From the NCBI GenBank assembly GCA_038845975.1, contig JAWBQF010000011.1, positions 1 through 64,000 of the forward strand: 64,000 nt of DNA. Direction: 5' to 3'. The notes below the pieces were generated by a model. That model was not told the DNA's origin, ran no database searches, and worked only from the letters and a program-made list of their open reading frames with translations. Made by a program: the position numbers and the translations under genes. Positions 1-64,000 of the stretch are shown here, one piece after another (position 1 is the first letter of the stretch; each line of letters begins with the position of its first letter). The DNA is from Candidatus Methanomethylicia archaeon (GTDB taxonomy: Archaea > Thermoproteota > Methanomethylicia > CALHIW01).

Positions 1-112
1 ACCTATTAATCCTAAACAAACCACTATTCTTAAGGGCTTTGAGGAGCCACCTAATGGTGATCACCTCCAAAAGCGGCTTCTCAAAGCTCCCTAAAAATAA
101 CTTGACAGTATC
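1..112 (-). mobile_element. IS6-family element, left end only (runs off window)
   Basis: Reverse complement begins GATACTGTCAAGTT and aligns with the left ~100 bp of the IS6 element at 8015. Confidence 0.7.
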
Positions 113-119
113 AATTTAT

Positions 120-305
120 AATATGTGGCAGCTTAAGAAATTATATAAATCTGTTGTTAGTATTTCGTGTTGGAATTAAGAGTTTGTTAAGGATCTTGGA
201 CTTTTGAGGGAAACGGTGTTCCATTAGATATTGAAATGATATAGCATTCCATGTTTCAAATATTTGAGGAAATTTCTAGAGCATTATCTGAAGTTCATAG
301 GTATT
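120..305. repeat. Degenerate ~190-bp repeat, copy 1 (MITE-like)
   Basis: Shares blocks such as TTATATAAA..CT.TTG..AGTATT and TTTCTAGAGCATTATCT..TTCATAGGT with 2281-2465. Confidence 0.65.
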
Positions 306-341
306 AGACGTATAATATGAGAAAAATAATGTGGTTTATGA

Positions 342-2105
342 TTATTCACGTTTTCTTCTTCTAGTTAATACAGCTATAATAACCACTATAACTATAAGTA
401 TAATGGCTATAAGAGATATTAGTGTTAAATCAATATAGGATGGTGTAGGAGTAGTTAGAGTAGGAGTTGTTGTTATAGGAGTTGTAGTCGGTATAGGAGT
501 AGTTGTTTCTTCTTTAAGCTTTATATTTAAATACATTAGCGAATTGTGTCCATATGGTCTAAACGCCCCTCCAGGCTTTGGAGCTATACCTTCCCACTTA
601 TTTGCCCAATAAGCCTCAATTGTAGCTGTATACCATAATGTTACATCATATACATTTTCAATTATATATCTTTGCATTTCTTTAATTACTTTAGCTCTCT
701 CTTCATCATTTAGTGTTTTAAGCTGTTTATAGTACATTTCATCATATTTTACATCTTGAAGCCAGCTGCTACTATATACTCCAGCAGCCTCTGATGTCCA
801 GGCGTAAAGTATTGACGATTCATCATGAACAGTCCAACCCCACATAGCTAAATCCCAATCTGTTGTTTTAGAAATCTTATCCCATAATACTCCTCCCTCC
901 ATTAATACGTAATCTATGTCTACTCCTATCTTAAGCCACCAATCCCTTAATATCTCTGCTACTCTAGCTCCTAGTGGAAAACCATTATAGACCCAGAATC
1001 TGAATTTTAGTGGTTTACCGTCCTTGGTTTCTCTTATTCCATCACCATTTTTATCTACGTATCCAGCTTTCTCAAGAATTTCTGCGGCCTTAGTTAAGTT
1101 GAACTTGGGGCGTATATTTTCATACTCTTTAGCATAGTATCGGCCGAAGGATGGTGGTATGATTGAGAATGCTTTAACTGGTGCTCCATAGTATAGGTTG
1201 TTAATTAGATAGTCTACATCTATAGCATGTAGAAGAGCCCATCTTACTTCCCTATCTAATAATGCTGGATGTTGACTACCATTTCGGGCAAGATTAATGT
1301 ATATATCATCAAATCTCGGTATAACCTCCTTAATAACTTTCACTCCACTTATCTTCTCTAATTCAGGTATAGCTGAAGCAGGTATTTCCGCAACAGCGTC
1401 CAGCTCCTTAGCTCTAAAAGCAGCAATCATAGTTTCATGTTCTGCAAATAAACGTATTACTAGTCTATCGATTTTTGGCTTTCCTGCAAAGAACTCGTTA
1501 AATGCCTCTAAAACTAGATACTCCCCAGGTTTCCACTCTACAAATTTAAATGGACCATACCCTATTGGCGGTATATATTCGTAAGTTAGACATTTCTCAT
1601 CAGTTATACCTTTCTCAGTCCATATATGTTTGGGAACGAAGTAAACTGATGTAAGCCATGGAAGTGGGCCTATAGGCTCCTTAAGTTTAATCTCAATCGT
1701 ATATGAATCCCTCACTATAGCTTCCTTCACTCCAGTCATGAATCTCGACATAGCACCTTTATATTTTAATATTAAATCAAAAGTGAATTTAACATCTTCA
1801 GCTGTAAATGGCTTTCCATCATGCCATTTTACATCTTTTCTAAGATACACTATAACTGTTGTTGGGTCTATTCTCTCATATTTTTCAGCAACCCAAGGTA
1901 CAGGATTCAGGTTTTCATCATAGCGGAAAAGAGTACCGTAAAGTGCAGATCTATATATACCGTATGCGTATCCAGCAAATGGATTAAATTTTATAACCCC
2001 TACCCAACCTAGAGTAAATGTTACTGGAATTTTCTGTGCTTGAATAAATGGTGTTATACATGTTAAAATTAGTAGCATAGCAATTATTGCTATAGTAATT
2101 CTCAT
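342..2105 (-). CDS. oppA: Peptide/nickel ABC transporter substrate-binding protein (family 5), C-terminally anchored
   Basis: Signal peptide, LRKDVKWHDGKPFTAEDVKFT family-5 signature, GYGPFK, Thr/Pro linker, TM helix, RRRKRE tail. Confidence 0.93.
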   Translation of the reverse strand: MRITIAIIAMLLILTCITPFIQAQKIPVTFTLGWVGVIKFNPFAGYAYGIYRSALYGTLFRYDENLNPVPWVAEKYERIDPTTVIVYLRKDVKWHDGKPFTAEDVKFTFDLILKYKGAMSRFMTGVKEAIVRDSYTIEIKLKEPIGPLPWLTSVYFVPKHIWTEKGITDEKCLTYEYIPPIGYGPFKFVEWKPGEYLVLEAFNEFFAGKPKIDRLVIRLFAEHETMIAAFRAKELDAVAEIPASAIPELEKISGVKVIKEVIPRFDDIYINLARNGSQHPALLDREVRWALLHAIDVDYLINNLYYGAPVKAFSIIPPSFGRYYAKEYENIRPKFNLTKAAEILEKAGYVDKNGDGIRETKDGKPLKFRFWVYNGFPLGARVAEILRDWWLKIGVDIDYVLMEGGVLWDKISKTTDWDLAMWGWTVHDESSILYAWTSEAAGVYSSSWLQDVKYDEMYYKQLKTLNDEERAKVIKEMQRYIIENVYDVTLWYTATIEAYWANKWEGIAPKPGGAFRPYGHNSLMYLNIKLKEETTTPIPTTTPITTTPTLTTPTPSYIDLTLISLIAIILIVIVVIIAVLTRRRKRE

Positions 2106-2280
2106 TTGTTAAACACCAATTTATTCTAAAATAGAAATTTATAAACTTTTGTAGTAGGTAAAATGGATTGTGAAGTCTATAGAGAGTCTAAACAATGTCT
2201 TTATCATATTGGAAGGCTTTAACCTATGTTTTATTACAGAGTAAAGTAGAAACACTACATTAATTTGACAAAACAGTTCG

Positions 2281-2465
2281 GATATGGCAACTTAAAAAGT
2301 TATATAAAATCTATTGCCAGTATTCATGTTCAATATTGAGTTTGATGAGATCTTAGAATATTGGCATGTCCAAATTAATGCAAAGTTCTATTGGAGATTA
2401 AATACTTGATATTTTATGTATCCAGATGTTTAAGGGTTTTCTAGAGCATTATCTTTCATAGGTTG
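2281..2465. repeat. Degenerate ~190-bp repeat, copy 2 (direct orientation)
   Basis: Homologous to 120-305. Confidence 0.65.
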
Positions 2466-3186
2466 TTTAAAATAGCTATTGACAGGTGGATAGATAAGCT
2501 TGAAGTGAATGTAAATTCATCATAATTTTTAGGAGAGCTATCTGGATAAAGTTGAATTAAAGCTAATGATAAGTTGAGTTTATGTAGTTGTAGATGCTGA
2601 TGAAATGGTAGCTATGAGAGACTATTTACAAATGCATTATGATGTCGAAATTCATTTAGTGATTAAATCATCATGATGAAAGAAGCATTCCTTAGGTTGG
2701 TTCATCATGGCTTTCTAAATCTTTTAAAGAACTTGGACTATATATACATTAACCTTTCAGTTCAGTAAGTATAATAGAACCGATATACCCATAAATTAAG
2801 AAACGTAAATAAGTTTAAATTGTCATGTCCAGGTGGAATTAGCAAAGTATGTTTACAAGTGTTTATAATTCTTTAGATATAGCTTAAACTTTCAAATGTG
2901 AAGATATCCATATATTTGATAGTTAATAAATTGGATTTATAAACTAGATTAGAATAGTTGAATAGTAGTTATACTAAGAAAACATAGAGTTACTTAAGAG
3001 TCTACAGTTTCTAATGGAGGCTTATTTAGTTTTACGTTATTAAGCTTTTGTTATTTGATATAGATTCATAGCTTATATCCATATTTTTATGTATTTATTA
3101 CGATTACATGAGCTTATTGATGCTTTCTGTCTCTCTAAACTTAATTTAGGAGTTAGAATTAGACTATAAGATATGTTCTAAATAGG

Positions 3187-3807
3187 CTATGATTGAATGG
3201 ACTCTGGTTGATGACGATAATTATTGTTTAGTATATTTAGGCTCCATCTTTTATAGAGGTTGTGTTCAATGTCTAGAATGTCGAGGATTTTCCCAACAAT
3301 ATAGTTTACTAGGTCGTTGATGTCATTTGGTTTATGGTAGAATGCAGGCATGGCTGGAACTATGTAGACTCCCTGCTTTGCAAGCCATAACATGTTTCTA
3401 AGATGATTAATACTTAATGGTGTTTCTCTAGGCATCAAGATAAGTTTTCTTCTCTCCTTCAGCATTACGTCAGCAGCTCTTAAAATAATATTGTCTGAGT
3501 ATCCGTAGGCTATGCCTGCAAGGGTTTTCATACTGCATGGAGCTATGACCATTCCATCTGTTTTAAATGATCCACTTATGATAGGAGCTCTCCAATCATT
3601 AACATTGTAAGTATAATTAGCGAGCTTTTCAATTTCCTCTTTCTTCATGTTAAGCTCGTGTTCAATTATTCTTTCAGCAGTGCAGCTAATAACTAAGTGA
3701 ATTTCAGCATTTCTTCTATTTAACTCTTCAATTAGCCTCTTAGCATAGATAACACCACTTGCCCCGGTAATTGCAATAATTAGTTTCAAGCAACCACCTA
3801 ATAGCAT
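3187..3807 (-). CDS. ubiX: Flavin prenyltransferase UbiX
   Basis: AITGASG, APCSMKTLA, RAADVMLKERRKLILMPRETP, PAFYH motifs. Confidence 0.95.
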   Translation of the reverse strand: MLLGGCLKLIIAITGASGVIYAKRLIEELNRRNAEIHLVISCTAERIIEHELNMKKEEIEKLANYTYNVNDWRAPIISGSFKTDGMVIAPCSMKTLAGIAYGYSDNIILRAADVMLKERRKLILMPRETPLSINHLRNMLWLAKQGVYIVPAMPAFYHKPNDINDLVNYIVGKILDILDIEHNLYKRWSLNILNNNYRHQPESIQS

Positions 3808-4528
3808 AATTCAATTAGCATTTAAACTTAATTTAAGCTAATATTATATGAGGTAAGCATTTAAAATACTAATGCATACCTGGAAAACTAAAATAATTGC
3901 ATTGGTAAAGAATTTAAATATGAAATTTAATCGTAATAGTTGAATTATGAGGATATGGAGGATTAGTGAGAAATAACCTCATAATGGCTAATATCACTGT
4001 AGGACTAAAAATTAGGGGAATAGAAATGCTAAAGTAAATTGTTTGCTATAAGGATAAAGCTTTACCATTCCTTTAGCTACTGAACGTTTATGATATATTT
4101 TAGTGCTTCCAATATTTTATTTAGCTTATGTTACTAAGTTCTAGAGTAATTACTCTATAATTTCTCTTATTGAACTGTTTAATACTATGCAATAATGTTA
4201 TTAGCTTTATTTAAAGCTATAAGTTCTCAATGAATTCATACTGGTCCTCTTACTTAATAATTTTAGCTAATAGTTATCTATTAGCTAGAGTATTTTTAAA
4301 CAACTTCTTGAACAAGTTTATGGAGTATAATTAGGTTTAGAATCTATAAAGCTTTATTTTCTAAAATACTTAACTTTTAATGTGGATAATGCTTGTCCTA
4401 TAGCCTTAGAAGTTTAAGTATAGTGTTCTTACACTGTATTATGAGTAGAGTTAACAATAATGCTTATGGAAAGATTTAAATATAGTAAACACTGTTATAT
4501 TGGCTACTAGTGGGTTAGTGATGTATTT

Positions 4529-4996
4529 ATGTCTGAGAAAATCTCAGCAGTTCAAGTCTATAAGTTGCTGCCTGGAACTAATTGTAAAAAATGCGGAACA
4601 ACATGTATGGGATTTGCTGTAAAGCTTATACAGAAAGAAGCTAAACTTGAACAGTGTACTCCTCTAATTGAGGAATCTAGATATAGTGAGAAGCTTAGTA
4701 GATTAAGGGAGCTTCTTAAACCATTAATGGAGGCTCCGGAAACTCTTATTGATGTTGATGTTGATAAATGTATTGGATGTGGAAACTGCGTTATAGCTTG
4801 CCCAGCAAATGTATCCATTGAACCGCAGGTAGCTAGAGGATTTAATCCGAGAAGTAGTGATGTAGTGTTTACTGTTGAGAATGGGAAGCTTAAGATTTTA
4901 AATATTCAGAAATGTAGAAGATATCCACCCTCAAGAATGAATTGTAGAGTATGTGAGCTTGTATGCTATAGCAATGCTATAAGGATATTGGGATAA
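4529..4996 (+). CDS. Fe-S protein: N-terminal LPxxNCxxCG..C domain plus FwdG-like ferredoxin domain
   Basis: LLPGTNCKKCGTTCMGFA; CIGCGNCVIACP; CRVCELVC. Confidence 0.8.
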   Translation: MSEKISAVQVYKLLPGTNCKKCGTTCMGFAVKLIQKEAKLEQCTPLIEESRYSEKLSRLRELLKPLMEAPETLIDVDVDKCIGCGNCVIACPANVSIEPQVARGFNPRSSDVVFTVENGKLKILNIQKCRRYPPSRMNCRVCELVCYSNAIRILG

Positions 4997-5078
4997 CATA
5001 AATTAAAAGATTAATGTTGAATTGCTCCATGAAGACTATACAATTATAGATTAGAAGACTGATTGAATCCTTTAATTT

Positions 5079-5131
5079 GTTCTGTGATTTTATATGAGAA
5101 GTAATATGGTTGATGGTTTAAGTTCTAGAGC
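5079..5131. mobile_element. ~60-bp mini-MITE, copy A (degenerate)
   Basis: GTTCTGTGATTTTATATGAGAAGTA..TGATGGTTTAAGTTC aligns with copy C at 28708. Confidence 0.65.
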
Positions 5132-5306
5132 ATTTAGTTCTAGCAGACATGTCCAACTTATTAATAAATCTCTTACTATAACTTTAAATGTAGCATGTAT
5201 AGAAGAAATTATAATAATAGAAATATGAGAAAATTAATAATGAAGTTAAGTAATAATTGGGCACAACTGTTCTGGCGTAAAACTTATATTATTATAGGGT
5301 ACTTAG

Positions 5307-6326
<1,020 letters not shown>

Positions 6327-6363
6327 TGAATTCAAAAATTAAAAAATATATTGTTTAAGTATT

Positions 6364-7968
6364 TTATGAGGTAAGTCCTGCCTTTATAGCTTTATATGTG
6401 TTTATGATTGATTCTAGGTTAAAGTTGTATATAAGTATAGGTCTTGCTGGAGCTCCAGATCCCTCCTTAACTATCATTGCAGGTAGTGAGAATATAAATG
6501 CAGTTGTATTCATCTTAGGAAGTATGGCGAAGTTAAAGTTTTCCCCAATCCATATATTATTGCTAACCACAATTTTATGAACTGGAAAATCTACTGTTTG
6601 TGGTGGTGGATCTATACTTAAAACATCAAGCGCTATTCCCTTAACACCCTTCCTAACAAGATACTCAGCTGCTTCAGGTGTAATTCCTGGAAAGCCCTTA
6701 CCAGATTTACTCCAATACTCACTCCAACTCTTATATACTCCCCAGTAACGTATCCATCCGGTATTTATTAGAACTATATCACCCTTACTAATTACTATAC
6801 CTGTCTTTTCCTCCCATGATTTAATATCACCAGCAGTTATTGAGTAATTGGAGTGTTTAATGTAGGAACTCATATCCATTATTACTGCTCTACCCCAGAA
6901 TCTATCAAGGGGTATTTCATTGATTCTCCAAACATTAACAGCAAAATGTGCCGGAGCATCCATATGTGTACCTGTATGCTCATTCATGGTTAAAGATCCA
7001 TAGTATGCACTATACTTTTTTATCATTTCTTCAGGAGTGCCCTCTCTACTGAACCCACTCCATATAGTAAACCATGCAGGCATACCATTTCTAACTAGGA
7101 GAGCTAGATCGTATTTATCAGCAAGATCAAATGACATCTTCATTAGATTGGCTAAAACCATGTTTAGATGAATGCTAACATCAGGATCATAGAATGCTAA
7201 CACTTCAAGTCCAGGCCCTGCAGATCCCTTCTCAGTTTTTAATGGAGCTATTATTAGGAAAGCTGCATTATCAGCTAGCCTCTCAAGATTAGTATTTAGA
7301 TTCTCAATTATGTAAACGTTTGCCTCAGTGATTACTTGATGTGCTGGAAAGTTCATAGCTGGCGCTGGATCTATACTTAAAGTATCCACTCCAATACCTA
7401 TAACTCCTTTCTCAACTAGATATTTAGCAGCATCGGCTGAAAGGCCTGGCCATCCTCTTGCAATGTTCCAGTATTGACTCCAGCTACTATATAGCCCCCA
7501 AAATTAGCCCAACCAGTATAAATTAGAACTATAGATCCTCTCGGTATCTCAACACCTACGCTTTTCTCCCAACTTTTCAATTCATTCATTGTTATAGTAT
7601 CGTTTGGATGTGATATATATTTTCTTGCATCAATCACCAATGCAACACCATATAATCTATCTAGTGGGATCTCATTAATAAACAATCCATTAACACTAAA
7701 ATGTACAGGAGCATCAACATGAGTTCCAGTATGTTCACTTAAGTTATTTAAGAGAAGAACATAATAACCATCCTTTGGTACAGTAGCCGTAATCTTAACC
7801 TCCCCAACAATACCAAACCACTTAATAATCTCGTTTTGTATAGGATAAGTTAACTCAAGCACCTTAACTCCTAAGAACTCAGTTTCTCTAGGGCTAGGAA
7901 TCTTTTCAGCACCACTAAAGCAACCAACAACGCTACTAGCTGAAAAACCTTAAATTCAACAAATTCAC
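6364..7968 (-). pseudogene. Tandem two-domain cyclase/kynurenine-formamidase-family protein, frameshifted (ORFs 7416-7862 and 6364-7389)
   Basis: Two HTGTHxDAPxHF motifs; adding one T in TTTTGGGGG near 7500 restores GWANFWGLY, parallel to GWIRYWGVY in domain 2; a hydrophobic leader lies out of frame, with an in-frame stop at 7950-7952. Confidence 0.8.
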
Positions 7969-8014
7969 CCAGAGTTTAGTGGGAATAACTTATAAACTTT
8001 ACTAATAAATTGCT

Positions 8015-8705
8015 GATACTGTTACTTTTAGATTTTTGAGAAGTTATTCTTTAGAAGTGATTTTAATAGATAAGCTTCTCAAAGCCCTAAGAGATAAAGG
8101 AGTTTTCAGGCGTAATAAGGTTTCGCTTAAAGAGGTTGAGAGCATTCTCTACATGGCTTAGCTATAGGGATATAGCTTACGTCTGCTGGGTTGTTGATGT
8201 GGGTCATGTATCAGTATGGTGTTGGGTTCAAAGAATTGAGGGAGTAGGAATTTATGTGAATCCAATAGAGGGATTGTAGCTATTGATGAGATGAAGCTGA
8301 AGGAGACTGGAAATCATTTCTACGTATGGCTACGATAGACGTTAAGACCAAGGAGCTCCTAGCAATAAGGACCTCATGGCAACGAAGCATTCTAGATACG
8401 GAGCTTTCCTGAAGCAGGTTCTGAATGCATTAATAAGCCTCTAATCCTAGTAGGGACCTTGGTATCAGGCATTACATAACCATGGTTTAAGATGGAGGCA
8501 TCAGACCTTCGCTAAGAAATGCTATGGAGTGATGGTTTCGAACACTTAAGGATCGAACAAGAAGATTCTACAACAGCTTCCAGACAAGAAAGTCATAAAG
8601 ATCAACTTATTCCTCAATTTCTTCATAATTTGGTATAATTGGATAAGACCACAGCAAACCTTAGGAATACCACAGCAATAACATAATCCTAAAAGTAACA
8701 GTATC
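8015..8705 (+). mobile_element. IS6-family element, decayed transposase
   Basis: Perfect 17-bp TIR GATACTGTTACTTTTAG; perfect 8-bp TSD AAATTGCT; IVAIDE and EWFRTLK-like remnants. Confidence 0.9.
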
Positions 8706-8714
8706 AAATTGCTT

Positions 8715-9350
8715 GTTCTGTTAACTTTAGCTCCAAGATTATTTTTATTCATTGCACTATTAATGTAGTATCTTCACACATGTTATGGGTTGCTTATATT
8801 AGGATAGTTAAGCATTATTGTTAAGCCTAATAACCTTTAGATATTTAAAATACATTATTGTTAGCTTCATTACTTCCTATTCTAAATTGATATTGTATCC
8901 TAAAATGGAGTTCTGTGATAAACTATTATATTAACATAAGTCTTAGAAGGCTTCAACTACCTATAATCCGGAGTGGTTAAGAGTAAATCTTAATGTATGC
9001 ATTTCTTCAAGATATTAAGGGAGAGATGATTTCAGTATAGTTATCACTAGTCATTTAAATGCCACACATATGCTTCTAAAGCTAGCTGTTAGATTAGATA
9101 TTAAGGTTAATAGAATGTAAAATAAGAGTTAATGAGACACTTAAAGATTTTATTGGAAAGCATAATCAATACATAGTAAGTATAGAAAGCTATTAAAACG
9201 TGCTTGGAAGGTTAATACATAATTGGATGGAACCATATACATCATTAAACAATAAGACATCATTTAGAAGGAGATCAAAGATTTAGATAAAATGAAAGCT
9301 CTTAATAGGAGAGACAATAAAATAATGTAACATCATAAAGTTAACAGAAC
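8715..9350 (+). mobile_element. IS6-family-like element, heavily decayed
   Basis: Perfect 15-bp TIR GTTCTGTTAACTTTA/TAAAGTTAACAGAAC; no intact ORF. Confidence 0.75.
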
Positions 9351-9421
9351 TAAATCACTTATAGCTTAATTCTGAAGCACGCAAATTCAATGAGTATTAA
9401 ACCATAAACCTAGTAATAGAA

Positions 9422-9480
9422 GATCTTGTAAAACGTAAGTTATCAGCTACATATACTTTTCATATCTAAAGTTCTAGAGC
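9422..9480. mobile_element. ~60-bp mini-MITE, copy B
   Basis: ATCAGCTACAT.TACTT.TCATAT.TAAAGTT core; flanks TAATAGAA/CAATAGAG. Confidence 0.75.
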
Positions 9481-9617
9481 CAATAGAGATGGACTATCAA
9501 CTTTAGAAATTCTATTTAGGTATTCCTTACTCTTGTCTTATCAGTAATATTGGTATAGGTAATTAAGTTTAAATATTTTGCACTTATATAATTAGGTTGG
9601 CTATGTGAGGTTGGTTA

Positions 9618-10574
9618 ATGCTGCCTCCGTCTTTAATTATTGATAATCTGAAGACTTATTATGAAACACGTAGTGGAGCTGTTAGAGCTGTGGATGGTGT
9701 AAGCTTTCAAATAGAGGTAGGAGAGGCTTTTGGTTTAGCTGGAGAGTCTGGATGTGGTAAGACAACTATAGCCTTATCTATTATGAGATTGCTTCCGAGA
9801 AATGGTAGAATAGTAAATGGTAAAATATTGTTTAAGGGATTAGATCTTACGGAGGCTACATTGAGAGAGATGAATAAGATTAGGTGGAAACGTATTTCAA
9901 TGATTTTTCAGGGAGCCATGAATGCTCTAAATCCAGTACATAAGGTAGGAGATCAAATTGTTGAAGCGATAGTAGCTCATGATGGAGTGGAGAAAAGAGA
10001 AGCTTTAGAGAGAGCTGGGAAACTTATGGAAATGGTTGGGTTGTCTACAGATATGATTAATAAGTATCCGCATGAGCTTAGTGGAGGTATGAAGCAGAGA
10101 GTTATTATAGCCATGGCTCTCTCATGTAATCCGGAGCTTATTATTGCTGATGAACCTACCACAGCCCTAGACGTAATTGTTCAAGCACAAATACTTAAAC
10201 TAATAGGTGAGCTTAAAGCTAAATTAAACCTATCATTAATGCTTATAACTCACGATTTATCAATAATATCTGAGCTATGTAATAGGGTAGCTATTATGTA
10301 TGCTGGGAAAATTGTGGAGATAGGAGATGTAAAAAATGTTTGTAGGAGTCCACTACATCCATACACTCAAGGATTAGTAGCTGCTTTCCCTAGTGTTAGA
10401 GAGGAAAAAAGAAAGCTATCATATATTCCAGGCTCTCCCCCAGATCTTTTGAATCCACCTTCTGGATGTAGGTTTCATTTAAGATGCTCTAAAGCTATGG
10501 ATAAATGTAGGATGGAGGAGCCTAAACTGGCTAAGGTAAATAATACATTTATAGCATGTCATCTATATGATTAG
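9618..10574 (+). CDS. oppD: Peptide ABC transporter ATPase
   Basis: GESGCGKT, LSGGMKQR, ADEPTT, C-terminal GCRFHxRC..CHL. Confidence 0.95.
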   Translation: MLPPSLIIDNLKTYYETRSGAVRAVDGVSFQIEVGEAFGLAGESGCGKTTIALSIMRLLPRNGRIVNGKILFKGLDLTEATLREMNKIRWKRISMIFQGAMNALNPVHKVGDQIVEAIVAHDGVEKREALERAGKLMEMVGLSTDMINKYPHELSGGMKQRVIIAMALSCNPELIIADEPTTALDVIVQAQILKLIGELKAKLNLSLMLITHDLSIISELCNRVAIMYAGKIVEIGDVKNVCRSPLHPYTQGLVAAFPSVREEKRKLSYIPGSPPDLLNPPSGCRFHLRCSKAMDKCRMEEPKLAKVNNTFIACHLYD

Positions 10575-11559
10575 TGATAACGTTATAATTAAGGTTGAGG
10601 ATTTAAAAAAATGGTTTCCAATTAGAAAGGGGGTTTTTGTAAGTCTATTTTCTAAAAAACAGGAGTTTATTAGAGCCGTTGATGGAGTTAGCTTTGAGAT
10701 AGTTAAGGGAGAAGTTTTTGGACTTGTTGGTGAAAGTGGATGTGGTAAGACGACAGTAGGTAAAACTATTCTTAGAATTATTGAGCCTACAAGCGGTAAA
10801 GTATATTTTAAGGGAATTGATATACTTAAATTATCAAGAAGTGAAATAAGAAAACTTCGTAGGAGAATGCAGCTAATATATCAGGATCCTTTTGAATCAT
10901 TAAATCCTAGAATGACAATCTACAATCTAGTAGGAGAACCATTATCAATTAATAAGCTAGTTAATAATGTAGATGAGAAGGTAGAGAAGGTTATTAAGGC
11001 TTTAGAAGATGTTGAGCTTAAGCCCCCAGAAACATTTCTCGATAAGTATCCGCATGAGCTTAGTGGAGGTCAAAGACAGAGAGTAGCTATTGCCAGAGCT
11101 TTAGTACTACAGCCGGAATTCATAGTAGCGGACGAACCTGTTTCAATGCTTGATGTTTCAATTAGAGCTGAAATTCTTGAAATAATGCTTAAATTAAAAG
11201 AACACTATGGAATATCTTACCTCTTCATAACCCATGATCTAGCATTAGCACGTCATATATGTGATAAAATAGCTATAATGTATTTAGGAAGGATAATGGA
11301 GATAGGGGATGTAGAAGACGTAATGAGAAATCCCATGCATCCGTACACTAAAGCACTACTAGACGCTGCTCCGGATATTACAGAGAGTAAATTAAAAATT
11401 TCAATAAAGGGATTTGTACCACAATCACCTATAAATATCCCTCCAGGATGTAGATTCCATCCAAGATGCTTAGAAACCATGGATTTATGTAGAAAAGAAG
11501 ACCCGCAACTACTTAAAGTGAATGGGAAACATTATGTAGCATGCCATCTACATAACTAA
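10567..11559 (+). CDS. oppF: Peptide ABC transporter ATPase
   Basis: GESGCGKT, LSGGQRQR, ADEPVSMLD; overlaps the upstream ATPase gene. Confidence 0.95.
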   Translation: MISDNVIIKVEDLKKWFPIRKGVFVSLFSKKQEFIRAVDGVSFEIVKGEVFGLVGESGCGKTTVGKTILRIIEPTSGKVYFKGIDILKLSRSEIRKLRRRMQLIYQDPFESLNPRMTIYNLVGEPLSINKLVNNVDEKVEKVIKALEDVELKPPETFLDKYPHELSGGQRQRVAIARALVLQPEFIVADEPVSMLDVSIRAEILEIMLKLKEHYGISYLFITHDLALARHICDKIAIMYLGRIMEIGDVEDVMRNPMHPYTKALLDAAPDITESKLKISIKGFVPQSPINIPPGCRFHPRCLETMDLCRKEDPQLLKVNGKHYVACHLHN

Positions 11560-11770
11560 AACCAAAACCTACTACACCATAACTAAGACTAAATAATCCA
11601 TTATAAAACATTAAATTTAAGCTTATATAGCATTATAAATCTACATCTACCATATTTCCTAAACGGGAGCTTAATATGATCCTAGAACCACAATGATGTT
11701 TAAAATATTAACTTAATGCTAATTAAGCTAGGTAACACTAAGCTTAAATGAAATTCAAATATACTACTAT

Positions 11771-13180
11771 ATGGTTTTAAATCTGATTTCAAAAGAGGAT
11801 ATTGAGAAAATACATTTAGCAACTATAAACATCCTTTATAAGGTTGGAGTTAAGTTTAATGATGAGGAGGCTTTAAGAGTTTTTGATGAAAATGGGGCTG
11901 AAGTAGACTATAAGGGTAAAATTGTAAAAATAAATGAATCACTCATTAAGGAAGCCATTATGAAATGTCCTAAAACCATTAAACTATACTCTAGAAATCA
12001 GAGAAACTTTTTTGAGGTAGGGAATGGTAAGACTTATACTCATACTCCTGAAGGAGCACATTTAGTAGAGGATTTGGAAACCGGTGTGGTTAGGCCAGCA
12101 TTATTAGAAGATATGGAGAACTTCATAAAGCTCATCAATAATTTAGATAATATAAACGTATATGCCCCTATAGTAGATCCTCAAGATATACCGCTTAAAG
12201 TAAGGGATCTATATAGAAGTAAGATTTCACTAGAAAATCTAGAGAAGCATTTCATAATATGTAGCCACTCATATGAGGGAATGGTACATAGTGTTAAGAT
12301 GGCAAGCATTATAGTTGGAGGAATAGATGAGCTTGTAAAAAGACCAATAGTAACCGGTGATGGAGGAGCAGTAAGCCCATTAACCTCTTCAAATCATAAT
12401 CTTAAAATTCTTAAGTACTGTGCAAGCATAGGATTACCATGTAGTATAGGATCTATGCCTCAAGCTGGAGCTACAGCTCCTGCAAGCCTAGCTGGAACAA
12501 TAGTACTTCAGAATGCTGAAAACCTATCATGGATAACCCTAGCACAGCTAATTAAGCCTAAACTTCCAGTAATATCCCTTACTAGAGCTTCAATAATGGA
12601 TTTAAGAAATGGAAGACTTGCTGCTGGAGCTCCTGAAGCAGTAATAATGTCTGCTATTTTGACTCAACTATATAAACACTATGAGATTCCTGTAGATTCC
12701 GGATGGTGTGTTTCAGACTCTATACTTCTTGATGTTCAAGTAGGCTACGATAAGATGCCTATGATGCTTATATCCATACTTTCAAATGCTGACTTCATTT
12801 CCGGATTTGGGCTTATAGGTTCGGGCTCTATTGCAAGCTATCTCCAACTAGTAATAGATGATGAAGCTTTCTCAATAGTTTCACGTATAGCTAGAGGAGT
12901 AGAAATAAATGATGAAAGTCTAGCTTTAGACATAATTGGTAAAGTAGGTCCTGAAGGAAGCTTTCTAGGTGAGAAACATACAATAAAAACCATAAAGATG
13001 GGAGAATACTTCTTCCCGAAGGTATTTAGTAGAATAGGAAAGGAAGGAGAAAGTATTACTTGTCGTGCAAGAAGAAAGGTGATGGAACTTCTTTCAAAAA
13101 GTCAACCAGAACCATTACCCATAGATGTTAGGAAGGAACTGAATACCTACTTCAATGAAGCTTTAAAACAGGTGACTTAA
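11771..13180 (+). CDS. Trimethylamine methyltransferase (MttB) superfamily protein, non-pyrrolysine
   Basis: IHxATxxILxxVGV N-terminus, GATAPASLAGTIVLQNAE, GAPE, D.QVG.DK, QLVIDDE; no in-frame TAG. Confidence 0.9.
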   Translation: MVLNLISKEDIEKIHLATINILYKVGVKFNDEEALRVFDENGAEVDYKGKIVKINESLIKEAIMKCPKTIKLYSRNQRNFFEVGNGKTYTHTPEGAHLVEDLETGVVRPALLEDMENFIKLINNLDNINVYAPIVDPQDIPLKVRDLYRSKISLENLEKHFIICSHSYEGMVHSVKMASIIVGGIDELVKRPIVTGDGGAVSPLTSSNHNLKILKYCASIGLPCSIGSMPQAGATAPASLAGTIVLQNAENLSWITLAQLIKPKLPVISLTRASIMDLRNGRLAAGAPEAVIMSAILTQLYKHYEIPVDSGWCVSDSILLDVQVGYDKMPMMLISILSNADFISGFGLIGSGSIASYLQLVIDDEAFSIVSRIARGVEINDESLALDIIGKVGPEGSFLGEKHTIKTIKMGEYFFPKVFSRIGKEGESITCRARRKVMELLSKSQPEPLPIDVRKELNTYFNEALKQVT

Positions 13181-14814
13181 TGATCTACGATATAATTATT
13201 AGGAATGGATATATAATTGACGGAACTGGAAATCCATGGTTTAAATCTGATATAGGAATATCAAACGGTAAAATAGCTAAAATAGGGAAGAATATTACTG
13301 GTAAAGCTGAGAAAAAAATAGATGCTAATAAGCTTTTTATTTCTCCAGGATTCATAGATATACATACCCACTCCGATCTTACCCTACTAATCAATCCTAA
13401 AGCAGACAGCAAAATAAGACAGGGAGTAACAACAGAAGTTATAGGTAACTGTGGTTTATCAGCTGCTCCAGTAAATAAAGAGAATTTAAGACTACATAAG
13501 AAGCTTTTTGAACCATACTCTGAGTATGTATCTTGGAGTTGGAGAACAGTAGAAGAATACTTCAAAGCAATGGAGGATAATGGATTATGCATGAATGTAG
13601 CTGCTCTAGTAGGTCATGGAACTATAAGAACAGCCGTTATGGGTTTCAATGATGATCCGCCTACAGAGGGGGAAATGAAGGAAATGAAGCTTCTAGTTGA
13701 GCAAGCGATGATGGATGGAGTATTTGGGATATCTACTGGACTTGTCTATCCTCCAAACTGCTTCTCAAATACTGAGGAAATAATAGAGCTATGTAGAGTT
13801 GTAGCTAGATATGGGGGAATATATGCTACCCATGTTAGAGGCGAAAGAGAAAGCTTTCTAGAAGCTATTAGAGAAGCTATACTCATAGGGGAGAAGACTA
13901 GAATTTCAGTTCAGCTATCACATAATGCTCCTAAATACGGCGCTTGGAGTATGCTGAGGAAATCCCTAAAAATTATTGAGGAAGCTAGAGTAAATGGTTT
14001 GGATATAACTCTAGATAATGATACTCAGAGGGATTGGCATGGATTCTTAACAAGCATTCTTCCACCTAAAATGCAAATAATGAATATAGATGAGATAATA
14101 GATCTCTTGAGGAATCCAATAAGACGTGAAGAAGTAAAGAGAGAGATTGTTGAAGATAAAATTCCCGGTTTTGGACCTATAGGTTTAGTTAAGCATGGTA
14201 GATGGGATAAAATTATTCTCTTCAAGTCAAAAAGGAAGGATTTTGTAGGTAAAAGCTTTGATGAAATCTCTAAGATGCTTAATAAGGATCCATTTGAGCT
14301 TTATTTTGATGTGTTAATTGAGGAGGAGAAGGATGCTGAGGTTATTTTTAGTGAGTATGTTAGTGAGGAGGATATTGTATCTATACTTAAACATCCATTA
14401 TCCATGATTTCAACAGATTCTATTGCAAGTAGCCCACATGGAGTTTTAGGTAAGCTCTCATCATATTATCCAGCAAACTATGGAGAATACCCGAGAATTC
14501 TGGGGAAATATGTTAGGGATGAAGGGGTTTTGAGGCTTGAGGAAGCAGTTAGAAAGGCAACATCTTTTCCAGCTCAAAAACTTGGAATATTTGATAGAGG
14601 GATTATTAGGGAGGGTATGTGGGCTGATATTGTAGTATTTGATCTAGGTGAAATCAAGGATAATGCTACAGGCAAATTTCCTCACGAATACCCTAATGGA
14701 ATTGAATATGTAATCATAAATGGGGAAATAGTTGTAGAGAATAGAGAATATACCGGTTTACTGCCAGGTAGGGTTTTAAGACGTTTAAACCCTAACCTAC
14801 GTATTAAATATTGA
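13180..14814 (+). CDS. N-acyl-D-amino-acid deacylase (amidohydrolase)
   Basis: PGFIDIHTHSD, QGVTTEVIGNCG, GISTGLVYPP, THVR, RGIIREGMWADIVVFD. Confidence 0.92.
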   Translation: MIYDIIIRNGYIIDGTGNPWFKSDIGISNGKIAKIGKNITGKAEKKIDANKLFISPGFIDIHTHSDLTLLINPKADSKIRQGVTTEVIGNCGLSAAPVNKENLRLHKKLFEPYSEYVSWSWRTVEEYFKAMEDNGLCMNVAALVGHGTIRTAVMGFNDDPPTEGEMKEMKLLVEQAMMDGVFGISTGLVYPPNCFSNTEEIIELCRVVARYGGIYATHVRGERESFLEAIREAILIGEKTRISVQLSHNAPKYGAWSMLRKSLKIIEEARVNGLDITLDNDTQRDWHGFLTSILPPKMQIMNIDEIIDLLRNPIRREEVKREIVEDKIPGFGPIGLVKHGRWDKIILFKSKRKDFVGKSFDEISKMLNKDPFELYFDVLIEEEKDAEVIFSEYVSEEDIVSILKHPLSMISTDSIASSPHGVLGKLSSYYPANYGEYPRILGKYVRDEGVLRLEEAVRKATSFPAQKLGIFDRGIIREGMWADIVVFDLGEIKDNATGKFPHEYPNGIEYVIINGEIVVENREYTGLLPGRVLRRLNPNLRIKY

Positions 14815-14871
14815 TAAATTAAACCTAATCTAATATACTCTATATGATATAGAAATCATAGCCTCAGGCTA

Positions 14872-16155
14872 TTATACAGTTCCTAGAAGCTTAATATAGC
14901 ATCTTGCCAGTATTTTTGTTAATGCATTAAGATCCTCTATGTTTATGTTTTCATCAACTCCATGAGCATTAGACTCCTCCCTACTTACCCCAATACTAAC
15001 TACAGGTATTCCTAAAGCACTTATAAATGATATGTCTGAGGATCCCTGCTCTCCTACAGCAGGTACATTTATGTTTAGTACTTCCCTTATAGAGTCTTGA
15101 ATAATTTTAACCAATGGATGGTCTGGATTAAGAATTCTTGAAGGGGGGTAGTATGCTCTATATTTAAAACCTATATTTACGTTATTATTTCTTGAATACT
15201 CCTCAACAACTTCTCTTATCTCTTTTACTGCTTCCTCCAGATTTTCTTCAGGTATCATTCTCCTATCAATTATTACTGTACATCTATCAGGTATTATGTT
15301 AGATTTTAATCCACCCTCTACTACATTAACATATAGTCCAGGCCTCATGTAATTAACACCATTAATTGGCTTAATAGGTATTTTAGATCTTCTCTCAGAA
15401 ATTCTGTTAGCCAGCTCTTTAATCCTACATATTAAAGATGCTGTATGCTCTATAGCATTTACTCCACGCCAACCCATTCCTGAATGATAAGACTTCCCAT
15501 AAACCGTTATTATAATCTCTATATCTCCAAGATCAGCTATTCCTATTTCATCTATGCTTCCATCTGTTGAAATACAGTAGTTAATCTCTCTGTTTATAAC
15601 TCCTTTATCTATAAGGTATCGAATGCCCGTATAGCCTCCGAGCTCCTCATCAGTTGTAAATGTAGCTATAATACTTCCTCTAAGCTTAATGTTTAAGCTC
15701 TTTATGGCCAGCATAGAGTAGACCATAGCTCCTAAAGCTCCCTTCATATCTGAGGATCCTCTACCATAGATTTTACCATTCTTAACAATACCACTAAATG
15801 GATCTATACTCCATCCCTCAGTAGTTGCTGGTACAACATCAGTATGGCCATTAGTTAAAAGAATAGGATTTCCCCATCCTAAGTAAGCTACAATATTTAC
15901 TCGAGAACCTGAGAAGTCTAATATGCCATCATCTTTCATCTTACTCGTAAGCAAGTTATCAGGTATACTATAGGTTTCAGCTCTTAAACCCCCTTCAATA
16001 AACTTACTGGCAATCGCATTTGCAATTACATCATAGTTTCTTCCAGGAGGAGTTGATGTATTGATTCTAATAAGCTTACAGGTAAAATCAACAAGACTAT
16101 TTGTATGCTTATCAATCCATAAATCAACCATTCTTATTAAATCATTATAATTCAT
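14872..16155 (-). CDS. M20 family metallopeptidase/deacylase (ArgE/DapE-like)
   Basis: NGHTDVVP, GRGSSDMKG, DEE, AHGVDE. Confidence 0.93.
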   Translation of the reverse strand: MNYNDLIRMVDLWIDKHTNSLVDFTCKLIRINTSTPPGRNYDVIANAIASKFIEGGLRAETYSIPDNLLTSKMKDDGILDFSGSRVNIVAYLGWGNPILLTNGHTDVVPATTEGWSIDPFSGIVKNGKIYGRGSSDMKGALGAMVYSMLAIKSLNIKLRGSIIATFTTDEELGGYTGIRYLIDKGVINREINYCISTDGSIDEIGIADLGDIEIIITVYGKSYHSGMGWRGVNAIEHTASLICRIKELANRISERRSKIPIKPINGVNYMRPGLYVNVVEGGLKSNIIPDRCTVIIDRRMIPEENLEEAVKEIREVVEEYSRNNNVNIGFKYRAYYPPSRILNPDHPLVKIIQDSIREVLNINVPAVGEQGSSDISFISALGIPVVSIGVSREESNAHGVDENINIEDLNALTKILARCYIKLLGTV

Positions 16156-16198
16156 AATTTATCCAGACTTGTAAGTATATAAATTATTCTAAACCAAA

Positions 16199-16970
16199 CT
16201 TTGCGGCATACCTTATAGCAACTTAAAGACTTTACTAGTTTAAGCAGGTTAGTATCGAGGCATCCATAGACTGGATTAGAGACTTATGTTTAAATAGAGT
16301 TTAACCATAAATCCTTAAGGAAGGTGGAGAAACCGATAGTTATAGCTACTGATGCTAGTTGTAAGTGTTCATAGATGTAGTGGATGAATTGAACACTTAT
16401 ACGGTAAGAAGAAATACATAAGATACAATTCACAGTTAAGAGTAAGGAGACTATACCCATCATGCTACAACAGATAACGTACACAATTCAAGCCCTACCA
16501 CAGTAATTAGGAGAAAGCTAAGCATAGAAGTATATGTGAAGCCTATTGATAATTTCTCTAAACTTATAGACTCCTAAACAGTGTTAAAGCATTAATTAAG
16601 CCTAGACGTAATATAAGGGTCGATAAGGCCTTAAATAGGCATAAAGCTGCAAGACTGTAAGAGGGTAGGAAGTAAAGCGTGATCTTTAGGCTACGGTAGG
16701 TACTAAATCATTGAAACAGTTTTCAACATTTAAAGCACCTTAGGAGAATACTGCATGGTTAAGGAGCTAATAACAAAAGCATATATTGTGAAAAACCTAT
16801 TTCAATATTATACTTATCAATTACGCTTCCTAACACAACCGATACAAATCATAGATGTTAAATCACTAAATCTATGAATCCATCTATGTATAACCTCATA
16901 GCTACGATTGATAGCTAGAATTTTTACTTGCCTCCTTAAACTACATCCTGAAGATTAATAAAGCTGCAAT
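16199..16970 (+). mobile_element. IS5-family remnant, decayed (ends approximate)
   Basis: Fragments IATDAS, DKA, GYGR..IETVF resemble the element at 33884. Confidence 0.6.
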
Positions 16971-17113
16971 ATATGAAGAATAATCTTATCATAACAAAGG
17001 AGCATGACTACTAACCGTACAAATATAGAGTAAGAGTAACGCTAACTAAATATCTAAGTTAATAAGATGTTTAGTTTATTAAAACTATGTATTTTGCTTA
17101 ATACTACTTATAG

Positions 17114-18004
17114 TTAACGTCTTCTTAATTTTGGATTTAGAACTTCGTCAAGGGCATGCCCAACAAGTGTAAATGCTAGGACAACAAGTGTTATGCATAT
17201 TCCTGGAGGAATAAACCACCAATAAGCTCCTTTCAGAAATCCACCTCTAATACGCGCAAAGTATAGTATCATACCCCAGCTCTTATAGGTAACATCGCTT
17301 AATCCTAGAAAGGATAATCCTGCTTCTGAAACTATGGCACCTGATACATTTAGAATTGCGTTTGCAAAGAGTAGAGGCATAATGTTTGGAAGAATATATG
17401 ATTTAAGTATGTAGAAGTCAGATGCACCAATAACTTTAGCTGACTCAACGAAGACTCTCTCTTTCAGTGATAGTACTTGTGATCTAATTATTCTAGCAGT
17501 ATATGGCCAACTTAATAGTCCAATAACTATTATTACTGTATTTATGCTTGGCCCCATGTATGCTGCAAGCAGAATCATTAATGGGAATGATGGTATAACA
17601 ATAAATATATCTGTAATCCTCATTAGAAGGCTATCTATCCTACTAAAATATCCTGAAAATATTCCAATAGATCCTCCAATAACTGTTGATATTAAGGCAG
17701 CGAGAAATCCAACAGTTAAAGAAATTCTTGCCCCATGAATTAATTCACTGAGAATATCTTGACCAACATCATTAGTTCCAAGAATATGCTCCCAGCTTGG
17801 AGGAGCATAAATATTTAATGAGAATTTATATGGATTATATGGAGAAATAAAATCAGCAAATATAGCTATAAATATGAAGAATAAAAGAATAGTAAGACCT
17901 ACCATACCCATTCTATTAGATCTGTAAATACTCCAAAACGTATTCACCCTCTTTACTGTAATCAGGTATCCTCTAGATTTTAGTCTTTTAATCATAGGCT
18001 TCAT
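17114..18004 (-). CDS. oppC: Peptide ABC permease
   Basis: HILGTNDVGQDI, EAA-like loop, SWG, LNPK. Confidence 0.95.
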   Translation of the reverse strand: MKPMIKRLKSRGYLITVKRVNTFWSIYRSNRMGMVGLTILLFFIFIAIFADFISPYNPYKFSLNIYAPPSWEHILGTNDVGQDILSELIHGARISLTVGFLAALISTVIGGSIGIFSGYFSRIDSLLMRITDIFIVIPSFPLMILLAAYMGPSINTVIIVIGLLSWPYTARIIRSQVLSLKERVFVESAKVIGASDFYILKSYILPNIMPLLFANAILNVSGAIVSEAGLSFLGLSDVTYKSWGMILYFARIRGGFLKGAYWWFIPPGICITLVVLAFTLVGHALDEVLNPKLRRR

Positions 18005-18984
18005 CCATATCTTATTCTAGGATCAAGTACTCCGTAAACTATGTCAGCTATAAAGTTTGCAAGTAGAACACTCAATGCTATTATGAAGAATGCGCCCTGA
18101 ATTACTGGATAATCACGGTCACTAACAGCATTGTAGATTATTGTTCCTACACCAGGCCATGAGAAAACGGTTTCTGTTAATACTGCTCCCGCAACTATAA
18201 GCCCTATCTCTATAGCAGCATAGGATATGGCTGGTAGAAGAGCGTTTCTTGCAGCATGCTTAAACATTATTGTTGACTCCTTCAACCCCTTGGCATAAGC
18301 TGTTAATATATAATCCTCAGTAAGTGTTTCAATAATGGAGCTTCTTACAATCAAGTATTGACCTCCATAAAGTATTAAGGTTAAAGCAATTGTCGGTAAA
18401 ACCATATGTTTAATAACATTAAGTATATATGCAGGTGAAAAAGCGAATGTTATAAACTCAGGATCAAATGCTCCACCAATAGGGAATATACGTATCCTAA
18501 CTGCAAAAAAGAATATGAGGAGCATACCTATCCAAAATACAGGTGTTGAATATGTTGCTAATGCAACAATTAAGCTTGCTATATCAAATCTTCCTCCCCT
18601 TCTCCAGCCAGAGATAATACCTAGAACTGTTCCTATTAAAATTGCTAGAAATGTAGAGAACCCAACTAGAAGTATAGTCCACGGCAACCCATACATTAAC
18701 ACCTCTATTACTGGTGTTGGATAACGTGAAAGCGAAACTCCTAAATCTCCTCTAAGTAGATTACTTAAGTAAATTATGAATTGCTCATGTAGTTGCTTAT
18801 CTAAACCATAGGTTTTAAGTAGAGCTATTCTCTCCTCATAGCTCATTTGAACCCTACTTCCAATCAATCTACTAACAGGGTCTCCAGGCATTAAACGAGG
18901 TAGTAAAAAATTAATTATAATTATTATAAAAAATGTTATTGTTGTATCTATTCCTCTCTTCACTATATATCTTCTTAACCCCAT
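18001..18984 (-). CDS. oppB: Peptide ABC permease
   Basis: PGDP, GDLGVS, DYILTAYAKGL, ETVFSWPG, LDPRIR. Confidence 0.95.
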   Translation of the reverse strand: MGLRRYIVKRGIDTTITFFIIIIINFLLPRLMPGDPVSRLIGSRVQMSYEERIALLKTYGLDKQLHEQFIIYLSNLLRGDLGVSLSRYPTPVIEVLMYGLPWTILLVGFSTFLAILIGTVLGIISGWRRGGRFDIASLIVALATYSTPVFWIGMLLIFFFAVRIRIFPIGGAFDPEFITFAFSPAYILNVIKHMVLPTIALTLILYGGQYLIVRSSIIETLTEDYILTAYAKGLKESTIMFKHAARNALLPAISYAAIEIGLIVAGAVLTETVFSWPGVGTIIYNAVSDRDYPVIQGAFFIIALSVLLANFIADIVYGVLDPRIRYG

Positions 18985-18993
18985 CTGCTACCC

Positions 18994-20811
18994 CTATTTC
19001 CTCCTTCTTATAGCAATAGCTACTGCTAATATAACAATAATAACCACAACAATCCCGATAACCCACATTTCTAATCCTGGAGCTGCTGGAGGAGTTGGTG
19101 TAACTATTGGTGTTGTTATTGGAGTTGACATTGGAATTGTCGGTGTAGTGGGTGTTGTTACTGGTGGCGTAGTTGTTGGAGTTGGCTTAACTACTCTATG
19201 TACTTTTAACCAGGTCCATGGATTCACATCAGTAACTATTCCTGAAGGAAAGGGAACATAGCCTATAAATGTATCTGTTCTATATGGATATGTACAGTAC
19301 TGCATGTATAATGGAAGCATTGGTAATTCATCAGCAAATATTTCCTGCATTTTCCAAATTATTTCTCTTCTTTTATTTAGATCAACTTCAACACGTTGCT
19401 CTCTATAGAGTTGATCCCATAAGCTACTATTATATCCCATACAGTTCATTCCATACTCTACATACTCCCAGCTACACATAGTACTTAGCATATAGTCTGG
19501 ATCTAAATCTCCATCCCCAACCATTACCATGCAGAAATCATGTTTTACATACGCCTTATTGATCATTGTATCGAAGTCTAAAGGTACAACGCTTACTCTT
19601 AATCCAAGCTCTGTCCACCAGAGCTGCATTAGTTGAGCTGCTCTTATTCTAACTGGATCATAGTTTGGAGGGTTTATTTCTAGCTCTATGGGTTTTCCAT
19701 TCTCATCCTCTCTAACACCATCCCCATTTGTATCTATATAGCCTAACTTATCAAGTATCTCCTTAGCTTTTGTTATGTTAAACTTGTATTTTGGTAGATT
19801 TGGATTATACCAGAAATCTAATGCGGATGCTATCAGAGAGTATTGTGGTTCACCATACTTTGTTCCTATTACTGTTTTTACTATTTCTTCACGATCTGTA
19901 GCGTAGGCTAAAGCATGTCTAAACTCCTTTACATCAAGTGGATGCTTCTTAATGTTAAAGTATGTTATGTATACGTAGTAATCTGGAGAATTGTCAATTG
20001 CTATGTTTGGATCTGCTTCAAGATCAGGTATTACAGCTGCTGGTGAATACCATGGTACTACATCTACTTCCCCTGCTCTAAGAGCCATTATCATCGAGTC
20101 AAGATCCTTATATATCTTTATTATAACTCCATCTACGTATGGTTTCTTTCCCCAGTATTTCTCGTTTGTTTTCAACTTAATATACTGTTCAGGGACTCTT
20201 CCTTCAAATACAAACATTCCGCTGCCTATGAACTTATCATTCTTAAACTCTTCAGGTTTCTCAATACCTCCCCATATATGTTTTGGTAATATAGGCACTG
20301 ACCTTAAGGTTCTAGTTAGAAATGTTGCTGACTTCTCACTAAGATAGAATCTAACAGTATATTTATCTATTACTTCAACATGATCTATGAATTCAACTCT
20401 ACTTATAAAGGGAGCAACTTCCTTTTCCTTAATATAGTTGAAGGTAAATGCAACATCTTCAGAGGTAAGGGGAACTCCATCATGCCATGTTGCATTCTTA
20501 ACTATTTCAAGGGTCCAAACCAATCCATCATTTGAAACATTCCATTTCGTTGCTAGCCATGGTGTAACTTTAATACTTGGATCAAATACAACCAATGTAT
20601 CATAACACATTGAAGTAACAATATAGCTCCACCAGCTCTGTTGATACAATACGTTTTGAGTTTCCATATCACTCATGAAGGCAACTCTTAAAACTCCTCC
20701 ATACTCCTCTCTTAAACTCTGAAAAGCAAAGAATTGAGGAAGTCCTAGAACTATAATTAGAAACACTAGCGCAATAAGTTTGCTCCTACTTAACATTTTA
20801 AAGTACATCAT
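18994..20811 (-). CDS. oppA: Peptide ABC substrate-binding protein (family 5), C-terminally anchored
   Basis: WHDGVPLTSEDVAFT, Thr/Pro linker, TM helix, RRRK. Confidence 0.93.
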   Translation of the reverse strand: MMYFKMLSRSKLIALVFLIIVLGLPQFFAFQSLREEYGGVLRVAFMSDMETQNVLYQQSWWSYIVTSMCYDTLVVFDPSIKVTPWLATKWNVSNDGLVWTLEIVKNATWHDGVPLTSEDVAFTFNYIKEKEVAPFISRVEFIDHVEVIDKYTVRFYLSEKSATFLTRTLRSVPILPKHIWGGIEKPEEFKNDKFIGSGMFVFEGRVPEQYIKLKTNEKYWGKKPYVDGVIIKIYKDLDSMIMALRAGEVDVVPWYSPAAVIPDLEADPNIAIDNSPDYYVYITYFNIKKHPLDVKEFRHALAYATDREEIVKTVIGTKYGEPQYSLIASALDFWYNPNLPKYKFNITKAKEILDKLGYIDTNGDGVREDENGKPIELEINPPNYDPVRIRAAQLMQLWWTELGLRVSVVPLDFDTMINKAYVKHDFCMVMVGDGDLDPDYMLSTMCSWEYVEYGMNCMGYNSSLWDQLYREQRVEVDLNKRREIIWKMQEIFADELPMLPLYMQYCTYPYRTDTFIGYVPFPSGIVTDVNPWTWLKVHRVVKPTPTTTPPVTTPTTPTIPMSTPITTPIVTPTPPAAPGLEMWVIGIVVVIIVILAVAIAIRRRK

Positions 20812-20863
20812 AATCCCAATATATTAAGACAAGTAAATATATAAATTTTAATATGGATAGAAT

Positions 20864-21707
20864 GGCTTTGTTAACTTTAAGGTTTGTGGCTTAATATTCA
20901 TTTCTCGTAATCTATATCATTAAATACTTAGGAATGTTTATTAAGCTTTCTCGTACTTTATGTAAACTTGAATTTGCAAATTTCAGAATTAAGCCACAAA
21001 GCAAACTTTAGATTTATTTGTGAGTTCCCTCCCCTATTTATGGTGTTAGTATGTCTAAAGTTATCAAGTTTGTAGGGAGAGAACTCCATTTACTCTAGTT
21101 GTTATGGTGCTTACATATATTTTCGTTCTTCTAGGATGGCTTCAGATATTTTAATTTTTATTGTTGTAGGAGTTATGCATCTATATTATCGTGGTTTATC
21201 TTAATCTTCTATTGATTTTGATAGGAGGGATGTTAGGATCGTTATGGTTGATGATACTATTATTAATGTGGGATCTATGAGGAAGATTGTTTATGTTGCA
21301 TTCGAGCCATTACTGAGAAGGATTCTACATATGGGTTTGCGATGCTGCAACATACTTACATCACTAACATTAGAAAATTAGAGCTATTTACGGTTCTAAT
21401 ATAGCTGTATTAAGTGATGGAGCTCAATACTATAAGCATCATGAGAATATTAAAATTAAAACATGAATTGTATAGTTTAGAGGTTAAGAATCTAATGGAG
21501 AGAATAATACAGCATATAGGATAGAACTGGATTATTCGATAATTATATACCGTGCATGAAGGATAAATGCGGTAATGAGCATTAATGCTTATGAAGTCAG
21601 TAGCATAGCTAAACGAAACATGGATTAACAGGAAATAAAAGCTAAGAATTCATAGAAAACATAATACCAAAATAGAGGTAATAAAACATGCTTAAGTTAA
21701 CAAAGCC
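20864..21707 (+). mobile_element. IS6-family element, decayed, with a nested MITE
   Basis: TIR GGCTTTGTTAACTT/AAGTTAACAAAGCC; remnants VMVDDT, SDGAQYY, NLMER. Confidence 0.8.
20881..21002. mobile_element. 122-bp MITE with the ends of the IS5 element at 33884
   Basis: GGTTTGTGGCTTAAT...ATTAAGCCACAAAGC; flanks TAACTTTAA/AAACTTTAG. Confidence 0.8.
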
Positions 21708-21756
21708 GTAGAATATATAGAAAAGCTTTAGTGGAAGTATTTTTATTTCTTAAACT

Positions 21757-22236
21757 ATGTCTAGGGAGATTGATGAGAAAGATCTTCAAATTTTAAGAAT
21801 TTTACAATCAAACTGTAACTTGCCAGTTAAAACTATTGCTAAAATGGTTAATAGCCCAGTCACAACTGTTCATGCGAAAATTAAAAGACTTGAAAATCTT
21901 GGCTATATAAAATCTTATAAAGCTGTTCTCGATTCTAGAAAATTAGGTAAATCAGTAACGGCTTTCATTTTAGTATCCTTTGCATATACTCCGCCTATAG
22001 CCTCTAGAATGCTTTCTCAGAGGGATGTAGCTAAGGATATTGCAAAGTTTTCTGAAGTTCAGGAGGTACATATAATAACTGGAGATTGGGATCTTCTAAT
22101 TAAGGTTAAGGCTTCAAGTATAGATGAAATAGGTAAGTTTGTAGTTGATAAACTTCGTACAGTACATGGTGTAGAGAAGACGCTAACATGCGTTGTATTC
22201 GATTCCATAAAGGAAGGTTTTGATATTAGCTTTTAG
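21757..22236 (+). CDS. Lrp/AsnC transcriptional regulator
   Basis: IDEKDLQIL..HTH..RLENLGYI; ITGDWD RAM domain. Confidence 0.95.
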   Translation: MSREIDEKDLQILRILQSNCNLPVKTIAKMVNSPVTTVHAKIKRLENLGYIKSYKAVLDSRKLGKSVTAFILVSFAYTPPIASRMLSQRDVAKDIAKFSEVQEVHIITGDWDLLIKVKASSIDEIGKFVVDKLRTVHGVEKTLTCVVFDSIKEGFDISF

Positions 22237-22259
22237 ATTAGGTTAATAATATTAACCTT

Positions 22260-23222
22260 TTAAGGTATAAGTACTAAATCCGCAATATCTATTATAAACA
22301 TTGCTATTCTATCTAAATTGGAAATTATATTGAATAATCTTCCATTCACATTTTTCATTTCACTACCTATTTCCTCATGAAAACGTTTTACAGTTAAGAT
22401 TATGTCGTTAGCTGTTTTATAATCCTTACCTAGAAATGCTGTAATGGATTTTCTATAAAAGCCCACTATTTTATTACCGATATCAACTATCTTGCTTAGC
22501 TTAGCCTCTTCAATTGTATTATTGTTAATAATTTCTATTGAACATCTTGCTATATTAGTTGCACAATCTCCAATGGATTCTATGTAGCTTGCTGCAAGCC
22601 TATAATCAACAATATCTAATGGTGTAAGATTAAATTTGGAGATAATGTTATAGTTTTGAAGAGCACTTCTTAAAACTCTAACAAGTAGAAAGTAGAATCT
22701 ATTTATTTCCTCATCTCTTCGTGATGCTAGAAGAGCTGTATTAATGTCTTTTTTAACTAGTGATGTTATAGCATCTCTTAGAATTCCCTCAGCAATAATT
22801 CCCTCTCTACTAATAAGTTTTGATGGATGTATTGATTCGACATCAAGCATACTTTGAATAGTAATTTCATTAAGTCCTTCTTCAACAACTTCAAGACCTA
22901 TAAGAAATCTAACAGTATCTTTAATTGTTTTAACTTCATCCTCAGTTAAGCCTCTGTTTGAAACTATTTTTATTGTTTTATATCCGAGTAGATATTTACT
23001 AATAATATCACGTGAAATTGTTGAGGTAAGATGAATGGTAGCTATATTTTCCTCTTTAGCTTCATTGCTTGGCTCAATAATTAGAGATCCGTTTCTACCT
23101 ATACTAAGCTTAATAATATTGCCCTTATCTAGATTGAATTGTTCAACCCATTTCTTAGGTAGGCTTATGAAGTAACTACTTCTACCGATTTTCTGTATTC
23201 TACGATTAAACATGGATCTCAA
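22260..23222 (-). CDS. phoU: AbrB-PhoU phosphate uptake regulator
   Basis: RRIQKIGRSSYFISLPKKW AbrB domain plus two PhoU repeats (DEEINR, IESIGD). Confidence 0.88.
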   Translation of the reverse strand: MRSMFNRRIQKIGRSSYFISLPKKWVEQFNLDKGNIIKLSIGRNGSLIIEPSNEAKEENIATIHLTSTISRDIISKYLLGYKTIKIVSNRGLTEDEVKTIKDTVRFLIGLEVVEEGLNEITIQSMLDVESIHPSKLISREGIIAEGILRDAITSLVKKDINTALLASRRDEEINRFYFLLVRVLRSALQNYNIISKFNLTPLDIVDYRLAASYIESIGDCATNIARCSIEIINNNTIEEAKLSKIVDIGNKIVGFYRKSITAFLGKDYKTANDIILTVKRFHEEIGSEMKNVNGRLFNIISNLDRIAMFIIDIADLVLIP

Positions 23223-23339
23223 TTTAATTTTTAAAATATATATTTAAATTTTTTAGATGTTAATAGACTGATTAATTTGTTTAAACTGATTTAAACAAAA
23301 TATAGATAAAATTAAAATTTATTTTAATTTTTTTAGCTT

Positions 23340-24578
23340 GTGCTCCATCCATCAAAAGATATAATTAGCTCCAAAAGCAATTTACTTAAAGGTAAACGAA
23401 TTGTTCTATGTGTTTGTGGCAGTGTTTCTGCTATTAAAGCTCCTGATATTGCTCGTGAGCTCATGAGACATGGTGCTGATGTTTACCCTGTAATGAGTAA
23501 AGCTGCTTCTAAAATCATTCATCCATATCTTTTAGAGTGGGCTACTGGTAATCAAACCATTACTGAGCTTACTGGCCGTATAGAGCATGTTGAGTTTTGT
23601 GGTTTAACTGAGAGTAAAGTGGATCTTGTTCTTGTATGTCCAGCTACTGCTAATACTATTAGTAAGTCTGCTTACGGTATTGATGATACGCCTGTAACTA
23701 CATTCATATCAACAGCTATAGGATCTAATATTCCAGTAGTATTTGTTCCTGCAATGCATGAGTCATTATATAGGAATCCCTTTGTTACAGAAAATATTAA
23801 TAGACTTAAAAACAATGGAGTTATATTCATTGGACCTAAAGTTTATGAGGGTAAAGCTAAAATCGCTGATATTGAAGATATTATCGAGGCAGTAATTAGC
23901 TTCTTTACTCCTAAAATTCTTACTAATAAGAGAGTTATTGTCACTGCAGGTCCTACTAGAGAGTATCTTGATGATGTTAAATATCTCTCAACTCCAAGTA
24001 GTGGTAAAATGGGGGTTGAAATAGCTAAGGAATGTGCTGCTTCAGGTGCCTCCGTAACATTGGTATGTGGTCCTATAAATGTACACGTACCTACAGGTAT
24101 TACTATTATAAGTGTTAGCTCATGTATTGAAATGTTTAAAGCTGTAGAAAGTAGTCTTAGGAATAATAGTTATGATTATGCATTTCTTGCGGCTGCACCA
24201 GTAGATTTCACCTTTCATAAGAAACATTCAGGAAAAATACCTAGTGAGCTTGAAGAGGTTACGGTAAAGCTTGTTCAGAACCCTAAGATATCCGCAGAAA
24301 TTAAGAAAATATCTCCTAAAACAATAACTATTGGCTTTAAAGCTGAGTATGGCACTTCACTTGATGAATTGATTAATAGAGCCTATAAGAGACTTATTGA
24401 AAATAACTTAGATCTTATAGTTGCAAATGATGTTTCAAGGTCAGATATCGCTTTCGGATCTGATTATAATGAAGTCTACGTTATTGATAGATCTAAAAAT
24501 GTAATACATATACCTAAATCAAGTAAGAGGGAAGTTGCAAGAAGAATTATCGAGGTGGCTGTAAGTGTTAAGTGTTAG
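23340..24578 (+). CDS. coaBC: Phosphopantothenoylcysteine decarboxylase/ligase
   Basis: PATANTISK, PAMH, VTAGPTRE..D.V, SSGKMG, GFKAE, IVANDV. Confidence 0.95.
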   Translation: MLHPSKDIISSKSNLLKGKRIVLCVCGSVSAIKAPDIARELMRHGADVYPVMSKAASKIIHPYLLEWATGNQTITELTGRIEHVEFCGLTESKVDLVLVCPATANTISKSAYGIDDTPVTTFISTAIGSNIPVVFVPAMHESLYRNPFVTENINRLKNNGVIFIGPKVYEGKAKIADIEDIIEAVISFFTPKILTNKRVIVTAGPTREYLDDVKYLSTPSSGKMGVEIAKECAASGASVTLVCGPINVHVPTGITIISVSSCIEMFKAVESSLRNNSYDYAFLAAAPVDFTFHKKHSGKIPSELEEVTVKLVQNPKISAEIKKISPKTITIGFKAEYGTSLDELINRAYKRLIENNLDLIVANDVSRSDIAFGSDYNEVYVIDRSKNVIHIPKSSKREVARRIIEVAVSVKC

Positions 24579-25452
24579 TGGATCTGTGTATGTGCCAGTT
24601 CATGTAACTGGATTTTTTAAACCCCATATTACCGATAACCCATTAACAACAGGATCTATTGGAGCAGGGCTTGTTCTTGAACCTGGATTAAAATGTACAG
24701 TATCAGCTATTAATTCTAATTCCATAAATACATATTTTAACGGTTCCAGGATTTCAATAAAGCCTGTTAGTATATTATTAAATATGCTTAAACTAAATAA
24801 TTTAAGAGTAGATTTTAAATCTTACGCACCAATAGGATTCGGATATGGGGTTAGTGGAGCAGCAACTCTTGCTCTAGCGCTTGCTGTCCTTAGTAGTAAG
24901 TATGAATACTATAGAGCAGCTCAATTAGCTCATATAGCTGAGGTTCTATGCTTAACTGGACTTGGAGATGTATCTGCAATATTTAAAGGCTTCATGTTAA
25001 CTATTAGAGTTAAACCCGGAGCTCCAGGCATCGGTGAGGTTAAGTCTTTAAATGTTAGTAACCATATTAAAATACTAGCTGTAGATTTAAAGCCTAGACA
25101 TACTAAAGATGTGATTACTACATTAGCAGATAAAATCAATACCCATGGCCTAAAAACATATAGATGTTTCATGGAGAATCCATCTCTAGAATCCTTTTTT
25201 GATCTCTCAAGGCTCTTTGCTGAAAATGTTGGGTTTATCACACATAATATTAATGAGGCCTTAAGGAAAGTAGCTAGCCTAGTAATTGGATATACTGTTA
25301 AGAAGGGGGTTTTGCTTATAGCTGTTGATGATGATATCGTTTACGATGTTTACCTTAAAATTAAGAAGGAATTTCAGAAAGTAAGAATATTTAGTTTAGG
25401 TGGGGGGTTGAAGATTTTAGGGAAAATGGAGAATGAAATATTAAAGATTTAG
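24565..25452 (+). CDS. pok: Archaeal pantoate kinase (GHMP)
   Basis: PVHVTGFF, TGSIGAG, PIGFGYGVSGA, AHIAEV..TGLGDV; operon context. Confidence 0.9.
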   Translation: MLSVSGSVYVPVHVTGFFKPHITDNPLTTGSIGAGLVLEPGLKCTVSAINSNSINTYFNGSRISIKPVSILLNMLKLNNLRVDFKSYAPIGFGYGVSGAATLALALAVLSSKYEYYRAAQLAHIAEVLCLTGLGDVSAIFKGFMLTIRVKPGAPGIGEVKSLNVSNHIKILAVDLKPRHTKDVITTLADKINTHGLKTYRCFMENPSLESFFDLSRLFAENVGFITHNINEALRKVASLVIGYTVKKGVLLIAVDDDIVYDVYLKIKKEFQKVRIFSLGGGLKILGKMENEILKI

Positions 25453-25469
25453 TATAGTAGGTAGTAGTA

Positions 25470-26258
25470 ATGAGTATACCTGTTAATCATCCTAGACGTC
25501 AATCCTTACTAATTAGGGAAAAAATAGTAGAGGGGTTTAGAAATGGTATTGTTGTAGCTCAAGGATTGATAGCTCATGGTAGAGGGGAGGCTTTCGACTA
25601 TATTATTGGTGAAGTAACTCCTCCACCAACGTATGAAGCTATTACAGCAGCTGCAGCAGCACTCATTACTGCAAGGAAACCGGTAATATCTGTAAATGGT
25701 AATACAGCAGTACTTGTAGGTAGAGAAATAGTAAAGCTTTCAAGCATTGTAGGAGCAAATATTGAGGTAAATCTATTTCATAGAGTACCTAGTAGAGAAA
25801 TTAAGATTAGAGATTACTTAATAGAATGTGGTGCAAATAATGTTCTAGGTGTTGGTGATGATGCTTCAGCTACAATACCTGAACTTATGAGTGAACGTAG
25901 ACGTGTAAGCCCCTACGGGATTTTAGTTGCTGATGTTGTTCTAGTACCGCTTGAAGATGGTGATAGAACTGAGGCATTAACTAAGATGGGTAAAACCGTT
26001 ATAGCCATAGATTTAAATCCATTTTCAAGAACATCCAGGAAGGCAACAATAACCATAGTAGATAATGTTGTAAGAGCAATACCTATCTTAATAGATACAG
26101 TACTAAAACTAAAATGTATGACACGTGAAGATCTTGAGAATATTATTAAGAAATATGATAATAGGAAAGTTCTAAGTAGAGTTATAGAGTATCTTCACTC
26201 TAGGCTTAGGGAAGAATCAAGATTAAATCTACTCTTCGAAAAGGGCCCCAATAAGTAG
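25470..26258 (+). CDS. pps: 4-phosphopantoate--beta-alanine ligase (archaeal PPS)
   Basis: HPRRQSL, GLIAHGRGEAFDY, SVNGN, VPLEDGDR, IDLNP. Confidence 0.95.
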   Translation: MSIPVNHPRRQSLLIREKIVEGFRNGIVVAQGLIAHGRGEAFDYIIGEVTPPPTYEAITAAAAALITARKPVISVNGNTAVLVGREIVKLSSIVGANIEVNLFHRVPSREIKIRDYLIECGANNVLGVGDDASATIPELMSERRRVSPYGILVADVVLVPLEDGDRTEALTKMGKTVIAIDLNPFSRTSRKATITIVDNVVRAIPILIDTVLKLKCMTREDLENIIKKYDNRKVLSRVIEYLHSRLREESRLNLLFEKGPNK

Positions 26259-27179
26259 TGGCAATATTACTGTTGCGTCCCCTTCTATGGTTATATGTCT
26301 AGCTTTCTCATTTATCTTGCCCCATGAAATTGCTTCTTCAGTTCTTGCACCACTAAGACTTCCATCCCATTCAACAGCTGTCGTTATATAAATAGCATAG
26401 TCTAATCCATTCTTAAATTGGTTCCACCATATAGTATGATGCTTCGATATTCCTCCTCCAATTATTAATGCTCCAGTTCTCTTTGCTGTAAAAACAATAT
26501 CTGCTAGTTCCTGTTCATCCTTAAGTATGTCAATCATCATTTTTTTGGTTCTTTGAGAATGCATCCATAGTTGAAATCCAAATGCTCCATCAGTAATTCC
26601 AGGAATATATGTTAAAATTCTATTCTTGTAGCACCAATATATAATGGATTCTTCCTTTTTCTCCTCTTCTTCAAGAATTTCACCAATTCTCCAAATAAGT
26701 TCCCTAGTTGAAAGTGGATTAGTGAAATCTATTTTGCTAAATATTTCCTGGAGTTTTTCCTCAAGAATAACTCCATAGTTTTCATTAGCTATGTAAACGT
26801 TACCAAGTCTGTTTATTTCTAGACTGTGAAGTATTGAATCATCAACTTTAATTAATCCATGATGGTATGGTCTCCAAAGTCTAGCTAAGTCATGATCTAA
26901 TGTACCACATGTAGTAATAACAATATCAAAAATCTTTCTCTTTATTAGTTCCCTAATCACTCCTCTACATCCAGTAGCGATAATACATGCTGGGAAAGAT
27001 AAAAATCTCATACAATCTCTATCATTAATCATTTCCCTAATAATATTAAACCCAATACCAACCTTCTTAGCTACAAATCCTCCGCTCTGCTCCATAGCAA
27101 TAATAAGGCTTCTTAGACTTTTAATTCCACTTAAATCAATGTCCTTAACAACATTTTTAAGTATTTGTTCTCTATTCAT
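26229..27179 (-). CDS. dys: Deoxyhypusine synthase
   Basis: GGGISKHH, DGSLSGARTEEAISWGK, GDATVILP. Confidence 0.95.
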   Translation of the reverse strand: MNREQILKNVVKDIDLSGIKSLRSLIIAMEQSGGFVAKKVGIGFNIIREMINDRDCMRFLSFPACIIATGCRGVIRELIKRKIFDIVITTCGTLDHDLARLWRPYHHGLIKVDDSILHSLEINRLGNVYIANENYGVILEEKLQEIFSKIDFTNPLSTRELIWRIGEILEEEEKKEESIIYWCYKNRILTYIPGITDGAFGFQLWMHSQRTKKMMIDILKDEQELADIVFTAKRTGALIIGGGISKHHTIWWNQFKNGLDYAIYITTAVEWDGSLSGARTEEAISWGKINEKARHITIEGDATVILPLLIGALFEE

Positions 27180-27786
27180 GTAATACTAGCTGTTAACCTA
27201 CTTTTATGCTTTGCCTTTCTAATAGCTTAAAGCAAATTATGGGTTTGTATGAATCAAAATTAAGGATGTAATATATGACTTTAACTTAAGATTAGTAGTG
27301 AGTTAACATGAAGATATAGTAGATCTGTTTGATGCTGAATATCCTGTATGGAGAAATGTGTAACATGTAGAAACTGAGCTAATATGTATACAAAATTATA
27401 AATTAATAAAGTAATTGAAGTCAATATTCTTGTAAATGTAGTTCTATGATAGGCTAATATTGAGGTACTTTCCAAAATATTTAAGTTCTTATGGTTCTAC
27501 TGGAGTTTGTAAGCTTAGTAGTTATGAATGGAATTTAATTAAGTGCTTACTTCTCATATTAGGCTAGACTATAGTGATTGTGAAATTGATAATTAATGGA
27601 GTCCTATTATGTTATTACTAGCTATAGTGGAAGTGAGTGCTCAATATATCTCTAAAGTATAGGTGATGTAGTTATGGAGACTAATAAGATGAAATGATGG
27701 CTATGATGAATTTAACATAGAAACTATGTAGGAACTAATGAATCTTTAATGAAAAATTGTCAATAATAATGTTGAATTTAGTGAGT

Positions 27787-28305
27787 TTATATTCTAAAAA
27801 CTATTTTCTCATAGCCTCCTACTATTTCTCCTCTTCTAGCATTTATGATTACAATATTTTTATATGTATTAACATATCCTCTCAGTAATGTTTCTAATAC
27901 TCTAGACCTTAACGGGAAAATCCATGTAGTTTCAAAATCGTATGGTGTCTCCTCTTCATTGCTTAAGTTTTCAAAAACATTAATTCCTCTACTTAGATTT
28001 CCCTTAAACTTAATAGTGAATGCTATTGATGGACTATCTTTAAAGCCTCTATGTATCAATTGAGTATTAACAATCTTAGGTTTAGCTACTATATTATTTA
28101 TCTTAATTATTTCTTCATTAAGAAATTCCTGCATATTTAATGTAATATTTAATAAATCATTTCTTAATGCTCTAGGCTTATGAAGAAGCTTAGCATAATA
28201 TCCTTCAGGATCATAATAATCATATATAAGTATTTGATTGAATTCACCATTTCTTGAAACTGTAAAGTAGCATGTAGCATGAACAGGTTTAACATTGTTT
28301 TCCAA
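27787..28305 (-). CDS. Hypothetical protein
   Basis: 172-aa ORF with GAGG before the TTG start and an upstream TATA box; typical composition. Confidence 0.7.
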   Translation of the reverse strand: MENNVKPVHATCYFTVSRNGEFNQILIYDYYDPEGYYAKLLHKPRALRNDLLNITLNMQEFLNEEIIKINNIVAKPKIVNTQLIHRGFKDSPSIAFTIKFKGNLSRGINVFENLSNEEETPYDFETTWIFPLRSRVLETLLRGYVNTYKNIVIINARRGEIVGGYEKIVFRI

Positions 28306-28496
28306 GGCCTCACCTTATTTAAGTATCTGTATTTTAAATTTCATTTCTACATATTTAACTCTACTATCAATGCATTTCTATTTCTCATATTTTTCGTATA
28401 TGATGTAGCTATATCTTTTGTTTGCAATTCCATTTAAGATGTTAAGAATATTCTATTCTATTATTTAATAAGCTAAGCTTTATTTATAGAAGCTCT

Positions 28497-28586
28497 GAAC
28501 TAATCTGAAAACTCTTAAATATTGTTAAGACTTAATTAGGTTAGTAAGTTAACTATCAATTAATTATGGAGTTTTCAGATAGGTTC
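28497..28586. mobile_element. 90-bp MITE
   Basis: TIR GAACTAATCTGAAAACTC/GAGTTTTCAGATAGGTTC (16/18); TCT on both sides. Confidence 0.7.
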
Positions 28587-28707
28587 TCTATTTTTTATTC
28601 CTTAGTTAAGTCTCAATCAATTCTAAACAGAAACTAATAATTTTACTGCGGAATAATTTAGTAAATTTCGCAATATCTTTCACATAAAGTATTTGGATGC
28701 TAACATG

Positions 28708-28767
28708 ATTCTGTGGACTTTATATATGAGAAGTACATGTAGCTGATGGGTTAAGTTCAAAAGGCAA
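28708..28767. mobile_element. ~60-bp mini-MITE, copy C
   Basis: Near-identical reverse complement of copy D; flanks CTAACATG/TTAACATG. Confidence 0.85.
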
Positions 28768-29040
28768 TTAACATGGTGAGGTTTATATATCTGTATTATA
28801 TCTCTTTTGAGGAATAAAGCTCTATCTAGAATTTATATGAAAATTATGCAAACATACATAGATGGTTTTTCGAATCCTTATATGAAATATATGAGAAAGC
28901 ACATATTAAAATCGAGACATCATTATACACAACCTTTAATAAAAACCAGAGATAAAAGAATAGCAAGCGCAAACTTTTACATATACAATACAAAAGAAGA
29001 CATAGACACACCATATAAAGATTATTAAGTTTAGTGAAGA

Positions 29041-29265
29041 GTGGTTAATATGAGGAGAAAGATGAAAATCGATGATTTGATATTAGAGGCACTACGTGAA
29101 GCTGGGAAACCATTAACAACGATGGAGATAACAGATATGGTATTAGCCAAGAGGGAAATATGTCTAGACGAAATACCACTTTACTTGAATAGATTAGAGA
29201 AAGCAGGCTTAATAGTGAAAAAGTTTGATGTTAAAACAAAAACCTATCTTTGGAGTTTACCATGA
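29041..29265 (+). CDS. Small winged-HTH protein
   Basis: ILEALREAGKPLTTMEI..LNRLEKAGLI..W wHTH pattern. Confidence 0.8.
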   Translation: MVNMRRKMKIDDLILEALREAGKPLTTMEITDMVLAKREICLDEIPLYLNRLEKAGLIVKKFDVKTKTYLWSLP

Positions 29266-29307
29266 ATTAATTCATGATAAAATCGAGTTCTAAGTAATTA
29301 ATTATGA

Positions 29308-30066
29308 CTAATATACCTCAGCATGATCCCAAAATTTTTTTAGTTCTCTTTCAATATGTTTCTTAATGTATTGTATTTTAGCTGGGTTAAGTATTATTGT
29401 TTCCACATCGAAAATTATGTAGTTTCTTTCAGTTCTTAGTATTTTGATTTCAGGATCATCTGCAAGTTCTCCCCGAATACTTTCAACTATGTCACGAATA
29501 ATTTTTCTAGCTTCCAATGGATCAATATCAAATGGTATCCCTACATTAAACTTAGCTACAATACCACTTTGAGTTGTTTTATTTAGTATTGGATTATTTA
29601 ACATATAAACATGAGGTATTGTAACTCGTTCACCCTTAATTGTTTCAATAGTTGTTGATAGTGCATTAATATTGACTACTCTACCAGTTACTCCATTTAA
29701 TTCAATCCAATCACCTATTTTAAATGGTCTATAGACCCTTACATAGTATTCAGCTCCCATATTTCTAAGTAAATCATAAAACATTACTATTAAACCTATT
29801 ACAAGAACCCCCAAAAGAATGCTCATGGTAATAGTTTCAAGGGAGATGATGCTTATTGCAATAATTAAAGCTATGAAATATACTATTAACTTTTCAACCA
29901 TTAAAATTTTAGCGAGAAATGTAGGCTCAACATGTTGAAGTGTGCGTTTAGTAACTGATAATGTAAATCTTACTATAAGATAGGCAGCAACCATTACTAG
30001 GCCTGCTTCTACAAGTCTTAAAACTAAATTTAATGATTCATTCATTAAATCACCGATTAATTCCAA
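29308..30066 (-). CDS. mscS: Small-conductance mechanosensitive channel (MscS family)
   Basis: Three TM helices followed by RPFKIGDWI..G.V..I..ST.I.T..G..V.IP. Confidence 0.88.
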   Translation of the reverse strand: MELIGDLMNESLNLVLRLVEAGLVMVAAYLIVRFTLSVTKRTLQHVEPTFLAKILMVEKLIVYFIALIIAISIISLETITMSILLGVLVIGLIVMFYDLLRNMGAEYYVRVYRPFKIGDWIELNGVTGRVVNINALSTTIETIKGERVTIPHVYMLNNPILNKTTQSGIVAKFNVGIPFDIDPLEARKIIRDIVESIRGELADDPEIKILRTERNYIIFDVETIILNPAKIQYIKKHIERELKKFWDHAEVY

Positions 30067-30112
30067 AAGCTTTACCTAGTTCCCCATTTAAATCTATCTC
30101 TAACATTGACCT

Positions 30113-30863
30113 ATCATGCTAACTTTAGAAGTTTTATTTGAGGATGCTTCTACTCTATATTGGTTTGATTAATAGTTATGTACTCTTTTCCAGGTTAAGA
30201 ATACCATTTACATTTGTACTTCAGACTTTATTAACTTATTTTCTTTGAATGTATTTTGAGGAGGACCCAAGTAGGCTTTATCCATTAAACTATGAGGCTA
30301 CACGTAGACGTACTCATATACTTGGTGATTTATCATTAATTATTTATATATCATTAATTATTTATATCGTCATGTTAGGAGGGTTACGTTGATAAGTATA
30401 ATGTTAAGGTTCATTCATCACATGGGTTAGATTGCATTTGAAAGAAAGCGTAGAAGAGTAATCTACGTTTGCCCATCATCTACATAATGATTTTAATATC
30501 ATGTTCTTAAAGACTTTAAGGGATAAATATAGTTTTAAATTTTATTACTGATTACTTCAATGTCATGTAGCTATAGCTAATAGATTAATACAATATCAAG
30601 TTGATTAATACAAAATTCTGAGAAATCTAATGAGGCGTTTAGAGAATTTATTGGGAAGAATGATTAATACATATCATGTCATGTAGATGTAGAAAACCAT
30701 TAGAACATGCTAAAAACTAATATATGCATAACATATTAAGATTACACACATCAATAAACAATTAAACATCCTATAGAAAATGAAGAATTGAAGATGTAGA
30801 TGAAACAAAAATCTTGACAAGAGAAGTGATAAAATAGTATAAAACATTTAAGGTTAACAGAGC
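30113..30863 (+). mobile_element. IS6-family remnant (left end approximate)
   Basis: Right end AGGTTAACAGAGC matches the other IS6 TIRs; no intact ORF. Confidence 0.55.
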
Positions 30864-31639
30864 TAATTAAGATTCTGTATATGTTTAAGTTTTAACTATT
30901 TCAAAGTTATGTTCAATTTGTTTATGAAACCAATTACTGTCTCTTTAACTTTTAGGGGAGATCGTGAAACTTAGGTAAATAGTCGGCCAGGTCATTCCTT
31001 TAAATTTAATAAAGAATAGTAGTAATAGGATTAGTAGAGAATGTGGAAGAGAAGAGTAAATATTACGTGCTTACCTTTAGATAAATTCCCCTCAATGTTA
31101 AATGTATAAACCTACCCCCAAGGGTTATAAGGTAGATTTATTAGTTATAAAAATTAGGGGTTAAAAAAGTTATAAATCATTAAAATTCTCTTCAATTCCT
31201 AATAAAAGCTACAGTAATGAAGAATCTTTTATGTTGTTTCTTCATCAGGAAGTAAAGAGATAATAGTATTATGACGAACGTTTAGGTAAAACTCGAAAAG
31301 AATCAAGAAAGTATGAGAAAGATGGAAGTATATAGTGTAGCTATGTCACCATTACTTATTATAAGAATGATATACTTCATGACTATTACAATGCTCCATA
31401 TCCTCTTGATGTTCTCTATAAAAATCGACAAAATAAATAATGGAAGATATAAAGTAGTTCTGTATTATGGCAGCAGCTAATACCTATCAGATAGGGTATT
31501 TGATTATTATGATTTCTCACTAAAGGAGGTAATAAACTTACTCTTCGAACGCTGAGCATATAACATTGATGTTACTCTAGTATGTTATGGTAGAGGCTTC
31601 ACTAAACTAGGAGTGTGATCCGTGTCGTTTAGAATTTAG

Positions 31640-32290
31640 TTAAACTATTAATCCCTCAATTATTTTTTTCAAGTTATCTATATTTTCTATTATGATTTTT
31701 GCTCTATCTTTAACGATATTGTTTTTAGGATTTATGGCTATTGGTAATGCGGAGTCAATAAACATGCAAGCATCTGGTAATCCGTCTCCTATAGTAATTA
31801 CGTCTTTTTCAGATCTAATGTTAAAGTTTTGTGAAATTTTATTTAAACTCACTCTTTTACATTTAGGACATTTGATACACCATGGGGTTTCAAATATTAG
31901 ATCATTAATTACAATATCTCCAACTATTCTTCCATTCCTAACTTTTAATGGAACAGCCTCTATGAAATCCAGGTTAAGATTTTCAAGAATTTTAACTGCA
32001 ATTACATCATATGTTATTGTTATAACTCCTACTTTCATTTTTCTATCCTTAAAGTATTTTATAACTTCAATCCACTTACTATTAATAAGATCCTTAAATA
32101 AGTCATTAAGCTCTAATATACTTACTCCTTTTAGAAGCTCTGCAATCATTTTCGATTTTAATCTTTCATCTATACTTAAGTTTAAAACTTTAATAACTTT
32201 ATCTTCTATCTTTAAATGCTTAGATAGAATAATTATTGATCTTCCACTAATTAGTGTCCCATCTAGATCTAAAACTACCATTCTATACAT
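31640..32290 (-). CDS. HAD phosphatase (SerB-like; candidate glucosyl-phosphoglycerate phosphatase)
   Basis: DLDGTL motif I, IGDGLPD motif IV, extra CxxCxxC. Confidence 0.85.
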   Translation of the reverse strand: MYRMVVLDLDGTLISGRSIIILSKHLKIEDKVIKVLNLSIDERLKSKMIAELLKGVSILELNDLFKDLINSKWIEVIKYFKDRKMKVGVITITYDVIAVKILENLNLDFIEAVPLKVRNGRIVGDIVINDLIFETPWCIKCPKCKRVSLNKISQNFNIRSEKDVITIGDGLPDACMFIDSALPIAINPKNNIVKDRAKIIIENIDNLKKIIEGLIV

Positions 32291-32292
32291 AT

Positions 32293-32922
32293 TTACTTCT
32301 TCAGCATTTTCTTTACAGCTTCACTAAATTCCTTACCAGATCCGATCACTAATAGTAAATCTCCCTTAGTAACCACATTGTCATCAGCTGGTTTTCCATT
32401 ACGTATAAGAACTACCTTAATATTTTCATCTTCTACAATGCTTGTTGGACTTCTAAATTTTAATACTGAAAAATTAAATCCACATTCATCCTCTTTAAGG
32501 ATTGGTATACAGCCATGTTGTCTTATTTTTAATTCAAGAACTCTTAATGCTAAACCTATAGGATCAAGTACTATATCTGCTCCTGACTTTTTTATTATTT
32601 CAGAGTTTAAAGGATTATTAACAACTCCAATAACAAAAGGTACACCATAAACTCTTTTAGCAGCTTCGCATAGCCTAATGTTTAAAGTATCTATTTCCGT
32701 TGATGCGACAAATACGTCGCAAATTGAAATGTTTGCCTTTTCAAATGTTTTAGGATTCTCTAGATCACCCCATAGAGGTTCAGCATTAAATTGTTTAGCT
32801 ATAACTGTAGCTCTCTCCTGACTTCTTTCAATAATAGTGATTATTGCCTTTTTATCAGATGAAACTATAGTTCTTAGAATAAACTGTGATGTATGCCCAC
32901 CCCCAACTACTATATACCTCAC
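32293..32922 (-). CDS. TrkA/RCK-domain protein
   Basis: IVVGGG, GD..P..FEKANI..D.FVA.T..D..N; short RCK_C-like tail. Confidence 0.85.
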   Translation of the reverse strand: MRYIVVGGGHTSQFILRTIVSSDKKAIITIIERSQERATVIAKQFNAEPLWGDLENPKTFEKANISICDVFVASTEIDTLNIRLCEAAKRVYGVPFVIGVVNNPLNSEIIKKSGADIVLDPIGLALRVLELKIRQHGCIPILKEDECGFNFSVLKFRSPTSIVEDENIKVVLIRNGKPADDNVVTKGDLLLVIGSGKEFSEAVKKMLKK

Positions 32923-33641
32923 TTAGATTCACCAATTTTTTCTGGAATAGTTTTGATATACCTATCATAACCTATTCTATCTATTTTCCCATCTATCATA
33001 GCCCTTGTAAGTATAGCTTTAGCCACATCATAAGCCATATCTGTTAGTAAATAGAGAGGCTTCATATCATGGTCTTTAAATCCTATATTAACCTCAACAA
33101 TTTTAACCCCCTTCTTATAAAGATCTATAAGAATACCGATATCTACTCCCCAATCCTCCTCAAAACTTACGGATAAGAAAACACTTTTAAGCCCAGCTAT
33201 TTCACCACTTAAGGGCTGACTAAACGATATTAACTCCGGATAAAACATTCTAAGTAGTGGTCTTGCAACAAGCTCCGTAACTCTACCTGCTTTCCTTCCA
33301 AATGCTCCCTTGACAAAGTCCGCTTCTCCATTAACAATTGGTTTAGTAAGACTTAAAATCATTGAGGAATCCAGATTTTTTATATCAGCATCTAAAAAGA
33401 CAATTATACTTCCCCTAGCGTAGTACACTCCATCCCTCATAGCTATGCCCTTTCCTGGATACTTTAGATTACTTTGATAAACTACATGAGCACCTGCTTT
33501 CAATGCTTTTTTAACAGTATTATCTGTACTTCCCCCGTCAATAACAATAACCTCCATAACATTTTGAGTTCTCTTAGCTATTTTGACGTTTCTCTCAATA
33601 AATTTCTCCTCATTCTTTGCTGGAAAGCAAACACTAATCAT
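32919..33641 (-). CDS. gpgS: Glucosyl-3-phosphoglycerate synthase-like glycosyltransferase
   Basis: PAKNEE, GKG, FLDAD, GRVTELVARPLL, QPLSGE, GVDIGILID. Confidence 0.82.
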   Translation of the reverse strand: MISVCFPAKNEEKFIERNVKIAKRTQNVMEVIVIDGGSTDNTVKKALKAGAHVVYQSNLKYPGKGIAMRDGVYYARGSIIVFLDADIKNLDSSMILSLTKPIVNGEADFVKGAFGRKAGRVTELVARPLLRMFYPELISFSQPLSGEIAGLKSVFLSVSFEEDWGVDIGILIDLYKKGVKIVEVNIGFKDHDMKPLYLLTDMAYDVAKAILTRAMIDGKIDRIGYDRYIKTIPEKIGESK

Positions 33642-33883
33642 AAGTTACATAGATATTCATTATTAAAAATTTTACTACATCTATATAGTTTTTGTAGCTT
33701 TAGATATGAAAACATCACGATTATGACCTAAATTCATGGAGAACTAACAGTCAGAAGAAGTTTAAATATTCTGACAGTTAATTGTAAGCCTTAATCTGAT
33801 AACTTGATGGAAACTACAGTTAGAAGTAATAAACATGGATTCACATAGCAGAAAACTAGATAGTTAAGTTTTTATATTTTCTA

Positions 33884-34844
33884 GCTTTGTGGCTTAATTC
33901 TTTGTTGTCTAGGTTTCTTCCTTGATTTATGTTTCTTTTTTGATTTTGCTTTATAGGTTTATTAGCATGTTGTATATGTATGCTTGGCTTCTAGTTCTTT
34001 CTTTATGCTTTCCATGTTTTTTGCCATGCAGTATTCTCCATACTGGCGTTTGAATGTTGAGAATGTTGTTTCAACAGCCCAACGTCTACCGTAGCCCACC
34101 ATCCCCGCCTATCCTTCATCACCCACCTTTTTGATAAGCCTAACCGCTCTACGTCTCTCCAGGGACCTCTATCATCTCTAGCGTTACGTCTAGGCTTGAT
34201 GATGGGTTTTACACCCATCCCTCTAAGGAGATTGTAGACTTCAGAATTATCGTAAGCTCCATCCATAACAGCTTCAGAAACCCTCCCTAGAGGCATCGTT
34301 GATTAATTCTGGTAGAGATTCTGAGTCGTGAACGTCATCTGTGGTTACCTCCATAGCTAAACCTCCCTAGTCTTAACGTTTACTGCGAAGTGGATCTTAA
34401 TGTAGCGCTTCTTCTTGCCGTGTACGCGCGTAACCCATCCACCAGACTTATGCTAACACCGCTTGAGTCAACAGCTATAGTAATAGGGCCTCTTGAAACC
34501 CTCAGCGTGTAAAGATGGGTTAAGCATTAATATACGTCTCCTAACCCAAGAGTAATCAACTGATGGAGGGATAAGCCTATTTAAAGCCCTAGTGAAGCCT
34601 TCAAGCTGTCTGTAAGGCATCGAGAAGAGATAACGTACAACGGTGAGGAATTCAACATACCTAACGGTAATCTTGAAGGGGCAGCTACCTTACCACGATT
34701 CAAATCCATAAGCTCAACATCATAGCCTTCAGAAATTCCAAGCCAAGTAGAAGCTCACCACGCCTAACAAGCCTCTCATCAACAACAGACCAATACATAA
34801 ATTAAAGTAAAACATAAGAAACTTAAAGAATTAAGCCACAAAGC
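33884..34844 (-). mobile_element. IS5-family element with frameshifted transposase
   Basis: Perfect 20-bp TIR GCTTTGTGGCTTAATTCTTT; flanks TATTTTCTA/AATTTTCTT; IAVDSSG, KIHFAV, DGAYD, GYGRRWAVETTFS in different frames. Confidence 0.92.
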
Positions 34845-34989
34845 AATTTTCTTACTAATCACATTTGCAAATTTTCGATTTTGAGCTTAATGAAGAGTTT
34901 AACAAGGTAGTTTCGAAAAGTAAAATTATGGTTATTACCTCTATGGCAAATAGTGTTTATCACGTAAATTTACAGTCCAGTATTTAGTA

Positions 34990-35180
34990 AGGTATACTGG
35001 TAAAGTTTTATTTGTGAAGTTGATGTTTATAGTGTTCATGAAACATTTTCAAGATATGGTATATTATATAGTGCCTAATAACACTTGTTATTGCTAATGG
35101 CAAGATTGTAGAGAAATTATAGGTATTATTCCAGAAGCTGAACTTTAAAATCAGCTAGAACAGCATATTATTGAAATAAA
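34990..35180 (+). pseudogene. Thioredoxin-like C-terminal remnant
   Basis: Fragments YIVP / TLVIANGKIVEK / IGIIPEAEL across frames. Confidence 0.3.
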
Positions 35181-35442
35181 TAATTTAAATTCAGGACTAT
35201 GTATTTCAACTACTTATTAAATTCATATTTTAGGTAACACTACCTCTAAGGAAAGTTAGAATTCTAAACTTAAACTAATGTAATAATATTCTCACCATAC
35301 TTTTTAAATGAATTCGTTTAATTCTTAAGTAATTATAGTAAAGATTGTTTAGTCTATGTAGATTCAAGTATTACTTAGGAATTCCGAATTAGAAAATCAT
35401 CTTAACTATTTAGTGTTTTCTAGCCGTTTACCTGTAATTAAT

Positions 35443-35513
35443 AGGTTAAAGATATTTGTCCAATAAGTTTATAAGCTCATCCTCTCTTAAATAAGGAAGT
35501 TGTGGTGGAGGTG
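35443..35513 (+). promoter_or_regulatory. aro operon promoter: candidate operator half-site, TATA box and SD
   Basis: TGTCCA 35457-35462; TTTATAAG 35468-35475; GGAGGTG 35507-35513. Confidence 0.6.
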
Positions 35514-35515
35514 CT

Positions 35516-35572
35516 ATGAATAGCCAATACCAATTTCAAGAAGTAACAATACTACTAATCAGCATATATTAG
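35516..35572 (+). other. 18-codon uORF MNSQYQFQEVTILLISIY, or frameshifted true start of the next gene
   Basis: ATG follows a strong SD and is out of frame with 35593, whose frame is open from 35524. Confidence 0.5.
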
Positions 35573-35592
35573 GTAGTTTAAGAAATATTATA

Positions 35593-36660
35593 TTGAAAGC
35601 TTTAAATAGGAATCAAATACTTCTACTATCTAAAATCAATGAAAATTCTGAGAGTACAATAACCTCTCTTCTAACAAAGCTATCTAATGAACTGGATATT
35701 CCTCTTTCAACATTAAAGTTTAATGCTAAAATTTTAAAATCGTTAAATCTTATAGAGTTTAAGCAGAATGATAAGGCTAGAATTGTCTGCTTATCGGAAG
35801 CAGGTAAATTCATACTTAACATAGTTAACTTACAGTTTAACGAGAATTACTTATCTATTATTAAAAATCTATCTGAAGCTAAACTTATCTTTCCAAGTAT
35901 TTCTCAATCGAGAACTTTTCTTGAAGAGCCTCTTTTAAACAATCTTAAAGCTATAGCCTCAAGAATTAGAGAGAATGTTGTAAGGATGATTTCTGAAGCC
36001 GGTTCAGGACATCTTGGAGCTTCTCTTTCTATTATTGATATTCTTGTAGTTTTATATTTTCTTAAAATTAAACATGATCCAAAAAATCCATCATGGTCTG
36101 AACGTGACAGGGTAATATTAAGTAAGGGACATGCAGCTCCAGCCTTATATGCTGTTCTAGCTGAATGTGGCTATTTCCCAACATCCTTACTAAGTAGTTT
36201 AAGAAGAATTGATAGCTTCTTACAGGGACATCCTGAAGTATACATACCTGGTATTGATATGGTTTCAGGATCTTTAGGTCAGGGTTTATCAATAGCTAAC
36301 GGTATGGCATTATCATTTAGGCTTAATGGTAAGAACAATCGAGTATATGTTATCATGGGCGATGGTGAATTAAATGAGGGTCAGGTATGGGAGGCTGCCT
36401 TAACATCAAGCCATTTAATGCTTGACAATATTACAGTTATAATAGATAGAAATGGTTTTCAACAGGAGGGATCTACTGAAAATATTAAGAGACTTGAACC
36501 TCTAGCTGAGAAGTGGAAGGCTTTTGGATGGCACGCCATAGAGATTGATGGACATGATTTAAATCAAATAATAGCTGCCTTAAATGAAGCTGAACTTACT
36601 AAGGGTTATCCAACAGTTATAATTGCTCATACAATTAAGGGTTTTCAGCAGAATTATTGA
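35593..36660 (+). CDS. Winged-HTH regulator fused to transketolase N-terminal (TPP-binding) subunit
   Basis: IPLSTLKFNAKILKSLNLI..LSEAGK wHTH; GSGHLG, LSKGHAAP, GSLGQG, GDGELNEG..N. Confidence 0.9.
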   Translation: MKALNRNQILLLSKINENSESTITSLLTKLSNELDIPLSTLKFNAKILKSLNLIEFKQNDKARIVCLSEAGKFILNIVNLQFNENYLSIIKNLSEAKLIFPSISQSRTFLEEPLLNNLKAIASRIRENVVRMISEAGSGHLGASLSIIDILVVLYFLKIKHDPKNPSWSERDRVILSKGHAAPALYAVLAECGYFPTSLLSSLRRIDSFLQGHPEVYIPGIDMVSGSLGQGLSIANGMALSFRLNGKNNRVYVIMGDGELNEGQVWEAALTSSHLMLDNITVIIDRNGFQQEGSTENIKRLEPLAEKWKAFGWHAIEIDGHDLNQIIAALNEAELTKGYPTVIIAHTIKGFQQNY

Positions 36661-36672
36661 AATGGTGTTTAA

Positions 36673-37605
36673 ATGAAATCTATTAGGGAAGAATTTGGTA
36701 AGGTGCTTACTAGCCTAGGTGCTAAATATAGTAATTTGGTAGTTCTTGATGCTGATTGTGGTTCTCATACTAAATCTAAGAATTTTTCACAGAAATATCC
36801 TGAAAGGTTTTTCAATATTGGTATAAGTGAGCAAGATCTTGTCGGGATTGCTGCTGGATTAGCAGCATGCGGTAAAATTCCTATTGTTTCATGCTACTCG
36901 ATGTTTTTAATGCGTGCATGGGAGCAGATTAGAAATACCATCGGTAGAGCTAATCTTAACGTTAAGCTTATCGCTACCCATGCTGGGGCATCGCCACATG
37001 CTGATGGAAGCTCACATCAATGTTTTGAGGATCTATCTATTATGAGGGTTATCCCAAACATGACCGTAATAGCTCCAGCAGACTCTAAATCTATGGCTTT
37101 ACTTCTTGAAGAAGCTATAGATCTTAACGGTCCCATTTACATGAGGCTTGGAAGAGATGAAGTTCATGATGTATATGATAGTAATCCCCATCTTGAAATA
37201 GGTAAAGCTAATACTATAGTTGATGGATCTGATGTTTCAATAATAGCTTCAGGAGTTCTAGTTTATGAGGCTTTAACAGCTTCTCAAATGCTTAAAAGAG
37301 ATGGAGTTAGTGCTAGTGTAATCGATCTTCATACAATTAAACCTATTGACACTAACATTATTGTTAATGAATCTAGGAAAACTGGTGCCTTAGTAACTGC
37401 TGAGGAACACAGCGTTATTGGAGGTCTTGGAAGCTCAGTTTCTGAAATTGTTGTCAGTGAGTATCCAGTACCCGTAGAAATGGTTGGTGTTAAAAATAGG
37501 TTTGGTGAGTCTTCACTTTCATATCGTGAGCTTCTTTTAAAGCTTGGATTAACAGCATCCAGTATTTATCATGCTGCTAGAAGGGTTTTACTGAGGAAAA
37601 GGTGA
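36673..37605 (+). CDS. Transketolase C-terminal subunit
   Basis: GISEQDLVG, DGSSHQ, EEHSVIGGLG. Confidence 0.95.
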   Translation: MKSIREEFGKVLTSLGAKYSNLVVLDADCGSHTKSKNFSQKYPERFFNIGISEQDLVGIAAGLAACGKIPIVSCYSMFLMRAWEQIRNTIGRANLNVKLIATHAGASPHADGSSHQCFEDLSIMRVIPNMTVIAPADSKSMALLLEEAIDLNGPIYMRLGRDEVHDVYDSNPHLEIGKANTIVDGSDVSIIASGVLVYEALTASQMLKRDGVSASVIDLHTIKPIDTNIIVNESRKTGALVTAEEHSVIGGLGSSVSEIVVSEYPVPVEMVGVKNRFGESSLSYRELLLKLGLTASSIYHAARRVLLRKR

Positions 37606-37609
37606 TTTA

Positions 37610-38443
37610 ATGAAGGATCTAAAACTTCTTAGTAAGAAAAGTATGGAGGATTTTATCATTGTTGATGTTAATGGCTTAAAGATAGGTAGTAATAGCATAG
37701 TCGTTATTGCCGGCCCCTGCTCTATTGAAAGTATTGATCAAGCCTTAGAGATAGCTAAAACAGTAAAAAGTTTTGGTGCTACTATTTTTAGAGGTGGAGC
37801 CTTTAAACCACGTACATCTCCATATAGTTTCCAGGGACTTGGAGTTGAAGGTCTTAAAATACTTTCAAGAGTAAGAGATGAAACAGGTCTCCCAGTTGTT
37901 ACTGAGGTTATGGATACTAGGGATATAGATATTGTTTTAAAGTACTCTGATATACTTCAAGTTGGAGCTAGAAACATGCAGAATTTCCCTCTTCTTAAAG
38001 AGCTTGGGAAAATTAGAGCTCCAGTTATTCTTAAGAGGGGATTTATGTCAACTATTGAGGAGTGGTTATTAGCTGCTGAATATATTGCTCTTGGAGGAAA
38101 TGACCAAATAATACTATGTGAAAGGGGTATACGGACATTTGAAAGGGCTACAAGAAATACTCTTGATCTAAGCTGTATTCCAATAGTTAAACAGCTATGT
38201 AGACTACCTGTAATTACGGATCCAAGCCATGCTACAGGTATTAGGGAGCTTGTTAAACCTATGGCTTTAGCATCCATAGCCGCTGGGGCTGATGGAATTA
38301 TGGTTGAGGTACATAATAACCCTGATAAGGCATTAAGTGATGGTTTCCAATCTTTAACGTTTAGTGGCTTCAAGGATCTTATGGATGGAATTGTTAAGAT
38401 TTCAAAAGCTATTGGTAGGGGTATTATAGGATGTTTAGGCTAA
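37610..38443 (+). CDS. aroF: DAHP synthase (type I-beta, no regulatory domain)
   Basis: IAGPCSIE, KPRTSPYSFQG, CERGIR, DPSH. Confidence 0.96.
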   Translation: MKDLKLLSKKSMEDFIIVDVNGLKIGSNSIVVIAGPCSIESIDQALEIAKTVKSFGATIFRGGAFKPRTSPYSFQGLGVEGLKILSRVRDETGLPVVTEVMDTRDIDIVLKYSDILQVGARNMQNFPLLKELGKIRAPVILKRGFMSTIEEWLLAAEYIALGGNDQIILCERGIRTFERATRNTLDLSCIPIVKQLCRLPVITDPSHATGIRELVKPMALASIAAGADGIMVEVHNNPDKALSDGFQSLTFSGFKDLMDGIVKISKAIGRGIIGCLG

Positions 38444-39507
38444 TATCTACAGTTCAGGTTAAAACATTGAGTAGATGTTATCCAGTATATATAGGATTTA
38501 ACCTATTGGATTTTCTTGATGTCTTCCTATCTAGACATGGTTTAAAAGGTAAGTTTGCATTGGTATCTCACAAGTCGTTAATGGATATTTATGGTGATAA
38601 AATAATATCCTCAATTAGTAGACTAGGCTTAGATACTATTATAATCGATATTCCTGAAGGAGAAGAGAGCAAGAGCTTTAATATGCTTACACAGATATAT
38701 GATGTACTTATTAATAATAGATTTGATAGATGGTCTACAGTTACTGCTTTTGGTGGTGGAGTTATTGGTGATTTAGCTGGGTTTGCAGCTGCAACATTTA
38801 TGAGAGGTATAAATCTAGTGCAAATACCTTCAACTCTACTAGCTCAAGTTGATTCAAGCATTGGCGGTAAGGTTGCAATAGATTATAGAGGTAAGAACAT
38901 TATCGGTGCATTTTACCAGCCAAATCTTGTTATAACGGATTTAAACTTATTAAAATCTCTATCTGTAAAGGAGTTTAGTTCAGGTCTTGCTGAGGTTATA
39001 AAGTATGGTGTTGTAATGGACCCTCAAATACTGGATATATTGGAGAATTACTCTAATCCTCTCCCAGATGATATTGTAGCTGAGCTTATTACTAGGTCCT
39101 GTAGTTGTAAGGCTAGAATTGTTGAAGCTGATGAACGGGATGAGAAGGATATTAGGATAATATTGAATTTTGGGCATACTATTGGGCATGCTATAGAGGT
39201 AGCGTCAAATTTTAAAATAAGTCATGGTGAAGCAGTAGCTATAGGTATGGTTTATGAGGCTAAGCTTTCAGTAATGCTAGGTTTTTTAGATATAGACGTT
39301 GTAAATAGATTAATAGGTATATTGAGTAAGTTTGGCTTACCAATTTCAGTCAGCCAGTTAAATATTGAAAGAATTTTAAGTTCACTTAGTTACGATAAGA
39401 AGATAAAACATGGAAAAATAAGGCTTATTCTTCTTAAATCTGTAGGTAACCCTATTGTACATGATGATGTTCCAATAGATTCTATTAAAAGAGTCTTGGA
39501 GATGTAG
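38431..39507 (+). CDS. aroB: 3-dehydroquinate synthase
   Basis: GGGVIGD, DSSIGGK, LNFGHTIGHAIE, HGEAV. Confidence 0.96.
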   Translation: MFRLISTVQVKTLSRCYPVYIGFNLLDFLDVFLSRHGLKGKFALVSHKSLMDIYGDKIISSISRLGLDTIIIDIPEGEESKSFNMLTQIYDVLINNRFDRWSTVTAFGGGVIGDLAGFAAATFMRGINLVQIPSTLLAQVDSSIGGKVAIDYRGKNIIGAFYQPNLVITDLNLLKSLSVKEFSSGLAEVIKYGVVMDPQILDILENYSNPLPDDIVAELITRSCSCKARIVEADERDEKDIRIILNFGHTIGHAIEVASNFKISHGEAVAIGMVYEAKLSVMLGFLDIDVVNRLIGILSKFGLPISVSQLNIERILSSLSYDKKIKHGKIRLILLKSVGNPIVHDDVPIDSIKRVLEM

Positions 39508-39510
39508 ATT

Positions 39511-40185
39511 ATGGGTGTTAAAATCTGTCCTGTAGTTACACGTTTCAACGATAATGTGATAAGCATAGCTAATAAATTTAAAATATTAGAGTTAAGAATA
39601 GATCTTGTAGGTAGCTTATGGGTTAATGTAGTTTCAAGAATAAAAACAGATTGGATTGCCACATGTAGACGTAGAGATCAAGGTGGAGCTTGGAGTGGTA
39701 GTGAAACGGATAGAATAAATATTTTAATGGAGGCTATTAGACATGGAGCAAAATTTATAGATATAGAGGATTCCACAAACGGTCTTCATGAATTAGTAAA
39801 AATGTTTAAGTCTATGGGTGTCTTAGTTATAGTTTCACATCATGATTTTAACAATACTCCTGAGTTTAACCATATGGTAGATATTGTTAGGAGAGAGATT
39901 GAATTTGGAGCTGATATATGGAAGATAGCTACAACTGCAAATAGCTTTACTGACTGTTTAAATGTGTTGAGGCTTCTTAAGCTTTTCAGAAATACTCCTG
40001 GAATTGCTTTAGCTATGGGTAGCCATGGAGTATTGAGTAGAGTGCTTTCACCATTACTTAACGGCTTCTTAACATATGCTTCAATTGAAAAAGGAGATGA
40101 ATCTGCACCAGGTCAATTAACAGTTAGTGAGCTATTAGAAATATATAGGCTTATAGGTGTTGAAGTTGATAGATGCGAAAACTAA
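39511..40185 (+). CDS. aroD: Type I 3-dehydroquinate dehydratase
   Basis: ELRID, SHHDFNNTP, KIA, SAPGQ. Confidence 0.93.
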   Translation: MGVKICPVVTRFNDNVISIANKFKILELRIDLVGSLWVNVVSRIKTDWIATCRRRDQGGAWSGSETDRINILMEAIRHGAKFIDIEDSTNGLHELVKMFKSMGVLVIVSHHDFNNTPEFNHMVDIVRREIEFGADIWKIATTANSFTDCLNVLRLLKLFRNTPGIALAMGSHGVLSRVLSPLLNGFLTYASIEKGDESAPGQLTVSELLEIYRLIGVEVDRCEN

Positions 40186-41017
40186 GGTTTACTGTTTAAT
40201 TGGGGATCCTGTTGAACATTCTATTTCCCCATTAATATTCAATACTGTATTTAAGCATCTTGGCTTAAATAGTGTTTATATAACATTTCATGTTAAACCT
40301 GAAAATCTAGAGAGTGCTATTAATGGATTTAAAGCTATTGGTGTTAAGGGTTTTAATGTAACTATACCTCATAAGGTTCGAATAACTAAACTAGTAGATT
40401 ATGTTGATGCTAAAGCTCAGCTTATAAATGCTGTGAACGTTGTTAGTAATTGTAACGGTATATTGAAGGGATACAATACTGATGGATGTGGTGCCTTAAA
40501 AGCTCTTAAAAGCTTTAATGTTATAGTTAGTGGTAAAACAGTTACCTTAGTAGGCGCTGGTGGTGCTTCAAGAGCTATAGCATTCGCAATAGCCTATGAA
40601 AACCCTGAAAAAATCTATATAGTTAATAGAACTTTAACTAGAGCTGAAGAGCTAGCTTATAGTTTAAAAAGTAGGGTTAATGCTAAACCATGTAGCTTTA
40701 ATGATCTATATGCTTTTAGAGAGGCTGATATTATTATAAATTGTACTCCAGTCGGTATGTATCCTAATGTTAATGAATCCCCATTTGATTGTAGTCTCTT
40801 AAAGAATGAATGCGTAGTTATGGATATAGTTTACAATCCTGTTGAAACTAAGCTTTTAAGGGAGGCTAAAGCTTTAGGTTTAAAAACTATAGATGGTGTA
40901 CCAATGCTCATATATCAAGCAGCTTTAGCGTTTAAAATATGGATGAATCAATATCCTCCCATTGATTTAATGATGGCTACAGCTTATAGAGCTTTAGGTG
41001 TTAGCAATGTATCGTAA
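40157..41017 (+). CDS. aroE: Shikimate dehydrogenase
   Basis: HSISP, NVTIPHK, NTD, GAGGA, DIVYNP. Confidence 0.96.
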   Translation: MLKLIDAKTKVYCLIGDPVEHSISPLIFNTVFKHLGLNSVYITFHVKPENLESAINGFKAIGVKGFNVTIPHKVRITKLVDYVDAKAQLINAVNVVSNCNGILKGYNTDGCGALKALKSFNVIVSGKTVTLVGAGGASRAIAFAIAYENPEKIYIVNRTLTRAEELAYSLKSRVNAKPCSFNDLYAFREADIIINCTPVGMYPNVNESPFDCSLLKNECVVMDIVYNPVETKLLREAKALGLKTIDGVPMLIYQAALAFKIWMNQYPPIDLMMATAYRALGVSNVS

Positions 41018-41531
41018 CATTGCATTAATTGGCTTCATGGCGTCTGGAAAAACAACTATAGGTAAAGAACTTTCACGTAGAATTGGATTTAAGTTTATCG
41101 ATACAGACTCCGTGATAGAATCCGTTTTTAATATGACTATTTCGCAGATATTTGAAAAGTATGGTGAGATTAGATTTAGAGAAGTTGAAATTGAAGTATT
41201 TAGGAAAGTATCTCTTGAAAAACAAGCTGTTATATCATGTGGTGGTGGAGCTGTACTAAATTGGATCTGTATGCAGTATATTAAGAGTTCCTCAATAGTT
41301 ATATATTTACATGTATCGCTAGATGAGTTGATAATGAGATTGATGGGTGATAATAGTAGGCCGCTTATTAAGTCTTCAAATAATAGAGAATCATATATTA
41401 GAATGAATGCTTTACTTCGTGAACTCCTCTATGTATACTATGCTGATCTAACTATTGACGTATCAAATTTAACTGTTGATCAAGCTGTTAATGAAATAAT
41501 TAATTGTGTTGGTGGTTTAGTTGAATATTAA
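40998..41531 (+). CDS. aroK: Shikimate kinase, bacterial P-loop type (likely start ATG 41007)
   Basis: GFMASGKTT, DTD, GE..FR..E, CGGG, RPL. Confidence 0.93.
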   Translation: MLAMYRNIALIGFMASGKTTIGKELSRRIGFKFIDTDSVIESVFNMTISQIFEKYGEIRFREVEIEVFRKVSLEKQAVISCGGGAVLNWICMQYIKSSSIVIYLHVSLDELIMRLMGDNSRPLIKSSNNRESYIRMNALLRELLYVYYADLTIDVSNLTVDQAVNEIINCVGGLVEY

Positions 41532-42783
41532 AGTATATCCCTCACAAGTACATGGATCAATTAAGGCTCCAGCATCTAAAAGTTACACTCATAGAGTTCT
41601 ATTTTGCTCTGCTTTAGCTAATGGTAGAAGTATAGTTAGGAATCCCTTATTATGTAGTGATGTTTATGCAACTATAAACGCCCTAAGAAGTGTTGGTGTT
41701 GAAGTTTATGTTAATAATGAAAGTATAATAGTTGATGGTGGTGAATTAACTCAGCCACAAAATCCTATAAATTGTATAGAGTCCGGTACAACTATGAGGT
41801 TTACTGTTGGACTCTGCTCATTAATTAACGGTAAATCTATAGTTACAGGTTCAAAGTCTCTTCTAAGAAGGCCTATCAAGCCTCTTGTTGATGCATTAAA
41901 TGTTTTAGGTGCTAAATGTACATGTATTAATGGACTTCCACCTATAACTGTTGAAGGAGTGTTAAAAGGAGGTAGCGTATTGGTTGATAGTAGTTTAAGC
42001 TCTCAGTTTATATCGTCAATAATGATTGCTGCCCCTAAAAGTAGTATTGGTGTTGAAATCAGATCTATAGTAGAGCCTGTCTCAAAACCATATATTCTCA
42101 TAACATTAGATGTAATGAATTCATTTAATGTTTCAGTAAAGTATAGTAATGATTTTAAGTTTATAAGTGTGGAAAGACAAAACTATACTCCTAAAGACTT
42201 TACTGTTGAAGGAGATTGGTCCTCAGCAGCAATTCTACTTGTACTTGGTGTAGTTGGAGGAATGGTTACAGTTCAAGGTCTAAACATGAATAGTTTTCAG
42301 GGAGATAAAAGTATTGTAGACCTCTTAAAGCTAATTAATATTCCAATTGAAATCGGCAACAATTATGTTTCAGTTACAAAACACTTAATTAAGCCATTTG
42401 AATTTAATATTTCAGATACACCTGACCTATTTCCAATTCTATGTGTACTTTCAGCCTGCTCTATTGGTACATGTAGACTTTATGGAGTTAATAGGTTAAG
42501 ATTTAAGGAATCCGATAGGGTTGTTGCAATGGCTGATGGATTAATGAAAATGGGTGTAAATGTAGCTTTAAGTAGCGACTATATAGCTATAAAGGGTGGG
42601 AGGGTTATGGGAGGTGTTACTATTGACTCCTACAATGATCATAGAATCGCTATGGCTTTTACTGTTCTCGCTACAATAGCTGATAACCCTATAATAATTA
42701 AAAATGCTGAATGTGTATCTAAGTCTTATCCAAGCTTTTGGGATGATGTTCGTAGACTAGGTGTTAAATTTGAGGTGGTTTAA
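41521..42783 (+). CDS. aroA: EPSP synthase
   Basis: SKSYTHR, ESGTTMR, SSQF, LRFKESDR, DHRIAM, KSYPSF. Confidence 0.96.
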   Translation: MNIKVYPSQVHGSIKAPASKSYTHRVLFCSALANGRSIVRNPLLCSDVYATINALRSVGVEVYVNNESIIVDGGELTQPQNPINCIESGTTMRFTVGLCSLINGKSIVTGSKSLLRRPIKPLVDALNVLGAKCTCINGLPPITVEGVLKGGSVLVDSSLSSQFISSIMIAAPKSSIGVEIRSIVEPVSKPYILITLDVMNSFNVSVKYSNDFKFISVERQNYTPKDFTVEGDWSSAAILLVLGVVGGMVTVQGLNMNSFQGDKSIVDLLKLINIPIEIGNNYVSVTKHLIKPFEFNISDTPDLFPILCVLSACSIGTCRLYGVNRLRFKESDRVVAMADGLMKMGVNVALSSDYIAIKGGRVMGGVTIDSYNDHRIAMAFTVLATIADNPIIIKNAECVSKSYPSFWDDVRRLGVKFEVV

Positions 42784-43868
42784 TGTCTCTCGGAAAAAAC
42801 TTTACAGTGACATTTTTTGGTGAAAGCCATGGTGAGTGTATAGGTGTAGTTATTTATGGATGTCCAGCAGGCTTAAAGTTTGATGAGGAATTTATAAATC
42901 AGGAACTTAAAAGAAGATCACCCATAGACTACATGATATCTACTAGTAGGGTTGAAGAAGATAGTGTTAAAGTTTTTTCAGGGGTTTTCAACGGTTATAC
43001 AACTGGTGCACCAATATGTATGGCTATATATAATCGCAATGTAGATTCCTCAGTTTATGAGGAGTTAAGATTTAAACCACGTCCAGGCCATGCAGACTAT
43101 CCAGCATACATTAAGTATGCTGGATTTAATGATTTTCGTGGTGGAGGAATTTTCTCAGGTAGGCTAACGGCTGCATATGTTCTTGCAGGAGCAGTAGCTA
43201 AGATGATGTTGAAAATCTTAAACATTGAGGTTATAGCTCATACAGTTGAAATAGCTGGTATTAAGGCTAAACCCCAAGGTATTGAGGAAATAAGAAGAAA
43301 CATACATAGTAATGTTGTTAGATGCGCTGATTTGGATGCTGCATGTTTAATGATTGAAAGAATAAAGAAAGCTATGGAAAACGGTGATAGTGTTGGTGGA
43401 GTTATTGAGTGTATAGCTTTAAATATACCTATCGGACTTGGAGAACCTCCAATCGATACTCTTGATGGTGATATTGCAAAAGCACTTTTTGCTATACCTG
43501 CAGTTAAGGGTGTAGAGTTTGGATTGGGGTTTGACTTTGCAAGAATGTATGGTAGTGAATGTAACGATCAATTCACAGTTTCAAACGGTAAAATTATAAT
43601 GAAAACAAATAATTGTGGTGGGATTCTAGGTGGAATAAGTTGTGGCACGCCGATAGTATGTAGAGCTGTAATTAAGCCAACACCATCAATACATAAACCG
43701 CAGAAAACGGTAGATTTAAGAAGCATGAAGGAAACAATCATAGAAGTTAAGGGTAGACATGATGTATGCATAGTTCCACGAGCTATACCTGTAGTTGAAG
43801 GTATGGTTTCAATAGTTCTTGCCGATCATGCTATTAGATTAGGATTGGTGAAAACCGTATTGAGGTGA
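42783..43868 (+). CDS. aroC: Chorismate synthase
   Basis: FGESHG, PRPGHAD, SGR.TA, KPTPSI, GRHD. Confidence 0.96.
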   Translation: MSLGKNFTVTFFGESHGECIGVVIYGCPAGLKFDEEFINQELKRRSPIDYMISTSRVEEDSVKVFSGVFNGYTTGAPICMAIYNRNVDSSVYEELRFKPRPGHADYPAYIKYAGFNDFRGGGIFSGRLTAAYVLAGAVAKMMLKILNIEVIAHTVEIAGIKAKPQGIEEIRRNIHSNVVRCADLDAACLMIERIKKAMENGDSVGGVIECIALNIPIGLGEPPIDTLDGDIAKALFAIPAVKGVEFGLGFDFARMYGSECNDQFTVSNGKIIMKTNNCGGILGGISCGTPIVCRAVIKPTPSIHKPQKTVDLRSMKETIIEVKGRHDVCIVPRAIPVVEGMVSIVLADHAIRLGLVKTVLR

Positions 43869-43874
43869 CAGTAT

Positions 43875-44150
43875 ATGAATTTAACCAATAAGCTATCCTA
43901 TGAGAGGGCTTTAATAGATAGTATTGATGAGCAAATAGTTAAGCTTCTTGCTAGTAGAGTTCAAGCAGCTAAGAGAATCGCTGAAATTAAGGCTAAGTAT
44001 GGATTAGGAATTTACAATGGTAAGAGGGAAACCGAAGTCCTATTGAGAGTTAGAGAGCTATCTATGACTTATAATTTAAACCCTGATAAAATTGAAGCTA
44101 TTTTTAAAGCTATAATTAGCTATTGTAGGGAAGTTCAGGAGGATATTTAA
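43875..44150 (+). CDS. Chorismate mutase (AroQ type)
   Basis: R..ID.ID..IV.LL..R..K..RE. Confidence 0.9.
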   Translation: MNLTNKLSYERALIDSIDEQIVKLLASRVQAAKRIAEIKAKYGLGIYNGKRETEVLLRVRELSMTYNLNPDKIEAIFKAIISYCREVQEDI

Positions 44151-45235
44151 TGCTATATGAAATCTTTGAAAGAGTCTTAGCTCTTGAAGCTTCAGGTAGG
44201 AAAATTATTAAGATGAATGTGGGGGAGCCTCCTGAAGACATTCATCCTGAAATCCTAGAATGTATGGTTAAAGCTATTAGGGACGGTAAGGTAAAGTATA
44301 CCTCTTCGAAAGGTATGGTTAAATTAAGAAGAGAATTAGCTGCTATTCATGGCGTTGATGAAGATAATATTGTAATAACTCCTGGGTCTAAATGGGGCAT
44401 ATATGCCTCAATACGTGTAATACTTAGAAATAATGATGGTAATGTAATGGTTTTTGCTCCGTTTTGGCCTGCTTACAGTTTAATGGTTACTGATATAGGT
44501 AAATACTTGAAAGTTGTAGATTTAAAGTTTTCAGGTAATAATTGGATACTAGACTTCAATAGGTTAACTGAAAATATAGGTAATGTTAAGCTTCTAATTC
44601 TAAATAGTCCAAATAATCCAACAAGTACTATGATTAAATATGATGAGTTAAAGAAACTTGTTAAGCTTCTAGATGAATTTAATATTACTGCAATATCTGA
44701 TGAAGCATATATTGATTTAAGCTTTATAGAAGCTAAAAGTCTAATAGATTTAACTAGTGAATGTATTGTCGTAAGAAGTTTTTCAAAGCTTTTCTCTATG
44801 ACTGGACTAAGAATAGGCTATGTAATAGCTAGTAAAGAAGTTGCTAGTGCTATTGCTAACTATAATAGTGCAACCATAACATGTGTTCCTGAATTCATTC
44901 AGGAAGCTGCTTTGAAAGCTCTTGAGTTAAGAAATGAAATAGCTAAGTACATGGTTGATAAGTACCGTGTAAGAGCTGAAATTGCCTATAAAATTCTTAC
45001 TGAAGCTGGATTTAAAGTAGCTAAGCCTGAAGCTGGATTCTATATATTCCCTAAAATAAACATAGACTCTAATGCTTTCTTCTTAAAACTCTTAGAGAGT
45101 GAGGGTATTGCTGTTACTCCAGGATCAGCTTTCGGTAATTTCAACGATTTTATTAGGATATCGCTAACTGTTGACAATCAATTTCTTACTAATAGTTTAA
45201 ATAGGTTAGTGAGGTGCTATGAATATTTTAAATAG
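44150..45235 (+). CDS. Class I/II PLP aminotransferase (aromatic)
   Basis: NSPNNPT, DEAY, SFSKLFSMTGLRIG. Confidence 0.92.
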   Translation: MLYEIFERVLALEASGRKIIKMNVGEPPEDIHPEILECMVKAIRDGKVKYTSSKGMVKLRRELAAIHGVDEDNIVITPGSKWGIYASIRVILRNNDGNVMVFAPFWPAYSLMVTDIGKYLKVVDLKFSGNNWILDFNRLTENIGNVKLLILNSPNNPTSTMIKYDELKKLVKLLDEFNITAISDEAYIDLSFIEAKSLIDLTSECIVVRSFSKLFSMTGLRIGYVIASKEVASAIANYNSATITCVPEFIQEAALKALELRNEIAKYMVDKYRVRAEIAYKILTEAGFKVAKPEAGFYIFPKINIDSNAFFLKLLESEGIAVTPGSAFGNFNDFIRISLTVDNQFLTNSLNRLVRCYEYFK

Positions 45236-46103
45236 AAACATTTTGATAATAGGTGGAGCAGGTAAAATGGGTTTATGGTTTTCAAGGTTCTTCCTTAATT
45301 GTGGCTTTAATGTATCAATATACGATATAGATGTTAAAGCAGCTAGAAACGCTCAGAGAAAACTTAACTTGAGGATTTATGAAAATATTGGGAAAGCTAT
45401 TGAGGATAACAATTTAATTGTTATTTCAGTTCCTATGGAAGCTCTTAAAGATGTCTTTACATCTATTTCACATCACATTCACAATAACCATATAATCATA
45501 GATATATCATCAGTTAAAGTCTATTCAGTTAAGTTAATGCATGAATATGTTAAGCAGGGCTTTAAGATAGGTGTTCATCCAATGTTTGGTCCTGGTGCAA
45601 GAACAATTAGCGGTAAGACAATAATATTTACTCCCATAAACATAGATGATTTTGAACCATCATGGAGTATAGCAAAAATTTTTGTAGATAAAGGTGCTAA
45701 GGCTGTTTTTATGACTCCTGAAGAACATGATAAGTACATATCAGTAATACTAACATTTCCATTTGTTATTAGTATATCAGTAATGGATGTAATTAATAAT
45801 CTTAACTTTGATGATGTAGTAATAAATGAAATATCAAGTCCATCATTTAAGCTCCTACATACATTGTGTAAGGCAATTATAGGTAATGATCCTAAACTAT
45901 ACACATCAATAATAAAATATTCATCAAAAGATGCAATTAAATACTTCTCTAAAATTCTAAACGATATCGCGAACATGGATGAATTAAGTCTTAAAGACTA
46001 TGCTGTTAAGCTAAAAAGTAGATTGAATTTTACAGATCTTCTAGAAGCATATAACCTCATGTATGATTTCTCTGAATTAAAGCAACAATCATATAGACAC
46101 TAG
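45219..46103 (+). CDS. tyrA: Prephenate/arogenate dehydrogenase
   Basis: GGAGKMG, DISSVK, HPMFGP, EEHD. Confidence 0.92.
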   Translation: MNILNRNILIIGGAGKMGLWFSRFFLNCGFNVSIYDIDVKAARNAQRKLNLRIYENIGKAIEDNNLIVISVPMEALKDVFTSISHHIHNNHIIIDISSVKVYSVKLMHEYVKQGFKIGVHPMFGPGARTISGKTIIFTPINIDDFEPSWSIAKIFVDKGAKAVFMTPEEHDKYISVILTFPFVISISVMDVINNLNFDDVVINEISSPSFKLLHTLCKAIIGNDPKLYTSIIKYSSKDAIKYFSKILNDIANMDELSLKDYAVKLKSRLNFTDLLEAYNLMYDFSELKQQSYRH

Positions 46104-46109
46104 TTAATA

Positions 46110-46407
46110 GTAAATAGCTTAGGAGAAATCAACTAAACATTAGTAAAGCAACTAAGTCAACACTAGAAATTAACATATAAGATAAATGGTTCTTCACATG
46201 AGGATGAAATCTCTTCTATCTCTTATATACAGTACATATTCTCAACTTAAAATATTAGCAATTAATAAATCTAGAAAATTATTCCTGAATTCATTGTAAA
46301 CTGGTTAGCTTAAAGTTAAACCATTTAGATATGTTATAGATGTAAGTATATTCACAACATCACATAAATAAGGGAGGATCCCAAATAAAGCTAAGGTTAA
46401 CAAAGCC
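46110..46407. mobile_element. Partial IS6-like remnant (left limit approximate)
   Basis: Terminal AGGTTAACAAAGCC matches the TIR ending at 21707. Confidence 0.45.
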
Positions 46408-46444
46408 TTAATTAACTCAGTAAAGCTTAAATAAATCCCCTTTA

Positions 46445-46861
46445 ATGTGGCTTATGGTTCATATTAATAATTATGAGGTTATTGATGGACTATACTATTC
46501 TGAAAATCATGTATGGGTTAAGATTGAAAATAACACTGTTGTAATTGGTATTACAGATTATGGGCAAAAGAATTTGAAGGAAATAGTTAATGTAAAACTT
46601 CCTGATTTAGGTGTGTCTATTAATCAGGGTGATGTTTTGGGAAGTTTAGAAACTGCTAAGGCAGTTATTGATGTAATAGCTCCTTTAAGTGGAATAGTTA
46701 GGGAAGTCAATGAAAACGTTATAAGCAATCCATCTATAATTAATGAGGATCCATATGGGAAGGGATGGCTTATTAGAATTGTACCATCAAATCTACATGA
46801 AGAATTATTAAAACTAATGGATTTCAGTAAAGCTATTAAGTGGTACAAAACATTAACGTAG
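46445..46861 (+). CDS. gcvH: Glycine cleavage H-like lipoyl carrier
   Basis: YSENHVW, IGITDYGQ, LETAKA (lipoyl Lys), APLSG, INEDPYGKGW. Confidence 0.92.
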   Translation: MWLMVHINNYEVIDGLYYSENHVWVKIENNTVVIGITDYGQKNLKEIVNVKLPDLGVSINQGDVLGSLETAKAVIDVIAPLSGIVREVNENVISNPSIINEDPYGKGWLIRIVPSNLHEELLKLMDFSKAIKWYKTLT

Positions 46862-46868
46862 AGTCATC

Positions 46869-48218
46869 ATGTCTAAAAGTATAATTATCATTGGTTGTGG
46901 AGCTGCTGGTCTTAGTGCTGCTTTAAGCGCTAGGAAAACTGATAGGAATGTTAATATAACAATAATAGATCAAGAAGAATATCCTGCTTACTCAAGATGT
47001 GCTTTACCATTTGTTATTGGAGGTGAAATTAATGATTTTAATAGTTTGCTAACGTTTTCTCCATCAATGTATAAAATGATGAAAATAGATTTGAGATTGA
47101 GAAGTAAAGTTATAGATGTAGATCCTAAGTCTAGAACCATTGTATATATTAATTACCAAGGCAGAGAGGAAACTTTACAGTATGATTCATTAATACTTGC
47201 TACAGGTGCTTCGCCTATGATCCCATCAATAAGTGGTGTTAATAAGCGTGGCGTATATGTTTTGAGAACTATAAATGATTGTAAGGCTATTGTTGAAGCA
47301 TTACCTAATTCAAGAAATGCTATTGTTATTGGTGCTGGATTGATAGGGCTTGAAACTGCTGATGCTCTATATAGGAGGGGATTAAATGTAACTATTATCG
47401 AAATTCTTCCATCAATAATAAGAACTAATCTAGATGAAGACATGGCTGAAATTGTTAAGTCAAATATTGAGGGAAAGGGTGTAAGGATACTTGTTAATAG
47501 GCATGTTGACGAAATTACTGGAAGTAATCGTGTTGATGGTGTTATATCCAATGGTGAAAGACTTAAGGCTGACATAGTAGTTTTAGCAACAGGTATAAAA
47601 GCTAATATTGAGCTTGCTAATCGAATCGGTATTCAAATAGGTATTACTGGTGCTATTAAGGTTAATTCTAGAATGGAGACAACAGTAAAGGATATTTACG
47701 CTGTTGGAGATTGTGTTGAATCAAACCATATGGTTACTGGTCAAGCTATTCTCAGCCAGTTAGGTACGACAGCTGTAAAGCAGGGAAGAGTTGCTGGAAT
47801 TAATGCTGCGGGTGGATATGCTGTTTTTCCAGGTGTTTTAAATTCAGTGGTTTCAAGAATATTTAATCTTGAAGTAGGTGTTACCGGTTTAAATATGCTT
47901 CAGGCTGAAAAGTATGGATTTAAAGTGCTTACCGGATCTATATCGTGGAAAACAAGAGCTGAATATTATCCTGAAGCTAAAAGTATTAGGGTTAAGCTTT
48001 TATTTGAAAGAGGGTCTTTGAAAATTATAGGAGGACAAATAGTTGGCGGTGAATTTGTTGCTCCACGTATAGATTCTCTTGCATTAGCTATACAGGCTGG
48101 AATGACTGTTTTTGATATTATAAATTCAGATACATGTTATTCACCTCCACTTGCTAATACATGGAGTCCAATAACATTAGCTGCTGAAGCAGCCTTAAGC
48201 AGGATTAGAGTTACTTAG
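46869..48218 (+). CDS. NADH oxidase/CoA-disulfide-reductase-family flavoprotein
   Basis: GCGAAG, YSRCALP single Cys, ATG, GAGLIGLE, GDC, YYP, YSPP. Confidence 0.9.
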   Translation: MSKSIIIIGCGAAGLSAALSARKTDRNVNITIIDQEEYPAYSRCALPFVIGGEINDFNSLLTFSPSMYKMMKIDLRLRSKVIDVDPKSRTIVYINYQGREETLQYDSLILATGASPMIPSISGVNKRGVYVLRTINDCKAIVEALPNSRNAIVIGAGLIGLETADALYRRGLNVTIIEILPSIIRTNLDEDMAEIVKSNIEGKGVRILVNRHVDEITGSNRVDGVISNGERLKADIVVLATGIKANIELANRIGIQIGITGAIKVNSRMETTVKDIYAVGDCVESNHMVTGQAILSQLGTTAVKQGRVAGINAAGGYAVFPGVLNSVVSRIFNLEVGVTGLNMLQAEKYGFKVLTGSISWKTRAEYYPEAKSIRVKLLFERGSLKIIGGQIVGGEFVAPRIDSLALAIQAGMTVFDIINSDTCYSPPLANTWSPITLAAEAALSRIRVT

Positions 48219-48221
48219 TTT

Positions 48222-48281
48222 TGAATTGTGAACTTAAGCCATCAGCTACATGTACTTCTCATATATAAAGTTAACAGAGCT
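48222..48281. mobile_element. ~60-bp mini-MITE, copy D
   Basis: Perfect 8-bp TSD CTTAGTTT (48214-48221 and 48282-48289); end TAAAGTTAACAGAGC matches an IS6 TIR. Confidence 0.88.
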
Positions 48282-48335
48282 CTTAGTTTGCAAGTAAACT
48301 TTATATACTTCTCTATTCATGAGGATTCGATAATC

Positions 48336-50276
48336 ATGATTGCTCAACGTGAACACTTCATAATGGTTCCTGAATGGGCTATTTTAGTTCTCTATATTTC
48401 AATAATACTTTCACTAATATTTACCATGTACGGTATTTACCATAAGTTTTCTATATATGGAATTCGTAATTTCAACTTTCTATCTACATTACGTAGAAAA
48501 ACAGGTTTTATATTACAGTCAGAGCTTCGTCTTCTAAGGGAAAGATATGGAGGATTAATGCATACATTAATTGTAGCAGGTTTAGTAGTACTTGCTATTG
48601 GAACGTTTCTAGTATTTTTCGAGTACGACATACTAATGAAGATAAATCCTAACTATCGCATACTTACTGGAAGTATATATTTAGCCTATGAGTTTATATT
48701 GGATTTAGCTGGACTTCTATTAATTATAGGCTTAGTTATGGCGATAACTAGAAGAACTATTTTCAAGCCAAGTAGGCTTGAAAATAGAGTTGAAGATATA
48801 GTAGTACTTCTCCTACTACTTTATGGTGGTTTAAGCGGGTTTATATTGGAAGGCTTAAGAATAGCTGCTAAAGGTTTACAGTATAATCAGCTATCATTTA
48901 TAGGTTATATTTTATCCATAGCATTCCTAAATATAAATGGTATTGCAGAGATGTATTTAGCTATTTGGATTAGTCATGCTATAACATTAGCAGTAACCTT
49001 ACCGTTATTCATCTACAGTAAATTAAGACATTTCCCTCTTTTCTTTATAAGTCCTCCATATAGTGTATATGAGTTTAAACCATCATTTAGCCTAAATGAG
49101 GTATTAAAAAGTAAAAAAATAGATTTTAAAGTAGGTTTAGAAAGCATTGATGCTTTAAACTGGGGTCAACGTGTAAATATAGATGCATGTGTAAACTGTG
49201 GTAGATGTCGAGATGTCTGTCCAGCTTACCGAGCAAATAAAATTTTATCACCGAAAGCAGTTATTCAAAAGCTTAGAGAGTTCATGGCTAAAAATATTTG
49301 TAATGCAATTACAGATTCAGCTTTACATGAAAATGAAATATGGGCTTGTACAACATGTGGTGAATGTGTTGTTACATGTCCAATATTTATTAATCCATTA
49401 AACTATATTCTTGAATCACGCCGCTACTTGGTAACAAATTTAGGAAAGGTACCTACAAATGCTTTATTTAACATAATGGTAAGAGGTAATCCATATGGCT
49501 TACCACGTTCTGATAGGAGAAATTGGATGAAAGATTTAAATGTTAGTTATGCTAAGGAAGGTGAGGAAGTTGAAGTTATACTGTGGGTTGGATGTGCTGG
49601 AGCCTACGATTCTAGAGCTCAAAAAATAGCAAAGTCTCTAGTATCCTTACTAAATAAGCTAAATATAAAGTTTGCAGTATTAAGGGAGGAAGAGTGTTGT
49701 GGTGAACTTGCCCGAAGACTTGGAGATGAAATATTGTTTCAGGAAATTGTAGGGAGAAATATTGAAATATTTAGAAAGTATAAATTTAAGCAGATAGTAA
49801 CACTATGTCCACATTGCTATAATACGTTTAGAAATGATTATTCAGATTTTAATATAAAGCTCAATGTTAAATCTCATGTTGAGTTAATATATGACCTAAT
49901 AGCAAATGGTAGAATTAAAACTTTCTCCCCTCTTAATAAGACTATAGTCTATCATGATCCATGCTATCTAAGAAACTATAATGGAGTACTTGTAGAGCCT
50001 AGGAAAATAATAAAATCCATTCCTGAATTAAAGATCGTAGAAACTAGTAAACATTTCTGCTGTGGTGGTGGAGGTGGCGGTAACTGGATTGAATCAGAGG
50101 GGGTTAGAATTAATGTTCAAAGACTTGAAGATATTGCTATGAAAAATCCAGACGTAATAGCTACAGCATGTCCCTACTGTGTAAGTATGTTTGAGGATGC
50201 ATTGAAGTTTAAAGATCTTGAAGGTAAATTTGAAGTTAAGGATTTATGTGAAATTGTATGTGGTGTATTAAGGTGA
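48336..50276 (+). CDS. Membrane Fe-S oxidoreductase (NarI-like TM domain, 2x[4Fe-4S], two CCG domains; FadF/ETF:quinone-oxidoreductase-like)
   Basis: TM helices with His; CVNCGRCRDVCP, CTTCGECVVTCP, ECCG, CPHC, HDPC, FCCGGGGG, ACPYC; start moved to ATG 48336 (TATA at 48300). Confidence 0.9.
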   Translation: MIAQREHFIMVPEWAILVLYISIILSLIFTMYGIYHKFSIYGIRNFNFLSTLRRKTGFILQSELRLLRERYGGLMHTLIVAGLVVLAIGTFLVFFEYDILMKINPNYRILTGSIYLAYEFILDLAGLLLIIGLVMAITRRTIFKPSRLENRVEDIVVLLLLLYGGLSGFILEGLRIAAKGLQYNQLSFIGYILSIAFLNINGIAEMYLAIWISHAITLAVTLPLFIYSKLRHFPLFFISPPYSVYEFKPSFSLNEVLKSKKIDFKVGLESIDALNWGQRVNIDACVNCGRCRDVCPAYRANKILSPKAVIQKLREFMAKNICNAITDSALHENEIWACTTCGECVVTCPIFINPLNYILESRRYLVTNLGKVPTNALFNIMVRGNPYGLPRSDRRNWMKDLNVSYAKEGEEVEVILWVGCAGAYDSRAQKIAKSLVSLLNKLNIKFAVLREEECCGELARRLGDEILFQEIVGRNIEIFRKYKFKQIVTLCPHCYNTFRNDYSDFNIKLNVKSHVELIYDLIANGRIKTFSPLNKTIVYHDPCYLRNYNGVLVEPRKIIKSIPELKIVETSKHFCCGGGGGGNWIESEGVRINVQRLEDIAMKNPDVIATACPYCVSMFEDALKFKDLEGKFEVKDLCEIVCGVLR

Positions 50277-50280
50277 TTTC

Positions 50281-51084
50281 ATGTTAAATATGATTGTAGG
50301 GATTAAATGGGTTCCTGATACTGCTGATGTAAAATTCGATCCTGTTAAAGGCACCCTAATAAGAGAAGGTGTTGAAAGTATAATCAATCCCCCAGATCTA
50401 AATGCTATTGAGTTAGCTTTAAGCATTAAGGAGAAATATGGTGGTAAAGTCTACGTTATCTCAATGTCTCCTCCTGCAGCTTTAAAGGGTCTTAAAATGG
50501 CTATAGCTATGGGAGCTGATAAAGCAATACTATTAACAGATAGAAGATTTGCAGGTGCAGATACGCTTGCAACATCTTATACCTTAGCCATGGCTATACG
50601 TAAAATTGGTAGCTACGATATAATAATATTTGGAGAGGAAACAATTGATAGCGCAACTGGACATATAGGACCCGAAGTCGGAGAGATTTTAGGTATTTCT
50701 CATATATCATATATTAAAAGAATTTTAAATATAGATTTAACGAGTAAGATTATTGAGCTTGAAAGAGAGGTTGAAGATGGTGTTGAAGTATATAGATCTA
50801 AACTTCCTATAGTAGTATCTGTTGGTGTTGGAATTAATAGCCCAAGGTATCCTATACCAATTAGGAGATTATATACAGAAGTAGAGACTGAGAAATATAT
50901 TGAGATTTGGGATTTAAACAATATTGAAGCAGACCCAAATAAAATTGGACTTCAAGGCTCTCCAACTAGGGTTATTAAAATAGTTGCTGCTCCAATGGTT
51001 CAGAGGAGAATGGAGATATTTCAATATTCAAGTGAAGTATTAAACCTACTAATTAAGAGACTAAAAGAGTGTGAAATTTTGTAA
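50281..51084 (+). CDS. etfB: Electron transfer flavoprotein beta subunit
   Basis: KWVPD, TLIREGVESIINPPD, FAGADTLATS, GSPT. Confidence 0.95.
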   Translation: MLNMIVGIKWVPDTADVKFDPVKGTLIREGVESIINPPDLNAIELALSIKEKYGGKVYVISMSPPAALKGLKMAIAMGADKAILLTDRRFAGADTLATSYTLAMAIRKIGSYDIIIFGEETIDSATGHIGPEVGEILGISHISYIKRILNIDLTSKIIELEREVEDGVEVYRSKLPIVVSVGVGINSPRYPIPIRRLYTEVETEKYIEIWDLNNIEADPNKIGLQGSPTRVIKIVAAPMVQRRMEIFQYSSEVLNLLIKRLKECEIL

Positions 51085-51093
51085 GGTGATTCT

Positions 51094-52080
51094 ATGGTTG
51101 AGTTTAGTGGAGTGTGTGTATATATTGAACAGAGAAGAGGAATTATACAGGAAGCTTCACTACAACTTTTAGGTGAAGGTAGAAGGTTAGCTGACAAACT
51201 AAATGTTAACCTAGTAGCTTTTATGATTGGCTATAATATTAATGACATCATTAATGAACCAATATGTTATGGTGCAGATAGAGTAGTATACGTTGATGAT
51301 GAAGTGTATAAACACTACAATGTAGAAGCTTATACTAAGGTTTTAGTTGAACTATTATTAAAATATAAGCCTGAAATATTTCTTGTAGCAGGTACAAAGT
51401 ATGGTAGAGAGCTAGCTCCTAGTATTGCTGCTTGTCTTGAAACCGGTATAACAGCTGACTGTACAGGCTTTGATGTGGATGAAAGTAGAAATCTGGTACA
51501 GATAAGACCACCATTTGGTGGACGTGTACTTGCTTATATAATAACCCCAATGAAGCGCCCACAAATAGCGACAGCAAGACCTAATGTTTTCCCAACACCT
51601 AAACGTAATACCTATAGGAAAGGTGAAGTAATACGTGAAAATATAGCTATAGGGAAACCTAGACTTGAGCTTGTAGAGTTTAAGGAAAGTGGTGATGAGG
51701 AGTTACCTATTGAGAAGGCTGAAGTAATTGTTGCTATTGGTCGTGGCTTTAGTAAATCTGATTATCATCTAGTTTATGAACTATGTAAAGCATTTCCTAA
51801 TAGTACTATTGGATGTTCAAGACCTCTTGTAGATCAAGGTTTAATGCCTAGATCAAAGCAAATAGGACAAACAGGTAAGACAGTTAGACCAAAGCTATAC
51901 ATCGCTATAGGCATTTCAGGCGCTGTACAACATATAGCAGGTATGAAGGATTCTAGATATGTTATTGCAATAAATAAGGATCCTAATGCTGAAATATTTA
52001 AGTTCTGTGATTTCGGCGTAATTGGAGACTATAAGGAAGTAATACCTAAATTAATTGAAGCATTAAAAAGTAAACATTAG
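51094..52080 (+). CDS. etfA: Electron transfer flavoprotein alpha subunit
   Basis: TGITADCT, QIGQTGKTVRPKLYIAIGISGAVQH, INKD. Confidence 0.95.
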   Translation: MVEFSGVCVYIEQRRGIIQEASLQLLGEGRRLADKLNVNLVAFMIGYNINDIINEPICYGADRVVYVDDEVYKHYNVEAYTKVLVELLLKYKPEIFLVAGTKYGRELAPSIAACLETGITADCTGFDVDESRNLVQIRPPFGGRVLAYIITPMKRPQIATARPNVFPTPKRNTYRKGEVIRENIAIGKPRLELVEFKESGDEELPIEKAEVIVAIGRGFSKSDYHLVYELCKAFPNSTIGCSRPLVDQGLMPRSKQIGQTGKTVRPKLYIAIGISGAVQHIAGMKDSRYVIAINKDPNAEIFKFCDFGVIGDYKEVIPKLIEALKSKH

Positions 52081-52085
52081 CATTT

Positions 52086-52865
52086 CTAGTTTTCTACTAA
52101 TAAGTTCTCCAGTTCTTTACGTATCTTTAATACTTCATTAGAGTTAAGGTCTAAGCTTTCTATAGCGAATTTTCTTCTTCTAACTACTATATTTTTACCT
52201 GTTACTTTATTTATAGCATTTTTTAGAATTGTTTGTTTAAAGATTACTGTTCCACACCTTTGCCATTTAGGTTTATCATTGATGTTTACTCCATTCTTAA
52301 ACAGTAACTCTATGATTTGGCCTGCTTTTAACCCTATGCATTGCTTTCTACCTATAATGTTTTGAGCATAAGTATTTATGAAGTTTCTAAAACAGTCTGA
52401 AGCTCTCCATTTAAGATATTCAATAATATCCTCTAACCCGTAAACCTTAACTATTCTAGCATCAAAAGCTATGATTCCACTATAGCTTCTAGCTTTATTA
52501 AATATTCTCTGAAATGATGATGTTGTAAACGCTGATAGTAGTGAAACTATTTTTTCAACTCTTCCATTATGTGGTAGATGTACATCCTTAAGTATTAGAT
52601 AGGAGATTTCATCAGAATATGTATATGCAAGAGATATGTGGAAGCCTGAATTTTTAATAACGTTAAAAGCTGTTTCAACCATTATATTGTGTAATTCCTC
52701 ATCAAATGGTTTTTTGAAACCATACTCATCGGTTAACTTATGGAATCCATTTCCATCAACTCTTATAAAGATAGGTGCTCTAACACTTAGCCTACTATAA
52801 ACCTCCCTTAACCTAAATTTTTCATCAACTAATAATGGCAAGCTCTCCAATAGCCTCTCCGGCAA
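52086..52865 (-). CDS. thg1: tRNA(His) guanylyltransferase/Thg1-like 3'-5' polymerase
   Basis: RVDGNGFH, KPFD, SDEIS, GRVEK, FDAR, WR..D. Confidence 0.92.
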   Translation of the reverse strand: MPERLLESLPLLVDEKFRLREVYSRLSVRAPIFIRVDGNGFHKLTDEYGFKKPFDEELHNIMVETAFNVIKNSGFHISLAYTYSDEISYLILKDVHLPHNGRVEKIVSLLSAFTTSSFQRIFNKARSYSGIIAFDARIVKVYGLEDIIEYLKWRASDCFRNFINTYAQNIIGRKQCIGLKAGQIIELLFKNGVNINDKPKWQRCGTVIFKQTILKNAINKVTGKNIVVRRRKFAIESLDLNSNEVLKIRKELENLLVEN

Positions 52866-53500
52866 ATACTTGAATATATTTTGAGGCTTTATCTAATACC
52901 TCAACAATAAGTTTCATAAGTATTTTTAGAATGTTGCGGGATACTATTAGAATGTTTCTTGTACTTTCAGTAGCCATGGTATTTACAGAACCTCTAAACG
53001 AATATGCATGAATTATCTTTACGTTATCAGTTAAAATTATTGATTACTTGCCAGTACTTCACTTTTATCACCTATAGGTCTAAATACCTCACCATTACGT
53101 GCAAATCTAAGATTTAAATTCTTCTCAATCTTATCATAATCATAGAAGCCTATAGGTATTAGACTTTCAATACTAGCTAAATTACAAACATCAACAATAT
53201 TATTTATCAATGGGAAATTCAATCCACTAACAACTTTTCTAAGCAATGTTTCGCTTGCAGGTTTCTGCTCTGTTGAATCAATTCTAAGCTTCCAATAGAA
53301 ATCTCTATAAGCTCTCATAATACCCCCTATTCCTTAATACTACTTATAGTGTTTCTTAACTTATTTACAATTTCCATTAAAATATATAATGTATGGTTTG
53401 ATGTCCCCTCAACCTTAACATTTTCAATAATTAATGCAACCAATTTTAAATCTGGAAATCGAGTCTTAACTTTAGAGCTTATAGATATCTTAATAATCAT
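52830..53500 (-). pseudogene. Stand-alone B3/B4 (PheRS editing-like) domain gene, frameshifted
   Basis: RAYRDFYWK, PASE.L.R, INNIVD.CN.AS, G.YD; N- and C-terminal parts lie in other frames. Confidence 0.8.
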
Positions 53501-53522
53501 AGCTATTAAATATCTGCCTACA

Positions 53523-53744
53523 TTATAGGTCTAGAAGAGCGTCTCGTCCTCTATGTGTAATACTGTACTTTTTATCTGATTCAATAACATAATTAAGTCT
53601 TTTTAAGGCTCTAAGTTTTCCAGCAATTTTTCTGCCATCAATACCTAGTTTTCTAGCAATTTCAATACATGTTAATGGCTTATCTGAGCTTGAAAGAGTT
53701 CTAAGTATATATTTCTCCAGGTCTGAAAGTCTTAGAATATACAT
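53523..53744 (-). CDS. Small winged-HTH protein
   Basis: LSDLEKYIL..PLT..EIARKLG..KLRALKRLNYV..YSIT.RG. Confidence 0.85.
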   Translation of the reverse strand: MYILRLSDLEKYILRTLSSSDKPLTCIEIARKLGIDGRKIAGKLRALKRLNYVIESDKKYSITHRGRDALLDL

Positions 53745-53752
53745 ATATCCAC

Positions 53753-54130
53753 CTAGTAAACTCTTGAACCTGGAGGTGCATTTCCCTCAATAGTTACAAA
53801 GTATAGTTTACCATTTATGTCCTCAGCCATTAGTATCATACCCCTACTTTCTAATCCAAACATTTTTTTAGGTACTAGATTTGTTACGACAACAACTCTC
53901 TTACCAATTAGTTGATCAGTGTTTGGAAATTGGTCTGCAATACCTGTAATGATTTGTCTTACTTCACTACCAATATCAATCATCATTTTTATAAGCTTCC
54001 TGGAACCTGGAACTCTTTCAGCTGATTTAATAACTCCAACACGTAGGTTTACTCTTAAAAAATCATCATAGGTCACTTCACTTCCAGACATAACACAATA
54101 TTTTATAAGGATACATATATATTTTAACAC
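53753..54130 (-). CDS. tRNA-binding protein (Trbp111/MetG C-terminal like); likely start ATG 54091
   Basis: DF.RV.LRVG.I..AE.V, RQII.GI, NL.P.KMFG.ES.GMIL. Confidence 0.92.
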   Translation of the reverse strand: MLKYICILIKYCVMSGSEVTYDDFLRVNLRVGVIKSAERVPGSRKLIKMMIDIGSEVRQIITGIADQFPNTDQLIGKRVVVVTNLVPKKMFGLESRGMILMAEDINGKLYFVTIEGNAPPGSRVY

Positions 54131-54165
54131 TAACCAATCTTAAATTATATTGGGGCTGATACTTC

Positions 54166-55023
54166 ATGCTCTACGATTTGGGATTTGCTGATGCTCACAG
54201 TCATGTTAACCCAATCTATGGGCTTGGACCTGAGAAAATAGCTAGACGATTTAAAGATAGTGGTGGCTGGTTTATAGCATTAATATCTCTGCCTCCGTGG
54301 AGCTATGGCTTAGAACCTAGTGGAATAGAGGCTTATGATGAATCCTTCAGGCTAGTTATTAATGCTGGAAATAAATATAAGCAGTTAGGGCTAAAAGTAG
54401 CTATTCATCTTGGCTATCATCCCTCAGAAGTTGATTACCTGGTTAAGTATGGTTTAAAGCCATATGATATTAAAAATTTAGGATTTAGAATCATTGATTT
54501 AATAGCTAATTACGTTAGAGAAGGGTATGTGCATGGCTTAGGAGAATTTGGACGTCAACACTACTCTACAAATCCTGAAAACATAAGGATAGCTGAAGAT
54601 ATAACTAAATATGCTATTCAGAAAGCAAGAGATTTAAACGTATCAATTCATCTTCATTTAGACCAAAGCTTCAATGCTTTAGATTTTGTATTTAGAATTG
54701 CTAGGGAGGCAGGTATGGATTTAAGTAAGGTTGTCATACATCATCTTAATCCAGAACTAGCTAGAAACGCTGAAAATTTAGGATTAAGCTATACTGTTGT
54801 AGGTAAAGTGGAAACTTTAAAAATGATTATTAATAATAGCTTTAAATATCTTGTTGAAAGCGATTATCTAGATGATCCTAAAAGACCTGGAGCTGTTATT
54901 CCACCATGGACTATACCTAAAACATGGAGAAAACTATTAGCTGAAGGTTTATGTGATGTCAGCTACGTTCAAACTATAAATGTAGATAACGTAGTAGCAC
55001 TATATAAGTCCCAGCTTTTTTAA
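54166..55023 (+). CDS. TatD-family metal-dependent hydrolase
   Basis: DAHSH, GYHP, GEFGR, HLH, ESDYLDDPKRPG. Confidence 0.88.
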   Translation: MLYDLGFADAHSHVNPIYGLGPEKIARRFKDSGGWFIALISLPPWSYGLEPSGIEAYDESFRLVINAGNKYKQLGLKVAIHLGYHPSEVDYLVKYGLKPYDIKNLGFRIIDLIANYVREGYVHGLGEFGRQHYSTNPENIRIAEDITKYAIQKARDLNVSIHLHLDQSFNALDFVFRIAREAGMDLSKVVIHHLNPELARNAENLGLSYTVVGKVETLKMIINNSFKYLVESDYLDDPKRPGAVIPPWTIPKTWRKLLAEGLCDVSYVQTINVDNVVALYKSQLF

Positions 55024-55029
55024 GTTATG

Positions 55030-55755
55030 TATGTTCCATATGTTCCTAAATGTAATGCTTAAACTGTTACTGAATACCGTATTACTCAGATACCTCGTTT
55101 ATGTGGTTTCCATACTCTTCTGAATTGTGGCTATGCTACTAGGTTTGTTAATATTATCGGTGTTGTTTATCCTTACTGCTATTCATGCAATATTATTAGG
55201 TTAGTATAGAGGCATTATCGTAGATATCACTATAAACCTCGCCTTAAAACTTAATGGTAAGATTAGGCAATATTTGCATATTCTAAGAATTGATTTATTT
55301 AATGCATCCTTTAGAATATTACATATCCAAATATTTAAAGCTTCTAAAAATAGAGAATTGAAGGTAGGTAAGGTAGAGGATAAGTTGAGGATAAGATACC
55401 TACCATATTTTCAGAATCGAAAGATTATGTACTGCAAATGTAGTAGGAAATTATGAAGAAGCTATTTAAGGAAGTGTTAAACAAACTTAAACATATATAC
55501 TGATGGGTTACCACCATATATTTAGTTGAAAATAGGATTCAACACCTACAGTAAATTATTTGAAAGCACTAAGAGATGAGCTATGCAACAATTATGAGAA
55601 TAAATTAGCATGTTAAGACCATATCAATACATAAAGAATATTGAAAAACAACATAAACATACTTAAACCTTTCGAATTTTGAGAAAACAAGAAACATATA
55701 AATCAATAATAATTAGCCATCAACAAGACTTCTAAGTAAACAATTAGCAACCGAA
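55030..55755 (+). mobile_element. Decayed DDE-transposase remnant (IS1/IS6-like; ends uncertain)
   Basis: YTDGLPPY fragment; multiple stops. Confidence 0.4.
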
Positions 55756-55992
55756 ATTTGTTAGATGAAGAATAAAATGGAGCTTGAAGATTTGTTTATA
55801 GTGAAAACGAAAGAATATTTAATTATTCAGAGACAGCTATATACTCACATCCTAGATTATATTATAAATGTCTCTGTTCACCATCTAGGACAGAGTTAAG
55901 TAGAGGAAATATATTAGCATGTATGTGGTAGTTATGGATGCTCTGCTTGAAATCTATATTTTACCTTTGTATAATGTAGTTGAGGTGAAACT

Positions 55993-56406
55993 ATGAATGT
56001 ATACTTTAGAGAATTAAGTTTCTCAACAAGAAAACGAAGAGAACTTATAGATATTACAAATCAAGTTGAAAAAATTGTAGATGAAAGTAGTATAAGAAAT
56101 GGAATATGCTTAGTTTATGCACCGCACGCTACTATTGCTATAGTAGTAAATGAGCGTGAAGCCGGCTTGATGAGTGATATAATGACAAAGATTGAAAGAG
56201 ATTTTTCAAGTGGTATTGAATGGCTTCATGATAAAATTGATGATAATGCAGATGCTCACTTAGCTTCAGCGTTCATAGGATCTTCAAGAATATTTCCCGT
56301 AATTAACGGTAAACTTATAAGAGGTACGTGGCAAAATATATTTGTTCTTGAACTTGACGGTCCAAGATCAATTAGAAAGATTATAGTGGAAATTATAGGT
56401 GAGTAA
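55993..56406 (+). CDS. yjbQ: YjbQ/UPF0047 family protein
   Basis: DIT, PHAT..VNE, DNADAHL, GTWQ.IF..ELDG; GAGGTG SD. Confidence 0.93.
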   Translation: MNVYFRELSFSTRKRRELIDITNQVEKIVDESSIRNGICLVYAPHATIAIVVNEREAGLMSDIMTKIERDFSSGIEWLHDKIDDNADAHLASAFIGSSRIFPVINGKLIRGTWQNIFVLELDGPRSIRKIIVEIIGE

Positions 56407-56411
56407 TTAAG

Positions 56412-57509
56412 TTAGATCTCAATGAAGTCCTTTGAATATTCAGTAAGTACTTCAGCTCCATTCTTTGTTACTAGAATTGTATCTTCAATTCTTACCCCTC
56501 CAATATTTTCTATATATATTCCAGGCTCAACAGTTATAGTCATCCCTTCTTTAAGTTCAGTGTTTATGTTTTCTGCTATTCTCAAAGATTCATGTACATC
56601 TAATCCTATTGAGTGTCCTGTTGAATGTATGAAATATTTACCGTAGCCATAGTCTTCAATGATCTTTCTTGCAGCCCTGTCAACCTCAGAGCATAATACC
56701 CCAGTCGTCACAGTCTCTAGAGCTTTTTCCTGCGCCTCTCTTACAACTTCATATATTTTCCTCAGTTCATTAGTTATACTTCTAGTAGCTACTGTACGTG
56801 TCATATCTGAGTAGTATTCACTATGTTTTGCCACTATATCTACTACTACTACTTCTTTATCCCTTATTACTCTATTGCTAGCTTTCGCATGAGGTATAGC
56901 TGATCGTGGTCCCGAAGCTACTATTGGCTGTATATCTATAAAACCATTCATACTGTATATCTCATATGCAATACATGCAGCAACATCAACTTCTTTAACA
57001 CCAGGTTTAATTACCTCAATAGCCCTACTTATAGCTTTAGAAACTGTTTTTGAAGCATTTTTAATTTTTTCAACTTCATCTATGCTTTTTATAAGTCTAA
57101 ACCACCATATAGCATCGGTAGCGTCTACAGCTTCAATGTTACTGAGAATATTGGATAAGCGAGTATATGTAGCATACGGTATTGAGTATCCTTCAATACC
57201 TACTCTATTTACACTTCCTCTAATTACTTTACCTATAGCCTCTATAATATCTCTAGCTAACACCTCCTCCTTATTTTTACTTTGTGCTGAATATAAATAG
57301 ATGTTGACATTATCTAAGAGTTTAGCTCTTGGATACTCTAAAGTATGTGTTACTACATGGATTTCTCCATCATTATAAAATATAACTGCAGAATAGTCTA
57401 GAGAACTTCCTAGAAAGTATGCTATATTGGCTTGATTGAGTAGTATTAGTGCATCAAGCTCATACATTCTTAAGCTTTCAATGGCCTTACTTAATCTATT
57501 CATATACAT
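56412..57509 (-). CDS. pepQ: Xaa-Pro peptidase (M24B)
   Basis: IKS.DE, PH, YYSDMTRT, HSTGHSIGLDVHE, EPGIY, GVRIED. Confidence 0.93.
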   Translation of the reverse strand: MYMNRLSKAIESLRMYELDALILLNQANIAYFLGSSLDYSAVIFYNDGEIHVVTHTLEYPRAKLLDNVNIYLYSAQSKNKEEVLARDIIEAIGKVIRGSVNRVGIEGYSIPYATYTRLSNILSNIEAVDATDAIWWFRLIKSIDEVEKIKNASKTVSKAISRAIEVIKPGVKEVDVAACIAYEIYSMNGFIDIQPIVASGPRSAIPHAKASNRVIRDKEVVVVDIVAKHSEYYSDMTRTVATRSITNELRKIYEVVREAQEKALETVTTGVLCSEVDRAARKIIEDYGYGKYFIHSTGHSIGLDVHESLRIAENINTELKEGMTITVEPGIYIENIGGVRIEDTILVTKNGAEVLTEYSKDFIEI

Positions 57510-57991
57510 TGAAACTCCACCAGTAAAGTTTAACTTATTCAGTTAACTATGATTTACTCTAAACTATTTAATCCTTATATATTGTTCTTGTAAGCTTAAC
57601 TATGATAAGCAGATATTATATTGATATGAAGGTCTACAAATGCTAGAGAACCATTGTAAAAGATTTTATACAATTAAATAAGTATGAAAGATCAATAGAA
57701 TATTCCTATATTATAATTGTGCCTCCACTAATTTAAAGTCTGAATTTACCTCTTAATCAATTACTCATACTGAAAAATTGTGTTAATAATTAGAGAATGT
57801 ATTAATACTAAGACTAAAAGTACTCTTAAAGCATAGATTAAACATTAAATGAATCACAATAGCTTATACGATGTAAAGCTTAAAGCTAAGAATATATTAG
57901 CAAAATATCTAGAGGTTTATTTATGACCAAAAATATAACTTGATGGAAACTAGGTCATTATAATAAGATTTTAAAGCATGTGTTTATATTT

Positions 57992-58806
57992 GAACTCATT
58001 GCAAAACCCTCAAGTATATTATTATGCATGCTACTTTTATGAATTCTAGGAATGTTGATGCTAGCCTTTCATATATTATGGTTATCCTCCTGAATGATGT
58101 TATCCATGAGAAGAACCTTTCAACAGCACTCCTCATGCTCTTATATGACTTCCTATCAAATCTGTATGGTCCTCCACGTTTAGGCTTACTCCTTGGTTAA
58201 CATTTATGTTCGCCTTTATTCCTCTATTCTTAAGGTATTCTCTAATCTCTTAATATTATATGCTGAGTCTCCGTAACCTCTTTAAGTCTACTCCTAGCCC
58301 TACCATGCTTAACCCTTACATCCTCAAGGAGCTTTACGAAGCGTTTGAGTCATGCTCATTACCTGGCCCAACCTGAAGGCTTAAGGGTAGGGATTCAGGC
58401 GATACAAAGCATGAATCTTCCTACTTAATATGCTTATATCCATCAAGCCTACAAGCTCCTCCTCCCTAGCCTTTATAGTTGTGCTATCAACGCAACTTTA
58501 TCAAGGCTTACCTATAGAGTAACCCTTAGATATCAGGGCGTTAAGTATTCTCTCCAAACACCTAGCTCCAACTCTTAAGCCTCCTAAAGGCTGTTGAGTA
58601 ATGTTCATACCTAGAGGTACATCCATCTACAGCCAGTAACAAGCACATATAAAATACCGTTCAAACTATCATCAATCCTAGGCCTACCAACCCTAGCCCT
58701 AGGAGGAAGCAAAGACCTAATAAGCCCCTACTCACAATCACTAAGCTCACGAAACTCCATACATAAAACTAAGAAGGTAAAATTTAAATAATTTTGCAAT
58801 GAGTTC
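57992..58806 (-). mobile_element. IS5-family element (IS427/IS1031-like), decayed
   Basis: Perfect 15-bp TIR GAACTCATTGCAAAA; TTT flanks; MEFRELSD..LLPPRARVGRPR, VDSTTIKA remnants with stops. Confidence 0.9.
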
Positions 58807-58818
58807 TTTATTAATATT

Positions 58819-59562
58819 ATGTTTTCTAAATATGTTGCTATAGTTAAAAATATTAGAGGTATTATCCTTCTTGATCCTTACACAGATTCATCTAGGATTA
58901 TAGAATGGCTTAGTGAAAGGTTTAAGTATAGGAATATCGGTGTTTCTAAACTACCTATAAGTAAAAATCCTGAGTTATTCAGTAAATGGCTTAATGGGAG
59001 ACCATTTATTGAGATCTATCATCCCATACAGGAAACGTTTTCTCTTGTTGGTTTCTTAGAGGATATTCTCGGCTTCGAGAATTATGTATGTGACTCTATA
59101 GTTCTCTCATCAGTTTATGTAAGCCCACTACTAGTAACTGATGTTAAGCTTTTTAACAGAATTTTAAAGATATCTATTGATCACATTGAGTTAAAGGTTA
59201 AGCTTAAAGTTAAGGATTGGAAACTACATTTAAGAATTGCAGCCTATACTATCCTAGGTATGTATAGGCAATGTATTGAAGACGCTAAGGAGTTATGGAA
59301 TTTAAATGTTGATTTATTTAAATTTATTAAGAATCATTCCGAGATCGTAGGGAGAGATAAGAAGAGGTATTGGAGACTAAGTAGAGGTGAATTGCCTATT
59401 GGAGTTTTCTTAGCATATCTTGATATTGCAGGTTTAATTGTTAAAAAACAAATTGAAAAATCACCTGTATTGGGGGTTTTGAGAAAGTTTCCTATTGATG
59501 TTGTAGCAGGTCTATCTATAGTTTCAGTTATTAATTTATCGTTAAGTAGTATTTATGACTAG
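58819..59562 (+). CDS. Hypothetical protein, coupled to radical SAM gene
   Basis: 247-aa ORF overlapping the next start by 8 bp. Confidence 0.75.
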   Translation: MFSKYVAIVKNIRGIILLDPYTDSSRIIEWLSERFKYRNIGVSKLPISKNPELFSKWLNGRPFIEIYHPIQETFSLVGFLEDILGFENYVCDSIVLSSVYVSPLLVTDVKLFNRILKISIDHIELKVKLKVKDWKLHLRIAAYTILGMYRQCIEDAKELWNLNVDLFKFIKNHSEIVGRDKKRYWRLSRGELPIGVFLAYLDIAGLIVKKQIEKSPVLGVLRKFPIDVVAGLSIVSVINLSLSSIYD

Positions 59563-60772
59563 AACTGTTAATGTTAGGTTTGGTAATACTGTTAAATGCT
59601 ATGAGGTTATTGAGAATCCAATTCCTCACATAGTTGTTCCAACTACTAAAGAAGTTGTGCATGGATGGTTTTATGGATATGGAGATCGTGGAAGAAGAGA
59701 ATGCTGCTCTGAAAGAATACTTTTAAATCCGTACAATGGCTGCTCAGTATCTTGTATTTTCTGCTATTCTCGCGGCTTTAAGGGATATTTTAGGCTTTGG
59801 AATGAAGAAAATATTATAACAGTATTTAAAGGCTTTGATGTTAAGCTTAAAGAGGAACTTAGCAAGCTATATGTTGCTTCATGCGGCTATCTAAGCCCAT
59901 CAACAGATCCTTTCCAATCTCCCCTTGAAGAAATGTATAATCTCAGTGTTAAAGCAGCTAATGTAATGCTTGATTTAGGATTACCTATAGAGTTTATAAC
60001 GAAGAAGGGCGATAAGGTTCCATTAAGTCTCCTACATAGAATGGCTGAACATCGCTTCAGTCATTGCTTTACCCAATATACTATCATTGGGATTGATAAA
60101 AATATTGTTCAAATATTTTCACCAGGTTCCTCTTCTACAGAGGATCAATTTAAATCTGTATGTCGATCAGCTGACTATGGATTGTTTACCATAGTGAGGG
60201 TTGACCCTTTACTACCAGGTATAACTGATGATTCTGAAACAATCGAATATATTGTTTCAAGAGGCAAGCATGAAGGTGCATCCCACTTTATATTTAGCTT
60301 ATGTGATCTTTCATCAGGCTGGAGGAATAAAACACTTAGAGCCGTTAAGGAGTATTTCCCTGAAGCATATCCATTATGGCTGAAGATATATAGTAAAGGT
60401 TATCTAGGCGGTCTAAATTATCGCCTTAAAGTCTTTAAGACAGCTCGTGAAATATGTGACAAATATAGGGTTACTATGGCTTTATGTATGGAGTTTAAAA
60501 TATTAAAAGATAAAGGTAGATTAAGGTATGTAGGGTTAAATGAAGAATTTATGACTTCTAGAAATTGTGAAGGTGTAGATATACCAATATACTATAGAAG
60601 ATCTTTAAGGGATGAGTTTAAGCCATTGGAAGGCTGTAACGGTAACTGTCTTTTTTGTGCTAAAGGTTCTCAACAGCCTGTATGTGGTGAATATAAGCTT
60701 ATGCGTGCTGATGCATTAAAACTTAAGGATTACATTAGGTTTAAGCCATCAATATTAAGGCTTTCTAGTTAA
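59555..60772 (+). CDS. Radical SAM protein (SplB/spore-photoproduct-lyase-like) with extra Cys motifs
   Basis: NPYNGCSVSCIFCYS, STDPFQ, ITK, DPLLPGITD; C-terminal CNGNCLFC..C. Confidence 0.88.
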   Translation: MTRTVNVRFGNTVKCYEVIENPIPHIVVPTTKEVVHGWFYGYGDRGRRECCSERILLNPYNGCSVSCIFCYSRGFKGYFRLWNEENIITVFKGFDVKLKEELSKLYVASCGYLSPSTDPFQSPLEEMYNLSVKAANVMLDLGLPIEFITKKGDKVPLSLLHRMAEHRFSHCFTQYTIIGIDKNIVQIFSPGSSSTEDQFKSVCRSADYGLFTIVRVDPLLPGITDDSETIEYIVSRGKHEGASHFIFSLCDLSSGWRNKTLRAVKEYFPEAYPLWLKIYSKGYLGGLNYRLKVFKTAREICDKYRVTMALCMEFKILKDKGRLRYVGLNEEFMTSRNCEGVDIPIYYRRSLRDEFKPLEGCNGNCLFCAKGSQQPVCGEYKLMRADALKLKDYIRFKPSILRLSS

Positions 60773-60900
60773 TCTCCTAATTTCCTAATTTTTGTGGATC
60801 CACAATATGGGCATTTTTCACTACTATCTTTAAGGCTAAAGTATCCTCCTCTTCCAATTTTATTACAATCCACACAAACATATCTGCCTAGCCTACCCAT
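60769..60900 (-). CDS. 43-aa CPxCG zinc-ribbon microprotein (below ORF-track cutoff)
   Basis: MGRLGRYVCVDCNKIGRGGYFSLKDSSEKCPYCGSTKIRKLGD; TATA-like CTTAAAT about 25 bp upstream. Confidence 0.8.
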   Translation of the reverse strand: MGRLGRYVCVDCNKIGRGGYFSLKDSSEKCPYCGSTKIRKLGD

Positions 60901-61369
60901 ATGCTTTCATATTTTATCTGAATTTAAGCTTTTATCTTGAATATTCATTGGAAATCTAAGCTTAGCTGCAGCTCCTCAGTCTCTCTACATGCTTTCCTTT
61001 GAAATCCATATATGTTCCACTATACTCTCTCTCAATCTAAGTTCTTGTTTTTTCATTAGTTTAAGAACATCGTTAAGAATCGAACATCTAATTTTAATAT
61101 CTCTAGGTTTTCATGATAACTAATAAATTTACTAAGTTTAACTCTTAGTCTTCTATTAAAACCATAGTAGATAGAAATTGTCCTGTAGGTTTAAATATTA
61201 TATTCAGCATTTTATACTCTATATCTAAATGTATAATTTTAGCATTAAGTATTCTTAATAGTATGCATACCTCAGTATCATTAAGAGGTGTAGATTCATC
61301 TATTGTTTGAATGCTAATATCTAAATTTGTTTTATTTCTTCCTCAATTAGCCTGATCATACAGATCACC

Positions 61370-61435
61370 GGCTCAGTTAAACCCCACCTGTTTACTCATT
61401 AAATCCTCATAAATCGAGGGCTTCCTCATTGCCTC
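61370..61435 (-). ncRNA. Candidate C/D-box guide sRNA
   Basis: GGC-A-ATGAGGA (C), 12 nt, ATGA (D'), ATGAGTA (C'), 16 nt, CTGA (D)-GCC; TTTAAATA at 61465-61458. Confidence 0.6.
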
Positions 61436-61504
61436 CTAAGGAAGTATTGTAATCAAATATTTAAATTTATTAGATCTGGTAATTATACGTCTTTTTTAGC
61501 TAGA

Positions 61505-62200
61505 GATTAGGAGTTATTGTTACTTGTAGTGTTTGTTTATTGGTAGTGACTTAGTTGGTTATCTTGCTTCCCTAGGATTGAACGTTAAGGTTTTAGTGAT
61601 TATTTCCGTAGGTAGTATTAAAAACCTTAAAACAATCAATTGATAAAGCTGAGTTTATTAAGGGTGATGTAGCTAATCTAGATGATTGGTTGATGCTTTT
61701 CATCCTGCTGCTAACTCTGAATTTAGAATTGACGACCCAAATACTCATTCTAAGCGGAATAATCTAGAACATATAATATACTTGAAGCTATAAAGATTAG
61801 CGATATTAAACATTTCATATTTAAATCTTCTTTAATAGTCTACAGCAATGATGAAAGCTTAATATCTACATAATAGTCATATATTGAGTTAACCTGTCAT
61901 ATATCGATCAGCAAATATTGTTAGTCCAATATCAAAACATGAAGTAATGTAGACCTCATAGATTAAGTTTAGAAAATAGCTGTAAGCTTGAATCCTTAGA
62001 GGTGATGCAGAGCCAAAATCTTAATGGTTTAAATGATGTTGAAGGCTTTTGAGGAAATGAATTGGAAGATACTACATTTAGATGTATTGGTAGTGTTAAT
62101 GATATCAGAGGATGGATTAGTAAGTGTGAAATACATGCTTCCTAATGCTTTAAAGCTTAGAACTAAGGACCGGCAAATATTTAAGTATTGAAGCTATAAG
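61505..62200 (+). pseudogene. NAD-dependent epimerase/dehydratase remnant (ends approximate)
   Basis: Fragments VIVT/FIGSDLV, FHPAANSEFR, TYNILEA, RGW..VKYML across frames. Confidence 0.65.
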
Positions 62201-62250
62201 AGCATTAATTAAACAGTAGAGTATTTAAGATTGTATGCTAGTAAGTAAAA

Positions 62251-63150
62251 ATGTATGATTTCCTAGTTGTAGGACATTTAGCTATTGATGAGGTCCATGT
62301 AGATAATAGAATTAGATTCGGTATTGGAGGTTCATCCTACTACTGTGGCTTTAATTTATCGCTTTTAGGTTGGAGGGTACGTATAATTTCAAAGATCGGA
62401 TTTGATTTTAATCCATACTTAGATAGAATGAAAAGCTTAGATATATCACTAGTAAAAATATCCTCCAAGCCTACTACTCGTTACCAAATAGTATATAATT
62501 CTAACTATGAAAGAACTCTTAAGCTTCTCTCAAAATGTGAGGATATTTCAGAATCCGACATACCTAGCAATTTAGAAGTAAAAGCTATTCATATTTGTCC
62601 AATAGCAAATGAAATCAACATAAATGCTATATTTAAACTTAAAGAATTTAATGGAGTGTTATCAATTGATACGCAAGGTCTATTAAGAGCTTTTAGAAAT
62701 GATGGTAGGGTATATTTAAGGAAACCTAGAAACATTTTTAATATAGTTAGAGATATAGATATTTTGAAAGCTGATCAGTTTGAAATTAAAGTTATTCTTA
62801 ATAGCTTAAAAGATATAAGTAGACTGTTTGATATTGGTGTTAAAATTGTAGTTGTAACTAGCGGGTCTAGCGGAGTAACAATATATACTTGTGAAGAGGT
62901 CATTAATGTACCTGCTCCTAGAATTTATGAAGTTAAAGACCCAACAGGTGCTGGTGATGTTTTTATGGCTGGTTTTCTTCACGGATACTTGAAGGGAATG
63001 AATATTGTTGAATCAGCACTTTACGGTATTGCGTCCGCCTCAAGTATTATTAGAAAATTTGAGAATAGATTTATTGATTCGAATGACGTTGATAAATTAT
63101 TTTGTATTTTAAGGAGGAGTTTAAAGGTAACACGTAGCCAATCATTATGA
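62251..63150 (+). CDS. PfkB-family carbohydrate kinase
   Basis: GHLAID, GG, DTQG, DPTGAGDVFMAGF. Confidence 0.92.
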   Translation: MYDFLVVGHLAIDEVHVDNRIRFGIGGSSYYCGFNLSLLGWRVRIISKIGFDFNPYLDRMKSLDISLVKISSKPTTRYQIVYNSNYERTLKLLSKCEDISESDIPSNLEVKAIHICPIANEININAIFKLKEFNGVLSIDTQGLLRAFRNDGRVYLRKPRNIFNIVRDIDILKADQFEIKVILNSLKDISRLFDIGVKIVVVTSGSSGVTIYTCEEVINVPAPRIYEVKDPTGAGDVFMAGFLHGYLKGMNIVESALYGIASASSIIRKFENRFIDSNDVDKLFCILRRSLKVTRSQSL

Positions 63151-63263
63151 CTTAACTAAAATTTATATAGTTTAATTGAAAACTCTAGAATGGTGTTTAA
63201 GGGATGTGTCTTTGGGTTAGTTGAAAATCTAAGTTTACTACTGATTTATGCAGGGTGATGTTT

Positions 63264-64000
63264 ATGAGTGAAGAATTTATTGTTACCCCATGGGAGGTTA
63301 AAGGGTTTGTTGATTATGATAGGCTAATCAGGGAGTTTGGGACACAGCCATTAACTGATGATATTCTAAATAGAATTCATAAATTAGCTGGTGAACTTCA
63401 TGTTCATTTAAGACGTAAAATATTTTTTTCTCATAGAGATTTTGATTGGATTCTTGATAAATATGAGGCTGGTGAAAAGTTTATCTTATATACTGGTAGA
63501 GGTCCATCAGGCCATACTCATTTGGGTCATTTACTTCCATGGTTTTTTACAAGGTGGCTTCAGGAGAAGTTTAATGCTAAACTTATATTTCAAATGACTA
63601 ATGATGAGAAGTTTCTCTATAGATACGACTTAAGTATGGAAGATGCTCTAAAATTTTCATATGAGAACTCTTTAGATTTAATAGCATTAGGCTTTAAGCC
63701 TGAAAGAACAGTAATACTTATTGATACCCTAGCTTCCAAAACCCTATATAATATAGCTATAAAAATTGCGAAACATGTTACAACATCAACTGTTAAAGCA
63801 ATATTTGGATTTGAAGATAGTACAAATATTGGAATGATATTTTTCCCAGCAATTCAGGCAGCGCCATGTTTTATCGAATCTGTTCTTCAGAGTAGGAATA
63901 TACCATGTCTAATTCCTGCTGCCATAGATCAAGATCCCTACTGGCGTATGACAAGGGATGTGGCTCCTAAAATAGGATTTTATAAGCCAGCCCAAGTACA
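63264..64000 (+). CDS. trpS: Tryptophanyl-tRNA synthetase, archaeal type (partial, runs off window)
   Basis: MSEEFIVTPWEV..DYDRLIREFG, YTGRGPS..HLGH, AIDQDPYWR. Confidence 0.95.
   Translation, partial: MSEEFIVTPWEVKGFVDYDRLIREFGTQPLTDDILNRIHKLAGELHVHLRRKIFFSHRDFDWILDKYEAGEKFILYTGRGPSGHTHLGHLLPWFFTRWLQEKFNAKLIFQMTNDEKFLYRYDLSMEDALKFSYENSLDLIALGFKPERTVILIDTLASKTLYNIAIKIAKHVTTSTVKAIFGFEDSTNIGMIFFPAIQAAPCFIESVLQSRNIPCLIPAAIDQDPYWRMTRDVAPKIGFYKPAQV

Follow-up and report, generated by a model that had tools for sequence, protein, structure and literature searches.

The aromatic amino acid operon and its first gene

The window, that is, the whole 64 kb stretch of DNA analysed, comes from a Methanomethylicia genome and carries a 12-gene operon for aromatic amino acid biosynthesis (chorismate and tyrosine), in which a fused gene is followed by eleven others (initially counted as ten) with intergenic gaps of -29 to +12 nt. 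The downstream genes were assigned by domain search. The operon and its upstream region contain the following features.

35443..35462, strand not assigned: Tar-box-like inverted repeat AGGTTA-N8-TGTCCA, agreeing with the published TGGACA-N8-TGTCCA at 9 of its 12 specified positions
35463..35475, + strand: BRE-like ATAAG and TATA box TTTATAAG, a conserved block relative to the sister genome, with the layout repeated in related loci
35507..35513, + strand: Shine-Dalgarno sequence GGAGGTG of the mini-ORF, conserved in the sister genome
35516..35572, + strand: mini-ORF (MNSQYQFQEVTILLISIY; 18 codons and a stop) in the +1 frame with respect to the main ORF
35593..36660, + strand: fused gene (Tar-family winged helix, linker and transketolase N subunit)
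35593..35877, + strand: part of the fused gene, Tar-family winged helix (aa 1-95)
aa 96-111, + strand: part of the fused gene, linker
aa 112-355, + strand: part of the fused gene, TPP-binding transketolase N subunit
36673..37605, + strand: transketolase C subunit (pyrimidine-binding and C-terminal domains; also by 6yaj match)
37610..38443, + strand: DAHP synthase, 277 aa, catalytic domain only
38431..39507, + strand: 3-dehydroquinate synthase
39511..40185, + strand: type I 3-dehydroquinate dehydratase
40157..41017, + strand: shikimate dehydrogenase
40998..41531, + strand: shikimate kinase
41521..42783, + strand: EPSP synthase
42783..43868, + strand: chorismate synthase
43875..44150, + strand: chorismate mutase (type II)
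44150..45235, + strand: class I/II aminotransferase
45219..46103, + strand: prephenate dehydrogenase, the final operon gene, followed by 341 nt of non-coding DNA

The fused gene is a stop-free frame of 355 codons with a TTG start, as given by the ORF list and its translation. Pfam places Transketolase_N at aa 120-352 of the product (E 2e-50, 172.1 bits against a gathering cut-off of 22), and the NCBIfam model TK0271_fam (NF053753) matches aa 1-80 with 68.9-74.2 bits (E 3e-19 to 2e-20), below the curated cut-off of 130 bits, so that the N-terminal domain counts as homologous, although the threshold keeps it out of the family itself. AlphaFold2 (pLDDT 87.4) predicted three helices, a two-strand wing and a long helix (69-95), then a disordered linker (96-111) and a transketolase fold from residue 112. 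The N domain, modelled with a pLDDT of 92.7, has a winged helix-turn-helix fold of about 85 residues, and its Foldseek matches were F-93, FabT, SlyA, MarR and PadR (E 3e-4 to 2e-3). Translation, Pfam, NCBIfam and AlphaFold2 all confirm the sequence-only reading that one ORF joins a winged helix-turn-helix to the TPP-binding transketolase subunit; the linker postulated there is present, but its flexible part spans about 16 residues after a second helix rather than about 35. The absence of an allosteric domain from the DAHP synthase also held, with DAHP_synth_1 covering residues 21-255 and nothing extra.

Sequence searches with the N-terminal part gave no significant Pfam match (119 aa, best E 0.005), no usable relative in the PDB for the N-domain profile (best 5duk, E 0.012) and only generic PadR/MarR leads in the ESM Atlas for aa 1-110 (every score below 0.9). 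The TTG at 35593 has no Shine-Dalgarno sequence and the NF053753 match already starts at 35578; the true start codon is open to doubt, and translation may start a few codons upstream of 35593. Two contigs from RNA libraries (X15 and X16) overlap parts of the fused gene, including 35507-35679, although such contigs prove neither transcription nor a 5′ end.

Homology of the N-terminal domain to Tar

All 65 members of the N-domain alignment matched NF053753. The representative P0077 lies above the cut-off of that model (166 bits) and shares 41% identity (32/78) and a near-identical recognition helix with the N domain of the fused protein. These alignments show the domain to be genuinely homologous to Tar/TK0271.

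In the sections of PMC6737238 cited here, Tar of Thermococcus kodakarensis (TK0271) is likened to MarR rather than to ArsR, the likeness given to Tar in the sequence-only reading, and the fold search of the N domain (MarR/PadR/SlyA-like) agrees. These sections describe tar as the first gene of the aro operon TK0271-TK0262, an operator TGGACA-N8-TGTCCA (type TGGNCA-N8-TGNCCA) upstream of BRE/TATA, and the release of Tar from DNA by erythrose-4-phosphate (E4P), which is needed at millimolar concentration. They also present Tar as essentially limited to Thermococcales, with homologues elsewhere lying outside aro operons, and offer no explanation of why E4P instead of end products is the signal. 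The fused gene likewise heads an aro operon, comparable with TK0271-TK0262: as with Tar, a homologous winged helix is the first coding element, and an inverted repeat precedes BRE/TATA. Unlike Tar, a free protein with a family model of 89 positions, the regulator here shares one covalent chain with the transketolase N subunit, its score falls under the family cut-off, and its host belongs to Methanomethylicia, not Thermococcales. Tar belongs to the few transcription activators of Archaea whose site and effector are both defined, and the Tar box/Tar system is now extended to several uncultured archaeal lineages.

The transketolase half

The transketolase part aligned with the solved N chain of a split transketolase (6yak, E 2e-80), including the GSGH, SKGH, QGHP, GDGE and DRNG motifs, so the catalytic motifs are intact as initially claimed. 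We take GDG...N to be the TPP/metal motif and the conserved histidine motifs to belong to the PP domain. The C subunit, which starts after a 12-nt gap, matched the corresponding C chain (6yaj, E 2.3e-91), and the genome, which is 93% complete, contained this single TK-N match. Both subunits align nearly full length with the split-gene transketolase of Carboxydothermus hydrogenoformans (6yak/6yaj), from which the window's N subunit differs by an extra N-terminal regulator module of 111 residues and a shortened C-terminus. The alignment to 6yak_A ends at residue 271 of 309, so that the last ~35 residues of the solved chain are absent, and the C-terminal tail comprises 5-8 residues in the window's clade versus a median of 30-36 in other split TK-N. 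Since this tail of about 30 residues is missing, full catalytic competence is not certain. A Nitrososphaeria-type TK-N clade also has no C-terminal tail, and GFH-type sequences replace GSGH there.

Promoter and operator

The Tar-box-like repeat is the sole match in the window (0.00 expected) and sits 5 nt upstream of the TATA box, as laid out for Thermococcus Tar. The palindromic match of the window operator alone has a p of about 0.03; among 30 related loci of fused, stand-alone and unfused-transketolase types, several of them close kin, the best consensus match lay 5 nt upstream of a TATA-like box in 26. Because the operon's own promoter has a Tar-type operator in the published position, its self-regulation through this predicted site is well grounded. 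Regex scans of the same genome returned the operon's own site and chance-like matches, with no further convincing Tar boxes, and no clear Tar box was found upstream of prephenate dehydratase; trpE lies on a 5.3 kb contig, with the trp promoter off that contig.

Conservation and spread of the fusion

Two DNA runs of other studies yielded contigs with an identical, indel-free junction (X11, 0 differences over 35630-36494; X13, one substitution over 35746-35944), so the stop-free junction is found in other sequence data as well. The fusion was read as DNA in at least 11 loci of different lineages. Fused frames of 339-404 codons stand first in aro operons, both on metagenome contigs and in MAGs from Methanomethylicia, Geothermarchaeota and Nitrososphaeria. 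A Tar domain was present on 23 of 25 long TK-N homologues and in 46 of the 117 nearest TK-N protein clusters. The fusion is conserved and not an artefact, and it spans transketolase clades that are ~40-45% identical to each other, which suggests an advantage of the fusion. Among species genomes its occurrence is sporadic (5/401 in a phylum sample and 1/120 in another class).

A literature search found no description of a Tar-transketolase fusion, and this conserved arrangement is apparently undescribed; the architecture itself, thought at first to be a novelty, is nevertheless common in public protein sets, often masked by truncated gene calls. Gene callers often annotate fused-clade genes as a transketolase of 262-272 aa only, and many public "transketolase" records can now be flagged as having had the regulator half cut off. 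The TK tree requires 15 label changes, and many of its "unfused" rows are truncated gene calls; the N-domain tree has too few columns to settle the number of fusion events, and the regulator was welded either repeatedly or anciently to the E4P-making enzyme. In one family of relatives (f4), the transketolase is unfused but preceded by the same box, TATA and mini-ORF, and a Tar-like gene stands on its own elsewhere. Regulation therefore does not depend on the fusion, as the shared promoter drives an unfused enzyme in these relatives. No aro genes were found near the stand-alone Tar-like genes of close relatives, in DNA reaching up to ~10 kb on each side or ~1.5 kb.

A probable self-regulating activator-enzyme

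The reading that we consider probable is that of a self-regulating activator-enzyme ("trigger enzyme"), with regulator and transketolase on one chain; we infer its DNA binding, activation, catalysis and coupling alike. The winged helix, as a dimer, would bind the inverted repeat that immediately precedes the BRE/TATA of the operon and most likely activate transcription, as Thermococcus Tar does. The cell would have a single transketolase, whose TPP-binding subunit is the C-terminal part; together with the product of the next gene, this part would make E4P for DAHP synthase. Since published Tar is released by E4P and the regulator here joins the E4P-producing enzyme, operon transcription plausibly responds to local E4P or to enzyme state, giving negative feedback by the entry metabolite of the pathway. 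The enzyme may thus steer its own operon.

The trigger-enzyme proposal of the sequence-only reading stands on good ground for self-regulation, through Tar homology, the conserved fusion and the operator, whereas its coupling of catalysis or assembly to DNA binding is inferential: catalysis, substrate occupancy or subunit assembly could change DNA binding. The proposal gains a concrete rationale from the release of Tar from DNA by E4P, as given in the cited part of PMC6737238, and how Tar senses aromatic supply becomes a testable question via the fusion protein.

In bacteria, trigger enzymes that themselves carry a DNA-binding domain, such as BirA, NadR and PutA, are mostly repressors with proven coupling, in which the regulator reads the ligand state of the enzyme. 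The window protein resembles them in uniting enzyme and DNA-binding domain in one polypeptide, but folds and pathways are unrelated and its coupling is only presumed. The archaeal riboflavin kinase/regulator RbkR likewise combines an enzyme and a DNA-binding domain controlling genes of its own pathway, and differs in enzyme, pathway and, as far as the cited part of PMC5397151 goes, DNA-binding family.

It is possible, though on balance unlikely, that two independent modules share one chain and that the fusion only fixes stoichiometry or lends a dimer interface, with no signal between the halves. The disordered 16-residue linker, with no predicted fixed interdomain contact, and the f4 promoters that serve an unfused transketolase are consistent with such independence, and loss of a stop codon alone could create the fusion, for tar already heads the Thermococcus operon (PMC6737238, in the sections cited). 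Persistence across diverged transketolase clades argues for an advantage instead, and Tar's effector known from those sections is the very product of the fused enzyme.

A non-catalytic sensor, as in dead-enzyme regulators, with E4P coming from elsewhere, is very unlikely. The missing tail of the window's and Nitrososphaeria-type clades and the GFH-type sequences of the latter would suit it, but the window's TPP and substrate motifs are intact in the alignment, the C subunit follows immediately, and the genome yielded no second TK-N, yet the operon's DAHP synthase is canonical and E4P-dependent. Still less probable is internal initiation that yields a free N subunit and leaves the full-length fusion as a minor product. 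The shorter transketolase annotations would fit it, but the only in-frame canonical starts (ATG, GTG or TTG) are codon 1 and codon 132, with none between, and codon 132 falls within the first transketolase helix; the transketolase part is therefore producible here only as a fusion. An assembly artefact, or a stop codon lost recently in this genome alone, has a negligible chance. Nothing was found in its favour, the non-canonical start region being the sole oddity, and against it stand the independent runs, the fused loci of different lineages, the many protein clusters, and variation concentrated at the third codon position after 35593 (variable columns: 2 at position 1, 4 at position 2 and 10 at position 3).

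The mini-ORF and the leader

The GAGGTGCT-ATG spacing of the mini-ORF equals that of the operon's prephenate dehydrogenase gene. Its start (M-x-[S/R/F/H]-Q-[Y/H]), frame and Shine-Dalgarno sequence were kept in 18 of the 21 loci that a pattern search retrieved, and its stop position in the four closest loci. It contains Tyr/Phe codons (Trp elsewhere), with only one to three aromatic codons in all. In three loci the stop codon of the mini-ORF shares nucleotides with a canonical start of the main frame (ATGA, TAGTG and GTGA), which points to termination-reinitiation, and the window mini-ORF appears to supply ribosomes to the SD-less main ORF.

Leader-peptide attenuators regulate bacterial aromatic operons such as pheA and trp. 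The locus resembles them in that a short ORF containing aromatic codons separates the promoter from the first biosynthetic gene; in relatives with unfused transketolase operons, the same mini-ORF and box are followed by covarying hairpins and a T-run. It differs in its few aromatic codons and in the window's unstructured leader, where RNA folding of 35497-35640 gave z = -0.40 and no attenuator-like structure, and Rfam had no match in 34300-35900. A literature search found no archaeal case of a leader peptide in an aromatic operon.

These features raise the possibility, speculative and rather improbable, of a two-tier aromatic sensor that combines an E4P-sensitive Tar-transketolase with mini-ORF translation. 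In the first tier, E4P, the trigger enzyme's own product, would turn off activation of the operon that it heads; in the second, translation of the Tyr/Phe (elsewhere Trp) mini-ORF would gate output of the SD-less regulator-enzyme by termination-reinitiation. Where relatives have an unfused transketolase, this mini-ORF would operate a transcription attenuator formed by hairpin and T-run. If true, an archaeal amino-acid operon would be under leader-peptide control, and this control would go with one and the same Tar-box promoter cassette in lineages of Methanomethylicia, of Nitrososphaeria type and with a DPANN label; the conserved aromatic-codon leader ORF may represent a rare instance of such control in Archaea. 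Since every locus keeps the main frame open downstream of the conserved CCAATA, a programmed -1 frameshift linking the mini-ORF to that frame was also considered. It was dropped as the leading idea, there being no common slippery site and the stop-start overlaps favouring termination-reinitiation.

Domain composition of the fused gene and its operon

The aro operon is headed by one open frame that joins a winged helix of the family of Tar (TK0271 of Thermococcus kodakarensis) to the N subunit of transketolase.

35593-36660 (+): fused gene, single open frame, 355 codons, TTG start

Transketolase_N covers residues 120-352 of the product (Pfam, E 2e-50), with no significant Pfam match for residues 1-119. 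Residues 1-80 match the NCBIfam model NF053753 (TK0271 family transcriptional activator; E 3.3e-19); their score of 68.9 bits is clearly significant yet below the curated cut-off of 130. The regulator-transketolase ORF proposed in the sequence-only reading is thereby confirmed, and its DAHP synthase without an allosteric domain agrees with the 277-aa protein, in which only the catalytic domain was found. The ten following genes that it counted are in fact eleven, with intergenic gaps of -29 to +12 nt: in order, transketolase C subunit, DAHP synthase, dehydroquinate synthase, dehydroquinase, shikimate dehydrogenase, shikimate kinase, EPSP synthase, chorismate synthase, chorismate mutase, aminotransferase and prephenate dehydrogenase.

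In the AlphaFold2 model of the full protein (pLDDT 87.4), built from aligned sequences of 56 relatives, both fused and stand-alone, three helices (residues 6-17, 23-34, 38-50) precede a wing of two strands (54-58, 63-67). A long helix then spans 69-95, residues 96-111 are disordered, and the transketolase fold starts at residue 112. Modelled alone (pLDDT 92.7), the N domain resembles SSV1 F-93, FabT, SlyA, MarR, PadR and CzrA (Foldseek, E 3e-4 to 2e-3). The enzyme part matches 6yak, the N chain of the split-gene transketolase of Carboxydothermus hydrogenoformans (E 2e-80), with the GSGH, SKGH, QGHP, GDGE and DRNG motifs in register, and the next gene matches its C chain, 6yaj (E 2.3e-91). The subunit stops about 35 residues short of the solved N chain; this short C-terminal tail (36640-36660) is common to the closest relatives and a second fused clade of Nitrososphaeria type, while in other split N subunits its median length is 30-36 residues.

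All 65 members of the N-domain alignment match NF053753, and among the 64 members besides the window's protein, scanned singly, one (P0077) passes its cut-off at 166 bits. Over 78 residues the window N domain is 41% identical to P0077, with a nearly unchanged helix-3 segment. According to PMC6737238, the gene for Tar opens the aro operon of T. kodakarensis (TK0271-TK0262), and its product recognises TGGACA-N8-TGTCCA, located 5' of BRE/TATA. Erythrose-4-phosphate (E4P) releases Tar from DNA, and Trp, Tyr and Phe do not; the same paper reports no Tar homologues in aro operons outside Thermococcales. The fused gene likewise heads an aro operon, in Methanomethylicia.

Conservation and distribution of the fusion

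A lost stop codon or an assembly error at the junction can be set aside, as the junction is kept without indels in runs of other studies: DNA from one shows zero differences over 35300-36700, and a further independent study contains the junction with one substitution. Nor is the architecture peculiar to this assembly, since it recurs in other lineages. A word-indexed search confined to the N domain returned five proteins among 226 candidates (99 to 37% identity), all carrying transketolase domains, and an exhaustive profile search gave 305 representatives at E <= 1e-3; among the best 150 of these, nine are at least 250 aa long and seven of the nine contain Transketolase_N. The Tar domain was found in 23 of 25 long proteins scanned from the 120 best transketolase-N clusters and, by hmmsearch, in 46 of 117 other such clusters.

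Read as DNA, the fused frames span 339-404 codons. Besides the sister genome, they occur in a genome from another Methanomethylicia family and a genome from another class, on five MAG contigs with Geothermarchaeota or Nitrososphaeria labels (the frame of one, L029, is cut off after 248 codons by the end of the locus) and on two metagenome contigs. Wherever the contig is long enough, transketolase C, DAHP synthase and more aro genes follow. The fusion is sporadic across species genomes, being present in 5 of 401 genomes of the phylum sample (the domain in any form in 37) and in 1 of 120 genomes of another class.

Fused proteins form three groups in the FastTree tree of the enzyme part. Several "unfused" rows are identical or near-identical to fused rows, and one cluster unites a 360-aa form with a 262-aa form named transketolase, so that many unfused records are truncated gene calls; gene callers, which detect no canonical start upstream, leave the regulator half out of the annotation. 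Fused-clade genes frequently appear in annotations as a 'transketolase' of 262-272 aa (proteins P0166/P0275, P0183/P0186, P0168 and P0174). The arrangement, in which a regulator of the Tar family forms part of an enzyme, is widespread, yet unrecognised.

Counting the genome of the window itself, a search with its transketolase N subunit gave matches in only 12 of 41 genomes from the class, and many relatives may therefore lack this E4P route, or the whole pathway.

Promoter cassette and putative Tar box

Upstream of the fused gene, the following elements were recognised.

35443-35462: Tar-box-like inverted repeat AGGTTA-AAGATATT-TGTCCA
between the repeat and the TATA box: ATAAG, part of the promoter layout
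35468-35475: TATA box TTTATAAG, after ATAAG
35507-35513 (+): Shine-Dalgarno sequence GGAGGTG, ahead of the mini-ORF ATG
35516-35572 (+): mini-ORF of 18 codons with Tyr/Phe codons, ATG at 35516

The box-plus-TATA pattern, itself partly shaped by the data, has a single match in the 64-kb window (0.00 expected). In an a-priori test with the published consensus over 130 nt upstream per locus, the best match fell 5 nt upstream of a TATA-like box at 26 of 30 loci, several of the 30 being close kin; the window's own site keeps 9 of 12 consensus positions (p about 0.03). Since these loci cover fused genes as well as Tar-like genes that stand alone and the Methanomethylicia family f4 operons with an unfused transketolase, the box, BRE/TATA, Shine-Dalgarno sequence and mini-ORF constitute a conserved cassette, to which the Tar-like domain most likely binds at the putative operator.

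The same box, TATA and mini-ORF also accompany stand-alone Tar-like genes on contigs labelled Micrarchaeota and on metagenome contigs (L027, L030, L044-L049 and L052), with no aro genes within the DNA fetched, and at some of these loci the mini-ORF is rich in His codons (M-T-F-Q-H-D-H...).

Leader ORF and translation start

TTG 35593 has no Shine-Dalgarno sequence, which most operon genes possess, and in the DNA search the NF053753 match begins at 35578, five codons 5' of it. By codon position, variable columns 3' of 35593 number 2, 4 and 10, a coding pattern, and those of 35524-35572, read in the main frame, 8, 5 and 4. The main ORF probably starts at about 35587-35593.

The spacing of the mini-ORF's Shine-Dalgarno sequence equals that of the prephenate dehydrogenase gene. 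Of 21 loci searched by pattern, 18 have a mini-ORF starting M-x-[S/R/F/H]-Q-[Y/H]; in each case it spans 6-24 codons and lies in frame +1 with respect to the main ORF. Two of the three loci missed have variants by eye. An invariant DNA motif, CCAAYA, accompanies the mini-ORF in 18 of 21 related loci, and the four closest loci keep its stop position and terminal Tyr codon. Its stop overlaps a canonical main-frame start in three loci (ATGA, TAGTG, GTGA) and ATA in three more. Ribosomes that have read the mini-ORF probably reinitiate at the main ORF, a mode favoured over frameshifting, and the conserved leader ORF adds a second layer beyond the fused regulator-enzyme. The window leader showed no significant RNA structure (z = -0.40) and no Rfam match.

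Unfused transketolase-DAHP synthase operons of f4 share the Tar box, TATA, Shine-Dalgarno sequence and mini-ORF, with leaders at five loci:

L060:1241-1420: f4 leader
L061:1243-1422: f4 leader
L062:2277-2456 (-): f4 leader
L063:2277-2456 (-): f4 leader
L058:997-1176 (-): f4 leader

Here the mini-ORF reads (GTG)-S-Q-F-Q-Y-L-stop. Downstream of it come two hairpins, in which 5 of 23 pairs show compensatory changes, then a T-run and the unfused transketolase gene, an attenuator-like arrangement. A literature search on archaeal leader peptides of the shikimate pathway gave nothing relevant and no report of such a leader in an archaeal aromatic operon.

Function of the fused protein

The fused gene is the only transketolase-N match in the 93%-complete genome and has no in-frame canonical start between codons 1 and 132, so the enzyme subunit can only arise as a fusion; the canonical DAHP synthase of the operon requires E4P. 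The fused protein is best read as a bifunctional activator-enzyme, controlling its own operon through the putative Tar box. In the main rival reading the two halves act independently. The unfused relatives, which use the same promoter cassette, show that fusion is not required for regulation. The trigger enzyme suggested in the sequence-only reading is partly supported: self-control of the operon is the part best supported, and a link to E4P would be an attractive further step.

An archaeal fusion survey (PMC11237513) mentions fusions of transketolase N with ribulose-phosphate epimerase as well as full-length ones, and its main text mentions no regulator fusion. The literature searches found no description of a regulator-transketolase fusion; Table S2 of PMC11237513 and Fig. 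S5 of PMC6737238 may bear on the matter.

The same genome contains a second, divergent stand-alone Tar-like winged-helix gene of 122 aa (L002 1402-1770 (-), C8 of this genome), which does not adjoin aro genes. Directly upstream of the AT-rich aro promoter region, in a GC-richer block, lie several short broken frames (34003-34800 (-)) that weakly match a DDE transposase and probably belong to a decayed insertion sequence.
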